Translations under genes and position numbers: made by a program
Notes under the pieces: generated by a model
Database searches by the model: none
Seen by the model: the letters and a program-made list of their open reading frames with translations, nothing else
Told to the model about the DNA's origin: nothing
In this document: positions 1-64,000 of the stretch, piece by piece
Numbering within the stretch: position 1 is the stretch's first letter
Layout: each line of letters opens with the position of its first letter
Assembly: GCA_000996355.1 (NCBI GenBank)
Contig: LCAH01000003.1
Span: forward strand, 4,228 to 68,227
Direction: 5' to 3'
Length of the DNA stretch: 64,000 nt
Source: Candidatus Uhrbacteria bacterium GW2011_GWC2_41_11
GTDB lineage: Bacteria > Patescibacteriota > Patescibacteriia > UBA9934 > GWF2-40-263

Positions 1-1009
1 TATAACCGTGTTGCATGTAGTCAACAGCTGTCCAATCCTGTGAAGTAGAAGGAAGACGTCCTGTGAGCTGTCCAAAAATTCCGATTGCTTCATCTGCACT
101 AATTCCATCGTCCCATGTTGAAGCAGCCGGTTCTGTTGTTTCAGTCGTGGTTTCGGTTGATTCTTCAACAACAGGAGTTGCCTCCTCTACAACAGGTACT
201 GGTTCTTCTTGTACCGCAGTTGAAGTAGATGTTTCATCCCAATTAAAGAAAACATTTGTATAGGCAAGCGCATGGATCGTACTCCAATCCATACTCACAA
301 CGGGAAGATGACCATACTTTTCACCGAACACAACCAAAGCTGTTTGTTCGTGTTCAACATTCTGAACAGTGGGTTTGCAAGTATCATATGCGATACAATG
401 AAGAGCTTCCCAATCAACACTGCTTGATGGAAGTCGACCGGCGAATGCTCCAAAATAAACCAATGCTTGTTCTTCCAACGTACCTGTTGGGGCAGGAGTC
501 GTTCCACCAGACGTTGGAGCGACCGCTGTTCCACTTAAACTCAATGAAGCACTTCCCAAACCGGCTACATTGACTTTTTCTTCTCCATTATTGATCAATT
601 TTGAGTTATCTGTGACATCAATAAGAGCTGTTCCGGAAGAAAGTGCACGAAATGTCACATTCGCCATAGTTCCGCTTGTTGTCACACGATCTCCATACTT
701 GAATGCTCCAAAATTCATGAGACCGGTTCCATTATCGATTTCATACCCGGGAGACAAAGAAGAAAACTGACTCCCGAGTTCGAATTTTACTCCTTCCAAA
801 AGGAGAGGATCGTAATCCAATTCCACACGAACCGTGTCAATGGATTCTCCATTCGGGTTTACAAGAACAGACAAGGTAACAGTTTCTCCTGTTTGCACAG
901 ATAGACTTGTGGGGGACAACGTGATCGTTCCCGCACCAGCGGCGTGCACAACGGAACTGCTGCCCACAAAGGTCACAAGACCAATGAGAAGAGCGGCGAG
1001 CTTTTTCAT
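1..1009 (-). CDS. secreted repeat protein, N-terminal ~336 aa (gene continues beyond window start)
   Basis: Uninterrupted minus-strand frame from ATG at 1009-1007 (MKKLAALLIGLVTFVGSSSVVHA signal peptide) to window edge. It is absent from the ORF track because there is no in-window stop. Contains three ~30-aa repeats of the form xFGxxxGRLPxxxxDWxAxxxxAY separated by a T/E/P-rich linker. Confidence 0.6.
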   Translation of the reverse strand, partial: MKKLAALLIGLVTFVGSSSVVHAAGAGTITLSPTSLSVQTGETVTLSVLVNPNGESIDTVRVELDYDPLLLEGVKFELGSQFSSLSPGYEIDNGTGLMNFGAFKYGDRVTTSGTMANVTFRALSSGTALIDVTDNSKLINNGEEKVNVAGLGSASLSLSGTAVAPTSGGTTPAPTGTLEEQALVYFGAFAGRLPSSSVDWEALHCIAYDTCKPTVQNVEHEQTALVVFGEKYGHLPVVSMDWSTIHALAYTNVFFNWDETSTSTAVQEEPVPVVEEATPVVEESTETTTETTEPAASTWDDGISADEAIGIFGQLTGRLPSTSQDWTAVDYMQHGY

Positions 1010-1270
1010 AAAAGGGACGCGTAAAGAAAAAAATTAAAATTAAAAATAAAATTAAAAATAAAAACAATTGTCTCGATTATATCACGATGAAGAAATCTAT
1101 GCGAAGGATTGTGGATAATTTTTTTGTCCAAGAAAAAATATTTTTCATCTTGATTTTTTTCTTCAAATAACTTCTTTAAAAAGTGCATAAAAAACAAATA
1201 ACTTTATTCTCTGTCTTCTTCTTTACATTGACACTCAAAAAAACATCTATTAGTATCAGTTCCAGAAAGA

Positions 1271-1347
1271 GGGCGGTTAGCTCAGTTGGTTAGAGCGTCA
1301 CATTGACATTGTGAAGGTCAGTGGTTCGAATCCACTACCGCCCACCA
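1271..1347 (+). tRNA. tRNA-Val (anticodon GAC), CCA encoded
   Basis: Cloverleaf read by eye: acceptor gggcggt/accgccc, anticodon stem tcaca/tgtga with loop ttGACat, T-arm ggttcgaatcc. Confidence 0.85.
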
Positions 1348-1405
1348 CAAAAAATATTGTTGTCCAAAAACCCGTGAGGGTTATTTTTGTTTTAGATAAA
1401 AAACC

Positions 1406-1436
1406 TCCGACACATTGTCAGAGGTTTTATCTTCTT
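1406..1436. terminator. bidirectional rho-independent terminator between tRNA-Val and dsbA-like gene
   Basis: Hairpin cctccgacacattgtcagagg flanked by A-run upstream and T-run downstream. Confidence 0.5.
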
Positions 1437-1450
1437 AAACAAACTTGCGT

Positions 1451-2248
1451 TTATTGAAGGGCTTCATCAATAAGAGGTTGAATAGAACTAAAAGGGAGAG
1501 CTCCTTTAATTGCTTGTGCATTTCCATCTTTATCAATTAAGAATGATCCAGGAGTTCCTCGCACACCAGCCCCGGATCCGCCTTCGAGGTCTTGTTGAAT
1601 ATGAGAGAGATATTTGTCTGATTCAAGACACGTATTGAATGTACTAACATTCAACCCAATGTCGCCTGCAAGTTTGGAATAAAATTCCGCACCAAGAGAC
1701 TTCTGATTCTCAAATAACCCTTTTGCATATTCCCAAAATTTTCCCTGCTCGCTAGCACATTCAGATGCTTCTGCCGCCGGTTGAGACTGCGGATGGAATG
1801 AAAGCGGATAATGACGATACACCCATTTTACCTTTCCTTTATATTGTTCCATCACCTGTTCCATGGTCGGATGGAAATTAACGCAATAAGGACATTGAAA
1901 ATCGGAATATTCAATAATGGTAATTGGAGCTTTTGGATCACCAAAAATATGGTCGCTTTCAGAAATAGGAGGAACCTTCCCTGCTGGTTGAACGGCAGCT
2001 ACATCTCCTGTACCGGTTTTTGCTGTATTAACTACCACCGGTTGATTTATGTCCTTATTTCCTGCAGTCGCAACTGGAAATCCTTTTGCTCCCATTGCTG
2101 ACCCACGAACAAGATACGCACCCAAAAGAAAGAATCCAACGGTTCCCATGACTAAAAACGAAGTCACACATCCCAGAATAAAAGCCTGTCTTGGATGAAG
2201 CAGATCAAAAAATGGTTTTGGTTTTTCTTGAAATAAATCCATACACAA
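1451..2248 (-). CDS. DsbA-family thiol:disulfide oxidoreductase, membrane-anchored
   Basis: 265-aa ORF with N-terminal TM helix and thioredoxin-fold active site CPYC. Start is probably the MDLF ATG at 2242. Confidence 0.75.
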   Translation of the reverse strand: MCMDLFQEKPKPFFDLLHPRQAFILGCVTSFLVMGTVGFFLLGAYLVRGSAMGAKGFPVATAGNKDINQPVVVNTAKTGTGDVAAVQPAGKVPPISESDHIFGDPKAPITIIEYSDFQCPYCVNFHPTMEQVMEQYKGKVKWVYRHYPLSFHPQSQPAAEASECASEQGKFWEYAKGLFENQKSLGAEFYSKLAGDIGLNVSTFNTCLESDKYLSHIQQDLEGGSGAGVRGTPGSFLIDKDGNAQAIKGALPFSSIQPLIDEALQ

Positions 2249-2663
2249 AAAATAAAATCACATGAAATCTTTGCACCGTCTTCCTTTAATGGTCACGAAC
2301 AATAAGAAATGGCGAGGAAAACCAATCTTTTGAGAAAAAAGAAAAAAATCGTAAATTTGGGTGAATAAATCGCCAACGAAAACGGATCGCTGGATCTAAT
2401 CGAAAAAAACGAGGAAACCTACAGAAAAAACAAAGAAAAAAACAGATTCCGAACAAAAAATCTCTCTGTAAATTCGTAAAAATAATAAACTCATGAAGAG
2501 AAAATAATGAGATAGGGAGAGAAATTTGATGAACCGCGCAATAATCTCCTCCTCTATTTTGAACAAAAAAATCGAAAAATGAACGGCTACAGGAGACGGA
2601 AGTCGTTGGAATATTCATCACCAAAATGGCAAAAATGAGAAAAAAGAAAAAAAATCGCATATT

Positions 2664-3134
2664 TTATTCTTCTTCATCTTGTGCTGAAGAATCTTCTGTA
2701 AGCTCAGTCAACCAAGTTCGATCTTTTGATCGGCAGGCGATCATACAAAGAAATCCACACCCAACTAAAACAGCCGACCAAAGGACAGTCGCAGCGAGCA
2801 CACGAAAAAAACTGCATCCAACAGTCATGAAAAAAACCTCCATCTCACGCGTAACATCTTTCTCATATAAACATTGAATAGCTGAAGACTCTGCCCATCG
2901 CAAACCAGTATAGGCTGCTCCAACACCACACACTCCAGCCAATAAAGTAAAAAAACAACTAAAACGAGCTTTTCGAAGTCGCATTAAACGCAACAATGCC
3001 ACTACAGCAAAAAAAACACCGCCAAAAACCCAATAAAAAAGAAAGAGAAAAAAACTCAAAAAAATCATCAAAAATGTTGCGTCAGAAATCATATATTCGG
3101 TATCTTGATTAGGAAGGCATCCGACCGAATACAA
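2664..3134 (-). CDS. hypothetical membrane protein with acidic C-terminal tail
   Basis: ORF with ~3 predicted TM helices ending DSSAQDEEE. Start is likely the internal MISDATF. No recognisable family. Confidence 0.3.
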   Translation of the reverse strand: MYSVGCLPNQDTEYMISDATFLMIFLSFFLFLFYWVFGGVFFAVVALLRLMRLRKARFSCFFTLLAGVCGVGAAYTGLRWAESSAIQCLYEKDVTREMEVFFMTVGCSFFRVLAATVLWSAVLVGCGFLCMIACRSKDRTWLTELTEDSSAQDEEE

Positions 3135-3310
3135 ACAAAGAAAGAGCTAAAAAAATAAGAAGGATTCCTCCAATAGTCATTCCAATGGCTCCACGAAACA
3201 TTTCTCTTGAACCGGTTTTCTTTCCCATACGCACTAAAAGAAGACCAAAAACCGTTATCAATGTACCAAGAACAAGAAAGATCATAAAATATTCAAAAAA
3301 ATATTTGATT

Positions 3311-3387
3311 TGGTGGGCCCGGATGGACTCGAACCATCGACTCCCGAGGTATAAGCTCGGTGCTCTAACCAACTGAGCTACAGGCCC
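3311..3387 (-). tRNA. tRNA-Ile (anticodon UAU), CCA encoded
   Basis: Reverse complement gives gggcctgtagctcagttggttagagcaccgagCTTATACctcgggagtcgatggttcgagtccatccgggcccacca. The anticodon loop cuUAUac reads AUA. Confidence 0.7.
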
Positions 3388-3497
3388 ATAAAAATAGAAT
3401 AAACTACGACAATATCATACTGAATGATCCCATTTTCGTGAAGAGACTCCGATTTATCCTTTGGTAGAATACTATCTTCTGCTACCATATTCATATT

Positions 3498-4427
3498 ATG
3501 CAGACATGGAATATTCCAGAAACAACGACCCGAAAACGCCTTGATCTTTTTCTTGTTGGAGTTTTAGGGCATTCACGGGCACAAATACAAAAAATCATTA
3601 AAGATGGAATGATTCATATAAATGGGGAAGAAATAAAAAAACCTCATTTTTTCCTTTCATCAGGTGATAAAATTACGTATAAAAAAGGAGTGACTGAGCC
3701 TTCTTTACCTAAAGAAACAAAAAAAATACTTACTATTGTCTATGAAGATAAAAATGTCCTTGTTGTAAATAAACCAGCCGGACTTCTTATTCATACAGCT
3801 GGAGGAAAAGAACAAACACTTGTTGATCTTGTTCTCAAACATACTCCATCCATTCGGACTGTTGGAGAAAATCCAACACGTCCAGGTATTGTACACCGCC
3901 TTGATAAACTGGCATCTGGAGTTATTATTGTTGCAAAAACACAATCAGCTTTTGATTTTTTGAAAATGCAATTTGCAAACCGTCTTGTGGAAAAAGAATA
4001 TCTCGTTCTTGTGTATGGTCAACTTCCAAAAGAGGCTGGAACGATTCGTTTTCCACTCAGTCGATCAAAAAAAACAGGACGCATGTCTGCAAATCCAGAA
4101 GGAACAACAGGAAAAGAAGCTGTGACTCATTACAGAGTTGTTTCCAGATTCAAAACAGCCACATTAGTCAGTGTTCATATTGAAACAGGACGAACGCACC
4201 AAATTCGCGCACACTTCAAAGCGATCGACCATCCAGTTGTCGGCGATCCCCTTTATAAAAAACGCACCATGCGTCACATTCGTCCTATTTCTCTGCCACG
4301 TCTTTTTCTTCATGCACACACACTCACGATCTCTTTACCTGACGAACAACGAAAAACATTCACTGCCCCCCTTCCCGATGAACTCTCTCAACTTTTAACA
4401 ACCCTCCCAACTCCTTCTCTTGTATGA
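3498..4427 (+). CDS. rluD: RluA/RluD-family rRNA pseudouridine synthase with N-terminal S4 domain
   Basis: 309 aa. Catalytic motif HRLDKLASGVIIVAKT and the RluA-family C-terminal HQIRAH segment. Confidence 0.85.
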   Translation: MQTWNIPETTTRKRLDLFLVGVLGHSRAQIQKIIKDGMIHINGEEIKKPHFFLSSGDKITYKKGVTEPSLPKETKKILTIVYEDKNVLVVNKPAGLLIHTAGGKEQTLVDLVLKHTPSIRTVGENPTRPGIVHRLDKLASGVIIVAKTQSAFDFLKMQFANRLVEKEYLVLVYGQLPKEAGTIRFPLSRSKKTGRMSANPEGTTGKEAVTHYRVVSRFKTATLVSVHIETGRTHQIRAHFKAIDHPVVGDPLYKKRTMRHIRPISLPRLFLHAHTLTISLPDEQRKTFTAPLPDELSQLLTTLPTPSLV

Positions 4428-4969
4428 TTATCACTCTTTCCGGTCTCCCAGGATCCGGAAAAACAACCATTGCCAAACTTCTTGCGGAGCGTTTTCATAT
4501 GAAGTGGTATTCCATGGGGGATATGCGTGGAAAAATGGCACAGGACCGTGGCCTCACCATTGATGAATTGAATGCATTAGGTACAAAAGAAGATTTTACA
4601 GATAAAGAAGTTGATCAATATCAAAAAAAACTCGGAGAAACAGAAGATCAGTTTGTCATCGACAGTTGGATGGGTTGGTATTTTATTCCACACTCGCTCA
4701 AAGTTTTTCTTACCGTTGATCCAGATATTGCTGCTCAACGTATTTATGAAGAACGTAGAAATGATGTTCAAAAAGATGAACCTCCCTATCAATCTCCAGA
4801 ACATGCGAAACAAATTCTTGCTCATCGTGTTCAAAACTCTCGTGAACGATATCTCAAATATTATGGAGTCGATTATCAAACTCCATCAAACTACGATCTC
4901 ATCATTGATACAACTCATCTTTCTCCAGAAGAAATTCTCTCTCACATAAAAAATCACATGATAAAATAA
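4424..4969 (+). CDS. P-loop nucleotide kinase, archaeal-type cytidylate kinase-like
   Basis: 181 aa, Walker A GLPGSGKTT. Start overlaps the rluD stop (ATGA), which implies translational coupling. Confidence 0.5.
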   Translation: MIITLSGLPGSGKTTIAKLLAERFHMKWYSMGDMRGKMAQDRGLTIDELNALGTKEDFTDKEVDQYQKKLGETEDQFVIDSWMGWYFIPHSLKVFLTVDPDIAAQRIYEERRNDVQKDEPPYQSPEHAKQILAHRVQNSRERYLKYYGVDYQTPSNYDLIIDTTHLSPEEILSHIKNHMIK

Positions 4970-4976
4970 TTGATTT

Positions 4977-5798
4977 TTATTTGTTTTCATTCATCGCGGT
5001 TTCCATACGACGACTTACACTCCACAAAAGATCAAAAATTTGAAAAATCATTTCGCGCAATGTTTTACTTTCAATCACAAGAGCAATCCCCTCTCCTTTT
5101 GTGGTAAAAAAAGCAACCGTATCATCCCAAAAAAGAAGTGAGGATTGAAACGTACATTCCCGCGGGAGAAATTTTGCTTCCCGCAACTCTCGAACATGTG
5201 TTGTTTGCGAGTATTTTTTTATTTCTTCCATTTCGACACGCAAACTCTTCAAACGAACTCCTGCTTTCATTCGTCGTCTGGTAAAGTGAAATTTTTCTCC
5301 AAGGACTTCCTGAAATTCTTTTGCGGACACCACCTCATAAACAAGTTTGCTTTTGCATTTCAATGCATCATGTAAAACATCTGAAATACGATCTCGATAA
5401 TACACACGCACTTTTGGTGGTTCAGTTGATGTTGTTTTCAATCGTTGAAGAAATGGAACAATAGCTCCAATTTCCTCAATCTGCGTTTCAAGAATACGTC
5501 GCAAAACACTTGGTTCATCTGCTTCATATACATGGCGACTTTTGTGTTTTGTGGCGCGCACTATCCCACGCTCAACCAAACGTTTCAAAATTGATTGCAC
5601 TGTTGTGAGAGGAAGACTTGTTTTTGCCGCAAGCGGAGATAAAGTGGTTTCTCCCAAAGAAAGCAATGCGAGATACACATCTTGATCTGAATCTCGCAAA
5701 CCAAAATGATTCAAAACCTCTTGTACTTCCTTCTTTTCCAAAGACGTCCAAGGAGGATCTTTTAACATACGATTTATTTCGTAATAATTATCGAACAT
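4977..5798 (-). CDS. TrmB-family transcriptional regulator
   Basis: 273 aa. N-terminal wHTH (LSLGETTLSPLAAKTSLPLTTVQSILKRLVERGIVR) followed by a TrmB C-terminal domain. It is a paralog of 59534..60349. Confidence 0.65.
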   Translation of the reverse strand: MFDNYYEINRMLKDPPWTSLEKKEVQEVLNHFGLRDSDQDVYLALLSLGETTLSPLAAKTSLPLTTVQSILKRLVERGIVRATKHKSRHVYEADEPSVLRRILETQIEEIGAIVPFLQRLKTTSTEPPKVRVYYRDRISDVLHDALKCKSKLVYEVVSAKEFQEVLGEKFHFTRRRMKAGVRLKSLRVEMEEIKKYSQTTHVRELREAKFLPRECTFQSSLLFWDDTVAFFTTKGEGIALVIESKTLREMIFQIFDLLWSVSRRMETAMNENK

Positions 5799-5930
5799 TA
5801 TTATAGCTATCTTAAAGGATTTTTTCCAATCATCTATTTTTATTACGAAAAAAGATACTCAAAATCTATTCTCCTGATTACACTGATACCTGTCAGCTGA
5901 TGAAACATGTTCTTTCATAAGGAGAAATTC

Positions 5931-6176
5931 ATGAAAGTTATCAAGGAAGGCACCTGGAATATTCCTTGGTTTAAAGAAATTACCTGTACGACGTGTGCGG
6001 CCACACTTCTTATTGATGAAAAAGATGTAAAACCAACAACCAACCAGTCAAGAAGTTATTATTGCGTTTGCCCCATCTGTCAAAAACAGACATTCGTGGA
6101 AGAAAAACTTATTTCTCAACGGGTACGGGAAGAAGTTGATCGGAAACGGACATATTATTCCTCTTCTGAATTATAA
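5931..6176 (+). CDS. small zinc-ribbon protein (CxxC...CPxC)
   Basis: ATG at 5931 preceded by AAGGAG. Motifs TCTTC and CVCPIC. It is a paralog of the next gene. Confidence 0.45.
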   Translation: MKVIKEGTWNIPWFKEITCTTCAATLLIDEKDVKPTTNQSRSYYCVCPICQKQTFVEEKLISQRVREEVDRKRTYYSSSEL

Positions 6177-6189
6177 AAGGAGATAACTC

Positions 6190-6456
6190 ATGGCAACGGT
6201 TATCGAAGGTCCCCAGGAATGGAGTACGGTTATTCGGTGTGCTCATCCTGTCTGTGGTTTTGGACTCCATCGAGTTGAAGGATGTTTTTCTCTCATCCGA
6301 ATTACACTTGCAGATATCAAACACAGTACAGACTACGAGGGAGATACTACTTTTTGGGTCGATTGTCCTTGTTGTGGACAGCGACTCTACCCAGAATGGC
6401 AGATTGGAAAAGGTCCACTCAACAACTCAATGAAAATCAATCGCAAAACGAAATAA
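6190..6456 (+). CDS. small zinc-ribbon protein (CxxxxC...CPCC), tandem paralog
   Basis: 88 aa, RBS AAAGGAG. Shares the N-terminal VI(K/E)EG..W motif and four-Cys arrangement with the upstream sORF. Confidence 0.45.
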   Translation: MATVIEGPQEWSTVIRCAHPVCGFGLHRVEGCFSLIRITLADIKHSTDYEGDTTFWVDCPCCGQRLYPEWQIGKGPLNNSMKINRKTK

Positions 6457-6469
6457 TCGTCTTAAACTC

Positions 6470-6497
6470 GGAACTGTTCCGAGTTTTTTTCTGTTCG
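6470..6497 (+). terminator. rho-independent terminator after zinc-ribbon gene pair
   Basis: Hairpin ctcggaactgttccgag followed by TTTTTTT. Confidence 0.6.
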
Positions 6498-6578
6498 GAC
6501 AAATAAAATGGGGGACTGAACGTAATAGTTCGCAGCGTTGGCAAAATACTCTTTCATACAAAAGATTTAGTCACCGGC

Positions 6579-7268
6579 TTACTTGAATCTTTTTTCGGCC
6601 GCCGCCAGATCAACTTCCGTGTATCGACCGAAGTACTTTGTGATGTTTTTCAAATCTCGATCGAGGATGTTGCGTGCATCAGGGTGTAGTCTTTTGTCGA
6701 TTGATTGCGGAAAGTCGATGATAAACGGCTTGGATTTCCACCACAGGACGTTGTACGGAGAAAGATCGGCGTGGACGATTCCGTGCTCCCAAAAAATAAG
6801 TATACTCTCGATGATCGAGTGATAGGCAGTGGCCGCTTCATTTTGGTCAAGCTCGATATCAATCAATCGAGGCGCAACTATACCCTCATCTCCCAACAAT
6901 TCCATAAAAATAGAGTCGTCGATCTGGAGAATCGGTCGAGGAATAGCAGCCCCGGCTTCGTGAAATTTTTGGAGCATAAAAAACTCCCGCTTAATCCAAT
7001 TTTTCTGTTTCAATTTCCTCCCAAACTTGTTCTTCTTCGCAACCGCTCTCCGTGCCGACGGGCTTTTGTAAAATTTGCCAGCAAGATATTCGTAGGCATT
7101 CTGGAAACTCCGTTCCTCTGGATTTTTATACACCTTCATAGCAACTATCTTGCCGTCGAGCATGGCACGAAAGACAGCAGCCTCCTTACCTGATTTGATA
7201 TGTGAAACAACCGCTACGGTATGACCGAAGGCTTTGGCCTGCTCAATAATTTGAGAGAAATCTTGCAT
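6579..7268 (-). CDS. RIO-type serine/threonine protein kinase (RIO1-like)
   Basis: 229 aa. The catalytic loop HADLSPYN matches the RIO HGDLSEYN signature, together with the lysine region VAMKVYK. Local GC is visibly higher than the genome background. Confidence 0.65.
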   Translation of the reverse strand: MQDFSQIIEQAKAFGHTVAVVSHIKSGKEAAVFRAMLDGKIVAMKVYKNPEERSFQNAYEYLAGKFYKSPSARRAVAKKNKFGRKLKQKNWIKREFFMLQKFHEAGAAIPRPILQIDDSIFMELLGDEGIVAPRLIDIELDQNEAATAYHSIIESILIFWEHGIVHADLSPYNVLWWKSKPFIIDFPQSIDKRLHPDARNILDRDLKNITKYFGRYTEVDLAAAEKRFK

Positions 7269-7281
7269 GTTCGTTTCCTTT

Positions 7282-8336
7282 TTACTTCAATATATAGTAC
7301 GTCGCGCGACCCTTTCCAATTTTCAAGATCATTTTCAGTTTCGTTAATTTCTGCAAATGAAACTGAGCCGTGCGCCTTGGACATCGCACTACATCAATAA
7401 CATCGGTCACCGTAATTCTTCCGACGGTTTCCATGAAATCAAGAATGGCGATTTGATCCTTATCGAGAAAAACTTGTGAATTGATATCCGTATCAATCTT
7501 TTTTACCGCGAGATTCATGACGGTATGTTTGACCTGATCGATTTCTTCCTTGAATCCTTTCACAAAGTATTCGAGCCAGGGAGTGAAGTCTATTCGACGT
7601 CCCTTGTAGTTTTTACCAATGTTGATTGCGGTGTAATAAGCAGACCGATCGGTGTTATAGTAGTCCTCGATCGCAGAGAGACGACGAAAATCGTATCCTC
7701 GCTGATAAAGCACTAGCGTTGCGAGCGCCCTAGCCGTTCGGCCATTGCCATCGACAAACGGATGAATGGCGGCGATTTCCTGATGAACAATCCCTGCCGC
7801 AATGACAGGGTCGATTCCTTCGGTTTCATTATTTTGCATCCAAGCGATCAGTGCATTCATGAGCCAAGCGACCTCTTTTGCCTCCGGTGCAGTGTAGACA
7901 ATTTCCCGCCGACCGTCACGATAGTTTTTCGCAATATAAACGGGTCCTGGACGATAATGACCTGATACATCTGCCCGAAGCGTCTTGTTCGTGACGTATT
8001 TGTGGATTTGAAGAATAATTCGCTTACTGATCGTCTGTTTCTTTTCGACAACGCTTTCAATGTACTTCAAAGTTTTAAGGTAATTCTCGACCTCGTAAAT
8101 ATCTCTTTCAGGTGCATCGATTTTCTTTCGATCTGCCAACGCTTCGACCTCGCGCATGTTCAGCCGATTTCCTTCAATAGCCGTCGAACTATGGGTCAAC
8201 GGATCAATGCCTGACGACGCAAACGCAATTCCTGTTTTGGCAAAAGACGTGCCCGCTCAATGACAGCCCTCCCTTCCGCGATGGTCGTCAGCATCTGGAC
8301 AATTTTATCCGTCAGATGATATTCAGGATTAAACAT
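7282..8336 (-). pseudogene. Fic/DOC family protein (class II, SxxxEGN inhibitory motif) with apparent frameshift
   Basis: The N-terminal 49 codons (MFNPEYHLTDKIVQMLTTIAEGRAVIERARLLPKQELRLRRQALIR*) run from ATG 8336 to a TGA stop. The remainder (THSSTAIEGN...HPFVDGNGRTAR...C-terminal wHTH) continues in another frame from about 8199. Together they form a canonical ~355-aa Fic protein. Confidence 0.6.
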
Positions 8337-8494
8337 AGATAATCAGAATATAAACAACAATTTCGAATCGCGCAAGAATCGCGCAAGAAATCAAAAGGAT
8401 CTTTTAGTTCCAACAAGTCGTTTATCGTACCGAAATTTTCTATAAATACGGCGTTGGATTTTGAACCGCCAGAATGCCGCTGTTCTTACAAACA

Positions 8495-8526
8495 AAAGCG
8501 GCTTCTCATGTTGAGAAGCCGCTTTT
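8495..8526. terminator. orphan perfect hairpin/terminator-like element in divergent intergenic region
   Basis: aaagcggcttctc-atgtt-gagaagccgcttt with T-runs on both sides. No convergent gene ends here. Confidence 0.4.
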
Positions 8527-8728
8527 GGTGACCCAAGACGGATTAGGATGAAACACCTGGAAATAATAATCTAAGTATTTATTTCATTAACGATTTCTCT
8601 CAAAACAAGGCCCTACAAATGAGAACCATCATAATGAATCCCTATATCGACGATATTTTTTGTATCAATAAATCTTAAAAAGATAAGTGTTTTTTCCTGA
8701 AATATTATGTTAGAGTCATATAGACTAT

Positions 8729-9352
8729 ATGAAGCTAATCACTATAATTTTACTAATTACATTTGGTTTATTTTCTTTCGGTATTACTTATGTAAATGCA
8801 GGATTTCAACCTCCATTTGAATCTATTCGTAGTACCTGTGGAAATGAATACACACCAAATATTTGGGATGTTAAATCGTTAAAATGTATTTCAGGATGCA
8901 GTGGAATTATTTTGAAACACGATAGCGCCTATGCATCTAAATCCAAAAAACCTGATTATACAACTTCTGATTGTTCGGAAATAAACGAATGTAAAGTTAT
9001 TACTGTTAAAATTTTTAATCCACTTTGTTCACAAGCTATTAAAATTCGTTTCTCAGATGATCAAGAACAACTAGATAGTGAAATTTTTTCACCAATCGAA
9101 GGTCAAAGTCAATACTCAAATATTTATACACTTGATGGATCAACTGTTGAACTTACCATTTACGATGCAAACCAAGGACACAAATTAAAACAACTAGCCT
9201 TTGGTGTATTTTTTCTTGGTGGAATTTCATTGATTATATTTTTAGTATTTGTTCATCGTGTTGTTCTAATTATTGGAATAATTGTTATTTTTATCCTCTT
9301 GATTCGATATTTTAAAAAACGTAAGCAGAACAACAAAAAAATGAAGATATAA
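8729..9352 (+). CDS. hypothetical secreted Cys-rich protein with C-terminal TM anchor
   Basis: 207 aa with signal peptide, 8 Cys, a C-terminal hydrophobic helix and a basic tail. The locus is very AT-rich (clearly below the genome background). Confidence 0.45.
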   Translation: MKLITIILLITFGLFSFGITYVNAGFQPPFESIRSTCGNEYTPNIWDVKSLKCISGCSGIILKHDSAYASKSKKPDYTTSDCSEINECKVITVKIFNPLCSQAIKIRFSDDQEQLDSEIFSPIEGQSQYSNIYTLDGSTVELTIYDANQGHKLKQLAFGVFFLGGISLIIFLVFVHRVVLIIGIIVIFILLIRYFKKRKQNNKKMKI

Positions 9353-9543
9353 AGTAACTATTCCAATTACAAAATCATCCATGTCATTTCTTCTCTTTCC
9401 TCTTAAAATATAGATGTCCAAAAAAGACTTGAATTTTATCATCAAAAAGTTCTTCTCGAACCTCACTGTGAAGGACGAAAAAGTAGCTGAGATAAGACAA
9501 AACTCCCCTTTCAGGGAGCTCTGTTTGGACGCCGATTCGGCGA

Positions 9544-9619
9544 TGGTGACCCCACCGGGAATCGAACCCGGATTACAGGCTTGAAAAGCCCGTGTCCTAA
9601 CCGTTAGACGATGGGGCCA
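9544..9619 (-). tRNA. tRNA-Glu (anticodon UUC), CCA encoded
   Basis: Reverse complement tggccccatcgtctaacggttaggacacgggcttTTCaagcctg...gggtcacca. The D-arm is Glu-typical. Confidence 0.85.
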
Positions 9620-9797
9620 GATGATAAATGGCAGGCGAATGATAGAAAAAAATGTCTGAGTCGTCAAGTGACAAAGATGAAACAAAAATGAGAAAAAAGA
9701 ATGGATTCACATCCTGGCGCACATTTAGCATTTTGCGTTACAATGAAGTATCGGATTACTTTCCCGATTTTTTCAGAAAACGGGAAGATCTCATTCT

Positions 9798-10481
9798 TTG
9801 TCTATGCATGAATTTTTTCCCCTTCTTCTTTCTTCCTTCTTCTTTCTCTTTTGGGGTATTCTTTTCCTCTATTCAAAACAAACACGAAAAGAACAACTCT
9901 TCATGAGTTTCCTTGGTCTTCTTCTTTCTCCAGCCCTTCTCTTAACATCGATCAAAATTCAACCACCACAAACAATTCTCCCTGTTGTAGGTCTTACAGA
10001 ATTTCTTTTTCTCTTTGCTTTTTGTGGAGTTGCTGCTGTTATTTATCAAGTCATCATTGGTAATCGACTTGTTTTCATACACCGAAAACGATTGATTCTT
10101 CCATCTCGAATGATTCATTGGATTTCTCATCTCATTATTCTTCTTGGTATTTGGATCATTATTTCCCTTGTCATTCTGCTTCTTTTTCCTTTAAATTTTT
10201 CAAACGCATTCCTGATCGCAACTCTTTTCATTGGGATATATATCATTGCTGATCGTCATGATCTCCTTTTAGATGCTCTTGTTTCTGGTGTTTTTCTCAG
10301 TCTTCTTGTTTTTGCCCTTGAATATGTTTTCCGTGCTCTCTTATTTTCCACCTCAACAGAAATAACAATCGATAATTTATTGAATCCAATCGCATCAAAT
10401 AACATTCTTTGGGTCGGAATCGTTGGTTTTACCATTGGTCCCCTTTACGAATACGTTAAACATCTCCGTTTTAAAGTATAG
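9798..10481 (+). CDS. hypothetical polytopic membrane protein
   Basis: 227 aa with ~6 hydrophobic segments and no recognisable motif. The start is uncertain. Confidence 0.35.
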   Translation: MSMHEFFPLLLSSFFFLFWGILFLYSKQTRKEQLFMSFLGLLLSPALLLTSIKIQPPQTILPVVGLTEFLFLFAFCGVAAVIYQVIIGNRLVFIHRKRLILPSRMIHWISHLIILLGIWIIISLVILLLFPLNFSNAFLIATLFIGIYIIADRHDLLLDALVSGVFLSLLVFALEYVFRALLFSTSTEITIDNLLNPIASNNILWVGIVGFTIGPLYEYVKHLRFKV

Positions 10482-10497
10482 ATTCTCCCCTTGCTGT

Positions 10498-10878
10498 ATG
10501 GAAGAACAACAATCCTTTTCCGAATGTCCTTCGTGTATACCCGAACATGAAGGACAACTTTCCGTTGATATTCTGGAAGATGATCAAGCTCTTTATATTC
10601 GTTCAGCTGTCGCAGGAACACGCACGGAAGATTTAGATATTGCCATAACCTATGACACAATAACTATTCGAGGGAAACGACAACATTCCCTCCCAAAAAA
10701 TACACATACTATCATTCATCTCCAAGAATGCTATTGGGGAGAATATTCCCGTTCTGTTGTCCTCCCAAGTCATATTCAACCTGATAAAGCAGAGGCAAAC
10801 ATCCAAAATGGGATCTTGACAATCACCCTTCCAAAAGCTGAAATAACTGAACATCTTTCCATTCTTGAAATCGAATAA
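10498..10878 (+). CDS. Hsp20/alpha-crystallin small heat-shock protein
   Basis: Alpha-crystallin domain features (DILEDDQALYIRSAVAGTRTEDLDI...GILTITLPK). ATG at 10498. Confidence 0.8.
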   Translation: MEEQQSFSECPSCIPEHEGQLSVDILEDDQALYIRSAVAGTRTEDLDIAITYDTITIRGKRQHSLPKNTHTIIHLQECYWGEYSRSVVLPSHIQPDKAEANIQNGILTITLPKAEITEHLSILEIE

Positions 10879-10881
10879 AAT

Positions 10882-11112
10882 ATGTCTGAACTACCCCATA
10901 CAGTTAGTGCACATGTAAGAATAATTGAAAAAGAACGTATTACTCTCGAAATCGTGGATGGCCAGACTCTTCTATGGCCAACTCACCTTCTTCCGGAATC
11001 CATAAAAATTGGCGATCAAGTTCATCTTCTTCTTCTTGCAAAAGAAGACATTCAATCAGAACGTGAACGTCTGGCAAAATACGTCTTAAACGAAATGTTA
11101 AAAGGCAGTTAG
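10882..11112 (+). CDS. small conserved-looking hypothetical protein, co-transcribed with hsp20
   Basis: 76 aa. Starts 4 nt after the hsp20 stop. Confidence 0.35.
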   Translation: MSELPHTVSAHVRIIEKERITLEIVDGQTLLWPTHLLPESIKIGDQVHLLLLAKEDIQSERERLAKYVLNEMLKGS

Positions 11113-11130
11113 CAAAATTAACTTCTTCAT

Positions 11131-13101
11131 ATGAAATTTGGGCTTTTCCCAAAATGGATGCAATCTTCCCGTATGCTTCCTGCAGGAAATTTTTTTTTGT
11201 TCCGTTATTTTGCTATTGGAGCAGGCGTAGTTCTTGTTCTGTTTGGTATCGGAACAACAAGCGCATATGTGTGGGCTCAATCTTATGAAGGACGTATTGC
11301 TCCAAATGTAGAGATGGCAGGATTTGCTTTTGGAGGCATGGATCCGGAAATGGCACGTCAAAAACTTCAACAAACCGCTGATCATTTTCTGAATCAAGGA
11401 CTAGATATCGTGGTAAATGGAGAAAGAAAAAATGTTTCTCTCACAACAGTCGGAACAACTGAATCAGATACGGTTACGGACATGGTTGATTTCGATATTT
11501 CCACAGCCGTAGATAAACTCATGCACGCCAATCGAGATCAAAATATTTGGCCAGATTTTTTCTCTCTTGCCGGTTCACTCTTTCAAAAAACTTCTATTCC
11601 TCTGCCTATTTCTTTTCAAAAAGACACCTTTTCTCAAGCGGTACGCGACCTATTTCCAGATGAAGAAATTCCAGCAAAAAATGCAGGATTTCTTTTTCAG
11701 AAAGATGAAACAGAATGGACGATCTCTCTTTCTCATTCTACGAAAGGAACAGAGTTTATTTTTGATACAAACTTCTTTTCACAATTACAAAATCAATTTG
11801 AACATCTGAATGCTCAACCAATTGAAATTTTAGAACAACACACATTTCCATCTATTCAAGAATCAGATGTAGAACCGCTTTTTTTTGCGGCAAAATCTGC
11901 TGTAAATCAAGCTCCTTATACTCTTCTTTATCAAGAAAATAGTTTTTCTCAGCCAAAAACATGGATATTCACTCCGGAACTTCTCGCAGAAACACTCGAG
12001 CCATCACATGAATCAAATGGAACGGTTATCCTTAGCCTTTCTTTAGACCATTTGTCTTCTTTTTTTGAACCCATTATTAAAGAGATTGAAAAACAACCTA
12101 CTGATGCACGTTTTACAATCGAAAATGGAAAAGTTGTCGAATTTCAAAAAAGTGTTTCTGGCATTAAGGTTGATAAACAAGCAACTGTTCAACAAATGAT
12201 TTCCATGTTTCATACAGAAGAAAAACAAACATCTATTGTTGTTATAAAGATAGAGCCGGAAATGACAGTAGATAATGCAAATCACTTAGGAATCAAAGAA
12301 ATTCTCGGAGTGGGAACATCGAACTATAAAGGAAGCCCGACAAATCGAATCAAAAACATTCGAAATGGTGTTCGTCTCCTCAATGGTATTCTGATTAAAC
12401 CAAACGAAGAATTTTCTCTTCTTGCTGCCTTGCGACCGATTGAAATAGAAAACGGTTATTATCCAGAAATGGTTATTAAAGGAAATAAAATTATTCCTGA
12501 AGTGGGTGGTGGTCTCTGTCAAATTGGAACGACAACTTTCCGTGCAGCCATGCTTTCCGGACTCCCTATTCTTGAGCGTCAAAATCATTCACTCCTCGTA
12601 CGATATTACAATGATCCCCAAAATGGAAAACCTGGTTCTGATGCAACCATTTATGATCCGGCTCCAGATCTGCGTTTTTTTAATGACACAGAAAATACCA
12701 TTCTTTTTCAAGCCGAAATGAATGAAGAAACTCAAGATATTTTCTTTACTTTTTGGGGAATGAGCGATGGCAGGAAAGGTTCTTATACACCACCGGAAGT
12801 TCTTCGATCATTTCCTGCGGGAGAACCAAAAATGATTGAAACAGATACTCTCCCTCCGGGGAAAGAAGAATGTAAATCTGCCTTTTCAGGCGCAGATACT
12901 TCGTTTGTCTACACGATTGAACGACCGAATGGAACCAAAGATGAACAAATATTTACCTCTCATTATCGATCAATGCCGAAAATGTGTCTTGTGGGAAAAA
13001 TGCCTGTAGAAGAATCAACTCCGGAAAATGAAATAGATCCTTCCATTGAAATCACAAATACACAGGTTCCGGAAGATTCACACACAAAAACAGACGGATA
13101 A
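11131..13101 (+). CDS. VanW-family protein with N-terminal TM anchor
   Basis: 656 aa. VanW-domain region (EVGGGLCQIGTTTFRAAMLSGL) preceded by a membrane anchor and a linker. Confidence 0.7.
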   Translation: MKFGLFPKWMQSSRMLPAGNFFLFRYFAIGAGVVLVLFGIGTTSAYVWAQSYEGRIAPNVEMAGFAFGGMDPEMARQKLQQTADHFLNQGLDIVVNGERKNVSLTTVGTTESDTVTDMVDFDISTAVDKLMHANRDQNIWPDFFSLAGSLFQKTSIPLPISFQKDTFSQAVRDLFPDEEIPAKNAGFLFQKDETEWTISLSHSTKGTEFIFDTNFFSQLQNQFEHLNAQPIEILEQHTFPSIQESDVEPLFFAAKSAVNQAPYTLLYQENSFSQPKTWIFTPELLAETLEPSHESNGTVILSLSLDHLSSFFEPIIKEIEKQPTDARFTIENGKVVEFQKSVSGIKVDKQATVQQMISMFHTEEKQTSIVVIKIEPEMTVDNANHLGIKEILGVGTSNYKGSPTNRIKNIRNGVRLLNGILIKPNEEFSLLAALRPIEIENGYYPEMVIKGNKIIPEVGGGLCQIGTTTFRAAMLSGLPILERQNHSLLVRYYNDPQNGKPGSDATIYDPAPDLRFFNDTENTILFQAEMNEETQDIFFTFWGMSDGRKGSYTPPEVLRSFPAGEPKMIETDTLPPGKEECKSAFSGADTSFVYTIERPNGTKDEQIFTSHYRSMPKMCLVGKMPVEESTPENEIDPSIEITNTQVPEDSHTKTDG

Positions 13102-13184
13102 AATTCGTCTGTTTTATTATCCACAGAAACGCTCTTGCATGAACGCATAAACGCGTTAAGATTCAAAAAGAAGGAAATAAAAAA

Positions 13185-13301
13185 GTCGTCGCAAATCAAC
13201 TGCAGGCAAGAAGTTTCAACGAAGGAGTGTTCGAGTCGAAACCCGAATCATCCACCCTTGAAACCCCATGCTTGTCGTGCCTGCAGATGATTGACGACGA
13301 C
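13185..13301. repeat. long inverted repeat (24-nt arms, 22/24 match) enclosing ~69 nt; MITE-like or structured RNA
   Basis: gtcgtcgcaaatcaactgcaggca ... tgcctgcagatgattgacgacgac, between convergent vanW and clpP. Confidence 0.5.
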
Positions 13302-13475
13302 GGGATAAAAATCTGTCCTTATTACTGGACAGATTTTTTACATCTTTTTTACAATGAACGGGGTATTATATATTTAGAAAGAATATTTGTCAAGAGTCTA
13401 AATGTCTTTGAAAAATATTATACTATTTTTCTTTTTATTTTAGCCAAATTTTTTCATTCTTTCCATCGGGAACCA

Positions 13476-14123
13476 TCATACAACTGCATGAATAACTTTA
13501 TCAATCAATCCATATTTTAATGCTTCTTCTGGATCCATAAAATAATCCCGATCCGTATCCTTTTCTAATTTATTTTTCGGCTGACCTGTGTGTTTAGCTA
13601 AAATGTCATTCAAACGGTCTTTCATCTTAAGAATTCGTTCCGCATGAATTTTGATATCTGTGGCCTGCCCTTGGACTCCTCCTAAAACCTGGTGAATCAT
13701 CACCTCAGAATTCGGCAAGGCAAGTCGCTTGTTTTTTGCTCCAGCTGCAAGAAGTACTGCTGCCATGGAAGCAGCCATCCCAACACAAATCGTTGAAACA
13801 TCTGGTTTAACATATTGCATGGCATCATAAATAGCCAAACCTGCTGTCACAGAACCTCCTGGAGAGTTCACATACAACTTGATTTCCTTTGTTTTATCCT
13901 GACTTTCAAGAAATAAAAGCTGGGCAATAACCGTATTGGCAACTCCATCATCAATTTCCGTCCCAAGAAAAATAATACGATCTTTTAAAAGACGCGAATA
14001 AATATCATAGGCTCGTTCTCCATAATGAGTCTTTTCAATCACGGTAGGGATAAGAAATTGAGCTTGTGGAGGCATATTTTTTTGAATCATAAAAGAAAAA
14101 ACAGATCTTGCATAGTTTAACAT
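13476..14123 (-). CDS. clpP: ATP-dependent Clp protease proteolytic subunit
   Basis: Catalytic regions [28 protein letters not shown] and MIHQVLGG. Start is likely an internal Met. Confidence 0.9.
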
Positions 14124-15097
14124 GTCCTATCTCGTTCAACCACGCACCAAATTCCAGTTAAAGAATGGGAAATGAGTTGCATGTGTGGAATAGTAAAACC
14201 AGCTGCTTTTATATGTCCACCGCCTCCAAACATTCGGGCAAGATTTGCGACATTACGATCAGTTGTCCGCATACTCACTTTTATGCCTCCATCCTTTGTT
14301 TCTCGCAATACAAACAACGTCTGAACATTAACAACCACATTAAGAAAATCAGAAAGACCGTCGACTTCATCGTCTGTGACACCATTTTCCTCCATATCCT
14401 TTCGTGTGAGACATGTGGAGACAAAACTAAGTCCTTCGTGTGTCCGAAGACGTTCAAGAGCCAAACCCCAGATTCGTAATGCGGCAATACTTCGATTTCG
14501 AAAGATCATTCGGATGACGTCTTGTGTTCGTGCTCCGTATAAAACGAGTTCTGAGGCAGCTTCTAATGCACGGGCATTTGTTCCATCATTGGAAAAAATC
14601 GTTGTGTCAAAAGCAATTCCACACAGAAGACAAGTTGCTGCTTCTCGACTTGGAATAATCTGATTGGTTCGAAACAATCGATAAACAACTTCACATGCGG
14701 CAGATGCTTCTTCTTCTACAAGATTCATATCTCCGTAATATGAATTTGTTTTGTGGTGATCAATATTAATTAAAAAAGGAGGACGAGGAAATCGATGAAT
14801 AATATCAGTCACATAGACAGCATCGGAACAGTCACAAGAGACTGCAAGATCAAACATCTCTTTTTCAATAAGGGAAAAATCTGAAATACAGACACTCGCT
14901 CCCGGAAGAAACTGATACTTTTCCGGTAAAGATTCAGAAACAAAAATACAAACATTTTTTTTAAGGCGTTTAAAATAATCTGCCAGAGCAAGCACTGCAC
15001 CAATAGAATCACCATCAATGCGTTTGTCAGGGATGAAAATGATGTTTTGAGCTTCGTTCAGACGATGAAAAATACGTTGACGAGAAAATGTTGGCAT
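14117..15097 (-). CDS. nrnA: DHH-family phosphoesterase (NrnA-like oligoribonuclease/pAp phosphatase)
   Basis: DHH motif (INIDHHKTN) and DHHA1 GGGGH motif. Confidence 0.7.
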
Positions 15098-15202
15098 ATA
15101 AAAGAGGAAAAATAATTCTAAACAGATAAAAAAATCACGTCAAGACATTATTTTTTATTCAGACTACCAGCTGAGAATAGAACCGGCTATAATAGAATCG
15201 TT

Positions 15203-17509
15203 ATGTATTTGGCAAAAATGGAAATTCAAGGATTTAAGACCTTCGCTCAAAAAACAATGCTTTTGTTTCCAGGAGCAAAGGAAAATCATCATGCGGTCAC
15301 TTGTATTGTCGGTCCTAATGGTTCAGGAAAATCAAACCTCGCAGATGCTATTCGTTGGGCATTAGGCGAGCAAAGTCTTAAACTTTTACGCGGAAGACGT
15401 TCAGAAGACGTTATTTTTTCCGGTTCTGCCGGTCGAGGCAGAGCTGGTTTTGCTGAAGTGAGCTTAACATTTCAGAATAATGATCGATCCATGCCCATTG
15501 ATTTTTCAGAAGTGGTCATGACACGTCGTCTCTATCGAGATGGAGAAAGCGCATATCTTTTAAATGGAACTCCTACTCGGCTGATAGATCTTCGTCTTCT
15601 TCTTGCTCAAGCCAACGTTGGACAACAGTCCTATTCAGTCATTGGTCAAGGAATGGTTGATCATATTCTTATTTCAAGCCCGGAAGAACGCAAAGCTTTT
15701 TTTGATGATGCAACAGGAGTCAGACCTCTTCAATTGAAACGCCACGAAACCATGTTGAAGTTGAAACGAACCTATGAAAATTTGAATGAAGTAGACATGT
15801 TGTTACGAGAAATTGAACCACGTCTGAAAAGTTTAAAACGACAAGTGAGCCGTCTGGAAAAACGTGAGGAACTTGAACAAGAACTTCATGCTTTTCAACA
15901 AGAATATTACGGTGGACTTTGGTGGCAATTACAAGATGAACTTTCTTCTGTTCGTGTACGTCATCAAGTAATCGCACAGGAAATTGGAAAAGCAACAGCA
16001 GAAATGAATGTATTTGAACAAAAAGTTGTTACTATGGAAACAGCAGAACGTGCGGAACATACTCCAGATGCTGGTCTTCTTGTTTTACAAAAAGCATATC
16101 AAGAAACACAAAAAAAACGTGTTCAACTTCGAGATGAGGAATTTGATATTCAACGTCAAATGGAACTTGCCAAAGTACGAAGTCAATCAAATTGGGCACC
16201 TCTTCCTCTTTCAAAAATTATTAGTGAAGTGGAAGAACTCACAAAAAACCAAGAAATTATTCTTGAAAAACTTCGCACAGTTAAAGTCATAGATGAGCTT
16301 CAAATGGTTGAAGAAATGGTTACACTTTCCCTTAAACGTTCAACAACACTTGTTGGAAGACTTCAGCGTCCTGCTCCAGAAGATTTTAAACCAGATCCAG
16401 CAAATCTTTCTCGGTTGGAGGCGATAAAAAAAGAACGCTCTGTCTGTGAATTTGAACTGAATCGTTTGGAACATGAATTGGAAACACACACAAAACAAGA
16501 ACATGCTCAACGAACAGAACTTTTTGATTTTCAACGTGGATTGCGCGAACAACAACGAAATTTGCATCTTCTTGAAAATCAACGCAATGAAATCCAAATT
16601 GACCTCGCACGATTAGAAGAACGTGAACACAACCTTCATAGAGAAATGGAAACGGAAATGAAAAAAGCGGCAGAACTTGTTAGAAATGTTCGGCGAGAAA
16701 AAACGACACAAGGACAAGTACTTTTTCCGGAGATTCAACGATTGCGTTATCAACTTGAATTGATTGGAGGCATTGATCCTGAAATCGTAAAAGAATATGA
16801 GGAAACAAATACTCGTTTTACTTTTCTTGAATCGCAAATAGCGGATTTGAAAAAAGCCATGCGTGCCACAGAAAAAATGATTGATGAGCTTGATGAAAAA
16901 ATTCGTACACAATCAGATGAAGCCTTTCGTCATATCAATCGAGAATTTCAACGTTTTTTCAAAATTCTTTTTGGTGGTGGTTCTTGTGATTTGGTTAAAA
17001 TGACTGCGGCAGATCTCAAAAAAGACGAAGATGAACACATTGCTTTGGATCATTCTCTTGCGGAAACCGGACAAGCCGAACGAGAACAGGAAGAAGAATC
17101 AATAGAAACATTGCGTAAAAACATGGAAAAGCGTGAGGATCGCATCATTGGAATCGATATTCAAGCCACTCCACCTGGAAAAAAACTCAAAGCCTTAAAT
17201 CTTCTTTCTGGTGGAGAACGTGCCTTAACATCTATTGCATTGATTTCTGCAATCATGGCCATTAATCCAGCTCCATTCGTTGTTTTAGATGAGGTTGATG
17301 CAGCTCTCGATGAAGCCAACACAATTCGTTTTGCTGGAATTTTGGATGAATTGTGTAAATTAACCCAATTTATTGTCATTACCCATAATCGGGCAAGTAT
17401 GGAAAAAGCAGATGTCTTGTATGGAGTCACCATGGGAGAAGAAGGAATCAGCCATTTGCTTTCTATTAAACTAGCAGAAATTCAACATCTTGGAACAGCT
17501 CGACATTGA
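15203..17509 (+). CDS. smc: SMC-family chromosome segregation ATPase, unusually short (768 aa), hinge not recognisable
   Basis: N-terminus GPNGSGKSNLADAIRWALGEQS and C-terminus LSGGERALTSIALISAIMAINPAPFVVLDEVDAALD are SMC-type. The central region is coiled-coil only, with no GRxTFLPL-type hinge. Confidence 0.75.
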   Translation: MYLAKMEIQGFKTFAQKTMLLFPGAKENHHAVTCIVGPNGSGKSNLADAIRWALGEQSLKLLRGRRSEDVIFSGSAGRGRAGFAEVSLTFQNNDRSMPIDFSEVVMTRRLYRDGESAYLLNGTPTRLIDLRLLLAQANVGQQSYSVIGQGMVDHILISSPEERKAFFDDATGVRPLQLKRHETMLKLKRTYENLNEVDMLLREIEPRLKSLKRQVSRLEKREELEQELHAFQQEYYGGLWWQLQDELSSVRVRHQVIAQEIGKATAEMNVFEQKVVTMETAERAEHTPDAGLLVLQKAYQETQKKRVQLRDEEFDIQRQMELAKVRSQSNWAPLPLSKIISEVEELTKNQEIILEKLRTVKVIDELQMVEEMVTLSLKRSTTLVGRLQRPAPEDFKPDPANLSRLEAIKKERSVCEFELNRLEHELETHTKQEHAQRTELFDFQRGLREQQRNLHLLENQRNEIQIDLARLEEREHNLHREMETEMKKAAELVRNVRREKTTQGQVLFPEIQRLRYQLELIGGIDPEIVKEYEETNTRFTFLESQIADLKKAMRATEKMIDELDEKIRTQSDEAFRHINREFQRFFKILFGGGSCDLVKMTAADLKKDEDEHIALDHSLAETGQAEREQEEESIETLRKNMEKREDRIIGIDIQATPPGKKLKALNLLSGGERALTSIALISAIMAINPAPFVVLDEVDAALDEANTIRFAGILDELCKLTQFIVITHNRASMEKADVLYGVTMGEEGISHLLSIKLAEIQHLGTARH

Positions 17510-17609
17510 CGAAATAGACGTTATTCTCTACACTTCCGTCAACCGTCAACCGTGCTCAAGGTATGACTCTATCATGCGACTGTAATATCTGTAATATCAA
17601 TTCTTTTAT

Positions 17610-17924
17610 ATGCTTAGTATTCGCATGACACGTGTCGGAAAAAAAGGACAACCGACATTTCGTGTCATTTTGACTGACAAACGGAAAGATCCATGGGGAA
17701 AAGCCATTGAAATTCTCGGACATCGTAATCCACGCACAAAAGAAACTGTTCTCAATGCAGAACGTATCAAACACTGGCTTGGAAAAGGAGCTCAGGCAAC
17801 AGATACGGTATGGAATTTTCTTCTTGACCAAAAACTTGTTGAAGGCAAGAAACGTGGAGTCACACACTTGTCTAAAAAACGACAAGAAAAAATTGCAACA
17901 AAACAAAGTGAAACAAAAGTATAA
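17610..17924 (+). CDS. rpsP: 30S ribosomal protein S16
   Basis: MLSIRMTRVGKKGQPTFRVIL... has an S16-like N-terminus. 104 aa. Confidence 0.8.
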   Translation: MLSIRMTRVGKKGQPTFRVILTDKRKDPWGKAIEILGHRNPRTKETVLNAERIKHWLGKGAQATDTVWNFLLDQKLVEGKKRGVTHLSKKRQEKIATKQSETKV

Positions 17925-17925
17925 A

Positions 17926-17960
17926 AAAATATCCGTCGTTTACGACGGATATTTTTTTTG
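17926..17960. terminator. bidirectional terminator between convergent rpsP and trmD
   Basis: aaaaatatccgtcgtttacgacggatatttttttt. Confidence 0.7.
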
Positions 17961-18608
17961 TTTCTCACGCCAGGTTTCAATTTCTTTATGATTTCCAGAA
18001 AGGAGGACAGGAGGAACCTTCCAACCTCGATACTGTTCTGGTTTTGTATACTGTGGATACTCCAAACACCCATTTTGCGTATGAGATTCCATTGTTAAAG
18101 ATTCTTTTTTTCCCAATACACCGGGAACAAGTCGAGCAATGGCGTCCAACATAACGAGTGCTGGTAATTCTCCTCCAGTTAAAACATACGAACCAATGGA
18201 AAGAGATTCATCTGCAATATATTCTTCCACACGCGCATCTACTCCTTCATATCGTCCGCATAAAAAAATAATTTGATCGTATTGAGCCAACCGTTTTGCA
18301 TCTTGTTCTGTAAAAAAAGAACCACTGGCTGAAGTAAGAATAATGCGAGTCTTTTTTCCTTTTAATCGAATGGACTGTACTGCTTGATCAAATGGTTCAA
18401 CTTTCATCACCATTCCAGGACCGCCACCATACGGGGTGTCGTCCACTGTTCGGTGTCGATCAAATGTCCATGTACGCAAATCATGCGCTCGTGTCTGAAT
18501 CAACCCTTTTATTTTGGCACGACCTAAAATGGAAATATCTGTATAGGCATTGATAACCTCTGGAAAAATTGTAACCACGTCAAATAGTCTTTTTTTTGTT
18601 CTTGGCAT
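17940..18608 (-). CDS. trmD: tRNA (guanine37-N1)-methyltransferase
   Basis: TrmD motifs LSGNHKEIETWR, GGELPALVMLDAIARL and CGRYEGVD. ATG at 18608 (MPRTKKRLFDVVTIF). Confidence 0.85.
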   Translation of the reverse strand: MPRTKKRLFDVVTIFPEVINAYTDISILGRAKIKGLIQTRAHDLRTWTFDRHRTVDDTPYGGGPGMVMKVEPFDQAVQSIRLKGKKTRIILTSASGSFFTEQDAKRLAQYDQIIFLCGRYEGVDARVEEYIADESLSIGSYVLTGGELPALVMLDAIARLVPGVLGKKESLTMESHTQNGCLEYPQYTKPEQYRGWKVPPVLLSGNHKEIETWREKQKKYPS

Positions 18609-18711
18609 AAAAAAATTTCTATTGTGCGGTTTTACCACAGATTCAATAAGAAGGAAATTTCCTTCTACCAAAAAATCGTAGCCATTAAGACTACGATTTT
18701 TTGTTTTTCAT

Positions 18712-19032
18712 TTAGATCCCGAGGTCATCAACGGTCGTCTCGGCCTCTTCTGTAGAAGCTTCCGCGCTGCGCATGCGGCGGGAACCCTCTGGTTCGTAGA
18801 TCTTCAGATTAACGCGAGCGTTCTTTTTCGCTCCGACAATCTTCAGAAGTGTTCGGAGGGCGCGGGCCGTCTGACCCTGACGTCCAATGACATATCCCAT
18901 ATCCTCTGCATTGATGAAGAGGGTAATGAGAACGCCACGTTCGTCTACTGTACGCTCTGTGCGGACGTCATCAGGATGATTGACAATCGCGCGGACAACG
19001 TACTCAACGAACTCCTGGTCGATCTCTGCCAT
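18712..19032 (-). CDS. KH-domain RNA-binding protein (KhpA/YlqC-like) with acidic C-terminal extension
   Basis: GxxG KH motif VIGRQGQTARALRTLL. The gene is distinctly GC-rich relative to neighbouring trmD. Confidence 0.65.
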   Translation of the reverse strand: MAEIDQEFVEYVVRAIVNHPDDVRTERTVDERGVLITLFINAEDMGYVIGRQGQTARALRTLLKIVGAKKNARVNLKIYEPEGSRRMRSAEASTEEAETTVDDLGI

Positions 19033-19257
19033 AACAACAAGTCATCTTTATAAATAGGTGCTGTTAGTTGCCGCCTGCCGACCTGGTTCGCACGTAATTG
19101 TGCACAGACGGAAATACACTAACAAATAAAATGATACCATCTTTTTTTCCTTTTTGTCAATCTTCTTTTTTGATCTATCCTCGTCTTTATCACTTTTAAA
19201 AAATTCCATAAAAAAAATCAATGAATAAAGCAAAAAGATAAAGAATATCTCGCACGC

Positions 19258-19287
19258 TTGACACGTTTTTTATGGTTGGTATAGAAT
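19258..19287 (+). promoter_or_regulatory. sigma70-type promoter for the 16S rRNA transcript
   Basis: TTGACA, a 16-17 nt spacer, then TATAGAAT, about 210 nt upstream of mature 16S. Confidence 0.55.
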
Positions 19288-19498
19288 GCCCGCGCGTTCA
19301 TATAAGTCTTCCAACAATTTGGAGCTTGTATGACAGCTGTTCGTTCACAACTAAATAAGGACTTAAATGACGAACACAATTGTCAGTTGTGCGATTGTAA
19401 CGTCTATTCTTCGAACAACCAATAAACGGTACTCAAAAAAACAATAGAGAGCCTAAATTCACAGAGTTTTATTCTTTCGTAAGAAAGAATAAAATTAT

Positions 19499-21000
<1,502 letters not shown>

Positions 21001-21240
21001 AGGGACATTGAGAAGTTTATCTTCTCCATTCTCGGTCGAGATGAGCCTCTTCGGAGACTAATCATTGTTACGAAGACGACGTTGCAATCGCACAACATGA
21101 CAAAATCGAAAAACTCCTCTGATTCGGGGAGTTTTTCTTTATCCAAATACTTGCCTTCTTTAAGAGAAATTGATACACTCATTGCACAAAAAATGGTTGA
21201 CCTCCCTCAATTTGAACACGTGGAAGGTCTAAAATTTTAC

Positions 21241-21317
21241 GGGCGTGTAGCTCAGGTGGTTAGAGCGCAACACTGATAATGTTGAGGTCCCTGGTTCGAG
21301 TCCAGGCACGCCCACCA
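21241..21317 (+). tRNA. tRNA-Ile (anticodon GAU), CCA encoded
   Basis: gggcgtgtagctcaggtggttagagcgcaacactGATaatgttgaggtccctggttcgagtccaggcacgcccacca. Confidence 0.9.
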
Positions 21318-21334
21318 CGAAACCAATAAATTTT

Positions 21335-21796
21335 ATGAATCTGACTTTCCTGGAAACATGTTTTCGTCTCATCCTTGCAACGATTTTGTGCGGGGTTATT
21401 GGATATGAACGTGAGTATCGGCACAAACCAGCAGGTATCCGAACAAACATGCTTGTGGGATTAGGGACAGCAACCATGACTATTGTTTCCATCGAAATTA
21501 CCCAATTTGCCGGACCATCAAATGTGATAGATATTTCTCGGATTGCGTCAACAATTCTCACTGGGATTGGTTTTATTGGAGCAGGAACTATCATCCATTC
21601 TCATGACGGGGTCAAAGGATTGACCACTGCGGCGAGCATTTGGGTGGTTGCCGCAATTGGATTGGCTGTGGGAATGGGATTTTATCTTCTTGCGAGTATC
21701 ACCACGATTCTAGCCTTGATCACATTAGCCGTGATCCGAAAATTCCCTATTTCGGAAGAAAAATCTGAAGGAAAAGAGGAAAAAATGCCTGGGTAG
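21335..21796 (+). CDS. mgtC: MgtC/SapB-family membrane protein
   Basis: GYEREYRHKPAGIRTNMLVGLG...ILTGIGFIGAGTII...GLTTAASIWVVAAIGLAVGMGFY matches the MgtC N-domain consensus. The 3' end overlaps tRNA-Phe by ~10 nt. No obvious SD. Confidence 0.65.
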   Translation: MNLTFLETCFRLILATILCGVIGYEREYRHKPAGIRTNMLVGLGTATMTIVSIEITQFAGPSNVIDISRIASTILTGIGFIGAGTIIHSHDGVKGLTTAASIWVVAAIGLAVGMGFYLLASITTILALITLAVIRKFPISEEKSEGKEEKMPG

Positions 21797-21861
21797 CTCA
21801 GTGGTAGAGCAGAGGACTGAAAATCCTCGTGTCGTCAGTTCAATTCTGACCCCAGGCACCA
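21787..21861 (+). tRNA. tRNA-Phe (anticodon GAA), CCA encoded
   Basis: gcctgggtagctcagtggtagagcagaggactGAAaatcctcgtgtcgtcagttcaattctgaccccaggcacca. Confidence 0.9.
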
Positions 21862-21947
21862 TGAAAAATACTGTTTAAAGCAGTGTTTTTTCATTTATGT
21901 TATACTTTTCTTATCTTTCATCATTTTCCGTTCACGGAAGAAATTTT

Positions 21948-23087
21948 ATGCGTTCTCTTTCTTTTTTTCTTTGTTTCATTTCCATTATTCTCTTTCCTCT
22001 TTCCACCCACGCACAAGAAGGATCTGACGCGTATGCAGATAGTGTTTATCAGGCGTCCAACCAGGTCTATCAACCTGAAAGTGCTCTTGGAGCTCCAGAC
22101 GGTTCCTATGCCCAATTTCTTGAGCGTGACGCTTCGCTCATTCTTGATATGGGAGCAGAAGAACGTGGAATAGGAGACCTTATCTTCACCTATCAAGTAT
22201 TGAACTTTGGGGCATCATATCGTGTTGAATTTCTCAATGAAGATTTTGAAAAACTTCAAACTTCCGGAGCTATTCTTTCCACCTATGATGCAACAACAAC
22301 CATTTCTTATACTGCAGGACTTCCGTATCGATATGTCCGAGTGACAAGTACAGAAGAAGATGTTTGGAAATTGGATAATATTCAAGCTGTTACTTATGAA
22401 ATTCCAGAAGAAATTCAAGAACAACCTCAATTACCAGACACTTCTCAAACAACAGAAGAGCCAGTAGTAACTAATCCAAGTCAAGGACTTCTTCTTAAAC
22501 TTCCAGATGATGGAGATGTAACAACCCAAAATGATTCTGCTGTTTATACGATTGGATCTGATGGAAAAAGACACGGCTTTCCAACAACCACATCTTTTCA
22601 ATCTTGGTGGAAAAATTTTAGTGAAATAGAACTTATTGATTCTGTTCACATGTCCGAATACGAACTTGGAAAAAATGTCGTCATCCGACCAGGAACATAT
22701 CTTGTTAAAATTGTTTCAGATCCAAAAGTATATGCGGTTGAACCTGGTGGAATCCTTCGTTGGGTGACAACGGAAGAAATTGCTCGCTCACTTTATGGTG
22801 ATCAATGGACAAAGCGTGTGGTAGATATCCCTGATGCATTTTTTACAGACTACGAAATAGGAGCGCCTATTGAGACAGCTGTTCACCCATCTGGAACAGT
22901 TGGAGTTCTCACATCTGGCAAAGTTATTTATTTACAAAATGGACTTTCTTACAATATTCCGGGCGATGTTTATCAATCCATGCGTTTCGAATCTAACTTT
23001 CTTGTTGCTCTTTCTCAGGAAACAATGGATTTGTATGTAGATGCTGGAAATCTCACAAATGATCCAACCGTCCAATTTCCATTTTAA
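21948..23087 (+). CDS. hypothetical secreted protein
   Basis: Signal peptide MRSLSFFLCFISIILFPLSTHA. About 380 aa, with no recognisable domain. Confidence 0.45.
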   Translation: MRSLSFFLCFISIILFPLSTHAQEGSDAYADSVYQASNQVYQPESALGAPDGSYAQFLERDASLILDMGAEERGIGDLIFTYQVLNFGASYRVEFLNEDFEKLQTSGAILSTYDATTTISYTAGLPYRYVRVTSTEEDVWKLDNIQAVTYEIPEEIQEQPQLPDTSQTTEEPVVTNPSQGLLLKLPDDGDVTTQNDSAVYTIGSDGKRHGFPTTTSFQSWWKNFSEIELIDSVHMSEYELGKNVVIRPGTYLVKIVSDPKVYAVEPGGILRWVTTEEIARSLYGDQWTKRVVDIPDAFFTDYEIGAPIETAVHPSGTVGVLTSGKVIYLQNGLSYNIPGDVYQSMRFESNFLVALSQETMDLYVDAGNLTNDPTVQFPF

Positions 23088-23500
23088 AAAATAGGAAAAA
23101 TCCACCTCAAAAGAGGTGGATTTTTTGGATAGAGATTTAATCATTTGAAAAATTTCTTTTTTTAAATCACCTAAGTCATTTTCACAAATTTTTTGAATAG
23201 ATTCCCATTTAAGATCTATCACTTCATCGTCATGAACTTGATCGTTTGTTTTTAAAATAATTTCATTCGTTTTGCATTCATAGAAAAATAAAAAAGTATG
23301 CATGGCTTCATCTGTTGGCTCATAATAGATTCTCCAGGATTGATTCCTCCGCCTGGAAACCAGATTTTGCCATTACTTTTATTTCGACAAATGCATATTT
23401 TATTTTCATTGAGAATAAAACCATATACACTTGGTCGAAAGACAAATTTTTTCTTAGGTAATGAGACAAATTTTCCAAAATTATTTTTACAAGTAATCAT
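22932..23500 (-). pseudogene. Nudix-hydrolase-like gene, frame-disrupted and Nudix box degenerate
   Basis: ORF 23252..23500 carries the Nudix N-terminus (IWFPGGGINPGES). The C-terminal-like part (DEVIDLKWESIQKICENDL) is in another frame in ORF 22932..23303. The REx2EE part of the box is missing. Confidence 0.3.
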
Positions 23501-23564
23501 AGAAAAGTTATTCCATCCATTTTTAGTATAAACAAAAATAACCGCTTTAGGCGATTATTTTTAA

Positions 23565-23640
23565 TGGTCGGGCCGGTGGGACTTGAACCCACGGCCTCCT
23601 GGTCCCAAACCAGGCGCTCTACCTACTGAGCTACGGCCCG
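23565..23640 (-). tRNA. tRNA-Pro (anticodon UGG)
   Basis: Reverse complement cgggccgtagctcagtaggtagagcgcctggtttTGGgaccagg...cccaccggcccgacca. Confidence 0.85.
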
Positions 23641-23725
23641 AAAAACAAAAAGATTGTAACAGAAAGGTGGAAAAAAACAAGATTGACCTGTCAAAAAAGA
23701 TCCTCTACAGTATCCATGCTTATTT

Positions 23726-24604
23726 TTGTTTATGAAAAGCTTTTTTTTCTCGTTTTTAATTATTGTGGCAATTACCTTGCCAATTTTTGCTTTTGCATCA
23801 GATTCTATTCATTCTGGCACAGATGAATATTTACGTTCTATAGGTTTTACGAACGAAGAACTTTCTTCACGTGTTAAAACTGAAGATAGAGAACCATTTC
23901 TTATCGCGGAAGGAGAAAAAAACATTGCAGATCCTCTTGGAGATGTCTTAAGTCGTTGGGGTACAACATCTGATATATCTTTCTCCTGGGCAGATATTGA
24001 ATCCGTACAACTCCATCAAGACGAGGAAGCACACATGTGGATTTTTTCCATCCAACTTGCTGAAACTATTCCATCAAAACCTGAAGCAAAAGTAAATTTT
24101 CTTTTGTATGTTGATCATGATAGAACAAAAGAAAATAATGATGAAAAAGGAGTGCATGAAGGTGTTGATCAAGAATATTCGATTGTTTGGAATAACAAAG
24201 ATGTTTGGTATGTAGATTTTCGTTGGTTTAATCCAGACGCAAAATTTTGGGCTATTAATCAAGATACAAAAGCCACATTTGTTTTTCATGAACGTTCTTT
24301 AGTTGTAAAAATTCCATTTGAAGAAATAGGGACGGATATGTTACCACGTTGGCGTGTCGCTATAGCCGCAAGTAATAAGGAATCAACACAAATCGATGTT
24401 GCTCCAACTATTGGTTTTCCTCCACCAAAAGGAACAACATATCCGACAAGTGATTTTATTGTGTTTCCAGAAAAAACAGAAAACTCAAATTCAAAATGGC
24501 AAATTTCTCGTCAAATGATTTTGATTATCGTTCTTATAGTTATAGGGATTGATGTTAGTTTATTTGTTGTTTTTAAAAGAAAAACTAAGAAGAATGATAT
24601 ATAA
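23726..24604 (+). CDS. hypothetical secreted protein with C-terminal TM anchor
   Basis: Signal peptide, an acidic ~240-aa domain, then a hydrophobic helix and a KRKTKKNDI tail. Confidence 0.45.
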   Translation: MFMKSFFFSFLIIVAITLPIFAFASDSIHSGTDEYLRSIGFTNEELSSRVKTEDREPFLIAEGEKNIADPLGDVLSRWGTTSDISFSWADIESVQLHQDEEAHMWIFSIQLAETIPSKPEAKVNFLLYVDHDRTKENNDEKGVHEGVDQEYSIVWNNKDVWYVDFRWFNPDAKFWAINQDTKATFVFHERSLVVKIPFEEIGTDMLPRWRVAIAASNKESTQIDVAPTIGFPPPKGTTYPTSDFIVFPEKTENSNSKWQISRQMILIIVLIVIGIDVSLFVVFKRKTKKNDI

Positions 24605-24661
24605 TCACGACCTCTTGCCAAAATCACTTGTTATTTCTATAATTATCCCGCCGTGAGAAAT

Positions 24662-24736
24662 GCGGGTATCGTATAGCGGCTATTATCTCAGTTTTCCAAA
24701 CTGATGATGCGGGTTCGACTCCCGCTACCCGCTCCA
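24662..24736 (+). tRNA. tRNA-Gly (anticodon UCC), CCA encoded
   Basis: gcgggtatcgtatagcggctattatctcagttTCCaaactgatgatgcgggttcgactcccgctacccgctcca. Confidence 0.8.
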
Positions 24737-24777
24737 AAAAGTCCTGAAGGAATCCTTTGGGATTTTTTGTTTCTCTT

Positions 24778-25260
24778 TTATTTTCTCATGGTCGAGGCAG
24801 CCAGAGCGATTGCAAGTGCATCTGCCGCATCATCCGGTTTTGGAATACGTGCAAGACCAAGAAGTTGTTTGACCATTCGTTGAACAGCGGCTTTATTTGC
24901 TTTACCATCTCCAGTCAGAGAAGACTTCACTTGATTTGGAGTGAATTCCATCAAAGGAATTCCATTCTGTGCAGCAAGCAAGAGAATCACTCCACGCGCT
25001 TGTGCAACTTGAATACCTGTTTTCTGATTATTCGTAAAATAAAGCTGTTCCACAGCCATAAGGTCTGGCTTGGATTCAATAATTACAGCCTGTAAATCCT
25101 CTGCAAGCATAACAAGTCGAGATCCAAAATCTTTTATGGTTGGGGTCGTGATTACTCCAAAATCTAATGTTTCAATTCCAGATGGTTCAATGCTAAGAAC
25201 AGCAAAACCTGTACGTCCAAATCCTGGATCGATACCAAGAATACGTTTCACATGTTTCAT
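24778..25260 (-). CDS. ruvC: Holliday junction resolvase RuvC
   Basis: N-terminal ILGIDPGFGRTGFAV, the characteristic RuvC N-terminal motif. 160 aa. Confidence 0.9.
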   Translation of the reverse strand: MKHVKRILGIDPGFGRTGFAVLSIEPSGIETLDFGVITTPTIKDFGSRLVMLAEDLQAVIIESKPDLMAVEQLYFTNNQKTGIQVAQARGVILLLAAQNGIPLMEFTPNQVKSSLTGDGKANKAAVQRMVKQLLGLARIPKPDDAADALAIALAASTMRK

Positions 25261-25263
25261 AGA

Positions 25264-25989
25264 TCAAGCTTGATTGGTATAAATGGCATCTACATCTTCG
25301 TTATCTTCAAGAACATCTATAAACTGTTCCATTTGTTTTTGCACATCTGGATCTGTTATTTGAACTTCATCTTTTGCAAGATATTCTATTCCAAAATGAT
25401 CTGGTCTCCACCCATGTTTTTCTGCCATATCCAAAATCTTTTTTAAATTTTTTCCATCACAAATAATCTGAATTCCCTCTTCGGAGGAGAAAAAATCTTC
25501 TGCTCCAGCCTCAATCATAATCAATTCAAAAGTTTCCTGATCAGATGAGAAAGCACTTTTCAAAAAAGACACAACTCCTTTTTTTTCAAACATCCACATC
25601 ATACTTCCAGCTGCACCTACGGTTCCTCCATTTTTTGAAACAATCATTTTAATATTTGCAACGGTACGATTACGATTATCTGTCACACACAAAACAAGAA
25701 ATGCAATGCCTCCCGGACCAAACCCCTCATATATCACTTCTTCCAGAGCTATTTCTCCTCCGCTACCGAGTCCGCGAGCAATCGCACGATCAATATTATC
25801 TTTTGGCACACTGATCGCCTTTGCCATATCAACCGCCATTCGAAGTTTAAAATTAAACAAAGAATCACTTCCACCTTCTTTAACAGCCATGGTGATATTT
25901 TTTGTGATCTTTGCAAAGACATTTGCTTTTTTTGCATCTGCTTTCCCTTTTTTTAATTGAATATTATGCCAATGAGAATGTCTTGCCAT
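25264..25989 (-). CDS. yebC: YebC/PmpR-family DNA-binding regulator
   Basis: MARHSHWHNIQLKKGKADAKK... start at 25989. Classic yebC-ruvC arrangement. Confidence 0.85.
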   Translation of the reverse strand: MARHSHWHNIQLKKGKADAKKANVFAKITKNITMAVKEGGSDSLFNFKLRMAVDMAKAISVPKDNIDRAIARGLGSGGEIALEEVIYEGFGPGGIAFLVLCVTDNRNRTVANIKMIVSKNGGTVGAAGSMMWMFEKKGVVSFLKSAFSSDQETFELIMIEAGAEDFFSSEEGIQIICDGKNLKKILDMAEKHGWRPDHFGIEYLAKDEVQITDPDVQKQMEQFIDVLEDNEDVDAIYTNQA

Positions 25990-26086
25990 AAATAATATCA
26001 ATCGAAAATCAAAGTCATAGTACTGGTTTTTTTGCTCTTTGTCGAATGAAAAAAGGACCGTTTGAGCGGTCCTTTTTTCTCTCTTT

Positions 26087-29000
26087 TTAACCATTCTCAT
26101 TTTCTTGTGCAGAAGCTACTACCTCTTCTATCGGAGATTTCAACACCTCTTCATCTTCACACGCATGCATAAATCCTGTTCCTGCTGGAATAAGGTGTCC
26201 AATAATAACATTTTCTTTCAATCCGGCCAAACGATCAACTTTTCCCGTCACAGACGCATTGATGAGAACACGTGCTGTTTCCTGAAAAGAAGCAGAGGAA
26301 AGCCAAGACTCTGTTGAAAGAGACACTCTCGTAATTCCAAGAAAAATCTGTTCACAGGTCGCTTCACGTTTTCCTGTCGTACGAGCCTGATAATTTTCAT
26401 CAAGATATGTTGCTTTTTCTACAACTTCGCTTGGCAACAAATCTGTATCACCCGGATCTTCAACACGTACACGACTAAACATTTGTCGAATAATGACCTC
26501 GACGTGCTTATTATTTACTTTCTGTCCTTGAGATGCATACACAAACTGAATTTCTTTGGATAGATATCGCTGCACAGCATTCTGACCCTTGTATTTAAAC
26601 AAGACTTGAAGATCTAAATTTCCGTCTGTAAGCGGCTGACCAGCAATAACCTCGTCTCCATCTTTTACGCGCAAAGAATATCCTGGCGGAATAATGTATT
26701 CACGAGCTCGTTCGGCTTCAAAAATTGTTTTTACAATTCCCTTCTCTACTTTCACCACTCCAGCCTTATCTGCAAGAATCTTTGTTCCATCTGTTTTTAT
26801 AGCAAGAACATCTCCTGCACGAACTTGATCACCTTCCTTCACTTTAAACTCAGAACTCTTTCCAACAGCTGTGGCTTCTTCTTCCATACTTGCATAAAGA
26901 ATGCGTATGATTTTTTGTCCCGATCGCGTATCCATGATTTGTTTTCCTGTTCCCACTTGAACAACTTCGCGTCCTGTCTGTTCAATCTGAACACGACCAG
27001 AAACTTCAGACATTACCGCTTTTTGTTTTGGGTTTCGTGCTTCGAACAATTCTTCCACACGTGGCAACCCTTGCGTAATATCTTTTCCAGCCACACCTCC
27101 CGTATGGAATGTACGCATTGTCAGCTGTGTTCCAGGTTCCCCAATGGATTGGGCTGCCATAATTCCAACAGCCGTCCCGAGTTTCACAAGATGATTATAG
27201 GCAAGATCATATCCATAACATTGCTGACAAACTCCACGACGTGACTGACAGGTCAAGACAGATCGAACATGCGCTTCTTCAAGTTCTTTATCTCCAGCTT
27301 CCAATGCACGAATATGTTTTTCTGTAATCAAATCGTTGGCTTTCACAAGTACTTTGCGTGTTCCCGGCATTTTGATATCGGACAAAGCAACACGTCCAAG
27401 AATACGAATAAGCAGCGCTTCACCGATTTCATCAGATTCTTCTTTTGTTAAAACAACTCCTTCAGTGTCTCCACAATCCACTTCTCGAACAACCACGTCC
27501 TGAGCCACATCCACAAGACGACGTGTAAGATATCCAGCATTTGCGGTACGTAAAGCCGTATCTGTCAATCCTTTACGCACCCCGTGACTGGAAATGAAAA
27601 ATTCGAGAACATCAAATCCCTCTTTAAAAGATCGTTTTACAGGAAGTTCAATAATTTCACCTGCTGGGTTAGCCACAAGACCTTTCATACCGACCGTCTG
27701 TGTCAGCTGACCCCAAGAACCACGAGCTCCAGATTCAATCATAGTAAACACCGGTCCTTCTTTTGGAAGAGCTGTACGTGCCATTTCTGCCACTTTATCT
27801 TTAACCTCGTTCCAAATTTTTACAACAGAATTGTGACGTTCTGCTTGAGTTAAAAGACCTTGATCAAAATAATCTTGTACTTCACGAATCCGATGATCTC
27901 CTTCTTCTAACACTTCGTGTTTTGCATCCAAACTCGGCAAATTACCCATACCCCAGGAATAACTGAGAAGAGTTGCATAATTAAAACAAAGATCTTTGAT
28001 TCGATCGAGCACTTCTGCTGTACGTTCTTGTCCATTCCACTCAATAGCCAAACGAATAACAGCCGCAAATTCTTTACGCCCAAGTGCCTGGTTCATATAC
28101 TTGATTTCCGCAGGCAATGTCCGATTCACTAAGATACGTCCAACGGTTGTTGTCACAAGTTCTTTACTGTCTTCTCCATCCTTCAACGGACCACGGACAC
28201 GAACCCATTCACGCAATCCAACATTTCCCGTTTCGTATGCATATAAAAGATCACTTGCACTCGCAAATACACGCATGACTTTTTCATCTGGCTCTCCAAG
28301 AGATGAAGTCATAATATAAGCCGTCCATACAAGGTCACGGCTTGGTGTGGCCACAGGTGCCCCATGGGCTGGTTTTAACAAGTTACGACTTGCAAGCATG
28401 AGTTCTGCGGCTTCATGTTTCGCTTCTTCTGTTAATGGAACATGGACAGCCATCTGGTCACCATCGAAATCTGCATTATAGGCATCACACACAAGCGGGT
28501 GAACCTGCAAAGCTTTTCCTTCAATCAAAATCGGCTGAAAGGCTTGAATACCAAGACGGTGCAGTGTAGGTGCACGGTTCAGAAGAACATACGCATCCTT
28601 TGTAATTTCTTCCAAAATATCCCATGTTTCAGGACGATCACTTTCAATAAATCGGTTGGCTGAACGAATATTATGGACGTATTCACGTTGAATGAGTTTT
28701 GCAATGACAAATGGTCTAAAAAGTTCAAGAGCCATGGTCTTCGGAATACCGCATTGGTTCATTTTAAGATGCGGTCCGACCACAATCACGGAACGACCAG
28801 AATAGTCGATACGTTTTCCAAGCAAATTTTGACGAAATCGTCCTTGTTTTCCTTTCAAAAAGTCTGCAAGAGATTTTAACTGACGTTTCTTTCCTGTGGC
28901 AGCAATCACTGTTTTTGAATGACGCGCGCTGTTGTCAAACAAAGAATCAACCGCTTCTTGCAACATGCGTTTTTCATTGCGAGCAATCACTTCTGGAGCA

Positions 29001-30058
29001 TTCAATTCCCGAAGACGACGCAAACGATTATTACGGTTAATGACGCGCCGATATAAATCGTTCAAATCAGAGGTAGCAAAACGTCCTCCATCAAGCGGAA
29101 CCATTGGACGCAAATCTGGAGGAATAATAGGAATAACCTGAAGAACCATCCATTCTGGACGGATATCATTTTTAAACAAGGCTTTCAACAATTTTAATCG
29201 ACGCATGACACGATCACGTTTAGCTCCAACGGCTTTTTCAAGCACTGTTTCTAATTCTTTAATGGTTGCTTCCAAATTTAATCGCGCCAAAAGGGAACGA
29301 ACAGCACCTGCTCCAATATCTGCATCAAAAATATGACCATACTTCAAAGACCAGTCATGATAAGTTGCTTCTGCAATCACTTTCAATGGTTTTAATTCTT
29401 TGAGTTCACGATCAACCGTCACAAAATCTTCTTCCAATTCCTCAAGTTTTCGATCGCGAATAGAAGCAAGGTGTTCCATTTCTTCTTTCATCTTTTTCTC
29501 ATCTCCTGCAAATTTTTGCGAAAGACGTTCTATATCACGCTGATACTCACCTTCGATCATTTTCTTTTTTGCTTTGTATTCCTGTTTGACCTGTTCAATC
29601 GTCTGTTCACGAGCCATTTCATTCACGTCTGTAATGATATAACTCGCAAAATAAATAACTTTTTCCAAAGCCTGTACAGACATTTCAAGCACAGTTCCAA
29701 TTTTGCTCGGAAGACCGCGTAGGAACCAGATATGCGTTACAGGAGCTGCGAGCTCAATGTGACCCATGCGTTCGCGTCGAACAATAGAATGTGTGACCTC
29801 AACACCACACTTGTCACACACAATGCCTTTATATCGAATCTTTTTATATTTTCCACAATAACATTCCCAGTCTTTTGACGGTCCAAAAATCTCTTCAGCA
29901 AACAATCCATGTTTTTCTGGTTTCTGAGTTCGATAGTTAATGGTTTCTGGTTTGGAAACTTCACCATAAGACCACGAGCGAACATCCTCAGGAGAAGCAA
30001 GACGTAATCGAATCGAATCGAAATCTGTCGTTTTTAACGTGTCCATTTTCTGAAACAT
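26087..30058 (-). CDS. rpoC: DNA-directed RNA polymerase subunit beta'
   Basis: 1323 aa. [12 protein letters not shown] catalytic motif and N-terminal zinc-binding cysteines. Confidence 0.95.
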
Positions 30059-30094
30059 ACGAGGAGAAATTTAATGGAAAGAAAGAAAAAATAT

Positions 30095-33000
30095 TTATGA
30101 TTCTTTCTTCTTTACATTCTTTTCTTCGACAAGGTCGACTTTCTTGCCGTTTTTCAGGAGTTCTACTCCCAAACCTAATCCTTTCAATTCTCTCAACAAT
30201 ACATTAAAGGATTCTGGAATATTTACCTTTCTAATCGGTTCTCCTTTAATAATAGATTCGTACGCTTTACTGCGTCCAGGCACATCATCAGATTTAATAG
30301 TCAAAATTTCCTGCAACATATGGGATGCTCCGTATGCCTCCAAAGCCCAAACTTCCATTTCTCCAAAACGCTGTCCTCCGAATTGTGCTTTTCCTCCAAG
30401 TGGCTGCTGTGTAATAAGCGAGTATGGACCAATGGAACGTTGGTGAATTTTATCTTCAACCATGTGAATGAGTTTCAAGACATACATATACCCAACAGTC
30501 ACAAGATTTCTGAATGCTTCTCCAGTGCGACCATCAAAAAGTTCCAATTGTCCTGTTTCTGGGAATCCTGCTCGCACCAATTCTTCACGAATCTGATTTT
30601 CTGTGACCCCGTTCAAGACAGGTGTTGCCACATGATAACCCAATGCGTTTGCAGCCAATCCAAGATGTGTTTCAAGAATCTGTCCAAGGTTCATACGAGA
30701 AACAACACCGAGTGGAGTCAAAATCACGTCAATCAATGTTCCATCTTTCAAAAATGGCATGTCCTGCATTGGAACAACTTTTGAAATAACCCCTTTGTTT
30801 CCGTGACGTCCAGCAACCTTGTCTCCGACCTGAACTTTACGAAGATCAGCAACAGAAACTTGAATGGTTTTAATCACACCTGGAGGCAATTTGTCTCCGG
30901 CTTCACGAGAAAAGATTTTAATATCGACAACCTTGCCCCGTTCACCATGTTCAAGATAGAGAGAAGAGTCGCGTACATCACGAGCTTTTTCTCCAAAAAT
31001 TGCACGAAGTAATTTTTCTTCTGCAGATAATTCTGTTTCTCCTTTTGGCGTAATTTTTCCAACAAGAATATCTCCGGATTTTACTTCGGCTCCAATGCGG
31101 ACAATACCTTCCATGTCTAAATTTTTGAGTTTTTCTTCAGAGACATTCGGAATATCTGCAGTCACAACTTCTGGTCCGAGCTTTGTGTCGCGTACATCAA
31201 CGGTATAGTGTTCAATATGAACAGAAGTAAATCGATCGTCATGTACAAGACGTTCATTGATGATAACCGCGTCTTCATAATTGAATCCGTTCCAAATCAT
31301 GAATGCAACCAGTACGTTCTGACCAAGAGCAAGTTCGCCTTTATCAACCGCAGCCGAATCAGCAATCACATCTCCACGCTTAATTTTTTGTCCGGGCAAG
31401 ACATTTGGACGCTGGTTCAAACACGTTGAAGCATTACTGCGGAGAAATTTATTGAGATAATACGTAAAGACATTCTTTTTTGCATCTGTCACTTCAATGC
31501 GAGCTCCATCTACCGCAGAAACAACTCCATCTTGTTCTGCCACAATGACATGTCCTGAATCACGAGCCGCACGAAGTTCTGCTCCCGTTCCAATGATAGG
31601 TGCTTGAGGTTTAATCGTCGGAACTGCCTGACGTTGCATATTTGTTCCCATCAATGCACGTGTGGCATCATCATGTTCCAAAAATGGAATAAGCGCTGTT
31701 CCAATAGAAACGATTTGTGTTGATGAAACATCAACATAGTCTACTTCGACTGCCGGAACGATTTGCGGTTCTCCAAATTTACGAGCACTCACAAATTCTT
31801 GAAGAATATATCCGTCTTTGTCCATAGAAACAGTTGCAGGAACTGTCACACTCTTCTCTTCAATAAATGCGTTCAAATATTCAATTTCGTCTGTGACATG
31901 AACACGGACTTTTCCTTTTGCATCTTTTATCTTTTCAACCTTACGATAGGGAGTTTCAATAAACCCATATTTATTGATAATGGCATAACTGGCTAAATGA
32001 CCAACCAATCCGATGTTTGGTCCTTCTGGGGTCGCAATCGGACAGATACGACCATAATGGGTTGGATGCACATCACGAACTTCAAAACCGGCACGTTCAC
32101 GTGACAACCCACCTGGACCCATCGCAGAAAGACGACGTTTGTGTTCAAGTTCTGCAAGTGGGTTCGTTTGATCCATGAATTGAGAAAGCTGTGAAGACAT
32201 GAAAAACTCACGCACGGCTCCAATCACAGGTCGTGCGTTAATAAGACGCGCAGGACTGAGTGTTTCCAAATCCTGTGTTGACATGCGATCCTTAATGATT
32301 CGTTCCATACGTGCCAATCCAACGCGAAAACGACTCTGGATCAATTCACCAACCGCGCGCACGCGTCGATTTCCCAAATGATCAACATCATCCGGGTCTT
32401 CTTGGGTAATATTCAAACGAATAATCTCACGAATGATGGATACGAGATCTTCTTTATGCAAAATACGATTTTCTTCCGGACCAACGGCTTCATCGGATGC
32501 ATCAAAACCAAAACGAAGATTAAACTTATATCGACCAACCTTTCCCAAATCATACCGGTCGAAATTAAAAAACATGGAGTGGATGAGTTGACGAGCATTG
32601 TCCGGAGTCGCTAAATCACCAGGCCGAATACGTTTATATACTTCGATCAATCCACTGTCTTCATCTTTGGATGAATCCTTGTTCAAAGTTGCTTCAATAT
32701 ATCGATTCAATGGATGTGTATCTACATCTTCAAAAAGTTTCACAATTTCTTCGTCTGTTGGATATCCAAATGCACGCAAAAGCGCTGTAATGGCAACTTT
32801 GCGTTTTCGATCAATTTTTACCCAAATGACATTTTTCGGATCTGTTTCAAATTCCAACCAAGCACCACGATTCGGAATAATCTTTGCTCCATAATATCGG
32901 CGACCACGCTGAATTTCAGCAGTAAAAAAAGCTCCTGCAGAACGGACAAGCTGACTGACAATGACACGTTCAATACCATTGATCACAAATGTTCCACGTG

Positions 33001-33391
33001 GAGTCATAACCGGAAGGTCTCCCAAATAAATTTCCTGTTCCTTCACGGTATTATCGCGCTTATTTTGCAAACGAGTTTTAACCCGAAGTGGAGCTTCAAA
33101 CGTAATATTTTTTACCCGTGAAGTCATTTCATCAAATTTTGGCTCATCCAAATAATATTCCCCGAAAGATAATTCAAGATCACGACCAATAAAATCCTTA
33201 ATGGGAGTAATTTCATCAAACAGTTCTCGTAGACCTTCTTGTAAAAACCAACGATAGGAACGCAGCTGAACTTCGGTAAGGTCAGGAAGTTCAATGGCAT
33301 CTCGAGCCGCCGTAAATAAGCGACGTTCGTTTTCTTTAGGAGGAGTAAGCCGATAAATCATAGAAAAGCTGTAAAATGTCGAAGTTTGCAA
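30095..33391 (-). CDS. rpoB: DNA-directed RNA polymerase subunit beta
   Basis: 1098 aa with conserved beta-subunit regions throughout. The true start may be the ATG at 33361 (MIYRLTPP...). Confidence 0.95.
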
Positions 33392-33406
33392 TTTTCAAAT
33401 AAAATG

Positions 33407-33446
33407 GTCACGAAAACAAAAAATCTCATCCCTTGAACAGGGATGA
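33407..33446 (-). promoter_or_regulatory. attenuator-like intrinsic terminator in rpoB leader
   Basis: Minus-strand hairpin tcatccctgttcaagggatga followed by gattttttgtttt, about 70 nt upstream of the rpoB start. Confidence 0.5.
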
Positions 33447-33651
33447 TGTTCTTTTATTGCCCATTGTGCCACAACTCCATGACGTCGAACAAATCGACCG
33501 TCAGAGTGGTTGTAGGATAGATCATCGCCACCATGTAAAACGTTATCGTTTTTAGCGCTGTTTTTTAAAAAAACAGTGACTGGTGGAGACAATACCCGGT
33601 AGACCATTCGGCCGGAAGCGGGGTATCGAAATTTTCTCCGTTGCGGAGTTG

Positions 33652-33681
33652 ATGATATCAGATTTTGTGTATAAGTGTCAA
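33652..33681 (-). promoter_or_regulatory. sigma70-type promoter of rpoBC operon
   Basis: Minus strand TTGACA, an 18-nt spacer, then TATCAT. Gives a ~290-nt structured, relatively GC-rich leader. Confidence 0.5.
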
Positions 33682-33981
33682 TACACAAAATAAACCGATG
33701 TCAAGACAAGACATTTTTTGCTTATCTCAAATAAATTTTAAGATAAACATGTTCCTCTTCCAAAGGCTGTAAAGCGATCAAACAATCGTGCACGAACATC
33801 AAATCGATACCAAAAGAACACAAGGAGAGAGATTGCCCCACGAGTGTGTGGGAAAGAGCGTTCAAAACATCGATTTAACGAGATAGTTGACGCTTTACAG
33901 CTTCTGAAAGAGGAAAACATTCTTCATGGTATCATAACATTCTTGAATAGAAAAAATTCTGCTAAAATAAGGGCATCTCTT

Positions 33982-36267
33982 ATGACCCGAAAAAAAAATT
34001 TTGAAGAAAGACATCTAAACCCCGAAACAAAACGCGGCATTGGCATTATTCTCCTCTTCGCATTTTCTACTTTTCTTCTCCTTGCTTTTTTTCATATTGC
34101 AGGTACAGCAGGAAATACTCTGGATAATGTCATGAGTTTTATCCTTGGTTGGGATCGTTTTCTTTTTCCTCTTCTCCTTCTTTTGTTTGGTTTTATTATT
34201 CTTTTTCCTGATCGAAATGCGTTTGGACGATGGAATTATCTCGGTCTTTTATTCTTTTTTCTTTCTTTCAACGGACTCATTCATCTTTTTACTGTTCACA
34301 CCTCGGAGGTATCGACAGAAATAATTCATAAAGCTGGAGGTATTGTAGGAAAATTTTCTGCAATGTTTCTCTTACAAAAAACCGGATTTTGGGCATCTGT
34401 CATTATTCTCACTGCCTGGCTTCTTATTGCTGTCCTTCTTCTTTTTAATACTTCATTACGAAATGTTCTTGCAGTCCATTCACATTTCACAGGTTGGTTT
34501 GGAAATTTTCTCCACCACGGTTTTTTTCAACGTCACCATTTTGAAAATCAAACCTTTTCTCCTACACAAAACGAAATAAGCGATAAAGAAAAAATAGAAC
34601 AAGAGGAAGAAAATGATACCGTTCTATCCCCTTTTCAATCCTCTCTTGTAAAATCTTCCTCTGTCTCTCCTGTAAAACCTCCAACAGAAATCGAAAAAAT
34701 TCTTACCACTCGTACACACAGACAAGTTGCCCTTCCATTAGACCTCCTTGAATATCGAACGAATCGTGCAAACTCAGGGGATATTGATCATCATAGAGAG
34801 ATGATTAGACGAACATTTGAACAATTTCACATTCAAGTTGAAATGGCAGAGGTTTGTGTTGGTCCAACGGTCACTCAATACAGCCTTCGTCCGGCAGAAG
34901 GAGTCAAACTTTCCCGCATTGTTGCTCTCCAAAACGATATTGCCCTTGCCTTGGCTGCACATCCTATCCGTATTGAAGCCCCTATTCCGGGAAAATCTCT
35001 TGTTGGAATTGAAGTTCCAAACGAAAGTGTTGCAACGGTTTCTTTGCGCGAACTTCTTGAATCCAAATCGTTTAAAAATCAAACGAATCAACTCGGACTT
35101 GCTCTTGGAAAAGATGTCACAGGAAAAGTTTGGACAACTCCTCTTGAAAAAATGCCTCACTTGTTAGTTGCTGGAGCCACTGGATCCGGAAAAAGTGTCT
35201 GTTTAAATACAATTATTGTTACTCTTCTTTACGAAAATGGACCTGATGATCTTCGTCTTATTCTCATTGACCCAAAACGAGTTGAATTGACAGCATACGA
35301 TGGCATTCCACATCTCCTCATCCCTCCAATCACCAAAGTCGACGATACAGTCAATGCTCTCAAGTGGACCGTTCGAGAAATGGAACGACGTTTGGATGTT
35401 CTTTCTAAATTCGGTGTACGTGATATCACTTCTTATAATGCAAAAACGCAAGAAAAAATGCCACGCATTGTTGTCGTTCTTGATGAACTTGCTGACCTCA
35501 TGGTTGCAAGCAAACATGAGGTTGAATCAACAATCGTTCGCATTGCACAAATGGCTCGTGCCGTTGGTATTCATTTGATTATCGCCACTCAGCGTCCATC
35601 GGTTGATGTTATTACCGGAATTATCAAAGCAAACTTTCCAGCAAGAATTGCATTTGCAGTTACTTCTCAAACTGACTCAAGAACCATCCTCGATTGTTCA
35701 GGCGCAGAAAAACTTCTTGGCCGCGGAGATATGTTGTATACCTGTGCAGAATTATCAAAACCCGTTCGACTGCAAGGAGCATTTATTGCAGAAAATGAAG
35801 TTTCACACGTTGTGAACTTTCTGCGACAAAAAGGGACACCAGATTATAATTATGCGATTACAGAAAAAGAACGGGGAACAACCATATTGGATGATGATGA
35901 TTCTGATCCTTTTTTGAATGAAGCTGCTCAAATTGTCATTCGAGATAGTCGTGCTTCTACTTCTCTCTTGCAACGCAGATTAAAAATTGGATATGGGAGA
36001 GCCGCACGTATTCTTGATATCCTTGAGGATAGAGGCGTGATTGGTCCACCGGACGGATCAAGACCACGAGAAGTTTTGATGAAAGAATGGCCGACAGAAT
36101 CCGTGGACGACCGCTTAGGATTCAAAGAACGAGAAGAAATGTTGGAAGAAGAAGAAAATATCGAAGAGGAAAAAGACTTAAATATTGATGAAGATACATT
36201 TCTAGCTGCCCAGGAAGGCGAATATCCGCAAGAAGACGAAAATACGCATGAGAAAAAACCCAATTAA
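33982..36267 (+). CDS. ftsK: DNA translocase FtsK/SpoIIIE
   Basis: N-terminal TM domain. Motor domain with Walker A VAGATGSGKSV, RecA-like core and C-terminal gamma wHTH. Confidence 0.9.
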   Translation: MTRKKNFEERHLNPETKRGIGIILLFAFSTFLLLAFFHIAGTAGNTLDNVMSFILGWDRFLFPLLLLLFGFIILFPDRNAFGRWNYLGLLFFFLSFNGLIHLFTVHTSEVSTEIIHKAGGIVGKFSAMFLLQKTGFWASVIILTAWLLIAVLLLFNTSLRNVLAVHSHFTGWFGNFLHHGFFQRHHFENQTFSPTQNEISDKEKIEQEEENDTVLSPFQSSLVKSSSVSPVKPPTEIEKILTTRTHRQVALPLDLLEYRTNRANSGDIDHHREMIRRTFEQFHIQVEMAEVCVGPTVTQYSLRPAEGVKLSRIVALQNDIALALAAHPIRIEAPIPGKSLVGIEVPNESVATVSLRELLESKSFKNQTNQLGLALGKDVTGKVWTTPLEKMPHLLVAGATGSGKSVCLNTIIVTLLYENGPDDLRLILIDPKRVELTAYDGIPHLLIPPITKVDDTVNALKWTVREMERRLDVLSKFGVRDITSYNAKTQEKMPRIVVVLDELADLMVASKHEVESTIVRIAQMARAVGIHLIIATQRPSVDVITGIIKANFPARIAFAVTSQTDSRTILDCSGAEKLLGRGDMLYTCAELSKPVRLQGAFIAENEVSHVVNFLRQKGTPDYNYAITEKERGTTILDDDDSDPFLNEAAQIVIRDSRASTSLLQRRLKIGYGRAARILDILEDRGVIGPPDGSRPREVLMKEWPTESVDDRLGFKEREEMLEEEENIEEEKDLNIDEDTFLAAQEGEYPQEDENTHEKKPN

Positions 36268-36317
36268 CATCCTCTTGTCCGGAGAGATCTTTTTACGTAC
36301 AATACCCCCGTCTACTT

Positions 36318-37028
36318 ATGGGATTTGTTGTAAAAAATCTTAAAAATATTGAAACGTTTGGAGACCGCCTGCGAAGCTTGCGGCATGATTCAAATTACAC
36401 ATTGGATCAAGTGGCTGAGGAAACAAAAATACAACGTCGTTATCTCCAAGCATTTGAATCAAATCGTTTTTGTGATCTCCCCGAACCAGTCTATGCTCGT
36501 CATTTTTTAAAAACATATGTGAAACAATTAGGAGGAGATCCTTCTTACTTTTTAGCTCGTTTTGAAAAAGAACGCGGAACATGTGATCTTGTTCATTCTC
36601 TTCGTCTTCCGCGTAAAAAAATTCGAGCAAGACAATTTTTGGTTTCCTATCATGTTTGGCAAGCAGGAATTGGACTTCTCCTTTTCACAGCATTCATGGG
36701 ATATATCGGATCTCATATTCGAACACTTCTTGAACCTCCTGCGATTACTATTTTTGAACCAAACGATAATCTGTCCACAGAAGAAGCTATTGTTACGGTC
36801 CGTGGAAAAACGGAACCAGGTGTTGAACTAGCCGTAAATGGAAAAAAAATTCTTCCTGAACCAGATGGATCATTTGCAACAGAAATTGCTCTAGAACGAG
36901 GGATGAATATGGTTACAGTCGAAGGAGTAACAAAACATTCTCGAAAAACAGCTGTATATAGACGCGTCGTTCTCGAACAAGAGACACCACAAAAATATAG
37001 TAGTGCGTTATCCACTTCACGACTCTAA
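36318..37028 (+). CDS. RodZ-like HTH (XRE) domain membrane protein
   Basis: N-terminal HTH (LRSLRHDSNYTLDQVAEETKIQRRYLQAFE), a single TM segment, and an extracytoplasmic C-domain. Confidence 0.5.
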   Translation: MGFVVKNLKNIETFGDRLRSLRHDSNYTLDQVAEETKIQRRYLQAFESNRFCDLPEPVYARHFLKTYVKQLGGDPSYFLARFEKERGTCDLVHSLRLPRKKIRARQFLVSYHVWQAGIGLLLFTAFMGYIGSHIRTLLEPPAITIFEPNDNLSTEEAIVTVRGKTEPGVELAVNGKKILPEPDGSFATEIALERGMNMVTVEGVTKHSRKTAVYRRVVLEQETPQKYSSALSTSRL

Positions 37029-37219
37029 AATGTTATCCACATCCTTGCAAGAAAAAATCAAAAAAAGAACAAACGTTTGAAAGAGAAAACAAAACAATGA
37101 TCAAAAAAAGAGGAGGAGTTCGATAAAAAATCGGTCTTCTTTTTTTCTCCAATAAATTTTGTTTATTTTTTCAAACAACCGCGTTGCTTTTTTCTCCAAA
37201 TTCACTAACATAGGTGCGT

Positions 37220-38248
37220 ATGGCAAAACATGTTACCGAAGAACCAACAGGAAAAATACAGGCTGCTTTTGAAGCAATCTCCCAAATTAAACAACGATTT
37301 GGAGAAGGTTCCATTATGCGTCTAGGAGAAGCAAAAGCGATGAAAGTCGATGCGGTCACAACTGGATGTCTCTCCTTGGATCTTGCTCTTGGAGTTGGTG
37401 GTGTTCCGCGCGGACGTATCATCGAAATTTTTGGACCAGAATCTTCTGGAAAAACAACGTTAGCACAACACATTGTTGCTGAAGTTCAAAAAATAGGAGG
37501 GGTAGCCGCTTATATTGATGCAGAACATGCACTTGATCCAGACTATGCCTCAAAAATCGGAGTTAATATTAATGAGCTATTTATTTCTCAACCAGATACA
37601 GGAGAACAAGCTTTAGAAATTGTTGAAACCCTTGTCCGTTCAAATGCGGTTGATGTCATTGTAATAGACTCTGTCGCAGCTTTGACTCCAAAAGCAGAAA
37701 TTGAAGGAGAAATGGGAGATCAACACATGGGACTTCAAGCACGTCTCATGAGTCAAGCTCTTCGAAAACTTGCAGCTGTTATCAGCAAATCAAAAACAAT
37801 TGTCATCTTTATCAATCAAATTCGTCACAAAATTGGAGTGATGTTTGGCAATCCAGAGACGACACCTGGAGGAAATGCCTTAAAATTTTATAGTTCGATT
37901 CGAATCGAAATTCGTCGTTCTGCACAAATCAAACAAGCAGAAGATATTATTGGAAACCGTACACGAGTCAAAATTGTAAAAAATAAAGTTGCTCCTCCTT
38001 TCCGCGCTTGTGAATTTGATATTCTTTATAATGAAGGCATTTCCATCGCTGGTGACCTCTTGGATGTCGGAGTTCCTGCAAATATTATCAAAAAGAATGG
38101 AAATAGCTACACGTTTGGAGAAACAAAACTCGGAGTTGGACGAGAAAATGCTCGACAATTTCTCAAAAATAATCCAGACGTGCTTGCAACGATTCGTAAA
38201 GAAGTTCAAACAAAAGTAGAAACGGGAGAATTGGAAGAGAACGCTTAA
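37220..38248 (+). CDS. recA: recombinase RecA
   Basis: GPESSGKTT Walker A and canonical RecA sequence throughout. Confidence 0.95.
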
Positions 38249-38259
38249 ATTTCGACAAA

Positions 38260-38290
38260 AAAAATACGCTGGACAACAGCGTATTTTTTT
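38260..38290. terminator. bidirectional terminator between recA and efp
   Basis: atacgctggacaacagcgtat followed by a T-run. Confidence 0.7.
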
Positions 38291-38300
38291 ATATTCTTTT

Positions 38301-38867
38301 CTATTCACTCACGCGTTCTGAATATTCTCCTGTATCCGTATTCACAAGCACTTTTTCCCCTTCTTTTACAAAAATGGGGGTACGAATTTTCAATCCATTA
38401 TCAAGTTCAACCTCTTTTGTCACATTTCCAGAGCTTGTATCACCTTTCACTGCAGGAGGAGCAGAGATAATTGTATATTGAATTTTTTTTGGAAGTTCAA
38501 CCGTCAAAGGAGTTTCTCCATGCATGACAATCGTTGCCTCCAACCCTTCTTTAAAAAATTTTACATCATCTCCGATATCTGCCCCAGAAATCTGTACTTG
38601 TTCATAGGTTTGGTTATCCATGAATGTATATAGCTGTCCATCCGTAAACAGATATTGCATTTTTTTATATTGAACATCTTCAAATTCCAATGTTTCTGCA
38701 GATTTAAAATTTTGTTCCACGATTTTTCCTGAACGAAGATTTTTTACACGAGTACGGACAAACGAACTTCCCTTACCTGGACTCACACGCTGAAAATCCA
38801 CAACAAGCCAAAGTTCTCCATTCAAACGGATAACGGTTCCTTTCTTAATTTCATTTGGAGACGGCAT
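38301..38867 (-). CDS. efp: elongation factor P
   Basis: 188 aa. KOW-like N-domain with the SPGKGSSFVRTR loop (modifiable Lys). Confidence 0.9.
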   Translation of the reverse strand: MPSPNEIKKGTVIRLNGELWLVVDFQRVSPGKGSSFVRTRVKNLRSGKIVEQNFKSAETLEFEDVQYKKMQYLFTDGQLYTFMDNQTYEQVQISGADIGDDVKFFKEGLEATIVMHGETPLTVELPKKIQYTIISAPPAVKGDTSSGNVTKEVELDNGLKIRTPIFVKEGEKVLVNTDTGEYSERVSE

Positions 38868-39819
38868 AGGGAGAAAACATTAAAGGAATGACCTCTTCAA
38901 TCTTTCGACGTCCAGTGATCGCCATATGCAAGCGGTCAATGCCGATAGCATTCCCAAACGTCGGATGACGCACGGATGGTAGCAAATCTAGAAATTGTTC
39001 GTCAATTGGAAACACTGTTTTCCCAAGTTTTTGACGCTCGTCAGCCTCTTCTTGAAAACGCTTCCGTTGTTCTTCCGCGTCTGTTAATTCAGTAAACCCA
39101 TTACATAATTCCAATCCATCTATATACAACTCAAAACGCTGACCATAATGACCATCTGGTGTGAGACAAGACAATGCTGCTTGATATACAGGATAATCAT
39201 AGATAAAAACTGGGTCAGAACCAAGAAATGGCTCAACAAGCGTAAGAAATAATCGATAAAAAAGATCACTTTCTGTGTCTGTTTCATCGCGATGAATATC
39301 ATGTTGATCACAAGCATGAGCCAAATCTGTAGAAATTGCATGGTCAAGATCCATACCTATTTTTTCTTGAAAAAGATCTCGCAAACACAGACGACGAAAC
39401 ACGGGCAAAATTTTACCAAATATTTTTGCAATAGCACGTACAAGTAATTCTGTTTCATCCATTCCATTTTTATAATTCATTCCTTGACTATACCACTCAA
39501 GCATGGAAAATTCTGGTTCATGGGTTCCACCTAATTCTTCTCCATTTCGAAACACTTTCGTGATGGTAAAAATACGTTCCAATCCAGACCCAAGTATTTT
39601 TTTCATGGAATATTCAGGACTCGTAATAAACGCACCTGGATATTTTTTTCCCTGATCGTCAATGACTATTGTCTCAAACGGCATTAAATTTGACTCCATA
39701 CCAGGACTTGAGACAAGTAAAGGTGTTTCGACTTCGACATAATTCCGTTCCCGAAAAAAAGAACGAATTGCATCATTTATTTTTTGCCTTTCAAGAAGAA
39801 TTGTTTTGATCGAATCCAT
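38851..39819 (-). CDS. epmA: EF-P--(R)-beta-lysine ligase EpmA/PoxA (truncated class-II LysRS paralog)
   Basis: Class II aaRS motifs (FRNGEELGGTHEPEFSMLEWY ... GIDRL). No anticodon-binding domain. Lies immediately upstream of and overlapping efp. Confidence 0.7.
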   Translation of the reverse strand: MDSIKTILLERQKINDAIRSFFRERNYVEVETPLLVSSPGMESNLMPFETIVIDDQGKKYPGAFITSPEYSMKKILGSGLERIFTITKVFRNGEELGGTHEPEFSMLEWYSQGMNYKNGMDETELLVRAIAKIFGKILPVFRRLCLRDLFQEKIGMDLDHAISTDLAHACDQHDIHRDETDTESDLFYRLFLTLVEPFLGSDPVFIYDYPVYQAALSCLTPDGHYGQRFELYIDGLELCNGFTELTDAEEQRKRFQEEADERQKLGKTVFPIDEQFLDLLPSVRHPTFGNAIGIDRLHMAITGRRKIEEVIPLMFSPYAVSK

Positions 39820-39861
39820 ACACATACCAAAAGAGACACGTAATTCGTGTCTCTTTTTTAA

Positions 39862-40086
39862 TCATTTTTGAATGAATGGAAGGAGAGCCATGATTCGTGC
39901 ACGTTTGATTGCAGTTGCAAGTTTGCGTTGATGTCCGGCACACACCCCACTGCGTTTGCGTGGAACAATTTTTGCAAATGAAGAAGTGAATCGACGCAAG
40001 AGTCGCATGTCTTTGTAATCAATTCCCTGTTCTTTGTTCACACAAAAGAAACAGTGACGTTGTTTTGGTTGAGTTTTGTTATTCAT
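39862..40086 (-). CDS. rpsR: 30S ribosomal protein S18
   Basis: [22 protein letters not shown]... Confidence 0.85.
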
Positions 40087-40130
40087 AAAATAAAACGAGG
40101 AGTGAAGAACTTTCTCTCATGTAAGAAAGT

Positions 40131-40583
40131 TTAAAATGGAATATCTTCTACTTTTATTTCGGGTTCTTGACTGATTCCCGGATCATCTGCAAGCGGAGGA
40201 ATATTTGGAGATGAAACAGAATTGCCTCCAAACGGAGAACCGGAACCTGTTCCGGGACGATCTAAAAGAATAATATTATCCGCGACAATTTCTGTTCGAT
40301 AACGTTTAACTCCATCCTGTCCTTCCCAGTCGCGTGTTTGCAGACGACCTTCGACATACACCTTTTTTCCTTTGGTCATGTATTGGCTACAAATTTCTGC
40401 TAATTTTCCCCACGCAACCACATTATGAAATTCAACCTGTTCTTGACGCTGACCTGACCCATCAGTCCAAGAACGATTTGTTGCAATACTAAACGTACAC
40501 ACGGATTGACCGGAAGGAATTTGTCGTGTCTCCGGATCACGTGTCACATTTCCAAGAATGGTGGCACGGTTCAAACTGTACAT
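40131..40583 (-). CDS. ssb: single-stranded DNA-binding protein
   Basis: OB-fold N-domain, Gly-rich tail and C-terminal DIPF. Confidence 0.9.
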   Translation of the reverse strand: MYSLNRATILGNVTRDPETRQIPSGQSVCTFSIATNRSWTDGSGQRQEQVEFHNVVAWGKLAEICSQYMTKGKKVYVEGRLQTRDWEGQDGVKRYRTEIVADNIILLDRPGTGSGSPFGGNSVSSPNIPPLADDPGISQEPEIKVEDIPF

Positions 40584-40603
40584 AAAAAAATGAAAAATGA
40601 AGA

Positions 40604-41122
40604 TTAGACATTTTCTGTTATGTCTCCTGCATCCAAAATTTCATCCAATTTTTTATTCAGTTCTTCCATGGAAATAGGAGTTTCTTCTTTTGGAATGATT
40701 GCTTCTTCATTTGAAACTACAGATTCAACTATAGGTGCGGCAGCACGTGGAGCAGAAGAACGGGAAGATCGGGAAACAATATCTTCTTCAGAAAGAGGAG
40801 CAATATATGCTTCAATATGGTATTCTTTCTTTTCAGAACCTGGCTCAGCTTGAAGAATGGTATATCGCAAAATTTCCTCAGTCAGATGGAATTGTGCATC
40901 TAATTTTGGAATAACAGATGGTTCTGTAGTGAAATAGATAAGAACGTATGTTCCATGCCTCGTTTGACCGATTGGATACGCCATGCGAATCTTTCCGAGG
41001 ATTTCCTCTCGCACAATCGTTCCGCTCGCTTGTCCTTGAATAAGCGCATCGATCTTTTTTTGGATCTCTTCCACTTCGGTGTCTGTATATCGAGAAGGAA
41101 GGATATAAAGAAGTTCGTACAT
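40604..41122 (-). CDS. rpsF: 30S ribosomal protein S6 with C-terminal extension
   Basis: MYELLYILPSRYTDTEVEE... Forms an rpsF-ssb-rpsR operon. Confidence 0.8.
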   Translation of the reverse strand: MYELLYILPSRYTDTEVEEIQKKIDALIQGQASGTIVREEILGKIRMAYPIGQTRHGTYVLIYFTTEPSVIPKLDAQFHLTEEILRYTILQAEPGSEKKEYHIEAYIAPLSEEDIVSRSSRSSAPRAAAPIVESVVSNEEAIIPKEETPISMEELNKKLDEILDAGDITENV

Positions 41123-41286
41123 CATAAAATAGCCGCCCCTTTTGAAAAAGGGGGATTCCATCTAGAGAATGAAAAAATCCTAAAGAATTCTAACATTTCC
41201 TAAATAGATCGTGGACGACTTAATAATAATGAGGATATCCTACGGAACTGGATGGAAAAAAGCAAGTAAACTATATTCAAATTATT

Positions 41287-42366
41287 ATGTTTCATTCTGA
41301 ATTTCCTTCTTTTTCTCCAGACAAAACAGGAAATAAAAAACAAATTCGTCAAGAACGTGCAAAAAATCGACAACAACAAAAAGAAGAATCAAAACAAGAA
41401 AAAGAATACGAGGAACGTATTTTGGCAGATCTGCGTAAACGATATCCAGAAGCATTCGAAGCTGGAATAAATGAACGTGAACAACATTGGGCAGATGTTG
41501 CTCGAAGAGAACGTTTTCTTTCAAGTAAGACATTTCGAGAAGCTGTCCAAAAATATAAGATAGATGTTTCAATATTTGAAATAGATTCTGATGGTTTTAT
41601 TCATTTTCCTGTAAAGAAACATTTTACAGGAGAAAGACTTCCAAAAGGGTATGGATATAAAGGAGGGGCAGCAAGAGCTCTTCTTCTCAAAAATTTAGGA
41701 ATTGATCCAACCTACACACCACGAGACATGGATATTATCCGTCTCGATCCAAATGAACCTGCACCGGGGGTAGATATAAAAATCGCAAAAAAATTCATGC
41801 CAGAAGATTTTTCACACAAAAATGGAGTCGAAGTGATACAAAAAAAGGATTATTTTAAAACTCGAGATCTCACCATAAACGAAGTACTTGCAACAAATGA
41901 AGAAATCATTGCAACACCAGAATGTATTCTCGATAGTATCCGTCGAATTATTCGTCTGACTCCTTTTGAAAGGAAATCTTATGGTCCAAAAATGCTAGCA
42001 AAAATGTTAAGATTCTATGCGGAAGCTATTTATCGTTGGGATTCAGCAACTATAGAAGATATGAATGAATGGGAATTTGAAAAAAATTTTATTTCTCCAT
42101 TCTGGTTAGCTCTCCAAATGGATCGTGCATTTGAAGTAGGAATACCTATTGCAGAACAATATACAAAAGAATTACAAAAACGCGGACAAATACCAACTTT
42201 TTTAAACAATGCAAAAAAAGCAGCCGATTATCTAGGAGACCTTTTAAAACACAAAAATTTTTACTATAGACACGCTCCATCTGAACAGTTTGATATGGAA
42301 GAAGAATGGATACAAAAAAAATTTGAACACTTACCAAAACAAAGTGGTTTTGGAAAACGTCGTTAA
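41287..42366 (+). CDS. divergent Pol-beta-superfamily nucleotidyltransferase, CCA-adding/poly(A) polymerase-like head+neck, K/E-rich N-terminal extension
   Basis: KGGAARALLLKNLGIDPTYTPRDMDI corresponds to GGAVRDxLLG...DxD. RDLTINEV corresponds to RRDFTINA. ILDSIRRIIRLTPFERKSYGPKMLAKMLRFYAE resembles the conserved neck segment that follows the RRDFTINA motif in CCA-adding enzymes (my recollection of family sequences, not a computed match). Confidence 0.5.
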   Translation: MFHSEFPSFSPDKTGNKKQIRQERAKNRQQQKEESKQEKEYEERILADLRKRYPEAFEAGINEREQHWADVARRERFLSSKTFREAVQKYKIDVSIFEIDSDGFIHFPVKKHFTGERLPKGYGYKGGAARALLLKNLGIDPTYTPRDMDIIRLDPNEPAPGVDIKIAKKFMPEDFSHKNGVEVIQKKDYFKTRDLTINEVLATNEEIIATPECILDSIRRIIRLTPFERKSYGPKMLAKMLRFYAEAIYRWDSATIEDMNEWEFEKNFISPFWLALQMDRAFEVGIPIAEQYTKELQKRGQIPTFLNNAKKAADYLGDLLKHKNFYYRHAPSEQFDMEEEWIQKKFEHLPKQSGFGKRR

Positions 42367-42377
42367 TTACTATTTTC

Positions 42378-43628
42378 ATGACTTTCTTTATTCTCGGTTC
42401 ACACCCAACTCTTTCTCTTGCCGAAATCGGTGCGGTTTTTGGTTTTTCCCCTCATTTCTCAAATGCTTCAAAAGAAGTATTAGTCCTTTCAGATAGAGAA
42501 AATATTTCTTTGGACATCTGGCAAGATCGATTAGCTGGAGTCACAAAAATAGGAGAAATTATTGGAGAAGTACCACATGGAAACACAACCGAAATTGCAG
42601 AACTTATTTTTCAAACCATTCAAAAACGATACGAAACACTTTCCTCTGAAGAAATCACAAAAAATAAATGTTCTTTCGGGTTAAGTATTTACGATAATGG
42701 AAATCCAGGACTCACAAAAACACTAAAAAAAGAATTGTTGCGTATAGGTCTTGAAACAAAAAAACGATTAAAAACACTGGAAAGACCAGTCCGTTTTGTT
42801 TCATCTAAAGAACCAGCCCTTTCAAGTGTTGCTATTACAACGAATGGACTTCTTGAATCAGGAGGAGAATTTGTTCTCCTTGCTTCAAAACAAGGATTAT
42901 TGATTGGCCGTACAGCTGCGGTTCAAAATTTTGCCGCATGGTCTGGACGAGATTATGGTCGTCCAGCCAGAGATGCAAAATCTGGTATGCTTCCACCAAA
43001 ATTAGCACGCATGATGATCAATCTCTCTCAAGCAAATCCAGAATCAAGTACAATTTTAGATCCATTTTGCGGATCAGGAACCATTCTTATGGAAGCTGCT
43101 TTAATGGGATTTCAAAGTATTTGTGGAAATGATGTTTCTGTAAAAGCTGTTGAAGACACGCAAACAAATATGGATTGGCTCCAACAACAAGTTGATTTTC
43201 CTCTACCACCTATTCATCTTTCTACAGGATCCGCTGAACGATTTGCCGCTTCTGTTCAAACCTCTTTTGATGCGATTGTGACAGAACCATATCTTGGTCC
43301 TCCGTTTAGCGGACGAGAAACAATCACACAAGTTCAACGTTTAGTTGATGAATTAACCTTTTTGTATCAGACATCTTTTCAGTCTCTGTGTGAACGCTTA
43401 AAACCAGGAGGACGTCTTGTGGTTGCCTTTCCTTATTTCCGTCTTGCACAAGAAGATATCTCTGTTCCTATTCCTCGCATCTTTGCTTCCCTTCCTGTAA
43501 AACTTTGTTCTCCTATTCCTCTTTCTGTCCCTGGTATTTTAAAACAAATGACTCCAGACGGAGGGCTTTTGTATGCTCGACCTGATCAACATGTTGCCAG
43601 AGCCATTTTTGTTTTTGAAAAAACGTAA
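42378..43628 (+). CDS. THUMP-domain tRNA (guanine-N2)-methyltransferase, Trm11/Trm14-like
   Basis: RPARDAKSGMLPPKLARMMINL... and SAM motif LDPFCGSGTILMEA. N-terminal THUMP-like region. Confidence 0.6.
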   Translation: MTFFILGSHPTLSLAEIGAVFGFSPHFSNASKEVLVLSDRENISLDIWQDRLAGVTKIGEIIGEVPHGNTTEIAELIFQTIQKRYETLSSEEITKNKCSFGLSIYDNGNPGLTKTLKKELLRIGLETKKRLKTLERPVRFVSSKEPALSSVAITTNGLLESGGEFVLLASKQGLLIGRTAAVQNFAAWSGRDYGRPARDAKSGMLPPKLARMMINLSQANPESSTILDPFCGSGTILMEAALMGFQSICGNDVSVKAVEDTQTNMDWLQQQVDFPLPPIHLSTGSAERFAASVQTSFDAIVTEPYLGPPFSGRETITQVQRLVDELTFLYQTSFQSLCERLKPGGRLVVAFPYFRLAQEDISVPIPRIFASLPVKLCSPIPLSVPGILKQMTPDGGLLYARPDQHVARAIFVFEKT

Positions 43629-43639
43629 TTTCGACCCTT

Positions 43640-44584
43640 ATGGGTTTACCCATTGATCGTGCTATCACAGAATTTCTGGAATACCTCGAAGTTGAACGTG
43701 GTCGATCGCCACGTACAATCCGAAATTATGATTTTTATTTGCGACGATTCGCAACCTGGGCTAAACATCCTGACCCATCTGATATTACTGATGCACTCGT
43801 TCGTCGTTTCAGATTATGGCTTAATCGTTCTCTTCCCGGACGAAGAGATGAGACATTAAAAAAGAATACCCAAAATTATCATCTCATTGCCTTGCGTGCA
43901 TTTTTAAAATTTCTTGCAAGACGAGATATAAAAACACTGGCTCCAGAAAAAATTGAACTTGCTAAACAAAGCACTCGAACAGTTGAATTTTTGGAAGCAG
44001 ATGAACTTGATCGACTACTGAAAGCACCATTTGTAAAAAAAGATTCGTTAATTCGTCGTCGTGATAAAGCGATTCTCGAATTATTTTTTTCTACAGGATT
44101 GCGTGTTTCTGAATTGGCAAATTTACACATTGATCAAATTAATGCCGCACGTGACGAATTCACCGTTCGTGGAAAAGGAGACAAGCCGCGTATTGTTTTT
44201 CTCACTCCCGAAGCAAAATCCTGGATGAAACAATATCTTGATTTGCGTCTAGATACACAACCTTATTTATTTGTTTCTCATGATCGAGCTCGCGAAGGAC
44301 GTGAAACCGTTGGCCCACTTACTCCACGTTCCATTGAACGAATGATTCAGCAATATGCAAAAGCGGTTGGTATTACAAAACGCATTACTCCACACACGAT
44401 GCGCCACACCTTTGCAACAGATCTTTTACTCTCTGGCGCAGACATTCGTTCTGTTCAAGCTCTTTTAGGACATGTTTCTATTACAACGACACAGGTTTAT
44501 ACACACATCACGAACAAACAATTGAAAGAAATTCATCATCAATTTCATGGAAAAACTCGCAAAGGAAAAACAAAAAATTCCTAA
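43640..44584 (+). CDS. xerC: tyrosine site-specific recombinase XerC/XerD family
   Basis: R...HxxR...Y catalytic set, including RHTFATDLL and LLGHVSITTTQVYTH. Confidence 0.85.
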   Translation: MGLPIDRAITEFLEYLEVERGRSPRTIRNYDFYLRRFATWAKHPDPSDITDALVRRFRLWLNRSLPGRRDETLKKNTQNYHLIALRAFLKFLARRDIKTLAPEKIELAKQSTRTVEFLEADELDRLLKAPFVKKDSLIRRRDKAILELFFSTGLRVSELANLHIDQINAARDEFTVRGKGDKPRIVFLTPEAKSWMKQYLDLRLDTQPYLFVSHDRAREGRETVGPLTPRSIERMIQQYAKAVGITKRITPHTMRHTFATDLLLSGADIRSVQALLGHVSITTTQVYTHITNKQLKEIHHQFHGKTRKGKTKNS

Positions 44585-45411
44585 CGTGTTAAAAGATATG
44601 CGATGGCCAATCCGCAAGCAAGAAACGGAATAGCTGGAATACCTGACTTGCGTTTTGTGGCAAAAAAAAGATTTACAAAACCTCCAAAAATGGCACCAAA
44701 TAAACACCACAAAGCACGCAGAATTCCAAACTGAACAGAAACAGCTGTAAGAAAAAGCAGGGGAAGAAAAATATCACCGGACCCCATCGCTGACGCAATG
44801 GATTCAGGTTCAGGAGTATCGCGCCAACGAAATATTTTTTTTGGAACGTATAAAAGAAGCGGCGCACCGATATTCATAAATCCGCGCGCAACTTTAGGAA
44901 TTACATTTGTAAACAAAACACCAAAAATGTCGTAAACTGCAAAAATTCCAAGAAGGGTCAGAAAAAAATCTGCCTGATAAAAAACAGCAAATGACATCGC
45001 AGCCGCGAACACACCAGAAAGAACTAAAAGATTGTTTGTGATAAACGATCGATAGGCACGTTCCACATAAACAAGAAGAACACACACCAAAAATGCAACA
45101 AGTGGTTCAATAAAGACAGATAACGTTCCATACACCATGAATCCAAGCAGAATCGAAACAGCAGGAGCAACCAGACGTTTTCGACGAACCAAATACATAA
45201 GACCTAATGCAAAGAGAACGGAAAAAAGAAGCACAGGAGCATTTTCCAAAAAAGTTGGACGATTTCCAAATGATTGAGTAATAGTTTTTTGTGCATGCGG
45301 AAGCGGAAGATAAAAAAAGATAATCCCTGCAAGCCAAGTAAAAATCGAAAAACATTCCAATATAAAAAAACCGCGCAATCGTTCCAATGAGTCTTGAACC
45401 TTTTGATCCAT
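44581..45411 (-). CDS. presenilin/signal-peptide-peptidase family (A22) intramembrane aspartyl protease homolog
   Basis: Polytopic protein with YD motif (AVYDIFGVLF), GxGD motif (AMGSGDIFLP) and a PAL-like PAIPFL segment in consecutive TM helices. Confidence 0.55.
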   Translation of the reverse strand: MDQKVQDSLERLRGFFILECFSIFTWLAGIIFFYLPLPHAQKTITQSFGNRPTFLENAPVLLFSVLFALGLMYLVRRKRLVAPAVSILLGFMVYGTLSVFIEPLVAFLVCVLLVYVERAYRSFITNNLLVLSGVFAAAMSFAVFYQADFFLTLLGIFAVYDIFGVLFTNVIPKVARGFMNIGAPLLLYVPKKIFRWRDTPEPESIASAMGSGDIFLPLLFLTAVSVQFGILRALWCLFGAIFGGFVNLFFATKRKSGIPAIPFLACGLAIAYLLTR

Positions 45412-45434
45412 ATGCGTACAGTGTAACCCAGCGC

Positions 45435-45509
45435 GCCTTGGTAGCTCAATGGATAGAGCAAGGGTCTTCTAAGCCCAAGATGAAGGTCCGATTCCTTCCC
45501 AAGGCACCA
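45435..45509 (+). tRNA. tRNA-Arg (anticodon UCU), CCA encoded
   Basis: gccttggtagctcaatggatagagcaagggtctTCTaagccca...aaggcacca. Confidence 0.75.
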
Positions 45510-45581
45510 AAAATCCGCCGATATATTTCGGCGGATTTTTGTTTGAACAAAAAAAAGACAGCGAAGAACTGTCAAAAAAGA

Positions 45582-46247
45582 TCAATTTAATTTTGTTTCA
45601 TCCAAATCAGAAATGGTGAGATTTTCTAAACTCAAACCCTGAAAAGGATCCAGAAGTCTCCGAAATATCTCATGAGCAATAAGTTCGTTTGTCCATGTAC
45701 TCAATGATGCCTTTGTACGACATCCTGGTACAGTAATAGACACGTTTCCATCCTTTTTGAATGAAAGAGACACAACTCCGTGTAATTCCTCATACCTATG
45801 TGCAACTGGACTCACATTCACAAAAACATGTCCTTCAGCCACAAAAAATCGACTTCGCTCATCCATTTGATCGAATACTTGTTTTACATACCGATCAAAC
45901 GGATAGGCTTGTAATCGATAATGAACAGCACTCATATCCAAGAGTCCAACGAATGCCCAAGACTGAAATAACTTCTGAACAGCAAAATTGTTTCTAAATA
46001 TTTCTCTTGGTTGAACGTCATTTCCCTCCTCATCATGCAAACGAAAAACAACTTCGCTCACACGCATGGATGAGTCGTGCGCTGAACACTCAAGAAAAAT
46101 CGTCTGTGGAGAATTCGAGATCGATAATATCTGTATATATCGATTGATCCTTTGTGTAATTTCCTCGTGATGTGGTGAGGTAAATGACTGTATTTCCAAA
46201 AGACCCTTATTTATCACCCCACGAATTCCAATCGTGAATGTGAACAT
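45582..46247 (-). CDS. hypothetical protein (221 aa), unknown family
   Basis: No recognisable motif. It is immediately downstream, on the same strand, of the fusion gene at 46322..47494, 74 nt away. Confidence 0.4.
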   Translation of the reverse strand: MFTFTIGIRGVINKGLLEIQSFTSPHHEEITQRINRYIQILSISNSPQTIFLECSAHDSSMRVSEVVFRLHDEEGNDVQPREIFRNNFAVQKLFQSWAFVGLLDMSAVHYRLQAYPFDRYVKQVFDQMDERSRFFVAEGHVFVNVSPVAHRYEELHGVVSLSFKKDGNVSITVPGCRTKASLSTWTNELIAHEIFRRLLDPFQGLSLENLTISDLDETKLN

Positions 46248-46321
46248 CTTTCACCTTCCTTTCTGTTTAAAAGGCTCTTGAACTTAACAGAGGAATGGAA
46301 TGAGGTCAAATAAGAGACAAT

Positions 46322-47494
46322 CTATGTGCGCAAAATAGTAGATAAAATCATCCCAAGTGTTGCCCAATCAATTTCATTTTGATGAGGAGAAAGAAGATCA
46401 GAAATTTTCCAGAGTTCAATATAGGTTCGTTCTGAGTCGTTTATGACCCCGTGTACCTTTTGTTCGCGTGCCTGTTCCTGTAAACAGAAAAATTCATCAT
46501 CTGATAACTTAACGGAAAATAGATGAGCCTTATGTGCAGATAATGTTCCAGACGTTTGTCTGCTTTCGTGACAACAGACACGGCTTGGATCAAGAGATAA
46601 TCCAATTTCTTCCTTTACTTCCTCCAATGCTAAAGACAAAAAATCTTGAGGAATAAAAGAAGATCCTCCTGGAATTTCATGAATACATCCATCAGACGTA
46701 CTTGCAGGACTTCGAAATTCTCGGATAAAAACAACATCCGTATCTAAAAATGATTCAGTCTGATGATACAAAACAACAACGGAAATATCCGGACGTGCAA
46801 TGACTACTTCATTTGTTTTATGTCTATCCTCACTTGCAATGTAAATATCAACATGAAGAACCCAAAAAAATAAAGTATGTCGTTCATCTCCAGCAAAAAA
46901 TGCCCATTCCTGTTTTGCTCCATCCAGTCGATTTCCTACTTTTTTCTGTGTTTGATACCACTGTTGAAAAGAAGGAGCCTGCCAAATATGAAAAGGGATG
47001 TTGCATTCTCCCCCGGATCGAAGAGTCCCTTCACCGATTTTAGCGACTGCGGTTGCAATCGTTTCAGACAATGTATGATTTTGTGGAATAAATAACCGAT
47101 CTGCATAAAAACTCAGATATCGATTATGGTCAGATTCCGGAGGAAATCCCAAAACGACTTTTCCAGATCTTTCCCAACGACCGAATTCAATATTGGTTGT
47201 GAGACCAGGAAGCGTTTTCATGTTACGCGGGATCCAAAACAGAATGATGTCGGAACGATTGAGGGCTTCATCTTCCCAGCGAACCTGATCCTCAAAAGAA
47301 GGCCATTTTTCATCACGTGGTTCTGGAACAAAAACAACTCCTTCATATCCTTGCTCTTCCAAAATACGAAGTGCTTCCAAACGCCAAGAAACAACATCCG
47401 ATGTTCTTGATGTTGGACCTGCTAAAAAAAGAGATTGTTTGAATGCGGTTGGAAGAGGATCAGTCGAATAAACAGGAATCATAAAATATTTCAA
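46322..47494 (-). CDS. fusion protein: nucleoside 2-deoxyribosyltransferase/DNPH1-like N-glycosidase domain + Nudix hydrolase domain
   Basis: N-domain: LFLAGPTSR ... SDIILFWIP ... LTTNIEFGRW resemble the N-terminal Rossmann and catalytic-Glu motifs of nucleoside 2-deoxyribosyltransferases. C-domain: Nudix box GGSSFIPQDFLSLALEEVKEEIGL. Confidence 0.55.
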   Translation of the reverse strand: MKYFMIPVYSTDPLPTAFKQSLFLAGPTSRTSDVVSWRLEALRILEEQGYEGVVFVPEPRDEKWPSFEDQVRWEDEALNRSDIILFWIPRNMKTLPGLTTNIEFGRWERSGKVVLGFPPESDHNRYLSFYADRLFIPQNHTLSETIATAVAKIGEGTLRSGGECNIPFHIWQAPSFQQWYQTQKKVGNRLDGAKQEWAFFAGDERHTLFFWVLHVDIYIASEDRHKTNEVVIARPDISVVVLYHQTESFLDTDVVFIREFRSPASTSDGCIHEIPGGSSFIPQDFLSLALEEVKEEIGLSLDPSRVCCHESRQTSGTLSAHKAHLFSVKLSDDEFFCLQEQAREQKVHGVINDSERTYIELWKISDLLSPHQNEIDWATLGMILSTILRT

Positions 47495-47579
47495 AACCTT
47501 AGCTCAAATGTATCTTAATATACTTTCTCCATTTTTTACACTTTCTATCTTTATAAATACTCATAATTGTCACATACTA

Positions 47580-47608
47580 TTGACAAAATATTTTAATTGT
47601 GATATTCT
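47580..47608 (+). promoter_or_regulatory. near-consensus sigma70 promoter with extended -10
   Basis: TTGACA, a 17-nt spacer, then TGaTATTCT. Followed by AGGAGG 7 nt before the ATG at 47675. Confidence 0.6.
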
Positions 47609-47674
47609 TAACCGTTCGTTCTTTGGTCGTTATTTCAAAAAAATGGGTCCAAATGACCCACACAGGAGGTTTTC

Positions 47675-48505
47675 ATGTTTCACGCGACTGCCCCACGCCA
47701 CGAAACCACCAATTTTGTCGCTCTCGTCAGCGACCTCGAAGGGTTTCTTTTCAACGGAATCCTCGGTAGGTCACTAACCAAACGACAATATCCCGCGATC
47801 GACAGCGAGTTGATCGCGGCGCGACGAGCCTTCCGCAACGATCCGACCGGTCTCGAGGCGTTCAACAATGCCCGATTCTCGGCCGGCGAGGATGAACTCG
47901 AAATCTACCAGGTTTCGAGCGATATCGTTCTTGCCTGGTACGCCGAGTATCAGGCCGAGCAGGCTCACAAAGCCGCGGAGCTGGCCGAGATCGAGGCAGC
48001 CAAGCAGCTTGCTGCTGAAACCGCTCGAATCGAGGCCGAAAAGCTCGAGGCTGAGCAGAAGGCTGCTGAAGCCAAGGTTGAGCAGGAACGGCAGGCGAAG
48101 ATGCGTCGCAACGCCCTGCTCCAGGCCGGAGCCGTCTGTACGTGTGGCAACTGTCACACGCAGATGGTTGTCCGATATGGACGTTTGCCGTCCGTCGGAT
48201 TCATGCGGCAAGAGCTCGGTCGCGAGCCGACTGTGGCGGATCTGACGAAGTTCGTCCGGTTCGCAGGTCACGCTGGTTCGCGAGGATATCCGTTCGAAGA
48301 TATCCTCGACGAGGTTCTCTCAAGTGAGAATCAGGCGACCCCGGCTGCTCCGAAATCGACGGTGCAGGCAAAGCAGCCGGCGGCCGCCCAGTCGATGTTC
48401 CGCAAATCAACCACCACCCCCCCGGCCAAGGCTGAAAAACCGCGGTCGGTCAGTGGATTCGGAAGCCTGGGGAGTCTCTTCCCCACGGTTGCCAAAATTT
48501 TCTAA
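47675..48505 (+). CDS. GC-rich (~60%) hypothetical coiled-coil protein with CxCGxC motif; likely horizontally acquired
   Basis: 276-aa ORF whose composition is very different from its flanks. A/E/K-rich heptad segment and CTCGNCH. Several overlapping antisense ORFs are open-frame artefacts of the high GC. Confidence 0.55.
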   Translation: MFHATAPRHETTNFVALVSDLEGFLFNGILGRSLTKRQYPAIDSELIAARRAFRNDPTGLEAFNNARFSAGEDELEIYQVSSDIVLAWYAEYQAEQAHKAAELAEIEAAKQLAAETARIEAEKLEAEQKAAEAKVEQERQAKMRRNALLQAGAVCTCGNCHTQMVVRYGRLPSVGFMRQELGREPTVADLTKFVRFAGHAGSRGYPFEDILDEVLSSENQATPAAPKSTVQAKQPAAAQSMFRKSTTTPPAKAEKPRSVSGFGSLGSLFPTVAKIF

Positions 48506-48510
48506 AACCT

Positions 48511-48552
48511 AAGTCGTCCGTGCAGTTTCTTGCATCGGACGACTTTTGTTTT
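48511..48552 (+). terminator. rho-independent terminator of GC-rich gene
   Basis: agtcgtccgtgcagtttcttgcatcggacgact followed by TTTTGTTTT. Confidence 0.65.
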
Positions 48553-48588
48553 AATAAGAATTTTTTCATTTTGCCCATTTTGGGCTTA

Positions 48589-48656
48589 CCATGCACCATC
48601 TGGTGCATGGCTTACGGGGACCCCAGTTTTTCTCGCTGTACTTGATTGAGTACAGC
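48589..48656. repeat. two perfect palindromes in intergenic region
   Basis: ccatgcacca-tc-tggtgcatgg (10-bp arms) and gctgtact-tgattg-agtacagc (8-bp arms). Confidence 0.5.
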
Positions 48657-48683
48657 TCGATAAAACTCTATTATATATAAAAA

Positions 48684-48704
48684 CTTGGTGCTGATTACAC
48701 CAAG
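48684..48704 (-). terminator. terminator hairpin of sigma-factor gene, overlapping its stop codon
   Basis: cttggtgctgattacaccaag with the TAA in the loop. T-run on the minus strand (tttttatatata). Confidence 0.55.
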
Positions 48705-49759
48705 CTTACAATTTTCTGAAGTTCCTCTGCGGTTCGAATGAGGCGAAACATTCTTGCCCGAGGCACACCCGTTATCCTCTCAAGTCTCTTTAACTCAAGA
48801 TTTTCTATTTGTCGAACACGTTCTTTTGAAAGATCAAAACGATCTCCCAAACTTTTTAGTGTTTCTTTTTCATACCCAGGTAACCCGAGCCGATGTCGAA
48901 CAATAACCGCTGAACGTTCATGAAATTTGGAAATGCATTGATCAATTCTTCCGAGTTCCAGAAGAATTTCTTCCAGACGTTGTTTTACCTCCATCCAAAC
49001 GTCCTGCGGACAAACTTGCGGATCAGGAATCATATCGTAGAGCCACGAGGTGTCCGAGGTATCTTCTGCATGAGGAGAAGAGTCTAAAGAAACAACATGT
49101 TCATTCAACATAATCAATATTCGCTCCACATCCGCACGTTCAGGAGACTTTTTCTTTTTGACTGGTTTGTCTGTTGATTTCCATCCAGTCTTTTTCCAAC
49201 GTTCTTCAGCCTTATGTTGCTGTTCCTCTAAAACAACATGAAGAATTTCCTCTGAACTTGGATTTCTTCCCAAGTGTTGAAATAACCGTTGCTGAATGAC
49301 CTGAACCTCGAAAAAGACACGCTGTATTCCAGATGGACATCGGATGAGACCTCCATTCCATGCTTCTTTGGATTGAGCCCGAATAATCATGGCGCGAATC
49401 CACCAATCAGCGTATGTCCCAAAATGTACCTCACGACGGAAATCAAATCTTGTTGCAGCAACGAGCAAACCAATGTTTCCCTCTTGAATACGATCCATAA
49501 ATGGAAGACGATGACCAAATCGTCCGGCAATATAAATCACAAGAGGAAGATTATGAACAGCCACTTTCCATCGTAGACGAATATTTTCCTCAGGCGATGA
49601 TTCCTCCGCTTCGACAAAACAAGCCTGCTCTTCTTGAAAAGATAGACGTCGATAGTGACTCATAGATCTTTTATATCGAATAAAAAGATCCGAGGTTTCG
49701 AAATTTTTGAGGTCTTCCTTATCAATTTCTTCCGAAAACATGACAATTGTTTGATCCAT
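48695..49759 (-). CDS. RNA polymerase sigma-70 family factor (RpoD-like; regions 2-4, K-rich insertion)
   Basis: Region 2 IYIAGRFGHRLPFMDRIQEGNIGLLVAATRFDFRREVHFGTYADWWIR. Region 4 HTH LKSLGDRFDLSKERVRQIENLELKRL. ATG at 49759 with a GGAGG RBS. Confidence 0.75.
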   Translation of the reverse strand: MDQTIVMFSEEIDKEDLKNFETSDLFIRYKRSMSHYRRLSFQEEQACFVEAEESSPEENIRLRWKVAVHNLPLVIYIAGRFGHRLPFMDRIQEGNIGLLVAATRFDFRREVHFGTYADWWIRAMIIRAQSKEAWNGGLIRCPSGIQRVFFEVQVIQQRLFQHLGRNPSSEEILHVVLEEQQHKAEERWKKTGWKSTDKPVKKKKSPERADVERILIMLNEHVVSLDSSPHAEDTSDTSWLYDMIPDPQVCPQDVWMEVKQRLEEILLELGRIDQCISKFHERSAVIVRHRLGLPGYEKETLKSLGDRFDLSKERVRQIENLELKRLERITGVPRARMFRLIRTAEELQKIVSLV

Positions 49760-49905
49760 GTCTGACCTCCAAAAAAAGGAGAATATTTCTTTGTAAAAAG
49801 AAACGAAAATTCTGAAAAAATCAGAATAAGGATATCTAGCCAAAAAATGAAGAAAAAATCAACCCAAACAAAAAATCCCTCCATTTAATAAAGAGAGATT
49901 CTTTG

Positions 49906-49981
49906 TGGGGCGATCACCGGGAATCGAACCCGGATCAGGAGAGCCACAATCTCCTGTGTTAACCATTACACCATGACCGCC
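49906..49981 (-). tRNA. tRNA-His (anticodon GUG) with extra 5' G
   Basis: Reverse complement ggcggtcatggtgtaatggttaacacaggagattGTGgctctcctg...cccca. Confidence 0.85.
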
Positions 49982-50128
49982 GTGTTGTTTGTGTCAAATA
50001 CTGTCAACTTGGCAAAGAATACGTGAAATAAAACCTTCTGTCAATTCGTTTAAAAGAAAGAAGTTTGTTATCTTTACGTCTTTTATTCCTTCTTGTACCC
50101 TAATGGCACATTGTGAGAGGATCTACAT

Positions 50129-51178
50129 ATGAAATCTTTTTTCGTCTTTTTCTTTCTTGGTCTCGCCCTGATTGGAACAGGTTGTTTTCAGCCGTCTCGC
50201 CCATCCTTAATCACCTCTCCAGAATTAAAACAAGAACAACAAACAGTTAAAATAACTGGGATTATAAAATCTGTAAATACGCAGGAAAATACACTAGTCC
50301 TCGAATTTGCGAATGGAACAAAAGAATCCATTCATCTTGAAGAATCAACTGGCATTATTATTGATGGAAGAGAAGAACAAACCCTATCAAAAGTACAACC
50401 GGAAATGCTGGCAGAAATTTTTGGAACACGAAATGCAGCAACGCTTGAAACAATAGCCCGAACGATTCGAATCGCCGTTTCAAACAATCTTGTTGTTTTG
50501 TCTCCGAATACAGGAGCAACTGTTACATCTCCACTCCTTATTGAGGGATTTGCACGTATTTTTGAAAATGTTTATGAGTGGCGTATAAAAGATGCTTCTG
50601 GAGCAATAAAACTCAACGGTTTTGACATGACTTCAGCAAAAAATCCTGGGACATTTGGATCATTTCATTTAGAAATTTTCCTCCCGGCCATGGAACAACA
50701 GGAATTTACTCTTGAATTATTTACTTCATCTCCAAAAGATGGAACAGAAGAAAATCTTGTTTCTATTCCTTTACACCTCTTGTCCATATCAACAACAACC
50801 TTTCAATCTTTCTTTCCAAACGTGCGTCTAAATACAGAAAAAAACTGCAATACCGTATACCCTGTTTCACGAACAGTTGCAGAAACTGCTGCCGTTGGCC
50901 GCACATCGCTTTATACCCTTCTCAAAGGTCCGACAGAACAAGAACAAACAATTGGATATGAAAATATCTTCTCACCTGAAAATTCCATTTATTCTCTTAT
51001 TATTAGTGGAGGTGTAGCAACGGTAGATATTCCTTCATCTCTCATTCAACCATTGAATACTTGTGAACAAAAAACACTCCATTCGCAAATAAGAGAAACG
51101 CTTCTTCAATTTCCTTCCATTTCCGATGTCCAAATTATTCTGGATCACCATCCGGACTCTATCTTCTCCGTTTCATAA
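50129..51178 (+). CDS. putative lipoprotein with Gmad2 (Ig-like) and GerMN domains
   Basis: Signal peptide ending ...LIGTGC. The N-terminal domain resembles Gmad2 and the C-terminal region resembles GerMN (LLKGPTEQEQTIGYENIF...). Confidence 0.5.
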   Translation: MKSFFVFFFLGLALIGTGCFQPSRPSLITSPELKQEQQTVKITGIIKSVNTQENTLVLEFANGTKESIHLEESTGIIIDGREEQTLSKVQPEMLAEIFGTRNAATLETIARTIRIAVSNNLVVLSPNTGATVTSPLLIEGFARIFENVYEWRIKDASGAIKLNGFDMTSAKNPGTFGSFHLEIFLPAMEQQEFTLELFTSSPKDGTEENLVSIPLHLLSISTTTFQSFFPNVRLNTEKNCNTVYPVSRTVAETAAVGRTSLYTLLKGPTEQEQTIGYENIFSPENSIYSLIISGGVATVDIPSSLIQPLNTCEQKTLHSQIRETLLQFPSISDVQIILDHHPDSIFSVS

Positions 51179-51190
51179 AAAAGTTAAAAA

Positions 51191-51220
51191 ATAGCCAAAA
51201 ATAAGGCTATTTTTTATTTA
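51191..51220 (+). terminator. terminator after lipoprotein gene
   Basis: atagccaaaaataaggctat followed by TTTTTATTT. Confidence 0.55.
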
Positions 51221-51225
51221 AATGA

Positions 51226-51254
51226 TTGACAAAAACCGCCATGACGCGTAGCAT
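51226..51254 (+). promoter_or_regulatory. sigma70 promoter of orphan gene 51300..52334
   Basis: TTGACA, a 17-nt spacer, then TAGCAT. Confidence 0.55.
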
Positions 51255-51299
51255 CCTTGGGTCATGTTGAAAAAAACAACCTAAGAAAGGAAAATGTGA

Positions 51300-52334
51300 A
51301 TGACTCGCACATCGTTCTTTGAAGCGATTGTGGATGGTCCTGAACATGCCACAGCTTTTGTCAAAGGTGTATTAGAACACCCCTTACGTCTTGTGAGTGC
51401 GGCTGTAGAGAAAACACCTGAAGCACGTGTTCATCTTGTATTTGATACTCATCGCATCGGATCCCATATGGAACTTGTGCGAGCTTATTCCTCGCAAATC
51501 AAAATGACAGAAAACCCAAGCGCACCAGAAGGGTTTACTCCATGTACGTGGATTGGTCGAGACAGATGGACAGGGATAACATTTGTTGCAACAGATATCT
51601 CAGCAAAAGAGAATCCGAATTTTCCTGTATTTGCCAACATGATGGAATCAATCATGTTTGGAAAAAATGCGGGTCAATACAGGGAAAATATCCTGTTTTG
51701 GTCCAGACCTGAACGGTGTATTCTCTTTGGTCGTCTCAAAGAGGATACAACCTGGATGCGTGTCCCTGTTTCAGGAAAACATCGGGTTCAATTTGGTCTC
51801 CAAAATGGCATTCTTGTCTCTGGTGAATATCGAGGACAATATCTTATGGGAATTGGAACACACCACATTCTCCAATTTCTTAAAGGGAATCGTTACCTCC
51901 CATGGAGTCGCATCAGCGAGGTTCCAGGAGGCCTGGCATTTCTCGGACGCGGTCCGGATGAAGCGCTTCTCTTGAATTTCTATCAGATGTATGGGTTTGG
52001 TTATGCTCTTATTCTTCCTTATTGGAATGAAAATGGACATCCAACCATTGTTTTCAGACAAATGATTCGAGCTGAAATACCAAAAGATGCATGGGTTTAT
52101 AACCATGTTCTTGTTGGGATGACGGCTGGGGTAAAAAACAGACACCCAATGACACTCGCTCTTTTGGAAAGAGATGATCCATTTCCTGACGGGCTTCGAT
52201 TTATTCCTCAAAATGAATGGCCAGAACCCATTCAAAGATTTCTTATTCAGGAAAGTGAAAAACCACTTTCTATACAGGTGAATATTCAACCACCTGCATT
52301 CACCTCTCGAATGCCAAACATCGCTTTGGCGTAA
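51300..52334 (+). CDS. orphan cytoplasmic hypothetical protein (344 aa)
   Basis: Monocistronic, with its own promoter and terminator. No motif I recognise. Confidence 0.5.
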   Translation: MTRTSFFEAIVDGPEHATAFVKGVLEHPLRLVSAAVEKTPEARVHLVFDTHRIGSHMELVRAYSSQIKMTENPSAPEGFTPCTWIGRDRWTGITFVATDISAKENPNFPVFANMMESIMFGKNAGQYRENILFWSRPERCILFGRLKEDTTWMRVPVSGKHRVQFGLQNGILVSGEYRGQYLMGIGTHHILQFLKGNRYLPWSRISEVPGGLAFLGRGPDEALLLNFYQMYGFGYALILPYWNENGHPTIVFRQMIRAEIPKDAWVYNHVLVGMTAGVKNRHPMTLALLERDDPFPDGLRFIPQNEWPEPIQRFLIQESEKPLSIQVNIQPPAFTSRMPNIALA

Positions 52335-52344
52335 TACCACACTA

Positions 52345-52370
52345 TACCGCGCAACCTTGCGCGGTTTTTT
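52345..52370 (+). terminator. rho-independent terminator
   Basis: ccgcgcaaccttgcgcgg followed by TTTTTT. Confidence 0.7.
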
Positions 52371-52380
52371 CTATTGAAAA

Positions 52381-55050
52381 ATGCGTAAAAAAAACGTAAT
52401 GTACCTTTACATGAATATGCAAAAATCTCTCTTTCTTATTCTCGACGGCAATGCGCTTCTTCATCGAGCTTGGCATGCCCTTCCTCCTTTGACTACACGT
52501 GATGGACGAGTCGTTCATGCGGCATATGGTTTTGCCATGATGACGGAAAAACTTCTCGAAATATTTCATCCAACTCACATGGCCGTGGCATGGGATTTGC
52601 CTGGAAAAACATTTCGACATAAAAAATTTGCCGCCTACAAAGCCACTCGAGAGAAAAAAGCCCCAGAACTCTACGAACAAATTCCTCTTGTGCAAAAGAT
52701 GATGGATGCATATGGAATAAAAAGTGTATCTGCGGAAGGATACGAGGCAGATGATTTAATTGGAACACTTAGTCAAAAAGCAAACATATCTGTTGTGATT
52801 GCAACAGGAGATTTAGATGCTCTTCAACTTGTGAATGAAAAGATACAAGTTCTTATTTTTCAAAAAGGAATCTCCGAAACAAAAATCTACGATGAAAAAT
52901 CGGTAAAAGACCGATTTCATCTCACTCCTTCACAAATGATTGATTACAAAGCATTACGCGGAGATCCGTCTGATAATATTCCTGGAGTTCGAGGTATCGG
53001 AGAAAAAACAGCTGTAGAACTTTTACAAACTCACGGAACATTAGATAAAATTTTTGAAGCACTTCATACAAATAGTATCCCAGAAAAAATAGCAAAAAAA
53101 CTTCGGGGTCAAGAAAAAACTGCTGAAGAAGCACATGAACTTGTCACAATTGTCCGAGATGTTCCAGGAAATTTTGATACGTCTACGTATCAGCGTCGTG
53201 ATCCAAATTTTTCTTCTTTGCGGGAATTATTTCATTCCCTTGAATTTAAAACTTTGTTAAAAAAATACGAAGCACCTTTAAAAAAGACAGCAAAAAAATC
53301 AGCTGTTGTTCGCGATGTTATTCATATCCGTGAACAAATCGAAATGTTCCGTGGAGCGGAGATGATCGCATTTGCTTATCAAGAAAAAATTCCAGATCTT
53401 TTTGGAAATGTGCTGGAATCAATTGCGTTATCAAATGGAACAACACATCTTGTCATTCCAGAGCCAACACAAGAACATCTCAATGAAATTTTTGACTTTC
53501 TTAAAACGATTCATGTCGTTGTTGCTTACGACGTAAAACATTTTTTTCACTTACGAAAAGAAGAAACAGAATTGTTGTGTCATTGGCATGATCTTCTCAT
53601 TGCTTCTTCTCTTTTGGAAATCGGTGATCGAGAACATACATTGGAAAGTTTGGCTGATTTTTATGCACTTGAACCAATACATGTGTCTACCTTGAAAGAA
53701 CATGATTCTCAAGTGATCGGACTTGCGGCCGCAACCATGATGACCCTTCACAAAAAAACAGAAAAAGATTTACAAGATCATGGACTCTGGAACATGTTTG
53801 AAAAAATAGAAATGCCTCTTGTTCCTATTTTGTTTTGCATGGAAAAAAATGGCATCAGGCTAGACAAACCATTTTTACAAACTCTTTCTAAGGAGATGCG
53901 AGGCAATATTGATGCGCTTACTCGTCGTATTTACGCGGAATCAAAAGAAGAATTTAATATCAATTCTCCGTCTCAACTTGCACACATTCTATTTGAAACA
54001 CTCCATCTTCCAACACGTGGAATTAAAAAAACAAAAACTGGACTTTCTACGGCTGCTCCAGAACTTGAAAAACTCATCGATGTCCATCCAATTATTTCTC
54101 TCATTGTTGAATATCGTGAATTGGCAAAATTAAAATCAACGTATGTGGATGTTCTTCCAACTCTTGTTCAGCAAGATGGTCGTGTTCACACAACATTTCA
54201 TCAGACTATTGCATCCACAGGACGTCTTTCCTCTTCTGATCCAAATCTTCAAAATATTCCAACCAAAACAGAATTAGGACATCGTATTCGACGAGCCTTT
54301 ATTGCAGAAAAAGGTAAGCAGCTTCTTGGAGCGGATTATTCCCAATTGGAATTACGTTTGATTTCTGTTCTTGCTAAAGATGAACCATTTCTTGCCGCAT
54401 TTCGTGCTGGGGAAGATATTCATGCTCGCACAGCAGCAGATCTTTGGAATATCCCAGAAGGAAATGTAACACCTGAACAACGACGAGCGGCAAAAACTAT
54501 AAACTTTGGTGTGTTATATGGAATGGGTCCTCGAGCCCTTGCTCGTGCCACAGATTTCACTCAAGAAGAAGCACAGCAATTTATTGATCGTTTTTTTGAA
54601 GTTCATCATGCGATTCGAGATTTTCTTGATCAAACGATTATTCAGGCAAAAAAACAAGGATATGTAGAAACGATGTTCAAACGCCGGCGTTCTATTTTAG
54701 ACATTCATTCTCATATCCCCATGCTTGCCGCTGCAGCAGAACGCATGGCTATTAATATGCCTGTCCAAGGTACAGAAGCGGATATTATAAAAATGGCCAT
54801 GATTCAAATAGATGGATGGATTCGAACCCTTCAAGCAGCTCAAGCTGGACGTTCATATATTCGTCTTCTCCTTCAAGTTCATGATGAACTTGTGTTTGAG
54901 GTAGATGAAGCATTTGTTTCAGAAACTGCACGAGCTGTAAAACATTTTATGGAGACCGTTGTTCAACTCGAAATTCCTTTAACAGTGAATATCGAAACTG
55001 GGCGCAACTGGGGAGAAATGAAACCTTGGGAGGAGTCTTTATTTGTATGA
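52381..55050 (+). CDS. polA: DNA polymerase I
   Basis: 5'-nuclease domain, degenerate 3'-5' exo-like region, and polymerase motifs A/B/C (LLQVHDELVFEV etc.). Start is probably MQKSLFLILDG. Confidence 0.9.
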   Translation: MRKKNVMYLYMNMQKSLFLILDGNALLHRAWHALPPLTTRDGRVVHAAYGFAMMTEKLLEIFHPTHMAVAWDLPGKTFRHKKFAAYKATREKKAPELYEQIPLVQKMMDAYGIKSVSAEGYEADDLIGTLSQKANISVVIATGDLDALQLVNEKIQVLIFQKGISETKIYDEKSVKDRFHLTPSQMIDYKALRGDPSDNIPGVRGIGEKTAVELLQTHGTLDKIFEALHTNSIPEKIAKKLRGQEKTAEEAHELVTIVRDVPGNFDTSTYQRRDPNFSSLRELFHSLEFKTLLKKYEAPLKKTAKKSAVVRDVIHIREQIEMFRGAEMIAFAYQEKIPDLFGNVLESIALSNGTTHLVIPEPTQEHLNEIFDFLKTIHVVVAYDVKHFFHLRKEETELLCHWHDLLIASSLLEIGDREHTLESLADFYALEPIHVSTLKEHDSQVIGLAAATMMTLHKKTEKDLQDHGLWNMFEKIEMPLVPILFCMEKNGIRLDKPFLQTLSKEMRGNIDALTRRIYAESKEEFNINSPSQLAHILFETLHLPTRGIKKTKTGLSTAAPELEKLIDVHPIISLIVEYRELAKLKSTYVDVLPTLVQQDGRVHTTFHQTIASTGRLSSSDPNLQNIPTKTELGHRIRRAFIAEKGKQLLGADYSQLELRLISVLAKDEPFLAAFRAGEDIHARTAADLWNIPEGNVTPEQRRAAKTINFGVLYGMGPRALARATDFTQEEAQQFIDRFFEVHHAIRDFLDQTIIQAKKQGYVETMFKRRRSILDIHSHIPMLAAAAERMAINMPVQGTEADIIKMAMIQIDGWIRTLQAAQAGRSYIRLLLQVHDELVFEVDEAFVSETARAVKHFMETVVQLEIPLTVNIETGRNWGEMKPWEESLFV

Positions 55051-56024
55051 TGATTCTTGTTTATGGAGATGACACATTTCGTGTACAAGAAAAAGTGCAA
55101 GAACTTATTTCTGCTTTTGTTAAAAAATTTGATCCAGGAAAATTAAATCTTTCTCTTTTTCCGTCTGGAGGAAGCGATAAGGTAGATATGGATGATGCCG
55201 CACGCACCATTGCTTGCGCACCTTTTTTAAGTGAACGTCGCATGGTGGTCATTCGTGATGGATTTCGTTCTTTGAAAAAAAATCAAGAAGGAACATGGGA
55301 AGAACGTCTTTTAAAAACAGGAGATTCGACGATTGTTATTTTTTGGGAATCTACTTCCATAAAAGACGTTGAAAAACATCCACTTTATAAAATTATCTCT
55401 GAAAAATCTGGTGTATATACGTATGTGTTTCCTCTTTTACAACACAAAGAACTTATTTCATGGATTTCAAAATGTGTTCAAAAATATGGCAGTACGATTG
55501 AAGTCAAAGCCCAGGAACTTCTTGCTTTAAAAACAGGTTCTGATTTGTGGCAACTGAATGGAGAAATTCAAAAATTGGTTGGATATGCAGATGGAAAAAA
55601 TATTTCTAGATTCATGGTCGAGACATTGGTCCATGCTCAATTTTCGGATCAAATATTTGCATTTCTGGATGCTGTCTCTCAACAACGTATTATTGACGCC
55701 ATGCAACTCCTTGAAGAAGAGCGCCTTTCTGGTGCAAGTGACGGATACTTGTTTAACATGCTTACAAGGCAGGTACGTATTCTTCTTGAGCTCAAAGCAT
55801 GTTTGGAAGAACATCCAACTTTATCAAAAGACAAAGCCGCATCCCTTCTCAATCTTCATCCGTTTGTTGTTTCAAAAACAATCAGCCAGGTCAAAGCATT
55901 TCCACTCGAACATTTAAAAAAAACACATGATTATTTTTACGAACTCGATAGAGGGATGAAAACAGGACGCTATTCGGAGAGAATGGGTATGGATCTTGCT
56001 ATTGTCGCTCTTCTCCAACCATAA
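55046..56024 (+). CDS. holA: DNA polymerase III delta subunit-like
   Basis: Typical HolA N-terminus (ILVYGDDTFRVQEKVQEL...). The ATG overlaps the polA TGA stop (ATGA). Confidence 0.6.
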
Positions 56025-56037
56025 ACATTCATATTAA

Positions 56038-56068
56038 AAAAGTCTAGGTTTAAACCTAGACTTTTTTG
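56038..56068. terminator. bidirectional terminator between holA and rpsT
   Basis: agtctaggtttaaacctagact followed by TTTTTTGTTTT. Confidence 0.7.
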
Positions 56069-56328
56069 TTTTGGATATTCAACTTAAGAACGGTTCGGGA
56101 TTTAATACGTGAAGCAGTATTTTTTTTGAGAATCCCTTTTGAAACAGCTTTATCTAATTTTTTTGCCATGGTTCGGGAGACAACAGAAGCATCTTCTGTT
56201 TTTCCTGCTGCTAAAGTTTTACGGAACTTCACACGGAGGGAATGAATCTCCGCTTTTACGAGATCATTGCGCACAACCCGTTTCAGGCTCTGACGCAATG
56301 CTTTTTTTGCATTTTCTTTAATAGGCAT
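56056..56328 (-). CDS. rpsT: 30S ribosomal protein S20
   Basis: MPIKENAKKALRQSLKRVVRN... Confidence 0.85.
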   Translation of the reverse strand: MPIKENAKKALRQSLKRVVRNDLVKAEIHSLRVKFRKTLAAGKTEDASVVSRTMAKKLDKAVSKGILKKNTASRIKSRTVLKLNIQNKKV

Positions 56329-56400
56329 AAATAAATCGCGGTTACCCGCGCGATCAACAATGACGACAATCTACCTGTACAAACAAAATCCGTCAAGTGA

Positions 56401-57369
56401 TTATTCTAACAATTTTACTTGGTCTAATTTATTTGAAAATCGACCATATTCAATTGTTGCTCCTTCCAAAGCATTTTTGGCATTTGTCAGGTGTCGATTC
56501 ACAAGTTGTAAAGATTCGGAAAATTTGATGTTTTCCTGCTGAATTCCCTTTAAAAGTTCCCAGATCTTCTGCGCTTGCTCCTGAATTTTTGTGCGTTCCA
56601 GACCCATCAAAATGACGCGCAAAAAGTGAAAAAAACTGTTTGGAGAAACAAAAAGGATATTGCGACTTTTTGCATAATCCATCAGCTCGTCATTATTCGC
56701 GACAATTTCGTAATAAACATTTTCAGATGGCACATACATGACCGCAAAATCAACAGTTCCTTCATGAGGAAGAATGTATTTTTTTGAAACATCATCAATA
56801 TGTTTTTTTACATGTCTTACAAATTCGCGAGAACAACGTAATCGGTCATCATCCGTTGTCGTCTGACACATGGCTTTAAAACTTTCCATGGGAAATTTAG
56901 AATCAATGGGGATCATGGAATCACTTGTTTTAATGACAGCATCAACAACTTGACCATCCTTAAACTTAAACTGTTTTGCATACTGATTCGAAGCAAACAC
57001 CTGATCCATAGCATCATACAAAATCTGTTCTCCAAGATTGCCACGCAATTTTGGAGATGACAAAAGAGCCTGAAAATCTTTCAGTCCACGACCGATTTCG
57101 GACATGGAACCAAGTTCCCTATTTACCTGACCAATCACCTGTGCCGCTCGATCAAGACGTGTATTCAGTCCTTCTGTTGTTCGATCCATTCGTTCCTGAA
57201 CACCCCGCACATTATCGTTTAATAATTGAAGAAGTTTATCAGATTGATTCTGCGCTTGAAGATTTTTCAAATCGTTTACTTGTCGTTGAAACATGTTTGT
57301 AACCAAAACAAATCCAGTGATAATAGCTGCAAGAAGAACAAGAAAAAAAAGAAGAGTAAAAGGTTCCAT
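56401..57369 (-). CDS. rmuC: DNA recombination protein RmuC
   Basis: N-terminal TM helix, coiled-coil region and RmuC C-domain. Confidence 0.8.
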   Translation of the reverse strand: MEPFTLLFFLVLLAAIITGFVLVTNMFQRQVNDLKNLQAQNQSDKLLQLLNDNVRGVQERMDRTTEGLNTRLDRAAQVIGQVNRELGSMSEIGRGLKDFQALLSSPKLRGNLGEQILYDAMDQVFASNQYAKQFKFKDGQVVDAVIKTSDSMIPIDSKFPMESFKAMCQTTTDDDRLRCSREFVRHVKKHIDDVSKKYILPHEGTVDFAVMYVPSENVYYEIVANNDELMDYAKSRNILFVSPNSFFHFLRVILMGLERTKIQEQAQKIWELLKGIQQENIKFSESLQLVNRHLTNAKNALEGATIEYGRFSNKLDQVKLLE

Positions 57370-57445
57370 AATTGACGCCGTTGGTCTTTTCCAGATATTT
57401 TAAGAAAGCGTTGGAAAGACGTGCTTATTGTAGCATGAAAAAAGA

Positions 57446-57520
57446 GCCCTTGTAGCTCAATGGATAGAGCAAGTCCGTCCTAAGGACGAGATGGGGGTTC
57501 GATTCCCTCCAAGGGCACCA
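57446..57520 (+). tRNA. tRNA-Arg (anticodon CCU), CCA encoded
   Basis: gcccttgtagctcaatggatagagcaagtccgtCCTaaggacg...ccctccaagggcacca. Same architecture as the tRNA-Arg(UCU). Confidence 0.7.
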
Positions 57521-57547
57521 CGAAAAAGAAACTTTCAATTATAGGAT

Positions 57548-58354
57548 TTGAAAAAACTTATGAAAATTCATTATATTGGTCTTTCATGTTTTTTGATTGA
57601 AAACAAAAATGGATTTCGAATACTTATTGATCCATTCAACGATTCATCAGAATGGATACTTGGTCCAAATTTTCCAAAAGAATTTCAAGGAAAACCTTTC
57701 GGGGCAAATATTGTTTTGATGTCTGAACCGGATTCTGACCATGCTTATGCGCCTGGCGGTTGGCTTCAAAATGCACCTGAAACAAAAACGAATAGCAATC
57801 CATTTCCAAATTTTGATTTACGAGGGACTATCGTTTACGAGTACAATGGAGATGTAAATATAGCTTGGCATTATACGATTGATGGATTGCGGATAGCACA
57901 TTTTGGAGATCATTCTCATCATTTAACTGATGAACAATTAAATGAACTCGGCACACCAGATATTATCTTCATTTCTCCACCAAAAACAGAAAGTAAAACA
58001 GCTCTTGATGTAATAAGAAAAAATATAGAACAGCTTCAGCCAAAAATTGTTATTTGGGCACACCATCTTGTTCCAAAAAACTTGCCAAAAGAAGATAAGC
58101 CAGAAATTCTAAGAAAGTTTTTCTCGCAATATTTTAAAAACAACGCAAGCACAAATAAAGGATACAAGGATGAAAAAAGTTTTTTAGAACTTTGTTTTAT
58201 TTTGGAAAATGCACTTGTATTAAACAAAGAATATTCCGGTATGACATTGGATAAATCATTTCTTGAAATTGATGATAATTTTTTGAAACAAATAAAGAAT
58301 GAACCTACGAGTATATTGTTTCGTTCTATGCTTGCCAGTTCGTTATTTGAATAG
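57548..58354 (+). CDS. metallo-beta-lactamase-fold hydrolase (Lactamase_B_3-like)
   Basis: Non-canonical metal motif EPDSDH. Resembles the MBL-fold Lactamase_B_3 / UlaG-like lactonase group (family assignment from motif reading only). Confidence 0.5.
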   Translation: MKKLMKIHYIGLSCFLIENKNGFRILIDPFNDSSEWILGPNFPKEFQGKPFGANIVLMSEPDSDHAYAPGGWLQNAPETKTNSNPFPNFDLRGTIVYEYNGDVNIAWHYTIDGLRIAHFGDHSHHLTDEQLNELGTPDIIFISPPKTESKTALDVIRKNIEQLQPKIVIWAHHLVPKNLPKEDKPEILRKFFSQYFKNNASTNKGYKDEKSFLELCFILENALVLNKEYSGMTLDKSFLEIDDNFLKQIKNEPTSILFRSMLASSLFE

Positions 58355-58446
58355 ATCATAAAATTACCGCCAAAAACTGAAATTATCATTGATATAACTC
58401 CCTTTTAAAAAAACCATTCATCAGTTATACTTTTTTTGCCCAAAAT

Positions 58447-58522
58447 GGGCCTGTAGCTCAGTTGGTAGAGCGCTGCATTCGCATTGCAGAGGTCAGGAGT
58501 TCGAATCTCCTCAGGTCCACCA
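58447..58522 (+). tRNA. tRNA-Ala (anticodon CGC), CCA encoded
   Basis: gggcctgtagctcagttggtagagcgctgcattCGCattgcagaggtcaggagttcgaatctcctcaggtccacca. Confidence 0.85.
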
Positions 58523-58687
58523 ACCTTCGCGCCAGCGAAGAATACACTTCGTAGCCTTGGCGAAGAAGGGGTGGTTGAGTCATATCCCTACTGTTCAAAA
58601 CAGTTGACACTACGGATGGCACAGTCTTAATTTTCAGACATATTCTACGGCAAAAGTAAAAATGACGCATAAAGCGTCTTCTTTTAT

Positions 58688-59578
58688 ATGTATTGGATTC
58701 TTGTCGCTCTTCTGTCTCCTATTCTACATGGTGGGGCAAATGTTTTAGACAATCACTTTTCAAACCATATTTTTAAACAAGTTTGGTCTCTCATTTTCTA
58801 TAGTTCTCTTTGTAATACTTTGTTTCTCCCTCTTGTTTTACTTATTGATATACCAAAATTTCCTCCCCCAGTACTTCTTCCATTCTTTTTTCTTATTGGT
58901 TTTATTGAAATTCTTTATTGTTATCCTTATTACAAAGCTTTACAAAATGATGATACTTCTGTGGTATCTGCTTTGTTTGCTCTTGGAAAAATTTTTGTTC
59001 CTATTTTTGCATTCTTTTTTATTGGGGAAACATTAGGAATAATTCAATATATTGGATTTGGTATTATTGTTCTTGCAAGTGTTGCTTTAACTTTAAATCA
59101 TCATGAACGATTTCGATTTAATCGTTCTTTTATTTACATGCTTATTTGTTCAATTCTTCTTGCTTTGGAAGGAGTTTTATATAAATATCTTTTTAATCAA
59201 GTTGATTGGAGTACAGGTTTTGTCTGGCCAATTATTTTTTCCTTTCTTTTTGCTCTCTGTCTTTGGTTTTTTCCATTCTTTCGAAAAGATATGAGAAACC
59301 AATTCACTCGATTTCGACACTCTTTCCATCTTTTCTTTTTTGAAGAATTTCTTACCTTTAGTGGATCAGCTGCTTCAACGTATGCTATTGCTCTTGTTCC
59401 ACTTACAATGCAAAAAAGTATTGATCCCATTCAACCATTTTTTGTTCTTTTTTACGCAATGCTTCTCAAGAAACATTTTCCAAATTTTTTTAAAGAAAAA
59501 ACTGATCATCAAAGTGTTTTTAAAAAAATGATTCTATTTGGCATTATGATTTTGGGAATTATATTGGTTGTGCGTTAA
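58688..59578 (+). CDS. DMT-superfamily (EamA-like) membrane transporter
   Basis: 296 aa, about 10 TM helices with a two-halves architecture. Confidence 0.45.
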   Translation: MYWILVALLSPILHGGANVLDNHFSNHIFKQVWSLIFYSSLCNTLFLPLVLLIDIPKFPPPVLLPFFFLIGFIEILYCYPYYKALQNDDTSVVSALFALGKIFVPIFAFFFIGETLGIIQYIGFGIIVLASVALTLNHHERFRFNRSFIYMLICSILLALEGVLYKYLFNQVDWSTGFVWPIIFSFLFALCLWFFPFFRKDMRNQFTRFRHSFHLFFFEEFLTFSGSAASTYAIALVPLTMQKSIDPIQPFFVLFYAMLLKKHFPNFFKEKTDHQSVFKKMILFGIMILGIILVVR

Positions 59579-60349
59579 GTTCGTTTCTAATCTTTTTGCT
59601 TCTGCCCATGCAAGTTCGTAGATTTTTTTCATAGCATCTGCAATTTCCGCACTCTCAATAATGATCCCTAATTTTTCACGCCATAAAGCAATCATGACTT
59701 TGTTGTCATAAATATTGATTTCAGGAGAAAAATAAAATGTTTCTGCAGGAATAAGGGCTGTTTCTCGAGCTTCTTTTTTATTTTGTTTCATTTGTTCCAT
59801 GGCCAAAGGTGTTTTTGGAATAATGGCACGAATATGAATGCCTTTTTTTGCACGTCGTACATAATAATTTGAAAAATAATCTGGAAGAACTGCGTGCATA
59901 TCATCGACTGTGGCATAGGTACGAATTTCTTCGTGAGAAGTGAGAATATCTTCATAAACTTGTTCAAGCCCCTGCTTCCCTTCATAAAAACGAACTCGAG
60001 GACGATCAGAAATGTTGTGGATAGATTTTAATTGCGGAAGCATTATCTTGGCTTGTGTAAGCTGTTCTTCTGTTTTCTCTTTCTTCAATTCTAGAAACGC
60101 AATAATACGATCAGGAGATTCGGCTACATATTCTTGTTTTGGTTTTTTTCCAGAAATACTTACAAAACCGTAACTTATAAGTGTGTTTAAAATATCATAT
60201 CCAGTTGTCCGATTTATTTCTGCTTGTTGAGCAATTTCGGAAACTGTTCCTTTTCCAAGAGAAAGAAGACCTAAATAAACATTTGCTTCTTTTTCAGATA
60301 AATCCATGAAAAGAAGCTGTTTTTTGAGAAAAAGAAGTGTGTCATTCAT
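59534..60349 (-). CDS. TrmB-family transcriptional regulator (second paralog)
   Basis: wHTH LGLLSLGKGTVSEIAQQAEINRTTGYDILNTLISYGFV plus a TrmB C-domain. Confidence 0.6.
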   Translation of the reverse strand: MNDTLLFLKKQLLFMDLSEKEANVYLGLLSLGKGTVSEIAQQAEINRTTGYDILNTLISYGFVSISGKKPKQEYVAESPDRIIAFLELKKEKTEEQLTQAKIMLPQLKSIHNISDRPRVRFYEGKQGLEQVYEDILTSHEEIRTYATVDDMHAVLPDYFSNYYVRRAKKGIHIRAIIPKTPLAMEQMKQNKKEARETALIPAETFYFSPEINIYDNKVMIALWREKLGIIIESAEIADAMKKIYELAWAEAKRLETNLTHNQYNSQNHNAK

Positions 60350-60471
60350 AAAAAATGAAATTCAAACAACAAAAAACTTTGAGATTATAAACATATCAAA
60401 AAAGAATGATAGTGTCAATTTTTTTCCACAATAAATTTAAATAGTTTATTTTTATTTAAATTGAGCTAAAA

Positions 60472-60505
60472 ATAGTTATATCGTTTGACGATAACTATCG
60501 TCAAA
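60472..60505. promoter_or_regulatory. nested perfect palindrome; candidate operator upstream of second trmB
   Basis: tttgacgata-ac-tatcgtcaaa (10-bp arms) nested in atagttat...ataactat. Confidence 0.4.
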
Positions 60506-60620
60506 AAATTTTATCTTTGATTTTTTAATTATTTCTCTCTGTAGAGATAAATCCTCTCAGAATTTTTTTAAAAAAATCAACAAAAAAACGAAAATACAAT
60601 GTTATAATAAAAATATTCTT

Positions 60621-60941
60621 ATGAACTCACAAAAAGACAAAAAAGAAAGATTTTCCCTTTCTGAAAAAATCTCTCTTATTATCATAAGTTTTCTCCTTAT
60701 TTTTGTCTCTTTAGGATCTTTTTTATCCGCGTGGGATTGGCAGACATCACAAAAAAGACTCATTCAAATAAATAGAATTATTGAAAATATAAAATTAGAT
60801 CACTATTCGAAAAGAAGCGGATATGGAGAACAAATCATGTTTTCTTTAAATGGAAACCATTTATCCTTCTTTCTTACAGATCAGGATATTTTCTTTAATG
60901 AATTTCCGCACAGCAAGCTGACGCGGTATCGAAAGGATTAG
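60621..60941 (+). CDS. small hypothetical membrane-anchored protein; 3' end runs into IS end
   Basis: 106 aa. The C-terminal codons are encoded by the IS subterminal hairpin sequence. Confidence 0.3.
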   Translation: MNSQKDKKERFSLSEKISLIIISFLLIFVSLGSFLSAWDWQTSQKRLIQINRIIENIKLDHYSKRSGYGEQIMFSLNGNHLSFFLTDQDIFFNEFPHSKLTRYRKD

Positions 60942-61430
60942 AAATCAAAGAGCTTAAGTTGATTCGTTTGAAATCCTTGTTTTCTAACATATTCACGAAT
61001 CACGTCCTTGTTTTCACTTTCTCCAACCGTAGCTCCAAAGAAACCTTCTGTCCAAAATGCACCGCCCAAAAGTTCTTTTTTGAGATCCGGATGTTTTTTA
61101 AACATTTCTCGAGCAATGATTGACTTCATGGTTTGAATAATAATAGAAGGAGAGAACTTTGGTGCTGCAGACATGAAAAAATGAACGTGATTCGTATCGA
61201 TACCTATTTGTTCGAATTCATACTCATAACGCTCTTCGATTTCTCTACAGATGAAACGGAGGGTATTCTCACGGTCAAAAAATCCAAAGAGTGCTTTCCG
61301 ATACTTTACTGGACAAACAAAGTGATAGTGAATTTGATACGCATTGTGCTCAGATTTTTTAACCGTTCGCATACCCTCCTAGTTTAGAGGACAAGGTACC
61401 GCGCAGCAAGCTGCTCGGAAAAAGGCAAGT
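60900..61430 (-). mobile_element. IS200/IS605-family insertion sequence (tnpA only)
   Basis: tnpA is flanked by similar imperfect hairpins: ccgcacagcaagctgacgcgg (60906-60926) and ccgcgcagcaagctgctcgg (61399-61418). Confidence 0.75.
60938..61372 (-). CDS. tnpA: IS200/IS605 transposase TnpA (Y1 HUH)
   Basis: IHYHFVCPVKYRKALF; HUH motif GIDTNHVHFFMSAAPKFSP; catalytic Tyr region. 144 aa. Confidence 0.85.
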   Translation of the reverse strand: MRTVKKSEHNAYQIHYHFVCPVKYRKALFGFFDRENTLRFICREIEERYEYEFEQIGIDTNHVHFFMSAAPKFSPSIIIQTMKSIIAREMFKKHPDLKKELLGGAFWTEGFFGATVGESENKDVIREYVRKQGFQTNQLKLFDF

Positions 61431-61908
61431 TGTAATTTTTTATGCCTTTATTTTTTAAACCTTATTTGGACATTTGCATGGATCATTTGCAAATATCTTT
61501 AAACGCATTTTTTGTTTCATGTGAAACAAAATGAAAATTTGGATACAGAACAAGGAGAAATTGAAAATTTTTATGAGCTGTGTTCGCAGGTACAGCAAAC
61601 AAAAAATGCAGATTTCGACAAAATTATGCGCCGAATGAGAAAGTCCTAAAAGAATTGAATTTAAAAAAAATAAGTTCGATAAATAACAATTTATTCTTTG
61701 AGTCCATTCGAAAGGTATCAAAAACAATTGATCATTATTATCATAAAAATAAGCTCGGATCATATATTAAAAATCATATTTGTCTACATTAGACTAGACA
61801 AATAAATAAAAAGTGGATAAATATGTGAGAAATGATAGATAAACTGTGGAAAAAATTTTTATCCACAGTTTAAATTAAAAAAATGGCTAAAATTAGCAAA
61901 ATTTTTTA

Positions 61909-61937
61909 TTGACTAAATATAGTGTTCATGTTAAAAT
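61909..61937 (+). promoter_or_regulatory. sigma70 promoter for secreted-protein gene pair
   Basis: TTGACT, a 17-nt spacer, then TAAAAT. RBS AAGGA before the ATG at 61959. Confidence 0.55.
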
Positions 61938-61958
61938 AGCTATATAAAAAGGAAAATT

Positions 61959-62867
61959 ATGCGTCTGTATCATGGTTGGATCATTTTTGCGATTCTTCTG
62001 GCTTTCAATGTTTCTCCCACACATGCTGAGATGTCCTCATCTAATTTCCAGATCAAATGGGACACCATAAGCCAAGGAGGGTCTGAGAATGCTTCTTCTG
62101 CCAGCTATCGATTATATGACACAGTAGGAAATATTGGAGCAGGATCAAGTTCTGGTAGTACTTTTAACCTGCAGGCAGGGTATCGAGCTGGTGTGTTTGA
62201 TCAGACAATCCTTTTTAATGTTCTTTCTCAAGTGACAAGTTCGGAACGTGCGGCAATGAATCTTGTAGGAAACATTATTACGACAGATCCTTCAGGATTG
62301 ATTGTTGGAAATTTAGTCGCTCTTATTCAGGACAAAGGTCAAACTCAAGTAGCGGCTGTTGGTCAAATCACTTCTATAGGTGTTGGAACTGTGACGATCG
62401 ACGAATTTGCAGATGGAGGAACTCTTCCAACAATAGATGGCACCAATGATGTTGTTTATCTTCTCGAAGGAGAAACCTTGGACTTTCAAGAACTGACAGA
62501 TACGGAAGTAAAAACAGCTATCATAGGAATGGAAGTTTCTACAGACGTTGTTGGTGGATATACCGTTCAAGTATTTGATGACGGTAATCTCCGCATAGGG
62601 ACAGAAGAAATATCGGATGTTTTGGACGGTTCTGTCACTGTCGGACAGACAGAATATGGAGGACGATCGTCAGATACAACGATTTCAGATTCAACATTCG
62701 ACACACAAGACACCGGGTTTACCACAGACTTTCAAACTGTTGTCGAAAAAAATGAAGCCTCCTTTTCAGATCGTCACTTTATGACTCTCAAGGCCTCGAT
62801 TTCTTCTGCTGTCGAAAACGGTACATATAGTCATGCTCTTTCCTTTATTATTTCGGGGAATTTTTAA
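61959..62867 (+). CDS. hypothetical secreted beta-rich protein
   Basis: Signal peptide ...SPTHA. G/S/T/D-rich repeats. No membrane anchor. Confidence 0.45.
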   Translation: MRLYHGWIIFAILLAFNVSPTHAEMSSSNFQIKWDTISQGGSENASSASYRLYDTVGNIGAGSSSGSTFNLQAGYRAGVFDQTILFNVLSQVTSSERAAMNLVGNIITTDPSGLIVGNLVALIQDKGQTQVAAVGQITSIGVGTVTIDEFADGGTLPTIDGTNDVVYLLEGETLDFQELTDTEVKTAIIGMEVSTDVVGGYTVQVFDDGNLRIGTEEISDVLDGSVTVGQTEYGGRSSDTTISDSTFDTQDTGFTTDFQTVVEKNEASFSDRHFMTLKASISSAVENGTYSHALSFIISGNF

Positions 62868-62876
62868 ACGAGATTT

Positions 62877-63824
62877 ATGAAGTGGGGTCTTTGGGGAATA
62901 GGAATAGGTCTGATTTGGCAATTTTTCCTTTTTGTTTCGACTGGTTCTGCCTTTGCCATATCTCCTGCCATCATTGAGTTAAAAAGTTCTCGCGGGGAAA
63001 TTATTCAAGACCATGTCACTGTTGTAAATTCGGAAAATCGTTCGCAATCCTTTTATTTTTCAAGCATTGCATTCTCATCTGATGGAGAAACAGGAACTCC
63101 GAGGTTTGCATCCAGTGATGAAAAAAAAGAAGGATTGCCTGCATGGATCGCTTTTCCATATCCATCTATCACGATTCCGGCGAATACAAAACTTGATGTT
63201 CCTTTTATCATTAACATTCCGACTGATATCCAGGCTGGATCACATACAGCCGCCATTGTGGTCTCGGATGCACCTTCTGAAGTCGTTGCAACCAATCAGG
63301 CGACAATTCAGGTTAAAACAGCAGCACTCATTTTTCTAACAATCTCAGGAAAAACTATCGAATCAGCCGCTCTCCTCGATTTCAACATATCTTCCGTTGA
63401 TTCTTCACACCTAACAGGAACTTGGAAAGCACGGATTCAAAATCAAGGAAATGTTTATATCCTCCCTGGAGGAACACTGAACTTCTACGACATATTTGGA
63501 CGCAAATTGGTTTCTACGAATATAAACTCGGATAAAGGTCGTATTCTTCCTGGAACAACGCGCACATTTTCTGGAACATTTGAGATCGTATCAAAATCCA
63601 CATTTTTGAAAACGGTCATGAATCAATTAAAGACATTCGCCATTGGACCTATCACGGCACGATTCGAAATATCCTATGGAGAAACATCACAGCTATTGGA
63701 AACAAAAACGCTTTTCTGGGTCTGGCCATGGGAACTCATTTTCATTCTTGTCGTCTTCCTTGGAATAGATTTTCTTGTATCGACTTACTTCCTCAAACAC
63801 TTACGTCGAAAACAACAAATATAA
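62877..63824 (+). CDS. cell-surface protein with N-terminal signal, beta-sandwich-like domain and C-terminal TM anchor (DUF916/DUF3324-like architecture)
   Basis: Signal peptide. C-terminal FWVWPWELIFILVVFLGIDFLV plus a KHLRRKQQI tail. The architecture resembles the anchoring partner of WxL-type surface clusters. Confidence 0.4.
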   Translation: MKWGLWGIGIGLIWQFFLFVSTGSAFAISPAIIELKSSRGEIIQDHVTVVNSENRSQSFYFSSIAFSSDGETGTPRFASSDEKKEGLPAWIAFPYPSITIPANTKLDVPFIINIPTDIQAGSHTAAIVVSDAPSEVVATNQATIQVKTAALIFLTISGKTIESAALLDFNISSVDSSHLTGTWKARIQNQGNVYILPGGTLNFYDIFGRKLVSTNINSDKGRILPGTTRTFSGTFEIVSKSTFLKTVMNQLKTFAIGPITARFEISYGETSQLLETKTLFWVWPWELIFILVVFLGIDFLVSTYFLKHLRRKQQI

Positions 63825-63829
63825 AATCA

Positions 63830-64000
63830 AATATCTGTGTGGCCATTCCGCGAAATTTCATCTGGAACGTCGTATCAATCACGGTCATAGCAACCGCGCT
63901 TGTTGCGGCTGTTTCAGGTAAAGCAGCCACGGTTACGTCCGCTAATGACAGACCAACAAGTCTGGAAACAGGTGCGGACGCAAACCACACAATGTTCTTT
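63830..64000. other. GC-rich segment at window edge with open frames on both strands (partial gene, strand unresolved)
   Basis: Composition switches to >50% GC after 63825. The plus frame (GTG 63841) encodes a TM-like VVSITVIATALVAAVSG. The minus ORF 63793..63990 is also open. Confidence 0.2.

Follow-up and report, generated by a model that had tools for sequence, protein, structure and literature searches.

Two probably unrelated modules adjoin in a Candidatus Uhrbacteria genome: a TrmB-linked pair of zinc-ribbon mini-protein genes and a GC3-rich pair of Fic and RIO kinase genes

Class II Fic proteins carry an N-terminal inhibitory motif of the form (S/T)xxxE(G/N). One of them, SoFic (listed in PADLOC and represented by PDB entries 3eqx and 3zcn), is an anti-phage class II AMP-transferase encoded by a single gene, whose toxic AMPylation serves abortive-infection defence, and the Sofic of E. 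coli is accompanied by a small downstream protein, AS1, that serves as its antitoxin (PMC12249575). The RIO kinases (PF01163) include a documented bacterial subfamily, RioB (PMC5815136), and the PA4780 family. Two further groups that bear on the current report are the TrmB-family regulators (PF01978) and the C4 zinc-ribbon or zinc-finger mini-proteins of prokaryotes, among them the Pfam Zn_ribbon families, the haloarchaeal HVO_2753-like proteins, DUF7479 and the phage family phrog_2834.

Relatives of all of these are encoded side by side in the stretch of 64,000 nucleotides that we analyzed (referred to here as the window) from Candidatus Uhrbacteria bacterium GW2011_GWC2_41_11. A first-pass annotation of this DNA had described two small ORFs, a RIO-type kinase gene and a Fic gene as members of a single cluster, and all four are indeed real genes. 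We assign a probability of about 0.7 to a different reading of the region as a whole, in which it is a composite of two adjoining and unrelated modules. Module 1 (~4977-6490) would be a cassette of the Patescibacteria, consisting of a TrmB-family regulator gene divergent from an operon of two zinc-ribbon mini-protein genes, ZnR1 and ZnR2. Module 2 (6579-8336) would be a GC3-rich operon of two genes, Fic and then the RIO kinase. The features of the region are the following.

4977-5768, minus strand: TrmB-family winged-helix regulator gene (Pfam TrmB); the mechanical ORF extends to 5798
5768-5783, no strand assigned: TACGATTTATTTCGTA, a perfect palindrome (TACGA-N6-TCGTA) directly adjoining the start codon of trmB
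5931-6176, plus strand: ZnR1, A-type zinc-ribbon mini-protein of 81 aa with a C-terminal helix; AGGAG 6 nt upstream
6190-6456, plus strand: ZnR2, B-type zinc-ribbon mini-protein of 88 aa with the motif LYPEWQIG
6464-6486, plus strand: terminator-like hairpin (10-bp stem, then a T run) that closes the mini-protein operon
6579-7268, minus strand: predicted RIO kinase/ATPase of the bacterial RioB kind, intact, single domain, 229 aa, with HADLSPYN
7282-8199, minus strand: main Fic ORF, SoFic-type class II, 305 codons from TTG; 13 nt separate it from the kinase gene downstream, and its product has STAIEGN, HPFVDGNGRTAR and, at the C-terminus, a winged helix
8196-8336, minus strand: N-terminal Fic fragment, 46 codons; stop codon TGA, overlapping as TTGA with the first codon, TTG, of the main ORF
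9544-9618, minus strand: tRNA-Glu(UUC), given for context; 1.2 kb from the Fic-kinase segment, with one gene between

We place the start of ZnR1 at 5931, and not at 5907, because the family alignments begin with MKV. The earlier proposal that the two small ORFs are tandem paralogs has been borne out: pairwise, ZnR1 and ZnR2 match weakly (BLASTP E 0.005, 20% identity), and a profile-profile comparison relates them with a probability of 90.5% and an E value of 1.4e-6. An alignment of 22 family members also supports the relationship, with M1, C19, C22, D32, C47, P48 and C50 (ZnR1 numbering) invariant throughout. To judge from these comparisons, they are distant tandem paralogs. The CxxC...CPxC arrangement ascribed to both of them holds for ZnR1, in which the zinc ligands are presumably C19, C22, C47 and C50, and not for ZnR2, whose family conserves C17, C32, C59 and C62 as ligands while C22 is variable; the two sets of four cysteines align with each other.

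Both mini-proteins are conserved. A ZnR1 ortholog at L093:1515-1775 is 44% identical and has the tail KRTYYSSS in common with it, and a word-indexed search with ZnR1 returned no match except itself; the A-type alignment was too variable for a search pattern to be derived from it. ZnR2 has nine homolog clusters, with 57-69% identity over the full length and 62-78% over the best local alignment, and no relatives of its family were found in a scan of viral contigs. As judged by dN/dS values of 0.09-0.24 in the ZnR2 family, at which dS is saturated, the mini-protein family is under purifying selection. It is tiny, with 45 cluster representatives in a set of 1.84 billion proteins, and is in neither Pfam nor NCBIfam, all matches to Pfam, NCBIfam and PHROG being below threshold; PADLOC defence-system models did not match the mini-proteins either. 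AlphaFold2 models, both built without metal, have a pLDDT of 85 for ZnR1, with four strands and a helix, and of 76 for ZnR2, with the same topology, and fold searches with the mini-proteins gave no significant structural neighbor.

The ZnR family resembles the C4 zinc-ribbon mini-proteins in size (~80-90 aa), in its four invariant cysteines, two knuckles and modelled four-stranded sheet, and in being encoded by cellular genomes as well as by a phage-like contig. It differs from them in that no curated family was matched above threshold, in the extended C-x9-14-C loop that forms the first knuckle of most members, in its conserved N-terminus, M(K/A)(K/V)(I/V)..G..W, and C-terminal helix, in the nearly constant pairing of A and B types and in its linkage to NUDIX genes and to a TrmB regulator whose operator is fixed.

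The trmB gene probably begins at 5768 and would then encode 263 aa, the length at which the protein is called in a sister strain. The product matches Pfam TrmB with an E value of 2.1e-13 and a score of 50.3 bits, the cut-off being 25.6, and it is like other members of that family in its N-terminal winged helix-turn-helix, its divergent orientation from the presumed target genes and the palindromic site between them, whereas it falls far below every cut-off of the curated sugar-sensing TrmB equivalogs. In L087, L089, L091, L092, L093, L103 and the P0127 contig, the mini-protein genes likewise have an ortholog of trmB divergently upstream. The palindrome is unique within the 64-kb window (0.00 expected by chance), its columns are invariant across 7 independent intergenic regions, and it was found once in each of the TrmB/mini-protein loci (15/15) and in none of 89 other loci. 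From this distribution we infer that TACGA-N6-TCGTA is the TrmB operator, to which the regulator would bind so as to control both divergent promoters.

Among the 10 independent contexts of mini-protein genes, TrmB is divergently upstream in 8, the two without it being the phage-like L104 and the P0144 contig, and a NUDIX gene is downstream in 6. Nearly every context examined has both an A and a B type, and some genomes encode the two as one protein, as in the B-A fusion P0141 at L103:5001-5477; a single fusion of an A-type protein with a NUDIX hydrolase exists at L089:6176-6874. A second candidate NUDIX fusion, in P0144, was rejected, its C-terminal 200 aa not being recognizably NUDIX. A role for the mini-proteins can be read from gene fusions and gene order alone: the A and B types might pair as a heterodimer dependent on zinc and be a partner or a regulator of a NUDIX enzyme resembling ADP-ribose pyrophosphatase, and the basic C-terminal helices hint at nucleic-acid or nucleotide binding. 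Our tentative proposal, for which we put the odds well short of even, is that TrmB, the operator, the A/B mini-proteins and usually NUDIX constitute an undescribed functional system common to Patescibacteria and the phages that infect them, in which the heterodimer would be a sensor or adaptor subunit for NUDIX; its purpose might perhaps be nucleotide or NAD/ADP-ribose signalling, or lie in host-phage conflict.

The Fic gene of module 2 spans 7282-8336 in total (minus strand). Its motif HPFVDGNGRTAR fits the Fic consensus HxFx(D/E)GNGRxxR, and the inhibitory motif STAIEGN occupies residues 5-11 of the 305-aa ORF. There are matches to Pfam Fic (2e-18) and to DIP2311-like_C (3.1e-5), and the conceptually repaired protein matches the PADLOC SoFic model at 2.1e-54 over model positions 41-350 of 361. 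The gene is thus like SoFic in both motifs and in the C-terminal winged helix. It differs in being split by a frameshift into ORFs of 46 and 305 aa, in scoring 69.5 bits (for the 305-aa ORF) against an NCBIfam SoFic equivalog cut-off of 550 bits, and in having a kinase gene next to it rather than a short AS1-like gene. The TTGA overlap of stop and start is in effect a 1-nt frameshift at 8196-8199 that splits the gene, whose reading frame is therefore not intact; the first-pass annotation was right that a Fic gene is present, and it is of the SoFic type, but the frameshift had been overlooked. The repaired protein aligns to PDB 4rgl_A unbroken across the junction (residues 2-268), the sequence of the site is identical in L094, L095 and L099, and four assemblies reproduce the frameshift. 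A programmed frameshift was rejected as the primary reading, there being no slippery heptamer at the site, and the gene is most simply regarded as a young pseudogene that may now be decaying. A scan of viral contigs found no relatives of this Fic protein.

The GC-elevated islet described earlier holds for 6579-8340, where GC reaches 0.452, compared with 0.393 over the window (z 1.68, among the highest 6% of stretches of this length), and does not extend to the small ORFs, whose GC3 of 0.33 and 0.35 is ordinary. The only compositional outliers in it are the kinase and Fic genes, with GC3 of 0.51 (kinase) and 0.48 (Fic), where the median over genes is 0.27, and with ordinary GC1 and GC2. Lateral acquisition, which had been suggested for the whole segment, is accordingly plausible for these two genes and not for those of the mini-proteins, which are native-like in composition and go together with TrmB. 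In relatives, the place downstream of the mini-protein genes is occupied by NUDIX and not by the Fic-kinase pair, although these relatives are distant and the region is rearranged. Because kinase and Fic are outliers that are sited where relatives have NUDIX, a lineage-specific acquisition is likely, and the pair may have been gained together from a relative of higher GC.

The surroundings of the segment are as follows. Orthologs of the VanW, HSP20 and membrane-protein genes of L087 are present at 9798-13101, and in L092 the tRNA-Glu(UUC) gene comes directly after the NUDIX gene of the cassette. Gene order compared with the relatives shows rearrangements beyond what a single insertion explains. 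When the window was searched with the NUDIX proteins of relatives, neither a NUDIX gene nor a remnant of one was found near the mini-protein genes; the sole match of these queries in the window was a weak stretch (E 8e-4) inside 46322-47494. A search of 5700-9700 with Rfam at permissive thresholds gave the tRNA only. There are no att-like direct repeats flanking the Fic-kinase segment (short matches at chance level only), no integrase among the genes examined and no insertion at the end of the tRNA gene.

Kinase and Fic might instead be native genes that owe their GC to gene-specific constraints on amino acids or codons, with no acquisition at all. Consistent with this, mobility signatures were not found, kinases of this family are found widely in Patescibacteria, and at other loci of that group, the contexts of which were taken from single-protein look-ups, the GC of the kinase gene differs from that of its flanks by 0.03-0.09 in either direction. 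High GC3 alone is moreover no proof of foreignness, because a native-looking KhpA-like gene at 18712-19032 has a GC3 of 0.58. However, the deviation is mainly at third codon positions and common to two adjacent genes, the place downstream of the mini-proteins is taken by NUDIX in relatives, and the SoFic type belongs to the defence genes, which in general are reported to move horizontally with high frequency (PMC13223576). We consider a native origin of the two genes unlikely, if deserving of some weight.

A doubtful alternative, to which we would give perhaps one chance in ten, concerns not the origin of Fic and kinase but their function as a pair, in which the kinase would modulate or neutralize the SoFic-type toxin in the way that AS1 does for Sofic, and the 46-aa and 305-aa products would be made by termination and reinitiation at TTGA and still be active. 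This reading, drawn by analogy with the precedent of a downstream antitoxin for Sofic (PMC12249575), is in keeping with the 13 nt that separate the two genes, with their common orientation and atypical GC3, and with the fact that both Fic ORFs are otherwise intact and retain all motifs. It is weakened by the absence of a Fic motif within ~6 kb at the other kinase loci in a kinase-centered survey (0/85), by a full-text literature search that found no paper joining Fic, RIO kinase and AMPylation, by the simpler reading of the frameshift as the mark of a young pseudogene and by the surplus of nonsynonymous changes that the kinase shows between strains. Nonsynonymous and synonymous strain differences stand at 4:1 in the kinase and at 0:4 in neighboring genes (Fisher p 0.048). 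Relaxed constraint on the insert is a possible reading of these counts. The sister strain, 99.7% identical (13 differences in 4.3 kb), is too close for dN/dS to be used.

The single-cluster reading, according to which ZnR1, ZnR2, RIO kinase and Fic make up one laterally acquired protein-modification or toxin-like unit, drew on the adjacency of four genes within 2.4 kb, on the raised GC of part of the region and on the capacity of Fic and kinase alike to modify proteins with nucleotides. Homolog neighborhoods lend it no linkage. A kinase-centered survey found neither a Fic nor a ZnR2 motif within ~6 kb at any of 85 independent kinase loci, and kinase and Fic genes are likewise missing from all of the 9 other contexts of mini-protein genes. 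The mini-protein genes, ordinary in GC3, have a conserved operator region in common with TrmB, and they are transcribed convergently to Fic and kinase with the terminator-like hairpin in between. The four-gene unit is therefore already largely refuted, and we regard it as very improbable.

In the preferred reading, with its two modules, the kinase is a gene of a familiar kind. The description of a RIO-type kinase with HADLSPYN on the opposite strand was correct (Pfam RIO1, 1.6e-39, 135.9 bits against a cut-off of 22), whereas its supposed rarity in bacteria was not: its relatives include 2510 matching protein clusters, and at least 596 stretches in species-representative genomes, mostly proteobacterial among the matches listed, encode them. 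On sequence criteria it is a predicted bacterial RIO kinase of the kind called RioB, which is common in bacteria. Like the other RIO kinases of this group it has a single RIO domain and no N-terminal winged helix, and it retains the ATP-binding SGKEA loop, K45, the catalytic HADLSPYN loop and the metal-binding IDFPQS; S26, G27, K28, K45, H166, D168, N173 and D185, all present in it, are invariant in a 31-sequence alignment. Bacterial RIO kinase genes stand alone, and relatives of this kinase elsewhere do so with varying neighbors; the gene here differs in lying 13 nt downstream of Fic and in its atypical GC3. The match to the NCBIfam PA4780 RIO1-like model (2.2e-51, 174.7 bits) is below the equivalog cut-off of 350 bits, and the kinase therefore belongs to a separate Patescibacteria clade. 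PADLOC gave only weak generic kinase matches to this gene.

That the kinase is an archaeal-derived Rio1 that moved recently into a bacterium, as had also been suggested, is scarcely credible: archaea and eukaryotes are where RIO kinases are best known, and the protein aligns to the A. fulgidus Rio1 1zp9 over residues 11-217 (E 6.5e-26), but the best 120 of the 2510 clusters are 42-98% identical to it and those of named source are Patescibacteria (including Uhrbacteria, Liptonbacteria and Amesbacteria), as are the relatives of named source at 50-77% identity, with Proteobacterial, Chloroflexi and Thermotogae relatives at 34-42%, the haloarchaeal Rio1 model gives a lower score (112.5 bits) than that for PA4780 from bacteria (174.7 bits), and a bacterial RioB subfamily is on record (PMC5815136).

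What falls away is the tempting but wrong reading of the region as an archaeal-like toxin island of kinase, Fic and zinc-ribbon genes. In Patescibacteria, the genes of RIO kinases routinely stand alone, and the Fic gene would represent a SoFic-type defence gene recorded in the course of its decay. The main yield is a very small family of mini-proteins, absent from curated libraries, that comes with clean comparative clues in the form of A/B paralog pairs, A-B and A-NUDIX fusions, an invariant operator linked to TrmB and a copy in a phage-like contig. The Patescibacteria are poor in characterized regulators and small proteins, and the cassette offers for them a testable set of regulator, operator and target, together with a candidate partner for a NUDIX enzyme.

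The stretch at 5900-8340, which the first-pass annotation had treated as a single GC-elevated islet of mini-proteins, RIO kinase and Fic, is an ordinary juxtaposition of two modules: a TrmB regulator with a mini-protein cassette (~4977-6490), and a Fic gene with a RIO kinase (6579-8336). The 16S rRNA gene and 11 tRNA genes of the window mark its DNA as bacterial, and the exact sequence of ZnR1, the first of the two predicted zinc-ribbon mini-proteins, occurs as UU48_C0003G0012 of Candidatus Uhrbacteria bacterium GW2011_GWF2_41_16 (Patescibacteria / Candidate Phyla Radiation).

Features of the region (window positions)
4977-5798, - strand: TrmB-type regulator
5931-6176, + strand: ZnR1, 81 aa
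6190-6456, + strand: ZnR2, 88 aa
6464-6486, + strand: hairpin, then T run
6579-7268, - strand: RIO-domain gene, 229 aa
7282-8199 plus 8196-8336, - strand: Fic gene, two overlapping frames
8729-9352, + strand: low-GC gene, 207 aa
9544-9618, - strand: tRNA-Glu

The compositional part of the islet proposal holds for the kinase and Fic genes and fails for the mini-proteins. GC content averages 39.3% over the window and reaches 45.2% in segment 6579-8340 (z 1.68), a value equalled at that length only by the rRNA region and 46.5-49.9 kb. The excess sits in third codon positions (GC3), GC1 and GC2 of both genes being ordinary; since the composition of ZnR1 and ZnR2 is unremarkable, the islet reduces to the kinase and Fic.

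GC3 of the genes concerned
RIO kinase: 0.51
Fic: 0.48
ZnR1: 0.33
ZnR2: 0.35
Median of 61 ORFs: 0.27

The 207-aa ORF at 8729-9352 (+), for which no family match was found, has a GC of 0.29 and a GC3 of 0.16, with hydrophobic segments at its N- and C-termini; lying between the GC-rich insert and tRNA-Glu, it places opposite compositional extremes side by side. The strongest outlier of the window is a 276-aa ORF at 47675-48505 (+), whose GC of 0.59 compares with 0.39 for the genome and whose GC3 is 0.66. Its Ala/Glu/Lys-rich product carries a CTCGNC motif, looks like a coiled coil and has no Pfam or Rfam match; the flanking genes are nucleoside-deoxyribosyltransferase-like and sigma-70. A KhpA-like KH-domain gene (18712-19032; GC 0.54, GC3 0.58) lies just 5' of the 16S rRNA gene, which is followed by tRNA-Ile(GAT) and tRNA-Phe (19499-21861); the window contains no 23S gene, which leaves the rRNA genes unlinked.

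The suggested zinc-ribbon-RIO-Fic linkage was not borne out from the kinase side or from the mini-protein side. Neither a Fic motif nor a ZnR2 motif was present within about 6 kb at any of 85 kinase loci (the sister strain left out), the Patescibacteria kinase genes compared at gene level each having a context different from the rest, and among ten independent mini-protein contexts the window alone has a RIO kinase or Fic. What does recur in these ten contexts is a divergent TrmB-type regulator immediately upstream (8/10) and a NUDIX gene immediately downstream (6/10).

Sequence comparison shows the two small ORFs to be genuine genes and, as had been proposed, paralogs of each other, though distant ones. 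Pairwise BLASTP between ZnR1 and ZnR2 is weak (E 0.005); profiles of the ZnR1-like ("A-type", starting MKV(I/L)K.G) and ZnR2-like ("B-type") groups match with 90.5% probability (E 1.4e-6), the W, all four cysteines and one conserved Asp lining up, and a 22-member alignment contains A/B intermediates and invariant M1, C19, C22, D32, C47, P48 and C50. The idea of a shared four-cysteine ribbon survives in the alignment of those cysteines, but the nine homolog clusters of ZnR2 (full-length identity 57-69%, best local alignment 62-78%) have C17, C32, C59 and C62 as their invariant cysteines. ZnR1 was its own sole match in a word-indexed search; its ortholog at L093:1515-1775, in a relative's locus, is 44% identical and has the same KRTYYSSS tail. 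AlphaFold2 predicts one topology for ZnR2 and ZnR1, four strands and a C-terminal helix (pLDDT 76 and 85, respectively), and dN/dS in the B-type group is 0.09-0.24 where computable, dS being saturated. The family numbers 45 proteins at E <= 1e-3 and 21 at <= 1e-10 (HMMER, 1.84 billion cluster representatives). No curated family matched above threshold, and three members match phrog_2834 weakly; we regard these proteins as probable C4 zinc ribbons outside every curated family.

Arrays combining A-type and B-type genes have between two and five members, whose order varies. The two types are naturally fused in a B-A protein (P0141, L103:5001-5477), and an A-type domain is joined to NUDIX at L089:6176-6874, the end of a single operon (L089:5001-6874) of five tandem members, a B-type followed by four A-type. 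From these fusions and the near-constant pairing, we infer that the two types might form a zinc-dependent heterodimer working with the NUDIX enzyme, which is nearest to the ADP-ribose pyrophosphatase domain of NadM-Nudix proteins at a score below threshold. At L104:5001-5541 a distant B-A pair lies in a one-directional phage-like array that also encodes RNA ligase (phrog_548, 1.7e-45), DNA ligase, dCMP-deaminase-like and KTSC-domain proteins, and has neither TrmB nor the palindrome described below; this suggests that phages of Patescibacteria carry the pair as well.

An invariant palindrome, TACGA-N6-TCGTA, stands beside the trmB start in intergenic DNA from seven lineages. All 15 TrmB/mini-protein loci have a single copy and 89 other loci have none; the copy at 5768-5783 is the only one in 64 kb (0.00 expected by chance), and its position places the probable regulator start at 5768, giving 263 aa, the length annotated in the sister strain. 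The conserved palindrome and divergent layout argue that TrmB would bind this site and control its own gene as well as the mini-protein operon. At 3311-3387 (-), 1.6 kb away from trmB, ARAGORN predicts a tRNA-Ile whose anticodon, TAT (UAU), is probably unusual for isoleucine in bacteria; L103, a distant relative, has such a call (3737-3811) immediately beside trmB.

The kinase was correctly recognized as RIO1-like: it scores 135.9 bits against Pfam RIO1 (cut-off 22), its residues 11-217 align with Archaeoglobus Rio1 (1zp9), and it keeps all invariant residues of a 31-sequence alignment, including K45, H166, D168, N173 and D185, so that on sequence grounds its domain is bona fide RIO. The top NCBIfam model, for bacterial RIO1-like kinases of the PA4780 family, gives 174.7 bits, below the 350-bit equivalog cut-off; the kinase is a new RIO family member and not a PA4780 equivalog. 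The claims that such kinases are rare in bacteria and that this one might be archaeal have to be abandoned. Its relatives fill 2510 matching clusters and at least 596 stretches of species-representative genomes (Pseudomonas, Paraburkholderia, Chloroflexi and Thermotogae among them), the best 120 of the 2510 clusters are 42-98% identical and, where their source is named, all from Patescibacteria, and RioB is the RIO subfamily usual in bacteria, its role there being unknown (PMC5815136); the kinase is therefore not recently archaeal. In several Patescibacteria loci (L001-L004, L082-L084, L100, L101) kinase GC departs from that of the flanks by 0.03-0.09 in both directions, which could reflect frequent exchange between lineages.

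The Fic gene encodes the canonical motif HPFVDGNGRTAR, a STAIEGN near the N-terminus, which we take to be the inhibitory motif, and a C-terminal winged helix. Conceptual repair by one base yields a 351-aa protein that aligns without a break across the junction to PDB 4rgl_A and matches the PADLOC SoFic model at 2.1e-54. The 60-mer around the frameshift recurs unchanged in two other assemblies, and L099, another assembly, matches at 100% identity over the site, so an assembly artefact does not account for it; no slippery heptamer was found in the sequence there. At 8196-8199 (-) the upstream TGA and downstream TTG overlap as TTGA, joining ORFs of 46 and 305 codons, a termination-reinitiation geometry with which Fic might be split but live. 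The gene reads as a degraded member, inactivated or at least split, of the SoFic family of toxic AMP-transferases of abortive-infection defence (PMC12249575). Upstream (within 8365-8386 / 8493-8527) are an 11-nt tandem repeat, GAATCGCGCAA x2, and a perfect 16-bp inverted repeat between A and T runs that looks like a bidirectional terminator.

Fic and kinase, 13 nt apart in the same orientation and with the same unusual GC3, probably arrived together; a SoFic-type AMP-transferase gene would have travelled with an intact RIO ATPase/kinase, which here presumably has the general role of bacterial RIO proteins. Neither repeats nor an integrase were found at the boundaries of their segment. Compared with the 99.7% identical sister strain L081, the kinase has 4 nonsynonymous differences and 1 synonymous, against 0 and 4 in neighbouring genes (Fisher p 0.048), and the P196H of L081 affects a proline kept in 27/29 homologs. 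These differences hint weakly that constraint on the insert is relaxed, in keeping with the broken Fic gene. In the relative L092, tRNA-Glu(UUC) lies directly 3' of NUDIX; in the window, kinase, Fic and the 207-aa gene separate ZnR2 from tRNA-Glu. The VanW, HSP20 and membrane-protein genes flanking the L087 cassette have orthologs at 9798-13101. NUDIX is absent from the window locus, which is also rearranged relative to L087, and this genome would no longer encode the cassette's NUDIX enzyme there.

Full-text literature searches turned up neither a publication on Fic-RIO association nor a description of a TrmB/NUDIX/zinc-ribbon cassette in this phylum. The one moderately new element of the region is the TrmB/mini-protein(/NUDIX) cassette.

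Follow-up and report, generated by a model that had tools for sequence, protein, structure and literature searches.

The window, by which we mean the whole 64 kb stretch of DNA analysed here, carries a single stop-free open reading frame at 46322..47494 on the reverse strand, listed as 390 aa from a TTG codon, that encodes an NDT-like domain fused to a Nudix module (Table 1). A database protein of 386 aa (P0001) is 100% identical to the product and starts with MIPVYS at the ATG at position 47482, and the N-termini of homologs align to MIPVY in the family alignment; this ATG is therefore probably the true start of the coding sequence. All three motifs quoted in the initial annotation (FLAGP, LTTNIEFGRW and the Nudix box GSSFIPQDFLSLALEEVKEEIGL) are found in the translation, and the N- and C-terminal halves lie in one gene as it had proposed, in the same frame with zero stops between them. 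The halves are not separate genes in different frames, and more than 1000 database proteins have the same architecture over their full length, with identities of about 50%. The gene directly downstream, which encodes a 221-aa orphan protein, is probably co-transcribed with the fusion gene, and the sole terminator-like site (45573-45557) follows this orphan gene. The orphan has no match in Pfam, NCBIfam or PADLOC and is absent from every recurrent neighbour cluster of the fusion homologs at 85 loci. A TTGTCA-N8-TGACAA palindrome is located 5′ of the fusion gene at 47567-47586. The gene lies in a housekeeping context within the window, with ribosomal protein S6, tRNAs, a sigma factor and an XerC-like recombinase.

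Table 1. Features of the fusion gene and its immediate surroundings, in window coordinates.
Feature	Position	Strand	Extent and basis
NDT-like/Nudix fusion CDS	46322..47482	-	386 aa from ATG; P0001, homolog N-termini, translation
DNPH1/MilB/NDT-like (PF15891) N-glycosidase domain, predicted	47030..47482	-	aa 5-155; Pfam, model, Foldseek
LTTNIEFGRW motif with predicted catalytic Glu E103	47174..47203	-	E103 codon 47186-47188; translation
Family-specific helical linker	46931..47029	-	aa 156-188; secondary structure of full model and conservation
N-terminal beta-sheet subdomain of ADPRase-type Nudix module	46763..46930	-	aa 189-244; model strands, ADP-ribose diphosphatase alignment
Nudix catalytic core	46325..46762	-	aa 245-390; Foldseek against PDB, profile matches
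Degenerate Nudix box GSSFIPQDFLSLALEEVKEEIGL	46598..46666	-	aa 277-299; translation
Upstream intergenic/promoter region	47483..47674	.	sequence, inverted repeats, promoter-like hexamers
221-aa orphan gene, directly downstream of fusion gene	45582..46247	-	74-nt gap

The N-terminal half matches PF15891 (Nuc_deoxyri_tr2) with 51.3 bits (E = 1.6e-13; curated cut-off, 30 bits) over residues 20-119 and profile positions 2-103 of 105. Its structure model (pLDDT 91.4) adopts a three-layer alpha/beta Rossmann-like fold. The best solved relative found by Foldseek is 4mcj (E = 3e-9, TM 0.76-0.79), the uncharacterised protein BDI_0649, and MilB (TM 0.6-0.66), YtoQ, Rcl/DNPH1 and NDTs are matched with a probability of at least 0.99. 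TIR domains are matched weakly (TM about 0.45-0.5), and no ADP-ribosyl cyclases are present among the best 50 Foldseek matches of this domain. Profile and fold both place the N-terminal half in the NDT/DNPH1/MilB superfamily, in agreement with the NDT/RCL/DNPH1 family membership first read from its motifs, and neither search points to an unrelated fold. The predicted catalytic E103 is kept in 256 of 260 homologs and D82 in all 260, and T99, T100, N101 and G105 are near-invariant in the same set. E103 is located in the loop/helix after strand 4 and aligns to the Glu of 'LLEMG' in 4mcj, and the conserved D82 comes after strand 3; by motif similarity, we take them to be the equivalents of Glu98 and Asp72 of NDT and of the DNPH1 Glu. 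The domain thus has in common with MilB, DNPH1, NDT and 4mcj the Rossmann-like fold, a Glu in a T-x-x-E-x-G loop and an Asp one strand before. MilB and DNPH1 convert nucleotide 5′-monophosphates into base and (deoxy)ribose-5-phosphate. Identity to MilB and Rcl is, however, only 17-19%, and these enzymes act on hmCMP or dNMP substrates of antibiotic biosynthesis or nucleotide catabolism rather than in NAD metabolism. Overall, the N half most resembles the nucleotide N-glycosidases, which would be its predicted activity. R30, R38, R90 and K112 are candidate phosphate-binding residues of the domain.

The helical linker has near-invariant residues (R159, E163, W171, F176, Q177, W179, G187 and N188) and may act at an inter-domain or substrate site. 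In the full-length model (pLDDT 91.7, pTM 0.85), the strands of the beta-sheet subdomain precede the Nudix core. Foldseek against PDB returned 268 matches at E ≤ 1e-3, the best 50 of which are all Nudix enzymes, with NudF (9b1z/1g0s), NudK and NUDT5 at E values of 3e-11 to 1e-9 (probability 1.00, TMt 0.64-0.75). Alignments with whole ADP-ribose diphosphatase chains of 175-205 aa extend over about 200-214 columns and include both subdomains. The family profile gives weak matches to NUDT5/ADPRase Nudix structures in PDB (E = 1e-3 to 1e-2). PF00293 has no match in the fusion protein at E ≤ 1 in the Pfam scan and is precomputed for some of its homologs; the NCBIfam scan gives nothing for the C half and the PHROGs scan of the protein marginal matches only. 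The C-terminal Nudix domain of the initial annotation is therefore borne out in its fold by structure and weakly by profile, with PF00293 unmatched.

The Nudix box has the standard spacing, but its first Glu is replaced by Gln and the Arg of 'RE' by Glu, and the fusion protein does not match the canonical box G-x5-E-x7-R-E-U-x-E-E-x-G-U. Across the family, G277, E292 and E296 are each kept in 260 of 260 homologs and E295 in 246 (Gln in 11), G298 is conserved, and position 291, the canonical Arg, is occupied variously by D, E, H or A; most members have a 1-residue insertion in the box. Since the metal-binding E292, E295 and E296 are conserved together with G277 and G298, Nudix catalysis is plausible and is predicted here. 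The segment 'EFRSP...E.PGG' of the C half aligns with 'QFRPP...EFPAG' of NUDT5. In ADPRases, a signature proline follows the Nudix box at a distance of about 16 residues; this proline is absent from the post-box segment SLDPSRVCCHESRQTSGTLSAH, and the family consensus R-Q-x-x-A-T-L-S-A-H has no conserved Pro there. NudF (E. coli/Klebsiella), NudK and human NUDT5 are thus the best structural matches of residues ~185-390 and have in common with it a '(Q/E)FR(P/S)P ... E.P(A/G)G' segment as well as the conserved glutamates of the helix, whereas identity is 11-18%, the conserved box Arg, first Glu and downstream proline are missing from the fusion, and a second enzyme is attached. The closest resemblance of the Nudix half is to ADP-ribose pyrophosphatases, whose activity we predict for it from these comparisons. 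Conservation of the catalytic residues in both halves indicates that the two domains are intact and under selection.

At least 585 GTDB species carry the fusion architecture, most of them Patescibacteria, and the family comprises about 900 clusters at 50% identity (E ≤ 1e-30). NCBIfam has no model for this family, and our literature search returned no paper on it beyond mention of the phage G homolog. A dual enzyme of this kind had been expected to be unusual; the fusion is instead common and also occurs in phages. Bacillus phage G encodes a homolog with 43% identity (gp334), and IMG/VR contributes homologs at 171 loci, many of which lie on contigs 300-600 kb long. A 412-aa 'Nudix hydrolase' of Klosneuvirus has the N-domain fold in common with the fusion protein. 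Stand-alone N-domains in viral contigs were considered as possible split genes, but the Nudix half is not next door.

Genes within 10 kb of the fusion homologs at 85 loci were grouped by unbiased clustering, and Pfam confirmed the assignments. The recurrent neighbours are PncB (18 loci), PncA (17), NadE (15), NrtR (13), NadK (12), NadD (11), ADP-ribosylglycohydrolase (10) and NadA (7). Other than NAD genes, NrtR and ADP-ribosylglycohydrolase, no family recurs at the 85 loci, including any nucleotide-metabolism, adenine salvage or defence family. At least one core NAD gene is present at 26 of the 85 loci, all of Patescibacteria type, and at least three at 20. Among the sampled loci of the candidate phyla radiation (CPR), about half have the fusion gene housed in an NAD salvage cluster, where it is co-directional, often in the order ARH - fusion gene - PncA - PncB; PncA and PncB are the most frequent immediate neighbours of the homologs. 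Such clustering is evidence of a pathway association, not proof of the exact reaction. The copies in Myxococcota, Actinomycetota and Planctomycetota are all without nearby NAD genes or an NrtR site, and the neighbours of non-CPR homologs (Actinomadura, Shimazuella and Enhygromyxa) are variable, including Der GTPase, NOS, DUF2169, TetR and a hydrolase, with no common theme. Some NAD clusters contain a 327-aa Nudix-like protein, which was considered as a paralog of the C half and rejected, the similarity being generic only (hhalign probability 17%).

NrtR operators have a GT-N7-AC core (PMC2330246). A 21-bp palindrome with this core, TAGTGT-N7-ACACTA, occurs at 45 sites in 1.37 Mb of homolog loci versus 1 site in the 1.29 Mb of viral loci used as a control, and we predict it to be an NrtR-type operator. 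It is located 17-93 nt upstream of the fusion gene at L023, L038 (two sites), L043 and L083; at L061 and L078 it precedes ARH, and the fusion gene comes next. In the 64 kb window, tblastn identified no NAD genes, and the palindrome has 2 chance-level matches far from the fusion gene and none upstream of it; the link to NAD therefore comes from homologs elsewhere.

On balance, we lean towards the view that the fusion is a bifunctional pyridine-nucleotide-cycle enzyme that recycles NAD breakdown products. NAD recycling, not defence, is the most likely role because the conserved fusion lies in an NAD salvage cluster at about half of the CPR loci. The Nudix module would split the pyrophosphate, converting ADP-ribose into AMP and ribose-5-phosphate or NAD(H) into AMP and NMN, and the N module, through E103, would cleave the N-glycosidic bond of NMN or NAD+ to give free nicotinamide. 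The two steps could take place in either order, and the net reaction would convert NAD (or NMN and ADP-ribose) and water into nicotinamide, AMP and ribose-5-phosphate. The nicotinamide would then return to NAD through PncA, PncB, NadD and NadE, with whose genes the fusion gene is probably co-transcribed in many Patescibacteria under the ADP-ribose-responsive repressor NrtR. The isolated copy in the window would presumably have the same substrates and role. Of the earlier idea that one nucleotide is both deglycosylated and pyrophosphohydrolysed, the dual action would survive, with NAD, NMN or ADP-ribose as the likely substrate and not a signalling or modified nucleotide. Several observations argue against NAD recycling. 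About 70% of the sampled loci are without NAD genes or an NrtR site nearby, some NAD clusters already have another ADPRase, as with NadM-Nudix at L007, the nearest characterised relatives of the N domain act on CMP/hmCMP and dNMPs, not NMN or NAD, and the Nudix half departs from its class in the box, in PF00293 and in the signature proline, as described above.

Known enzymes offer partial parallels to the proposed role. The closest functional analogue is CinA, an ADPR pyrophosphatase fused to an NMN deamidase (PMC4246079), which likewise combines an ADP-ribose pyrophosphatase and an NMN-processing enzyme of the pyridine nucleotide cycle in one polypeptide. However, both domains are of unrelated fold, the CinA ADPRase being COG1058/MoCF-like and not Nudix; the PncC domain deamidates NMN without glycosidic cleavage, and the activities of CinA are proven whereas those of the fusion are predicted. 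NadM-Nudix, in which NMN adenylyltransferase is fused to an ADPRase, is found in NrtR-controlled NAD clusters (PMC2330246), and is similar in that a Nudix ADPRase is joined to an NAD-pathway enzyme in such clusters. It differs in that its partner is a synthetic adenylyltransferase, whereas that of the fusion is a predicted degradative N-glycosidase, and in that the Nudix module of the fusion is C-terminal and N-terminally extended like NudF and NUDT5. CD38 has been placed in the same superfamily as the N domain (DrHyd-TIR-SLOG class), of which NAD-cleaving members are listed (PMC9503650), and has NMN glycohydrolase activity (PMC11903787). The phage G protein AEO93593.1 has been predicted to carry an NAD-acting domain of the ARC clade (PMC9503650). 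The N domain is of a fold class related to CD38, ARC and TIR NADases, whose catalytic Glu cleaves the nicotinamide-ribose bond, but the cellular context of the fusion is metabolic and not signalling or immune.

The first alternative, which we regard as unlikely, is disposal of ADP-ribose derived from ADP-ribosylglycohydrolase, sirtuins or NADases. The Nudix module would convert it into AMP and ribose-5-phosphate, and the N half, as an AMP (purine nucleotide) nucleosidase, would yield adenine and a second ribose-5-phosphate, which would clear the NrtR effector and feed the pentose-phosphate/PRPP pools. This is consistent with the ADPRase-like fold of the Nudix module, with the ADP-ribosylglycohydrolase gene that often adjoins the fusion gene, and with the preference of the fold relative DNPH1/Rcl for purine nucleotides. 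NrtR regulons have also been linked with ADP-ribose, ribose-5-phosphate and PRPP (PMC2330246). However, the commonest neighbours, PncA and PncB, take nicotinamide or nicotinate only, adenine salvage genes are not recurrent at the 85 loci, and this reading would leave unexplained why glycosidase and ADPRase stay joined in more than 900 sequence clusters.

It is quite improbable that the fusion serves nucleotide-pool sanitation or catabolism, that is, housekeeping salvage in nucleotide-scavenging organisms, in which a MutT-like Nudix would make (d)NMPs from (d)NTPs or NDP-X that are aberrant or in excess and the DNPH1-like half would release base and (deoxy)ribose-5-phosphate. The PF15891 match and the likeness in fold to DNPH1/Rcl and NDTs would fit, as would the JGI auto-annotation as 'MutT', the housekeeping context in the window and one homolog with genes for thymidylate synthase, DHFR and IMPDH around it; yet it is the ADP-sugar pyrophosphatases with two subdomains, not the small MutT type, that the Nudix half matches, and it is NAD genes, not nucleotide-metabolism genes, that recur beside the homologs.

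The initial annotation had also suggested a signalling or conflict module. PADLOC gives nothing meaningful, with no defence model for the fusion protein (a spurious 12-bit JetC match only) or for ten window neighbours (generic methyltransferase, sigma-factor and PolA matches only), and only 1 of the 85 homolog loci, where a bacterial homolog adjoins HEPN_AbiV, SocA and Fic genes, resembles a defence or toxin-antitoxin island. This one locus, the phage G and IMG/VR homologs, the Klosneuvirus protein and the ARC classification of AEO93593.1 would fit a conflict function, and given the copies in phages and giant viruses such a role is conceivable in those lineages. An NAD-depleting effector, an ARC-like cyclase making ADPr-derived signals or a degrader of such signals in phage-host warfare is nevertheless very improbable overall, given that the surroundings of cellular homologs have no recurrent defence genes, a sensor or partner gene is absent, cyclases are missing from the best 50 Foldseek matches, and a suicide effector would be expected to be tightly gated, whereas the fusion gene is probably transcribed together with NAD biosynthesis genes under NrtR.

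NAD recycling, if true, would provide a function for a large unannotated family. NMN glycohydrolase (EC 3.2.2.14) is known biochemically, and to our knowledge no bacterial gene has been assigned to it. We tentatively raise the possibility, which goes further than we would expect to hold in full, that the N domain is this long-missing bacterial NMN/NAD+ glycohydrolase of the six-step pyridine nucleotide cycle, fused to an ADPRase in what might be the third independent ADPRase/NMN-enzyme fusion after CinA and NadM-Nudix, controlled by NrtR in Patescibacteria and acquired by jumbo phages, perhaps also by giant viruses, as a means of altering the NAD pools of their hosts. If the fusion recycles NAD, it would be a candidate for the step that releases nicotinamide for PncA where NAD clusters are without NMN deamidase or NMN adenylyltransferase. 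It would also account for the recycling, in the ultra-small episymbiotic Patescibacteria, of the NMN and ADP-ribose that DNA ligase and ADP-ribosyl transfer produce, and the phage G copy and the similar Klosneuvirus protein would tie ordinary NAD recycling to the virus-host arms race over NAD.

The N-glycosidase-Nudix fusion is encoded by a single uninterrupted ORF, whose translation contains all the motifs quoted in the initial annotation (FLAGP and two others listed in the table). Both halves belong to one gene, as had been read there. All aligned homologs begin at the ATG at 47482 (MIPVYS...), and thus the CDS most likely starts at this codon. NCBI lists the identical database protein (386 aa) under 'Candidatus Schekmanbacteria bacterium GWA2_38_11' as hypothetical.

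Coordinates of features in the window and in loci carrying homologs (L numbers)
Feature	Locus	Position	Strand	Remark
tRNA-Ile, anticodon UAU (tat)	window	3311-3387	-	
Multi-pass membrane protein	window	44581-45411	-	weak match to presenilin/signal-peptide-peptidase PF06550, E 3e-5, just above cut-off
Terminator-like hairpin	window	45573-45557		
221-aa orphan	window	45582-46247	-	74 nt downstream of fusion gene
Fusion ORF	window	46322-47494	-	390 aa counted from TTG
Fusion CDS, most likely extent	window	46322-47482	-	
GSSFIPQDFLSLALEEVKEEIGL	window	46598-46666		
LTTNIEFGRW	window	47174-47203		
Perfect inverted repeat TTGTCA-N8-TGACAA	window	47567-47586		upstream intergenic; overlaps promoter-like hexamers
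276-aa ORF	window	47675-48505	+	divergent from fusion gene
GC-richer stretch	window	48001-50000		0.457 vs about 0.39 nearby
Nitric-oxide synthase oxygenase	L075	11688-12863		
Nitric-oxide synthase oxygenase	L082	11200-12582		PF02898, E 3e-153
Nitric-oxide synthase oxygenase	L085	11571-12872		
Added genes of NAD-cluster subset	L007	7235-10166		
Added genes of NAD-cluster subset	L011	6604-7626, 11323-13100		
Added genes of NAD-cluster subset	L019	6331-7278, 11295-12916		
Lone N-domain, 334 aa	L157	7443-8447		extra N-terminal region
Lone N-domain	L163	7926-8411		
Phage G gp334	L168	7965-9155		between DNA polymerase III-like genes

Residues 20-119 match PF15891 (Nuc_deoxyri_tr2) in Pfam with 51.3 bits, the cut-off being 30. 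The structure predicted for the N-terminal 158 residues (pLDDT 91.4) matches 4mcj, an uncharacterised 'putative nucleoside deoxyribosyltransferase', at TM 0.76-0.79 and, after it, resembles MilB (CMP/hmCMP N-glycosidase), YtoQ, TIR domains, Rcl/DNPH1 and true NDTs; the proposed membership of the NDT/RCL/DNPH1 family is thus confirmed. The N half resembles a nucleotide N-glycosidase; its superfamily contains NAD-cleaving enzymes (PMC9503650) as well as CD38, an enzyme that converts NMN to nicotinamide by hydrolysis (PMC11903787). In the full-length model (pLDDT 91.7, pTM 0.85), residues ~185-390 superpose on whole ADP-ribose diphosphatases (Klebsiella, E. coli NudF), the GDP-mannose hydrolase NudK and human NUDT5, their N-terminal beta subdomain included (E about 1e-11, probability 1.00, TMt 0.64-0.75, about 205 columns). 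Matches of the family profile to NUDT5 and to ADPRases have E values of 1e-3 to 1e-2, and 'LIREFRSP...E.PGGS' of the fusion family aligns with 'LVKQFRPP...EFPAG' of NUDT5. The Nudix fold read from the sequence therefore stands, by structure match and weakly by profile, but the supposedly clear Nudix box is degenerate, in that neither the canonical Arg nor the first Glu is kept, whereas E292, E295 and E296 are, and the Pfam scan gives no match of the fusion protein to PF00293. The C half resembles an ADP-ribose/ADP-sugar pyrophosphatase. Among 260 full-length relatives with 38-54% identity to the query, D82, E292 and E296 are invariant, E259, R261 and E355 are each kept in 259, E103 in 256, and E295 in 246 (Gln in 11). 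Since near-invariant residues occur in both halves, both look like working enzymes.

The initial annotation held that an enzyme with both activities would be unusual; the architecture is widespread. The word-indexed search returned 1023 proteins, nearly all of 380-400 aa with 97-99% coverage, the exhaustive profile search returned 2224 clusters at 50% identity (921 with E <= 1e-30), and when each GTDB species was represented by one genome, the fusion was present in at least 585 species. The majority are Patescibacteria (Saccharibacteria, Parcubacteria/Paceibacterota, Yanofsky-, Falkow-, Moran- and Buchananbacteria); other carriers are Myxococcota (Enhygromyxa salina), Shimazuella alba, Planctomycetota and actinomycetes (Actinomadura, Crossiella, Spirillospora). 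The family is yet unannotated: no NCBIfam model matches the fusion protein, and homologs are named 'hypothetical', 'NUDIX hydrolase' or 'MutT' in the source databases.

We called ORFs in 84 homolog loci and the window, clustered 1381 neighbours by all-against-all BLASTP, and annotated recurrent clusters with Pfam and NCBIfam. The recurrent neighbour families in these 85 loci are all NAD-related: PncB (NAPRTase; 18 loci, plus 4 with a second NAPRTase type), PncA (nicotinamidase/isochorismatase; 17), NadE (15), NrtR (Nudix plus NrtR winged helix; 13), NAD kinase (12), NadD (11), ADP-ribosylglycohydrolase (ARH; 10), a radical SAM protein (7), NadA (7) and a CobC-like histidine phosphatase (4). 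At least one core NAD gene lies within 10 kb in 26 of the loci and at least three in 20, with the fusion gene embedded in the cluster and sharing its strand; two separate look-ups gave the same pattern. The typical order is [ARH]-fusion gene-PncA-PncB (L020, L029, L039, L054, L068, L078, L079), and in L042 it is NadE-NrtR-radical SAM-PncA-PncB-fusion gene-NadA-NadD. By rough estimate such a cluster makes up about 2% of a genome of ~1 Mb, so that this clustering would be far above chance. NAD-positive loci are of Patescibacteria type only and comprise roughly half of the sampled Patescibacteria loci. One homolog lies in a toxin-antitoxin/Abi-like island, others adjoin a transposase, SmpB, or thymidylate synthase plus DHFR, three in actinomycetes have a nitric-oxide synthase oxygenase directly downstream, and the remaining non-Patescibacteria copies have unrelated neighbours.

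It was also observed that the Patescibacteria NAD clusters with NadA (L020, L039, L042, L061, L068, L078, L079) have neither NadB nor NadC recurring within 10 kb. Three further genes, all uncharacterised, occur in a subset of NAD clusters. Their products are a radical SAM protein (MoaA/viperin-like, ~298 aa), a histidine phosphatase (CobC-like, ~272 aa) and a protein of 327 aa in which an EEEAGL helix is Nudix-like.

Loci that contain NrtR were searched de novo for palindromes preceding NAD genes. The shared palindrome TAGTGT-N7-ACACTA, extended to the 21-bp WTAGTGTA-N5-TACACTAW, contains the GT-N7-AC core of NrtR operators described by Rodionov et al. (PMC2330246). With at most one mismatch, 45 sites were found in the 1.37 Mb of genome loci, spread over 24 of these (L034, L038, L042, L043, L047, L061, L068, L079 and L083 among them) and nearly always before NAD genes, and the control viral loci have 1 site in 1.29 Mb. 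Sites lie upstream of NadE/NadK (divergent), PncA, PncB, NadA, NadD, NrtR and ARH. L023, L038 (with two sites), L043 and L083 have them in front of the fusion gene itself, at a distance of 17-93 nt; in L061 and L078 the site precedes ARH, and the fusion gene comes next. The palindrome is a predicted NrtR operator of Patescibacteria, and its position upstream of the fusion gene places that gene in the predicted NrtR regulon of several Patescibacteria.

The evidence converges on a role of the fusion protein in pyridine-nucleotide recycling. Non-redox NAD use leaves NMN, from NAD-dependent DNA ligase, and ADP-ribose plus nicotinamide, from ADP-ribosyl transfer, sirtuins and glycohydrolases (PMC4246079; PMC2330246). 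In the typical gene order the fusion gene stands just before PncA-PncB, which argues for nicotinamide as the product. We infer that the Nudix half would cleave ADP-ribose or NAD(H), while NMN or NAD+ would be the substrate of the glycosidase half; either order of steps would yield nicotinamide, AMP and ribose-5-phosphate. ADP-ribose suppressed NrtR-DNA binding in vitro and was considered the most likely effector (PMC2330246); its removal would also reset NrtR repression. A rival explanation is ADP-ribose disposal with an AMP-type nucleosidase, without nicotinamide chemistry. Another is general sanitation, from (d)NTP through (d)NMP to base.

The signalling or conflict module suggested in the initial annotation fares less well. 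PADLOC detects no defence system for the fusion protein or its window neighbours, recurrent neighbours are NAD-related, and a defence interpretation is not supported. A conflict role retains some weight because members of the family occur in viruses. One is gp334 (AEO93593.1, 'NUDIX hydrolase' in its annotation) of Bacillus phage G, a cultured jumbo phage; it is the same two-domain protein, with 43% identity over 98% of the length, and its viral DrHyd domain was predicted to be an ADP-ribosyl cyclase (PMC9503650). Relatives occur in 171 IMG/VR loci, viral by database listing, many on 300-600 kb contigs. In at least 15 IMG/VR contigs (among L145-L167) the N-domain stands by itself and has no Nudix gene next to it; these proteins have 150-185 aa and 40-50% identity to the N half, and a 334-aa form also occurs. 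The 'Nudix hydrolase' of a giant virus, Klosneuvirus KNV1 (BFVD A0A1V0SJZ7), is similar in length (412 aa) and shares the N-domain fold. The PncA/PncB cluster and the 21-bp operator are absent from these viral loci. In ten IMG/VR contigs (L099-L103, L108, L118, L119, L125, L148), an NrtR-like Nudix/winged-helix protein lies a few kb from the homolog; these have neither the Patescibacteria operator motif nor PncA/PncB genes.

In the window, the fusion gene lies among housekeeping genes (ribosomal protein S6, an RlmKL-type methyltransferase, an XerC-like recombinase, tRNA-Arg, a sigma-70 factor and tRNA-His). A further neighbour is a presenilin-like membrane protein, of a family that to our knowledge is not expected in a bacterium. 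The 221-aa orphan matches no family and was not seen beside homologs elsewhere; the sole terminator-like hairpin comes after it, and it is probably co-transcribed with the fusion gene. The 276-aa ORF, rich in Ala, Glu, Lys and Gln and located in the GC-richer stretch, has no match in Pfam, NCBIfam or PADLOC. The inverted repeat may be the operator of some regulator. No NAD gene was found within the 64-kb window and no NrtR-type site near the fusion gene. To this isolated copy, about 50% identical to the clustered copies, the recycling role would extend by homology only. The window also encodes an uncommon tRNA-Ile with anticodon UAU; AUA is read in most bacteria by a lysidine-modified CAU tRNA.

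The same bifunctional logic, with unrelated domains, is found in CinA, which combines a COG1058 ADPRase and the PncC NMN deamidase in one protein (PMC4246079), and in NadM-Nudix, which combines NMN adenylyltransferase and ADPRase (PMC2330246). The fusion would be of a known kind, an ADPRase joined to an NAD-recycling enzyme, with a new partner domain; the domain pair itself is already visible in databases. In the literature we found no paper on the fusion family or its link to NrtR and NAD-salvage clusters, and one paper that flags one phage member. What the analysis chiefly adds is a candidate, open to test, for the step that releases nicotinamide in the pyridine nucleotide cycle of Patescibacteria.

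Follow-up and report, generated by a model that had tools for sequence, protein, structure and literature searches.

A single-gene GC-rich island with host-type expression signals in the AT-rich chromosome of a Candidatus Uhrbacteria bacterium

Introduction

The genomes of bacteria in the candidate phyla radiation (CPR, or Patescibacteria) are tiny, and these bacteria are believed to live in attachment to other cells, so that a foreign gene retained by one of them is a clue to partners, conflicts or DNA uptake. Most acquired genes and ORFans are short and rich in AT. Among regulators, ZAS anti-sigma factors are usually co-transcribed with the cognate sigma factor, and RNA structure that extends across a whole open reading frame (ORF) is known for RNA-virus genomes. 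Gene transfer into groundwater Patescibacteria has been documented, with donors that are often not recovered (PMC12455944).

Here we describe an unusually clean case from this group: a single ORF of foreign composition with strong native signals, a conserved protein, hypervariable ends and an over-folded mRNA.

Results

Locus and neighbours

The gene is a 276-aa ORF (47675..48505, + strand) within the window, by which we mean the whole 64,000-nt stretch of DNA analysed. It is deposited as KKR87424.1 and KKR98379.1, both annotated 'hypothetical protein', and its host is an uncultured groundwater bacterium, Candidatus Uhrbacteria; the gene-bearing lineage was deposited as Candidatus Uhrbacteria GW2011_GWF2_41_16 and GWA2_41_10. 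The features of the locus are as follows.

47580..47608, + strand: sigma-70-type promoter (-35 TTGACA at 47580-85, 17-nt spacer, TG at 47600-01, -10 TATTCT at 47603-08)
47609..47674, + strand: AT-rich 5' UTR (41% GC) with a hairpin, an A-run and a Shine-Dalgarno sequence
47675..47887, + strand: N-terminal region, aa 1-71, the most diverged block between alleles
47888..48130, + strand: predicted acidic A/E/K/Q-rich alpha-helix, aa 72-152 (AlphaFold2 and composition)
48131..48331, + strand: Cys3-His domain, aa 153-219, the sole part with a distant relative (P0004)
48332..48502, + strand: predicted disordered, basic S/T/P/A/K-rich tail, aa 220-276 (composition and AlphaFold2)
48511..48552, + strand: intrinsic terminator, a 14-bp bulged stem with a predicted 4-nt loop, then TTTTGTTTT
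48556..48680, no strand assigned: intergenic region with three hairpins (-43.7 kcal/mol, z -6.2)

The flanking genes are housekeeping genes, with a nucleoside-deoxyribosyltransferase/Nudix gene on one side and a primary sigma-factor gene on the other. The latter is convergent with the GC-rich gene, which has its own terminator, and the two are not co-transcribed. In two NCBI MAGs the gene and both its neighbours carry consecutive accessions. For the neighbouring gene, the next homologs reach only ~55% identity, and a scan across the representative genomes of GTDB turned up no closely similar locus at which an empty site might be seen. No mobility gene directly adjoins the GC-rich gene; the closest encodes a XerC-like recombinase ~3 kb upstream, with genes of native composition in between. 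At the borders there was neither a tRNA junction nor a repeat, and flanking direct repeats did not exceed 10-nt chance matches. The locus is thus a single gene without the integrase or transposase, tRNA or repeat border and several cargo genes by which a genomic island or integrated mobile element is recognised. Several overlapping ORFs of 60-165 aa lie on both strands of the GC-rich region. Searches of the literature for the gene accessions and run ids found no mention.

Base composition

At 59.2% GC (codon positions 0.646, 0.466 and 0.664), the ORF differs from the rest of the window (39.1%). Compared with 46 other ORFs of ≥150 aa, it deviates in GC (z=6.1), in GC3 (0.664 versus 0.270±0.066, z=6.0; next highest 0.513) and in codon-usage score (z=-5.9). 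No other 831-nt segment lies as far from the window in tetranucleotide composition, and sliding-window GC at the same width (mean 0.393, sd 0.042) reaches its maximum of 0.593 at 47650. The only other region above 0.5 GC in these windows is the 16S rRNA gene (19499-20998), and no comparable GC-rich native protein gene was found elsewhere in the window. By GC, GC3, codon usage and tetranucleotides alike, the gene has the composition by which horizontally transferred genes are defined. A sequence-only reading of this DNA had proposed a compositionally foreign, real gene behind host-type expression signals, to be checked by sliding-window GC and tetranucleotide scores and to be abandoned if GC and codon usage resembled the background. 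They do not, and that proposal stands, with two corrections: its hand count of 60-64% GC for the gene was slightly high, and its figure of ~35% GC for the genome is too low for the window.

The step in GC falls at the start and stop codons, with values of 0.41 in the 5' UTR, 0.22 in the promoter region and 0.41 in the 3' flank. Expression-linked codon usage was rejected as the cause of the bias, because native highly expressed genes (S6, the S18/SSB region and the EF-P region) have GC3 of ~0.28-0.30.

Alleles and assembly integrity

Logan contigs from SRR29904084 and SRR3309152 were 100% identical to the window. A second allele was present in JGI 3300037810 and ENA ERZ27249449 in the same context, with 91% amino-acid identity inside flanks that are 99.3% identical. 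Divergence between the alleles is therefore ~8% in the gene versus 0.7% in the flanks, about 10-fold, and is mosaic along the gene, both ends being variable. The N-terminal block, which is modelled by AlphaFold2 with low confidence, has a dS of 0.46 over the first 60 codons together with in-frame indels of 3 nt and 6 nt; the Cys3-His domain is near-identical, with one synonymous difference (dS 0.02); and the C-terminal block has a dS of 0.32 with a dN/dS of 0.08. Over the gene, dN/dS is 0.22, differences fall 13/15/33 by codon position, and the indels preserve the frame. These data show that the gene encodes a protein under purifying selection. Targeted hypermutation of the diversity-generating (DGR-like) kind was rejected, since transitions dominate an otherwise ordinary spectrum of substitutions and there is no adenine bias.

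Both alleles keep GC3 of 0.59-0.73 even in segments with dS of 0.3-0.46. Because alleles diverged to a dS of up to 0.46 both retain GC3 near 0.66, the high GC may be maintained and not merely yet to decay. The sequence-only description of the gene as recently acquired is accordingly doubtful, given two deeply diverged alleles of this composition within almost identical flanks.

That reading had also raised the concern of a chimeric assembly, in which a piece of a high-GC organism, or a contaminant, is wrongly joined into the contig. Such an origin is barely conceivable. It would account for an older assembly, LCAD01000010.1 (L010), in which a different high-GC sequence is joined inside the gene and 121 nt are deleted, and for the many contigs that end at or beside the gene. 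However, the gene is carried by every contig spanning the locus except the aberrant L010, and all 11 of the 11 contigs with the gene of the window place it in the same chromosomal DNA context. The junctions are identical across samples and assemblers (Logan at k=31, JGI, ENA megahit), and they consist of a correctly spaced ribosome-binding site with an ATG on one side and a stop codon followed by a terminator on the other. Since independent assemblies and the second allele have the same junctions, a chimera is excluded, and co-existing alleles together with a 39-nt indel would themselves produce such contig breaks. The indel lies in the intergenic region 48556..48680, which is structurally polymorphic across strains: a 39-nt block absent here is present in other strains, and many assemblies break in the region, with contig ends at 48568-48660. 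A multicopy repeat or MITE was rejected as the cause of the breaks, as neither the arms nor the palindrome recur anywhere else in the 64-kb window. The region may or may not be part of the gene unit.

Expression signals

The promoter matches the consensus at 10 of 12 positions, has an extended -10 TG and is unique within the window; it is identical in the second allele, with two single-base differences close by (47628 and 47644). A Shine-Dalgarno AGGAGG (47664-69) lies 5 nt upstream of the ATG. The 5' UTR contains a hairpin, GGGTC-N5-GACCC (47644-47659), with an A-run before it, and its overall fold is not more stable than that of shuffled sequences (z -0.1). On the minus strand, this hairpin resembles a terminator. 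Downstream of the gene, the terminator stem-loop (inverted repeat I1; -26.9 kcal/mol, z -7.9) is followed by UUUUGUUUU and is identical in both alleles. The near-consensus extended -10 promoter, the AGGAGG and the strong terminator, each of which had been picked out from the letters, show that the gene is transcriptionally self-contained. Judged by these consensus signals and by the mRNA structure described below, it is probably strongly and stably expressed.

RNA structure of the transcript

The sense RNA of the gene is folded to a stability far beyond what the encoded protein and the codon usage would demand. Its folding energy has a z of -7.5 against synonymous shuffles, -6.8 against codon permutation and -4.7 under the stricter null of a dinucleotide-preserving synonymous shuffle, with -6.9 for the second allele; control genes lie between +0.2 and -3.0. 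In the strand comparison the sense strand has a z of -9.5 and the antisense -5.7, and the transcript fold has a z of -11.8. The local excess is strongest in the Cys3-His domain (z -3.8 to -4.9) and slight at 47990-48139 (z -0.4). Substitutions between the alleles are depleted at predicted paired positions (29/59, versus 69% paired overall), and no compensatory (covarying) base-pair changes were seen between the two alleles. A search of Rfam 15 gave no match at the gathering score, the hits being at chance level (E up to 1).

Protein architecture

The helix of residues 72-152 has a net charge of -8, a weak heptad pattern and AlphaFold2 pLDDT values up to 97; on this model it would be either a coiled coil or a single stable helix. 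The Cys3-His domain that follows is laid out as C155-x-C157-G-x-C160-H161 ... ELGREP ... DL..FVR..GH199 ... RGYPF. Its CxCGxCH motif (residues 155-161) contains the only three cysteines of the protein, arranged CxCxxC. The candidate zinc ligands C155, C157, C160 and H199 are conserved in P0004, the AlphaFold2 model of the domain being unreliable (pLDDT 48, with a 3-row alignment). The tail (pI 11.3, net charge +7) has the C-terminal end GFGSLGSLFPTVAKIF. For the whole protein AlphaFold2 gave a pLDDT of 58 and was confident for the helix only, and both models were too poor for fold searches. Composition and motifs thus agree with the A/E/K-rich segment (read there as a coiled coil), CxCGxC knuckle and S/T/P-rich tail of the sequence-only reading, and point to a protein that is probably helical, zinc-knuckled, basic-tailed and nucleic-acid-binding.

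Homology searches

Among about 15 billion known proteins there are almost no relatives. One cluster-mate, at 91%, was found among 5.8 billion clusters, and an exhaustive phmmer search of 1.84 billion representatives returned P0004 alone, which shares the Cys3-His residues and is 45% identical over a 62-aa domain (aa 146-207). P0004 is the sole ORF (68% GC) of L005, a 1691-nt contig of 64.5% GC from run SRR22387796. Because the first and last 14 nt of L005 are identical, a circle of about 1.68 kb is suggested, although an overlap of 14 nt would not be expected of a circular contig from a 31-mer assembler. The minimum-free-energy fold of L005 is not rod-like, its synonymous-structure signal is weak (z -1.1 to -3.0), and no ribozyme or Rfam match was found in it.

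Searches of Pfam, PHROGs, NCBIfam and PADLOC with the whole protein and three parts gave nothing credible. The best family matches were Tubulin-bind_CPAP (E 0.03), a PHROG zinc-finger family (E 0.04) and Sigma70_r3 (E 0.25); no Pfam model, DksA/TraR included, was a credible match at E≤0.1. There was no match in a PDB sequence search, none to PADLOC models of known anti-phage defence proteins for the protein or P0004, and none in a plasmid search with either. Scans of IMG/VR and JGI metagenomes with the protein, the domain alignment, P0004 and the L010 fragment, and a word-indexed profile search with the 3-sequence domain alignment, likewise returned nothing. Two candidates were discarded. The sole match in a tblastn search against phages (E 0.5), a Rha/KilAC DNA-binding protein of a Paracoccus phage, leaves the Cys, His and RGY motifs unaligned, and an RCC1-repeat protein (P0003, E 2.7e-8) is an artefact of a short 'C..C.(x).HTQM' look-alike summed over 8 repeats.

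The protein family is therefore undescribed and the gene essentially an orphan, as had been supposed when no family was recognised in the translation. The suggestion of a phage or plasmid origin fared less well: no phage or plasmid relative and no donor were found, and no mobility gene adjoins. Nor was there a homolog in a donor lineage, by which a transferred gene is defined phylogenetically, the P0004 domain being the only relative outside the species.

Discussion

We read the locus as a genuine compositional island of one gene, which came by lateral transfer from a high-GC source not yet sampled and is now fixed in one species-level CPR lineage, and place the probability of this reading at about 0.55. 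The promoter, ribosome-binding site and heavily paired GC-rich coding region would give an abundant, long-lived mRNA and hence an abundant cytoplasmic protein. Its 80-residue helix would probably provide self-association or spacing, one zinc ion would probably be bound via C155, C157, C160 and H199 (or H161), and the basic tail, together with the helix-turn-like Cys/His domain, would probably contact nucleic acid. The weakest step is a further one, that the allelic variation at both ends may suggest a role in some genetic conflict, be it with a phage, a mobile element or a host cell.

Against a lateral origin stand the lack of a donor, of a homolog in a high-GC organism, of a phage or plasmid match and of an adjacent mobility gene. 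Transferred DNA normally brings GC-rich flanks, and here the step in GC lies exactly at the start and stop codons, which counts against import. Moreover, with GC3 kept in segments of dS 0.3-0.46, selection for GC or RNA structure fits at least as well as recent import. The gene might instead be native or ancient, its high GC created and maintained by selection on the RNA (its structure, half-life or an embedded RNA function), in parallel with the rRNA and tRNA genes that are GC-rich in AT-rich genomes. The exact coincidence of the GC step with the ORF between AT-rich native signals is in keeping with this, as are the 16S rRNA gene being the only other GC peak in the window, the structural excess that persists under strict nulls and is larger in the sense RNA, the undiminished GC3, the depletion of substitutions at predicted paired positions and the absence of a donor. 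Nevertheless we regard a native origin as rather unlikely. GC3 is 0.66 throughout, including segments of low structure such as 47990-48139 (z -0.4); no covarying pairs were found; the window holds no comparable native gene; and the sole distant relative points to a high-GC gene pool because P0004 sits in a 68% GC ORF on a 64.5% GC contig.

The same relative bears on a further possibility, that the gene is an endogenised copy, or a dual-function RNA, derived from a small and highly structured replicon, whether RNA virus, viroid-like or satellite agent or tiny DNA circle. The only protein of that element would have contained the Cys3-His domain, and the RNA structure would be a legacy of the element or would still serve it. 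ORF-wide structure (z -7.5) resembling that of RNA viruses, an insert limited to the ORF without foreign flanks, and P0004 as the sole ORF of the possibly circular, GC-rich L005 would all suit such a history. It is decidedly improbable, in that L005 does not fold as a rod, matches no ribozyme or Rfam family and gives a weak structure signal, its terminal overlap is not the one expected of a circular contig from a 31-mer assembler, all 11 gene-bearing contigs share one chromosomal context, and the Pfam annotations of flanking genes (~37.7-55.8 kb) include no reverse transcriptase. The fuller version, in which the locus is a domesticated or dual-purpose gene from an unseen class of small GC-rich structured replicons, with L005 as a free-living relative and a functional RNA fold, is speculative and improbable. 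That the gene is a non-coding structured RNA, its long ORF an accident of high GC, is scarcely credible. The strong transcript fold (z -11.8) would be expected of one, and long open frames are common at high GC, as the overlapping ORFs of 60-165 aa on both strands illustrate. Yet the differences by codon position, the dN/dS of 0.22 and the frame-preserving indels, the GC1 > GC2 < GC3 pattern, the AGGAGG ideally spaced from the ATG, the protein-level conservation with P0004 and the lack of an Rfam match all speak for a protein. By a rough estimate, a run of 276 codons without a stop would arise at this composition with a probability of ~1e-4, and differences in the 165-aa antisense ORF have the wrong periodicity.

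What has been found so far is an orphan gene that is well documented, and no new mechanism. If an unsampled element was the source of the gene, the Cys3-His domain offers a way to track that element down. If it is structure that keeps GC high, recent transfer can be called wrongly when composition is the only guide. If the structured-replicon reading were true, this would be the first case in which a CPR chromosome has captured an element of this kind, and the RNA fold itself would be functional.

Comparison with known systems

With the genome-scale RNA structure of RNA viruses and with small circular RNA agents such as Obelisks and deltavirus-like elements the gene shares synonymous sites that give far more base pairing than the protein requires and a small single-ORF unit (~0.9 kb), its sole relative lying on a possibly circular 1.7-kb GC-rich contig. 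Viroid-like and Obelisk-like agents are covalently closed RNAs with a rod-like fold and no DNA counterpart. The gene, by contrast, is part of a chromosome and is served by a promoter and terminator of bacterial type; its fold is not rod-like, it has no ribozymes, and no similarity to known proteins of such agents was detected.

DksA/TraR regulators, which bind RNA polymerase and carry a C4 zinc finger behind a coiled-coil hairpin, and zinc-binding ZAS anti-sigma factors also place a long helix before a small Cys-rich, here predicted, metal site; the gene lies beside a primary sigma-factor gene, and its 'ELGREPT' stretch resembles sigma-70 region 3 (Sigma70_r3, E=0.25 over 17 residues). However, with only three cysteines it has no CxxC-x17-CxxC and matches no Pfam model of DksA/TraR, and it differs from ZAS anti-sigma factors in having no HxxxCxxC, in being convergent with the sigma gene and in its own terminator. 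The acidic helical, oligomerisation-like region, small domain and basic P/A/K-rich tail would recall nucleoid proteins of the H-NS and Lsr2 type, although there is no sequence match to those families at E≤0.1.

Phage morons are likewise single genes with their own strong promoter and intrinsic terminator and a composition unlike their surroundings. This gene differs from them in its housekeeping neighbours, with no prophage and no PHROG, phage-record or IMG/VR match. Laterally acquired ORFan genes differ from it in that here a GC-rich gene occupies an AT-rich genome, its borders show neither mobility genes nor a tRNA junction nor repeats, its foreign composition ends exactly at the ORF ends, and it combines exceptional mRNA structure with deeply diverged alleles that are still GC-rich. 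What it has in common with them is deviant GC, GC3, codon usage and tetranucleotides, restriction to one lineage, the absence of a family and a self-contained set of expression signals.

Composition and expression signals of the GC-rich gene

The sequence-only reading had picked out the ORF 47675..48505 (+) as compositionally deviant and equipped with its own signals, and both observations held on computation. Its GC content was 59.2% (codon positions 1/2/3: 0.646/0.466/0.664) versus 39.1% in the remaining window; the ~35% assumed for the genome was somewhat low, as the window computes to 39.3%. Sliding windows of 831 nt had a mean GC of 0.393 (sd 0.042) and peaked on this ORF, as did the tetranucleotide distance, and the 16S rRNA gene (19499-20998) was the only other region in the window above 50%. 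Relative to 46 further ORFs (≥150 aa), z-scores were 6.1 for GC, 6.0 for GC3 (0.664 vs 0.270±0.066) and -5.9 for codon usage. The step was confined to the ORF (5'UTR 41%, promoter region 22%, 3' flank 41%). The near-consensus promoter, ribosome-binding motif and terminator were all present.

Features of the GC-rich gene, its product and its surroundings
Upstream genes: RecA, EF-P, S6/SSB/S18, methyltransferase, XerC-like recombinase, tRNA-Arg
Promoter (+): TTGACA-17-TATTCT with TG upstream, 10/12 matches
AGGAGG (+): 5 nt ahead of the ATG
Residues 1-71: poorly predicted
Residues 72-152: single long acidic A/E/K/Q helix, pLDDT up to 97, heptad pattern weak
Residues 153-219: Cys3-His domain, containing all three cysteines of the protein
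Residues 220-276: disordered basic tail, pI 11.3
Terminator (+), 3' of the gene: -26.9 kcal/mol stem-loop, then UUUUGUUUU
Downstream genes: primary sigma factor, tRNA-His, Gmad2/Germane protein, DNA polymerase I, Pol III delta

A 5'UTR hairpin (47643-47661) is followed by a T-run on the minus strand, where it scores as a terminator and could stop antisense transcription entering the promoter region of the divergent Nudix gene. Elsewhere, adjacent RIO1-type kinase (229 aa) and Fic/DOC (305 aa) genes at 6579-8199 (-), with GC3 of 0.51 and 0.48 versus a window mean of 0.27, are a second region of deviant composition, less marked than the first, and may also have been acquired.

A nearly orphan protein

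The product had been described as belonging to no recognised family, and the searches agreed. The 276-aa protein matched nothing in Pfam, PHROG, NCBIfam, PADLOC or the PDB, and a search of 5.8 billion protein clusters recovered its own allele alone. An exhaustive phmmer search (1.84 billion representatives) returned a self fragment and two matches, one of which, to an RCC1-repeat protein, was rejected as a look-alike summed across repeats. The other, P0004 (432 aa, with a basic C-terminus), is 45% identical across residues 146-207. The common block, C-x-C-G-(x)-C ... P....M..ELGRxP...DL..FVR..GH...RGYxF, conserves three Cys and one His and defines a small undescribed domain, leaving the gene, to judge from these searches, nearly an orphan. 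This Cys3-His domain is a putative zinc binder, and the protein as a whole probably binds nucleic acid. Inspection of the sequence by eye revealed no signal peptide or membrane segment.

A coding gene among housekeeping genes

A chimeric assembly, a concern raised in the initial reading, is effectively excluded. The exact protein is present on 11 contigs, and Logan assemblies SRR29904084 and SRR3309152 match the window at 100% identity over the upstream junction. A second allele (91% aa, 279 aa), in one JGI and one ENA assembly, is flanked by the same neighbours, and the NCBI accessions (KKR87424.1/KKR98379.1, Candidatus Uhrbacteria MAGs) are numbered consecutively with both neighbours. These surroundings are housekeeping genes. 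A non-coding RNA at the locus can likewise be effectively set aside: the alleles differ with a dN/dS of 0.22, by 13/15/33 changes at codon positions 1/2/3 and by two indels of 3 nt and 6 nt, and on this comparison the gene is protein-coding. A 165-aa antisense ORF was unsupported as a real gene, the periodicity of differences being opposite.

Several further features of the region were recorded. The genes at 46322-47494 and 48695-49759 belong to one organism with two deposited phylum labels: Uhrbacteria for the sigma-factor records (GW2011_GWF2_41_16, GWA2_41_10; KKR accessions), and Candidatus Schekmanbacteria GWA2_38_11 for a later bin with the same neighbour gene (OGL43292.1); one of the bins probably has the wrong label or is contaminated. 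The gene at 46322-47494 (-) fuses a nucleoside 2-deoxyribosyltransferase-like domain to a Nudix region; its >1000 homologs, the closest outside the species at ~56% identity, are dispersed over CPR, Armatimonadota and others, with an actinomycete (42%) as top representative-genome match. At 3311-3387 (-) lies a tRNA-Ile with anticodon UAU, which is uncommon in bacteria. At 19499-21861, tRNA-Ile(GAU) and tRNA-Phe come after the 16S rRNA gene; because the window holds no 23S gene, the rRNA genes look unlinked.

Allele divergence and mRNA structure

The gene is a mosaic hot spot of divergence, a new finding. Strains with the two alleles differ by 0.7% over 3.8 kb upstream and 1.0 kb downstream, versus ~8% within the gene, with dS of 0.46 (codons 1-60), 0.13 (60-155), 0.02 (155-225, the Cys/His domain) and 0.32 (225-279). 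On a rough estimate, a mutation bias toward AT would make GC-rich DNA change only ~1.5-fold faster; old alleles, retained or swapped by recombination, are thus the likelier cause. Since GC3 is 0.59-0.73 in each block of both alleles, the diverged blocks have not decayed toward the host value of 0.27. Co-existing alleles would also account for the many assemblies that break at the gene edges.

Between the terminators of the GC-rich gene and the sigma factor, 48556-48680 folds into three strong hairpins (-43.7 kcal/mol, z -6.2). This stretch could be an element that inverts or is prone to forming hairpins, or it could be a small RNA. Its structure differs among strains: a 39-nt block after 48659 is absent from the window; on contig L002 (1040-1130) it repeats 48556-48581 perfectly in inverted orientation, so that 26-bp inverted repeats enclose ~96 bp, and on contigs L010-L018 it is an imperfect copy. 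At least eight assemblies have contig ends within 48568-48660. An ENA contig ending within the gene (L009:10259-10293) carries a terminal 35-nt fold-back, the reverse complement of 47921-47955, probably an artefact of assembly or library preparation where strains vary. In an older assembly (L010:7105-7979; LCAD01000010.1, Uhrbacteria 'UU31'), corresponding to 48260-48590, the gene is retained only as 48260-48468 (100% identity) and 48469-48589 is absent; upstream lies a different 560-nt sequence, 60.5% GC, coding-like (GC3 0.74) and out of frame with the gene, for which no relatives were found. Either this assembly is faulty or the locus truly varies in structure; in the latter case, GC-rich DNA would have entered the site repeatedly.

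The mRNA is exceptionally structured, also a new finding. The transcript folds at -430 kcal/mol versus -343±7 for dinucleotide shuffles (z -11.8). For the ORF alone, z was -7.5 under a synonymous codon shuffle that keeps protein and codon usage, -6.8 under codon-order permutation, and -4.7 when dinucleotide counts were also kept (-4.6 within 40-codon blocks). The second allele scored -6.9; sense and antisense structure were -9.5 versus -5.7. Native neighbours, a further GC-rich coding fragment and the P0004 ORF, put through the same tests, scored +0.2 to -3.0. The excess runs along the entire ORF and peaks at 48035-48274, in the Cys/His domain. Allele substitutions avoid pairing (29 of 59 at predicted paired positions, versus 69% paired). 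No compensatory double changes were seen between the two alleles, and the RNA had no match in Rfam.

Origin of the gene

We favour, at a probability of roughly 55%, a laterally acquired gene, now a lineage-restricted, self-contained unit whose expression would probably be strong and stable, encoding a helical, zinc-knuckle, basic-tailed and probably nucleic-acid-binding protein. Gene transfer into groundwater Patescibacteria is documented, often with unrecovered donors (PMC12455944). The variability of the gene's ends hints at a possible conflict-related role.

The main rival, which we consider unlikely, is that selection on RNA structure maintains the high GC, or even produced it, in which case composition would say little about recent foreign origin. 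The exactness of the GC step at the ORF and the lack of GC3 decay in old allele blocks fit this explanation, but GC3 is high even in blocks with little structural excess, and P0004, the sole relative, has a high-GC context. It is the only ORF on a 1691-nt contig of 64.5% GC (L005, Logan SRR22387796), which, because its initial and final 14 nt are identical, may be a ~1677-nt circle. The contig's fold is strong but not rod-like; neither it nor P0004 matched Rfam, Pfam, PHROG, or phage, plasmid or IMG/VR sequences, and P0004 had no other relatives. Capture of the GC-rich gene from a small structured replicon of a kind not yet known is the boldest reading, and an improbable one.

The foreign composition, real coding gene and own signals of the sequence-only reading all stand, and its interpretation has partial support; the recent date is doubtful, given the undecayed GC3 of old allele blocks. 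As a compositionally foreign orphan, the gene is of a known kind; its mRNA structure and its GC-stable, hypervariable alleles are unusual.
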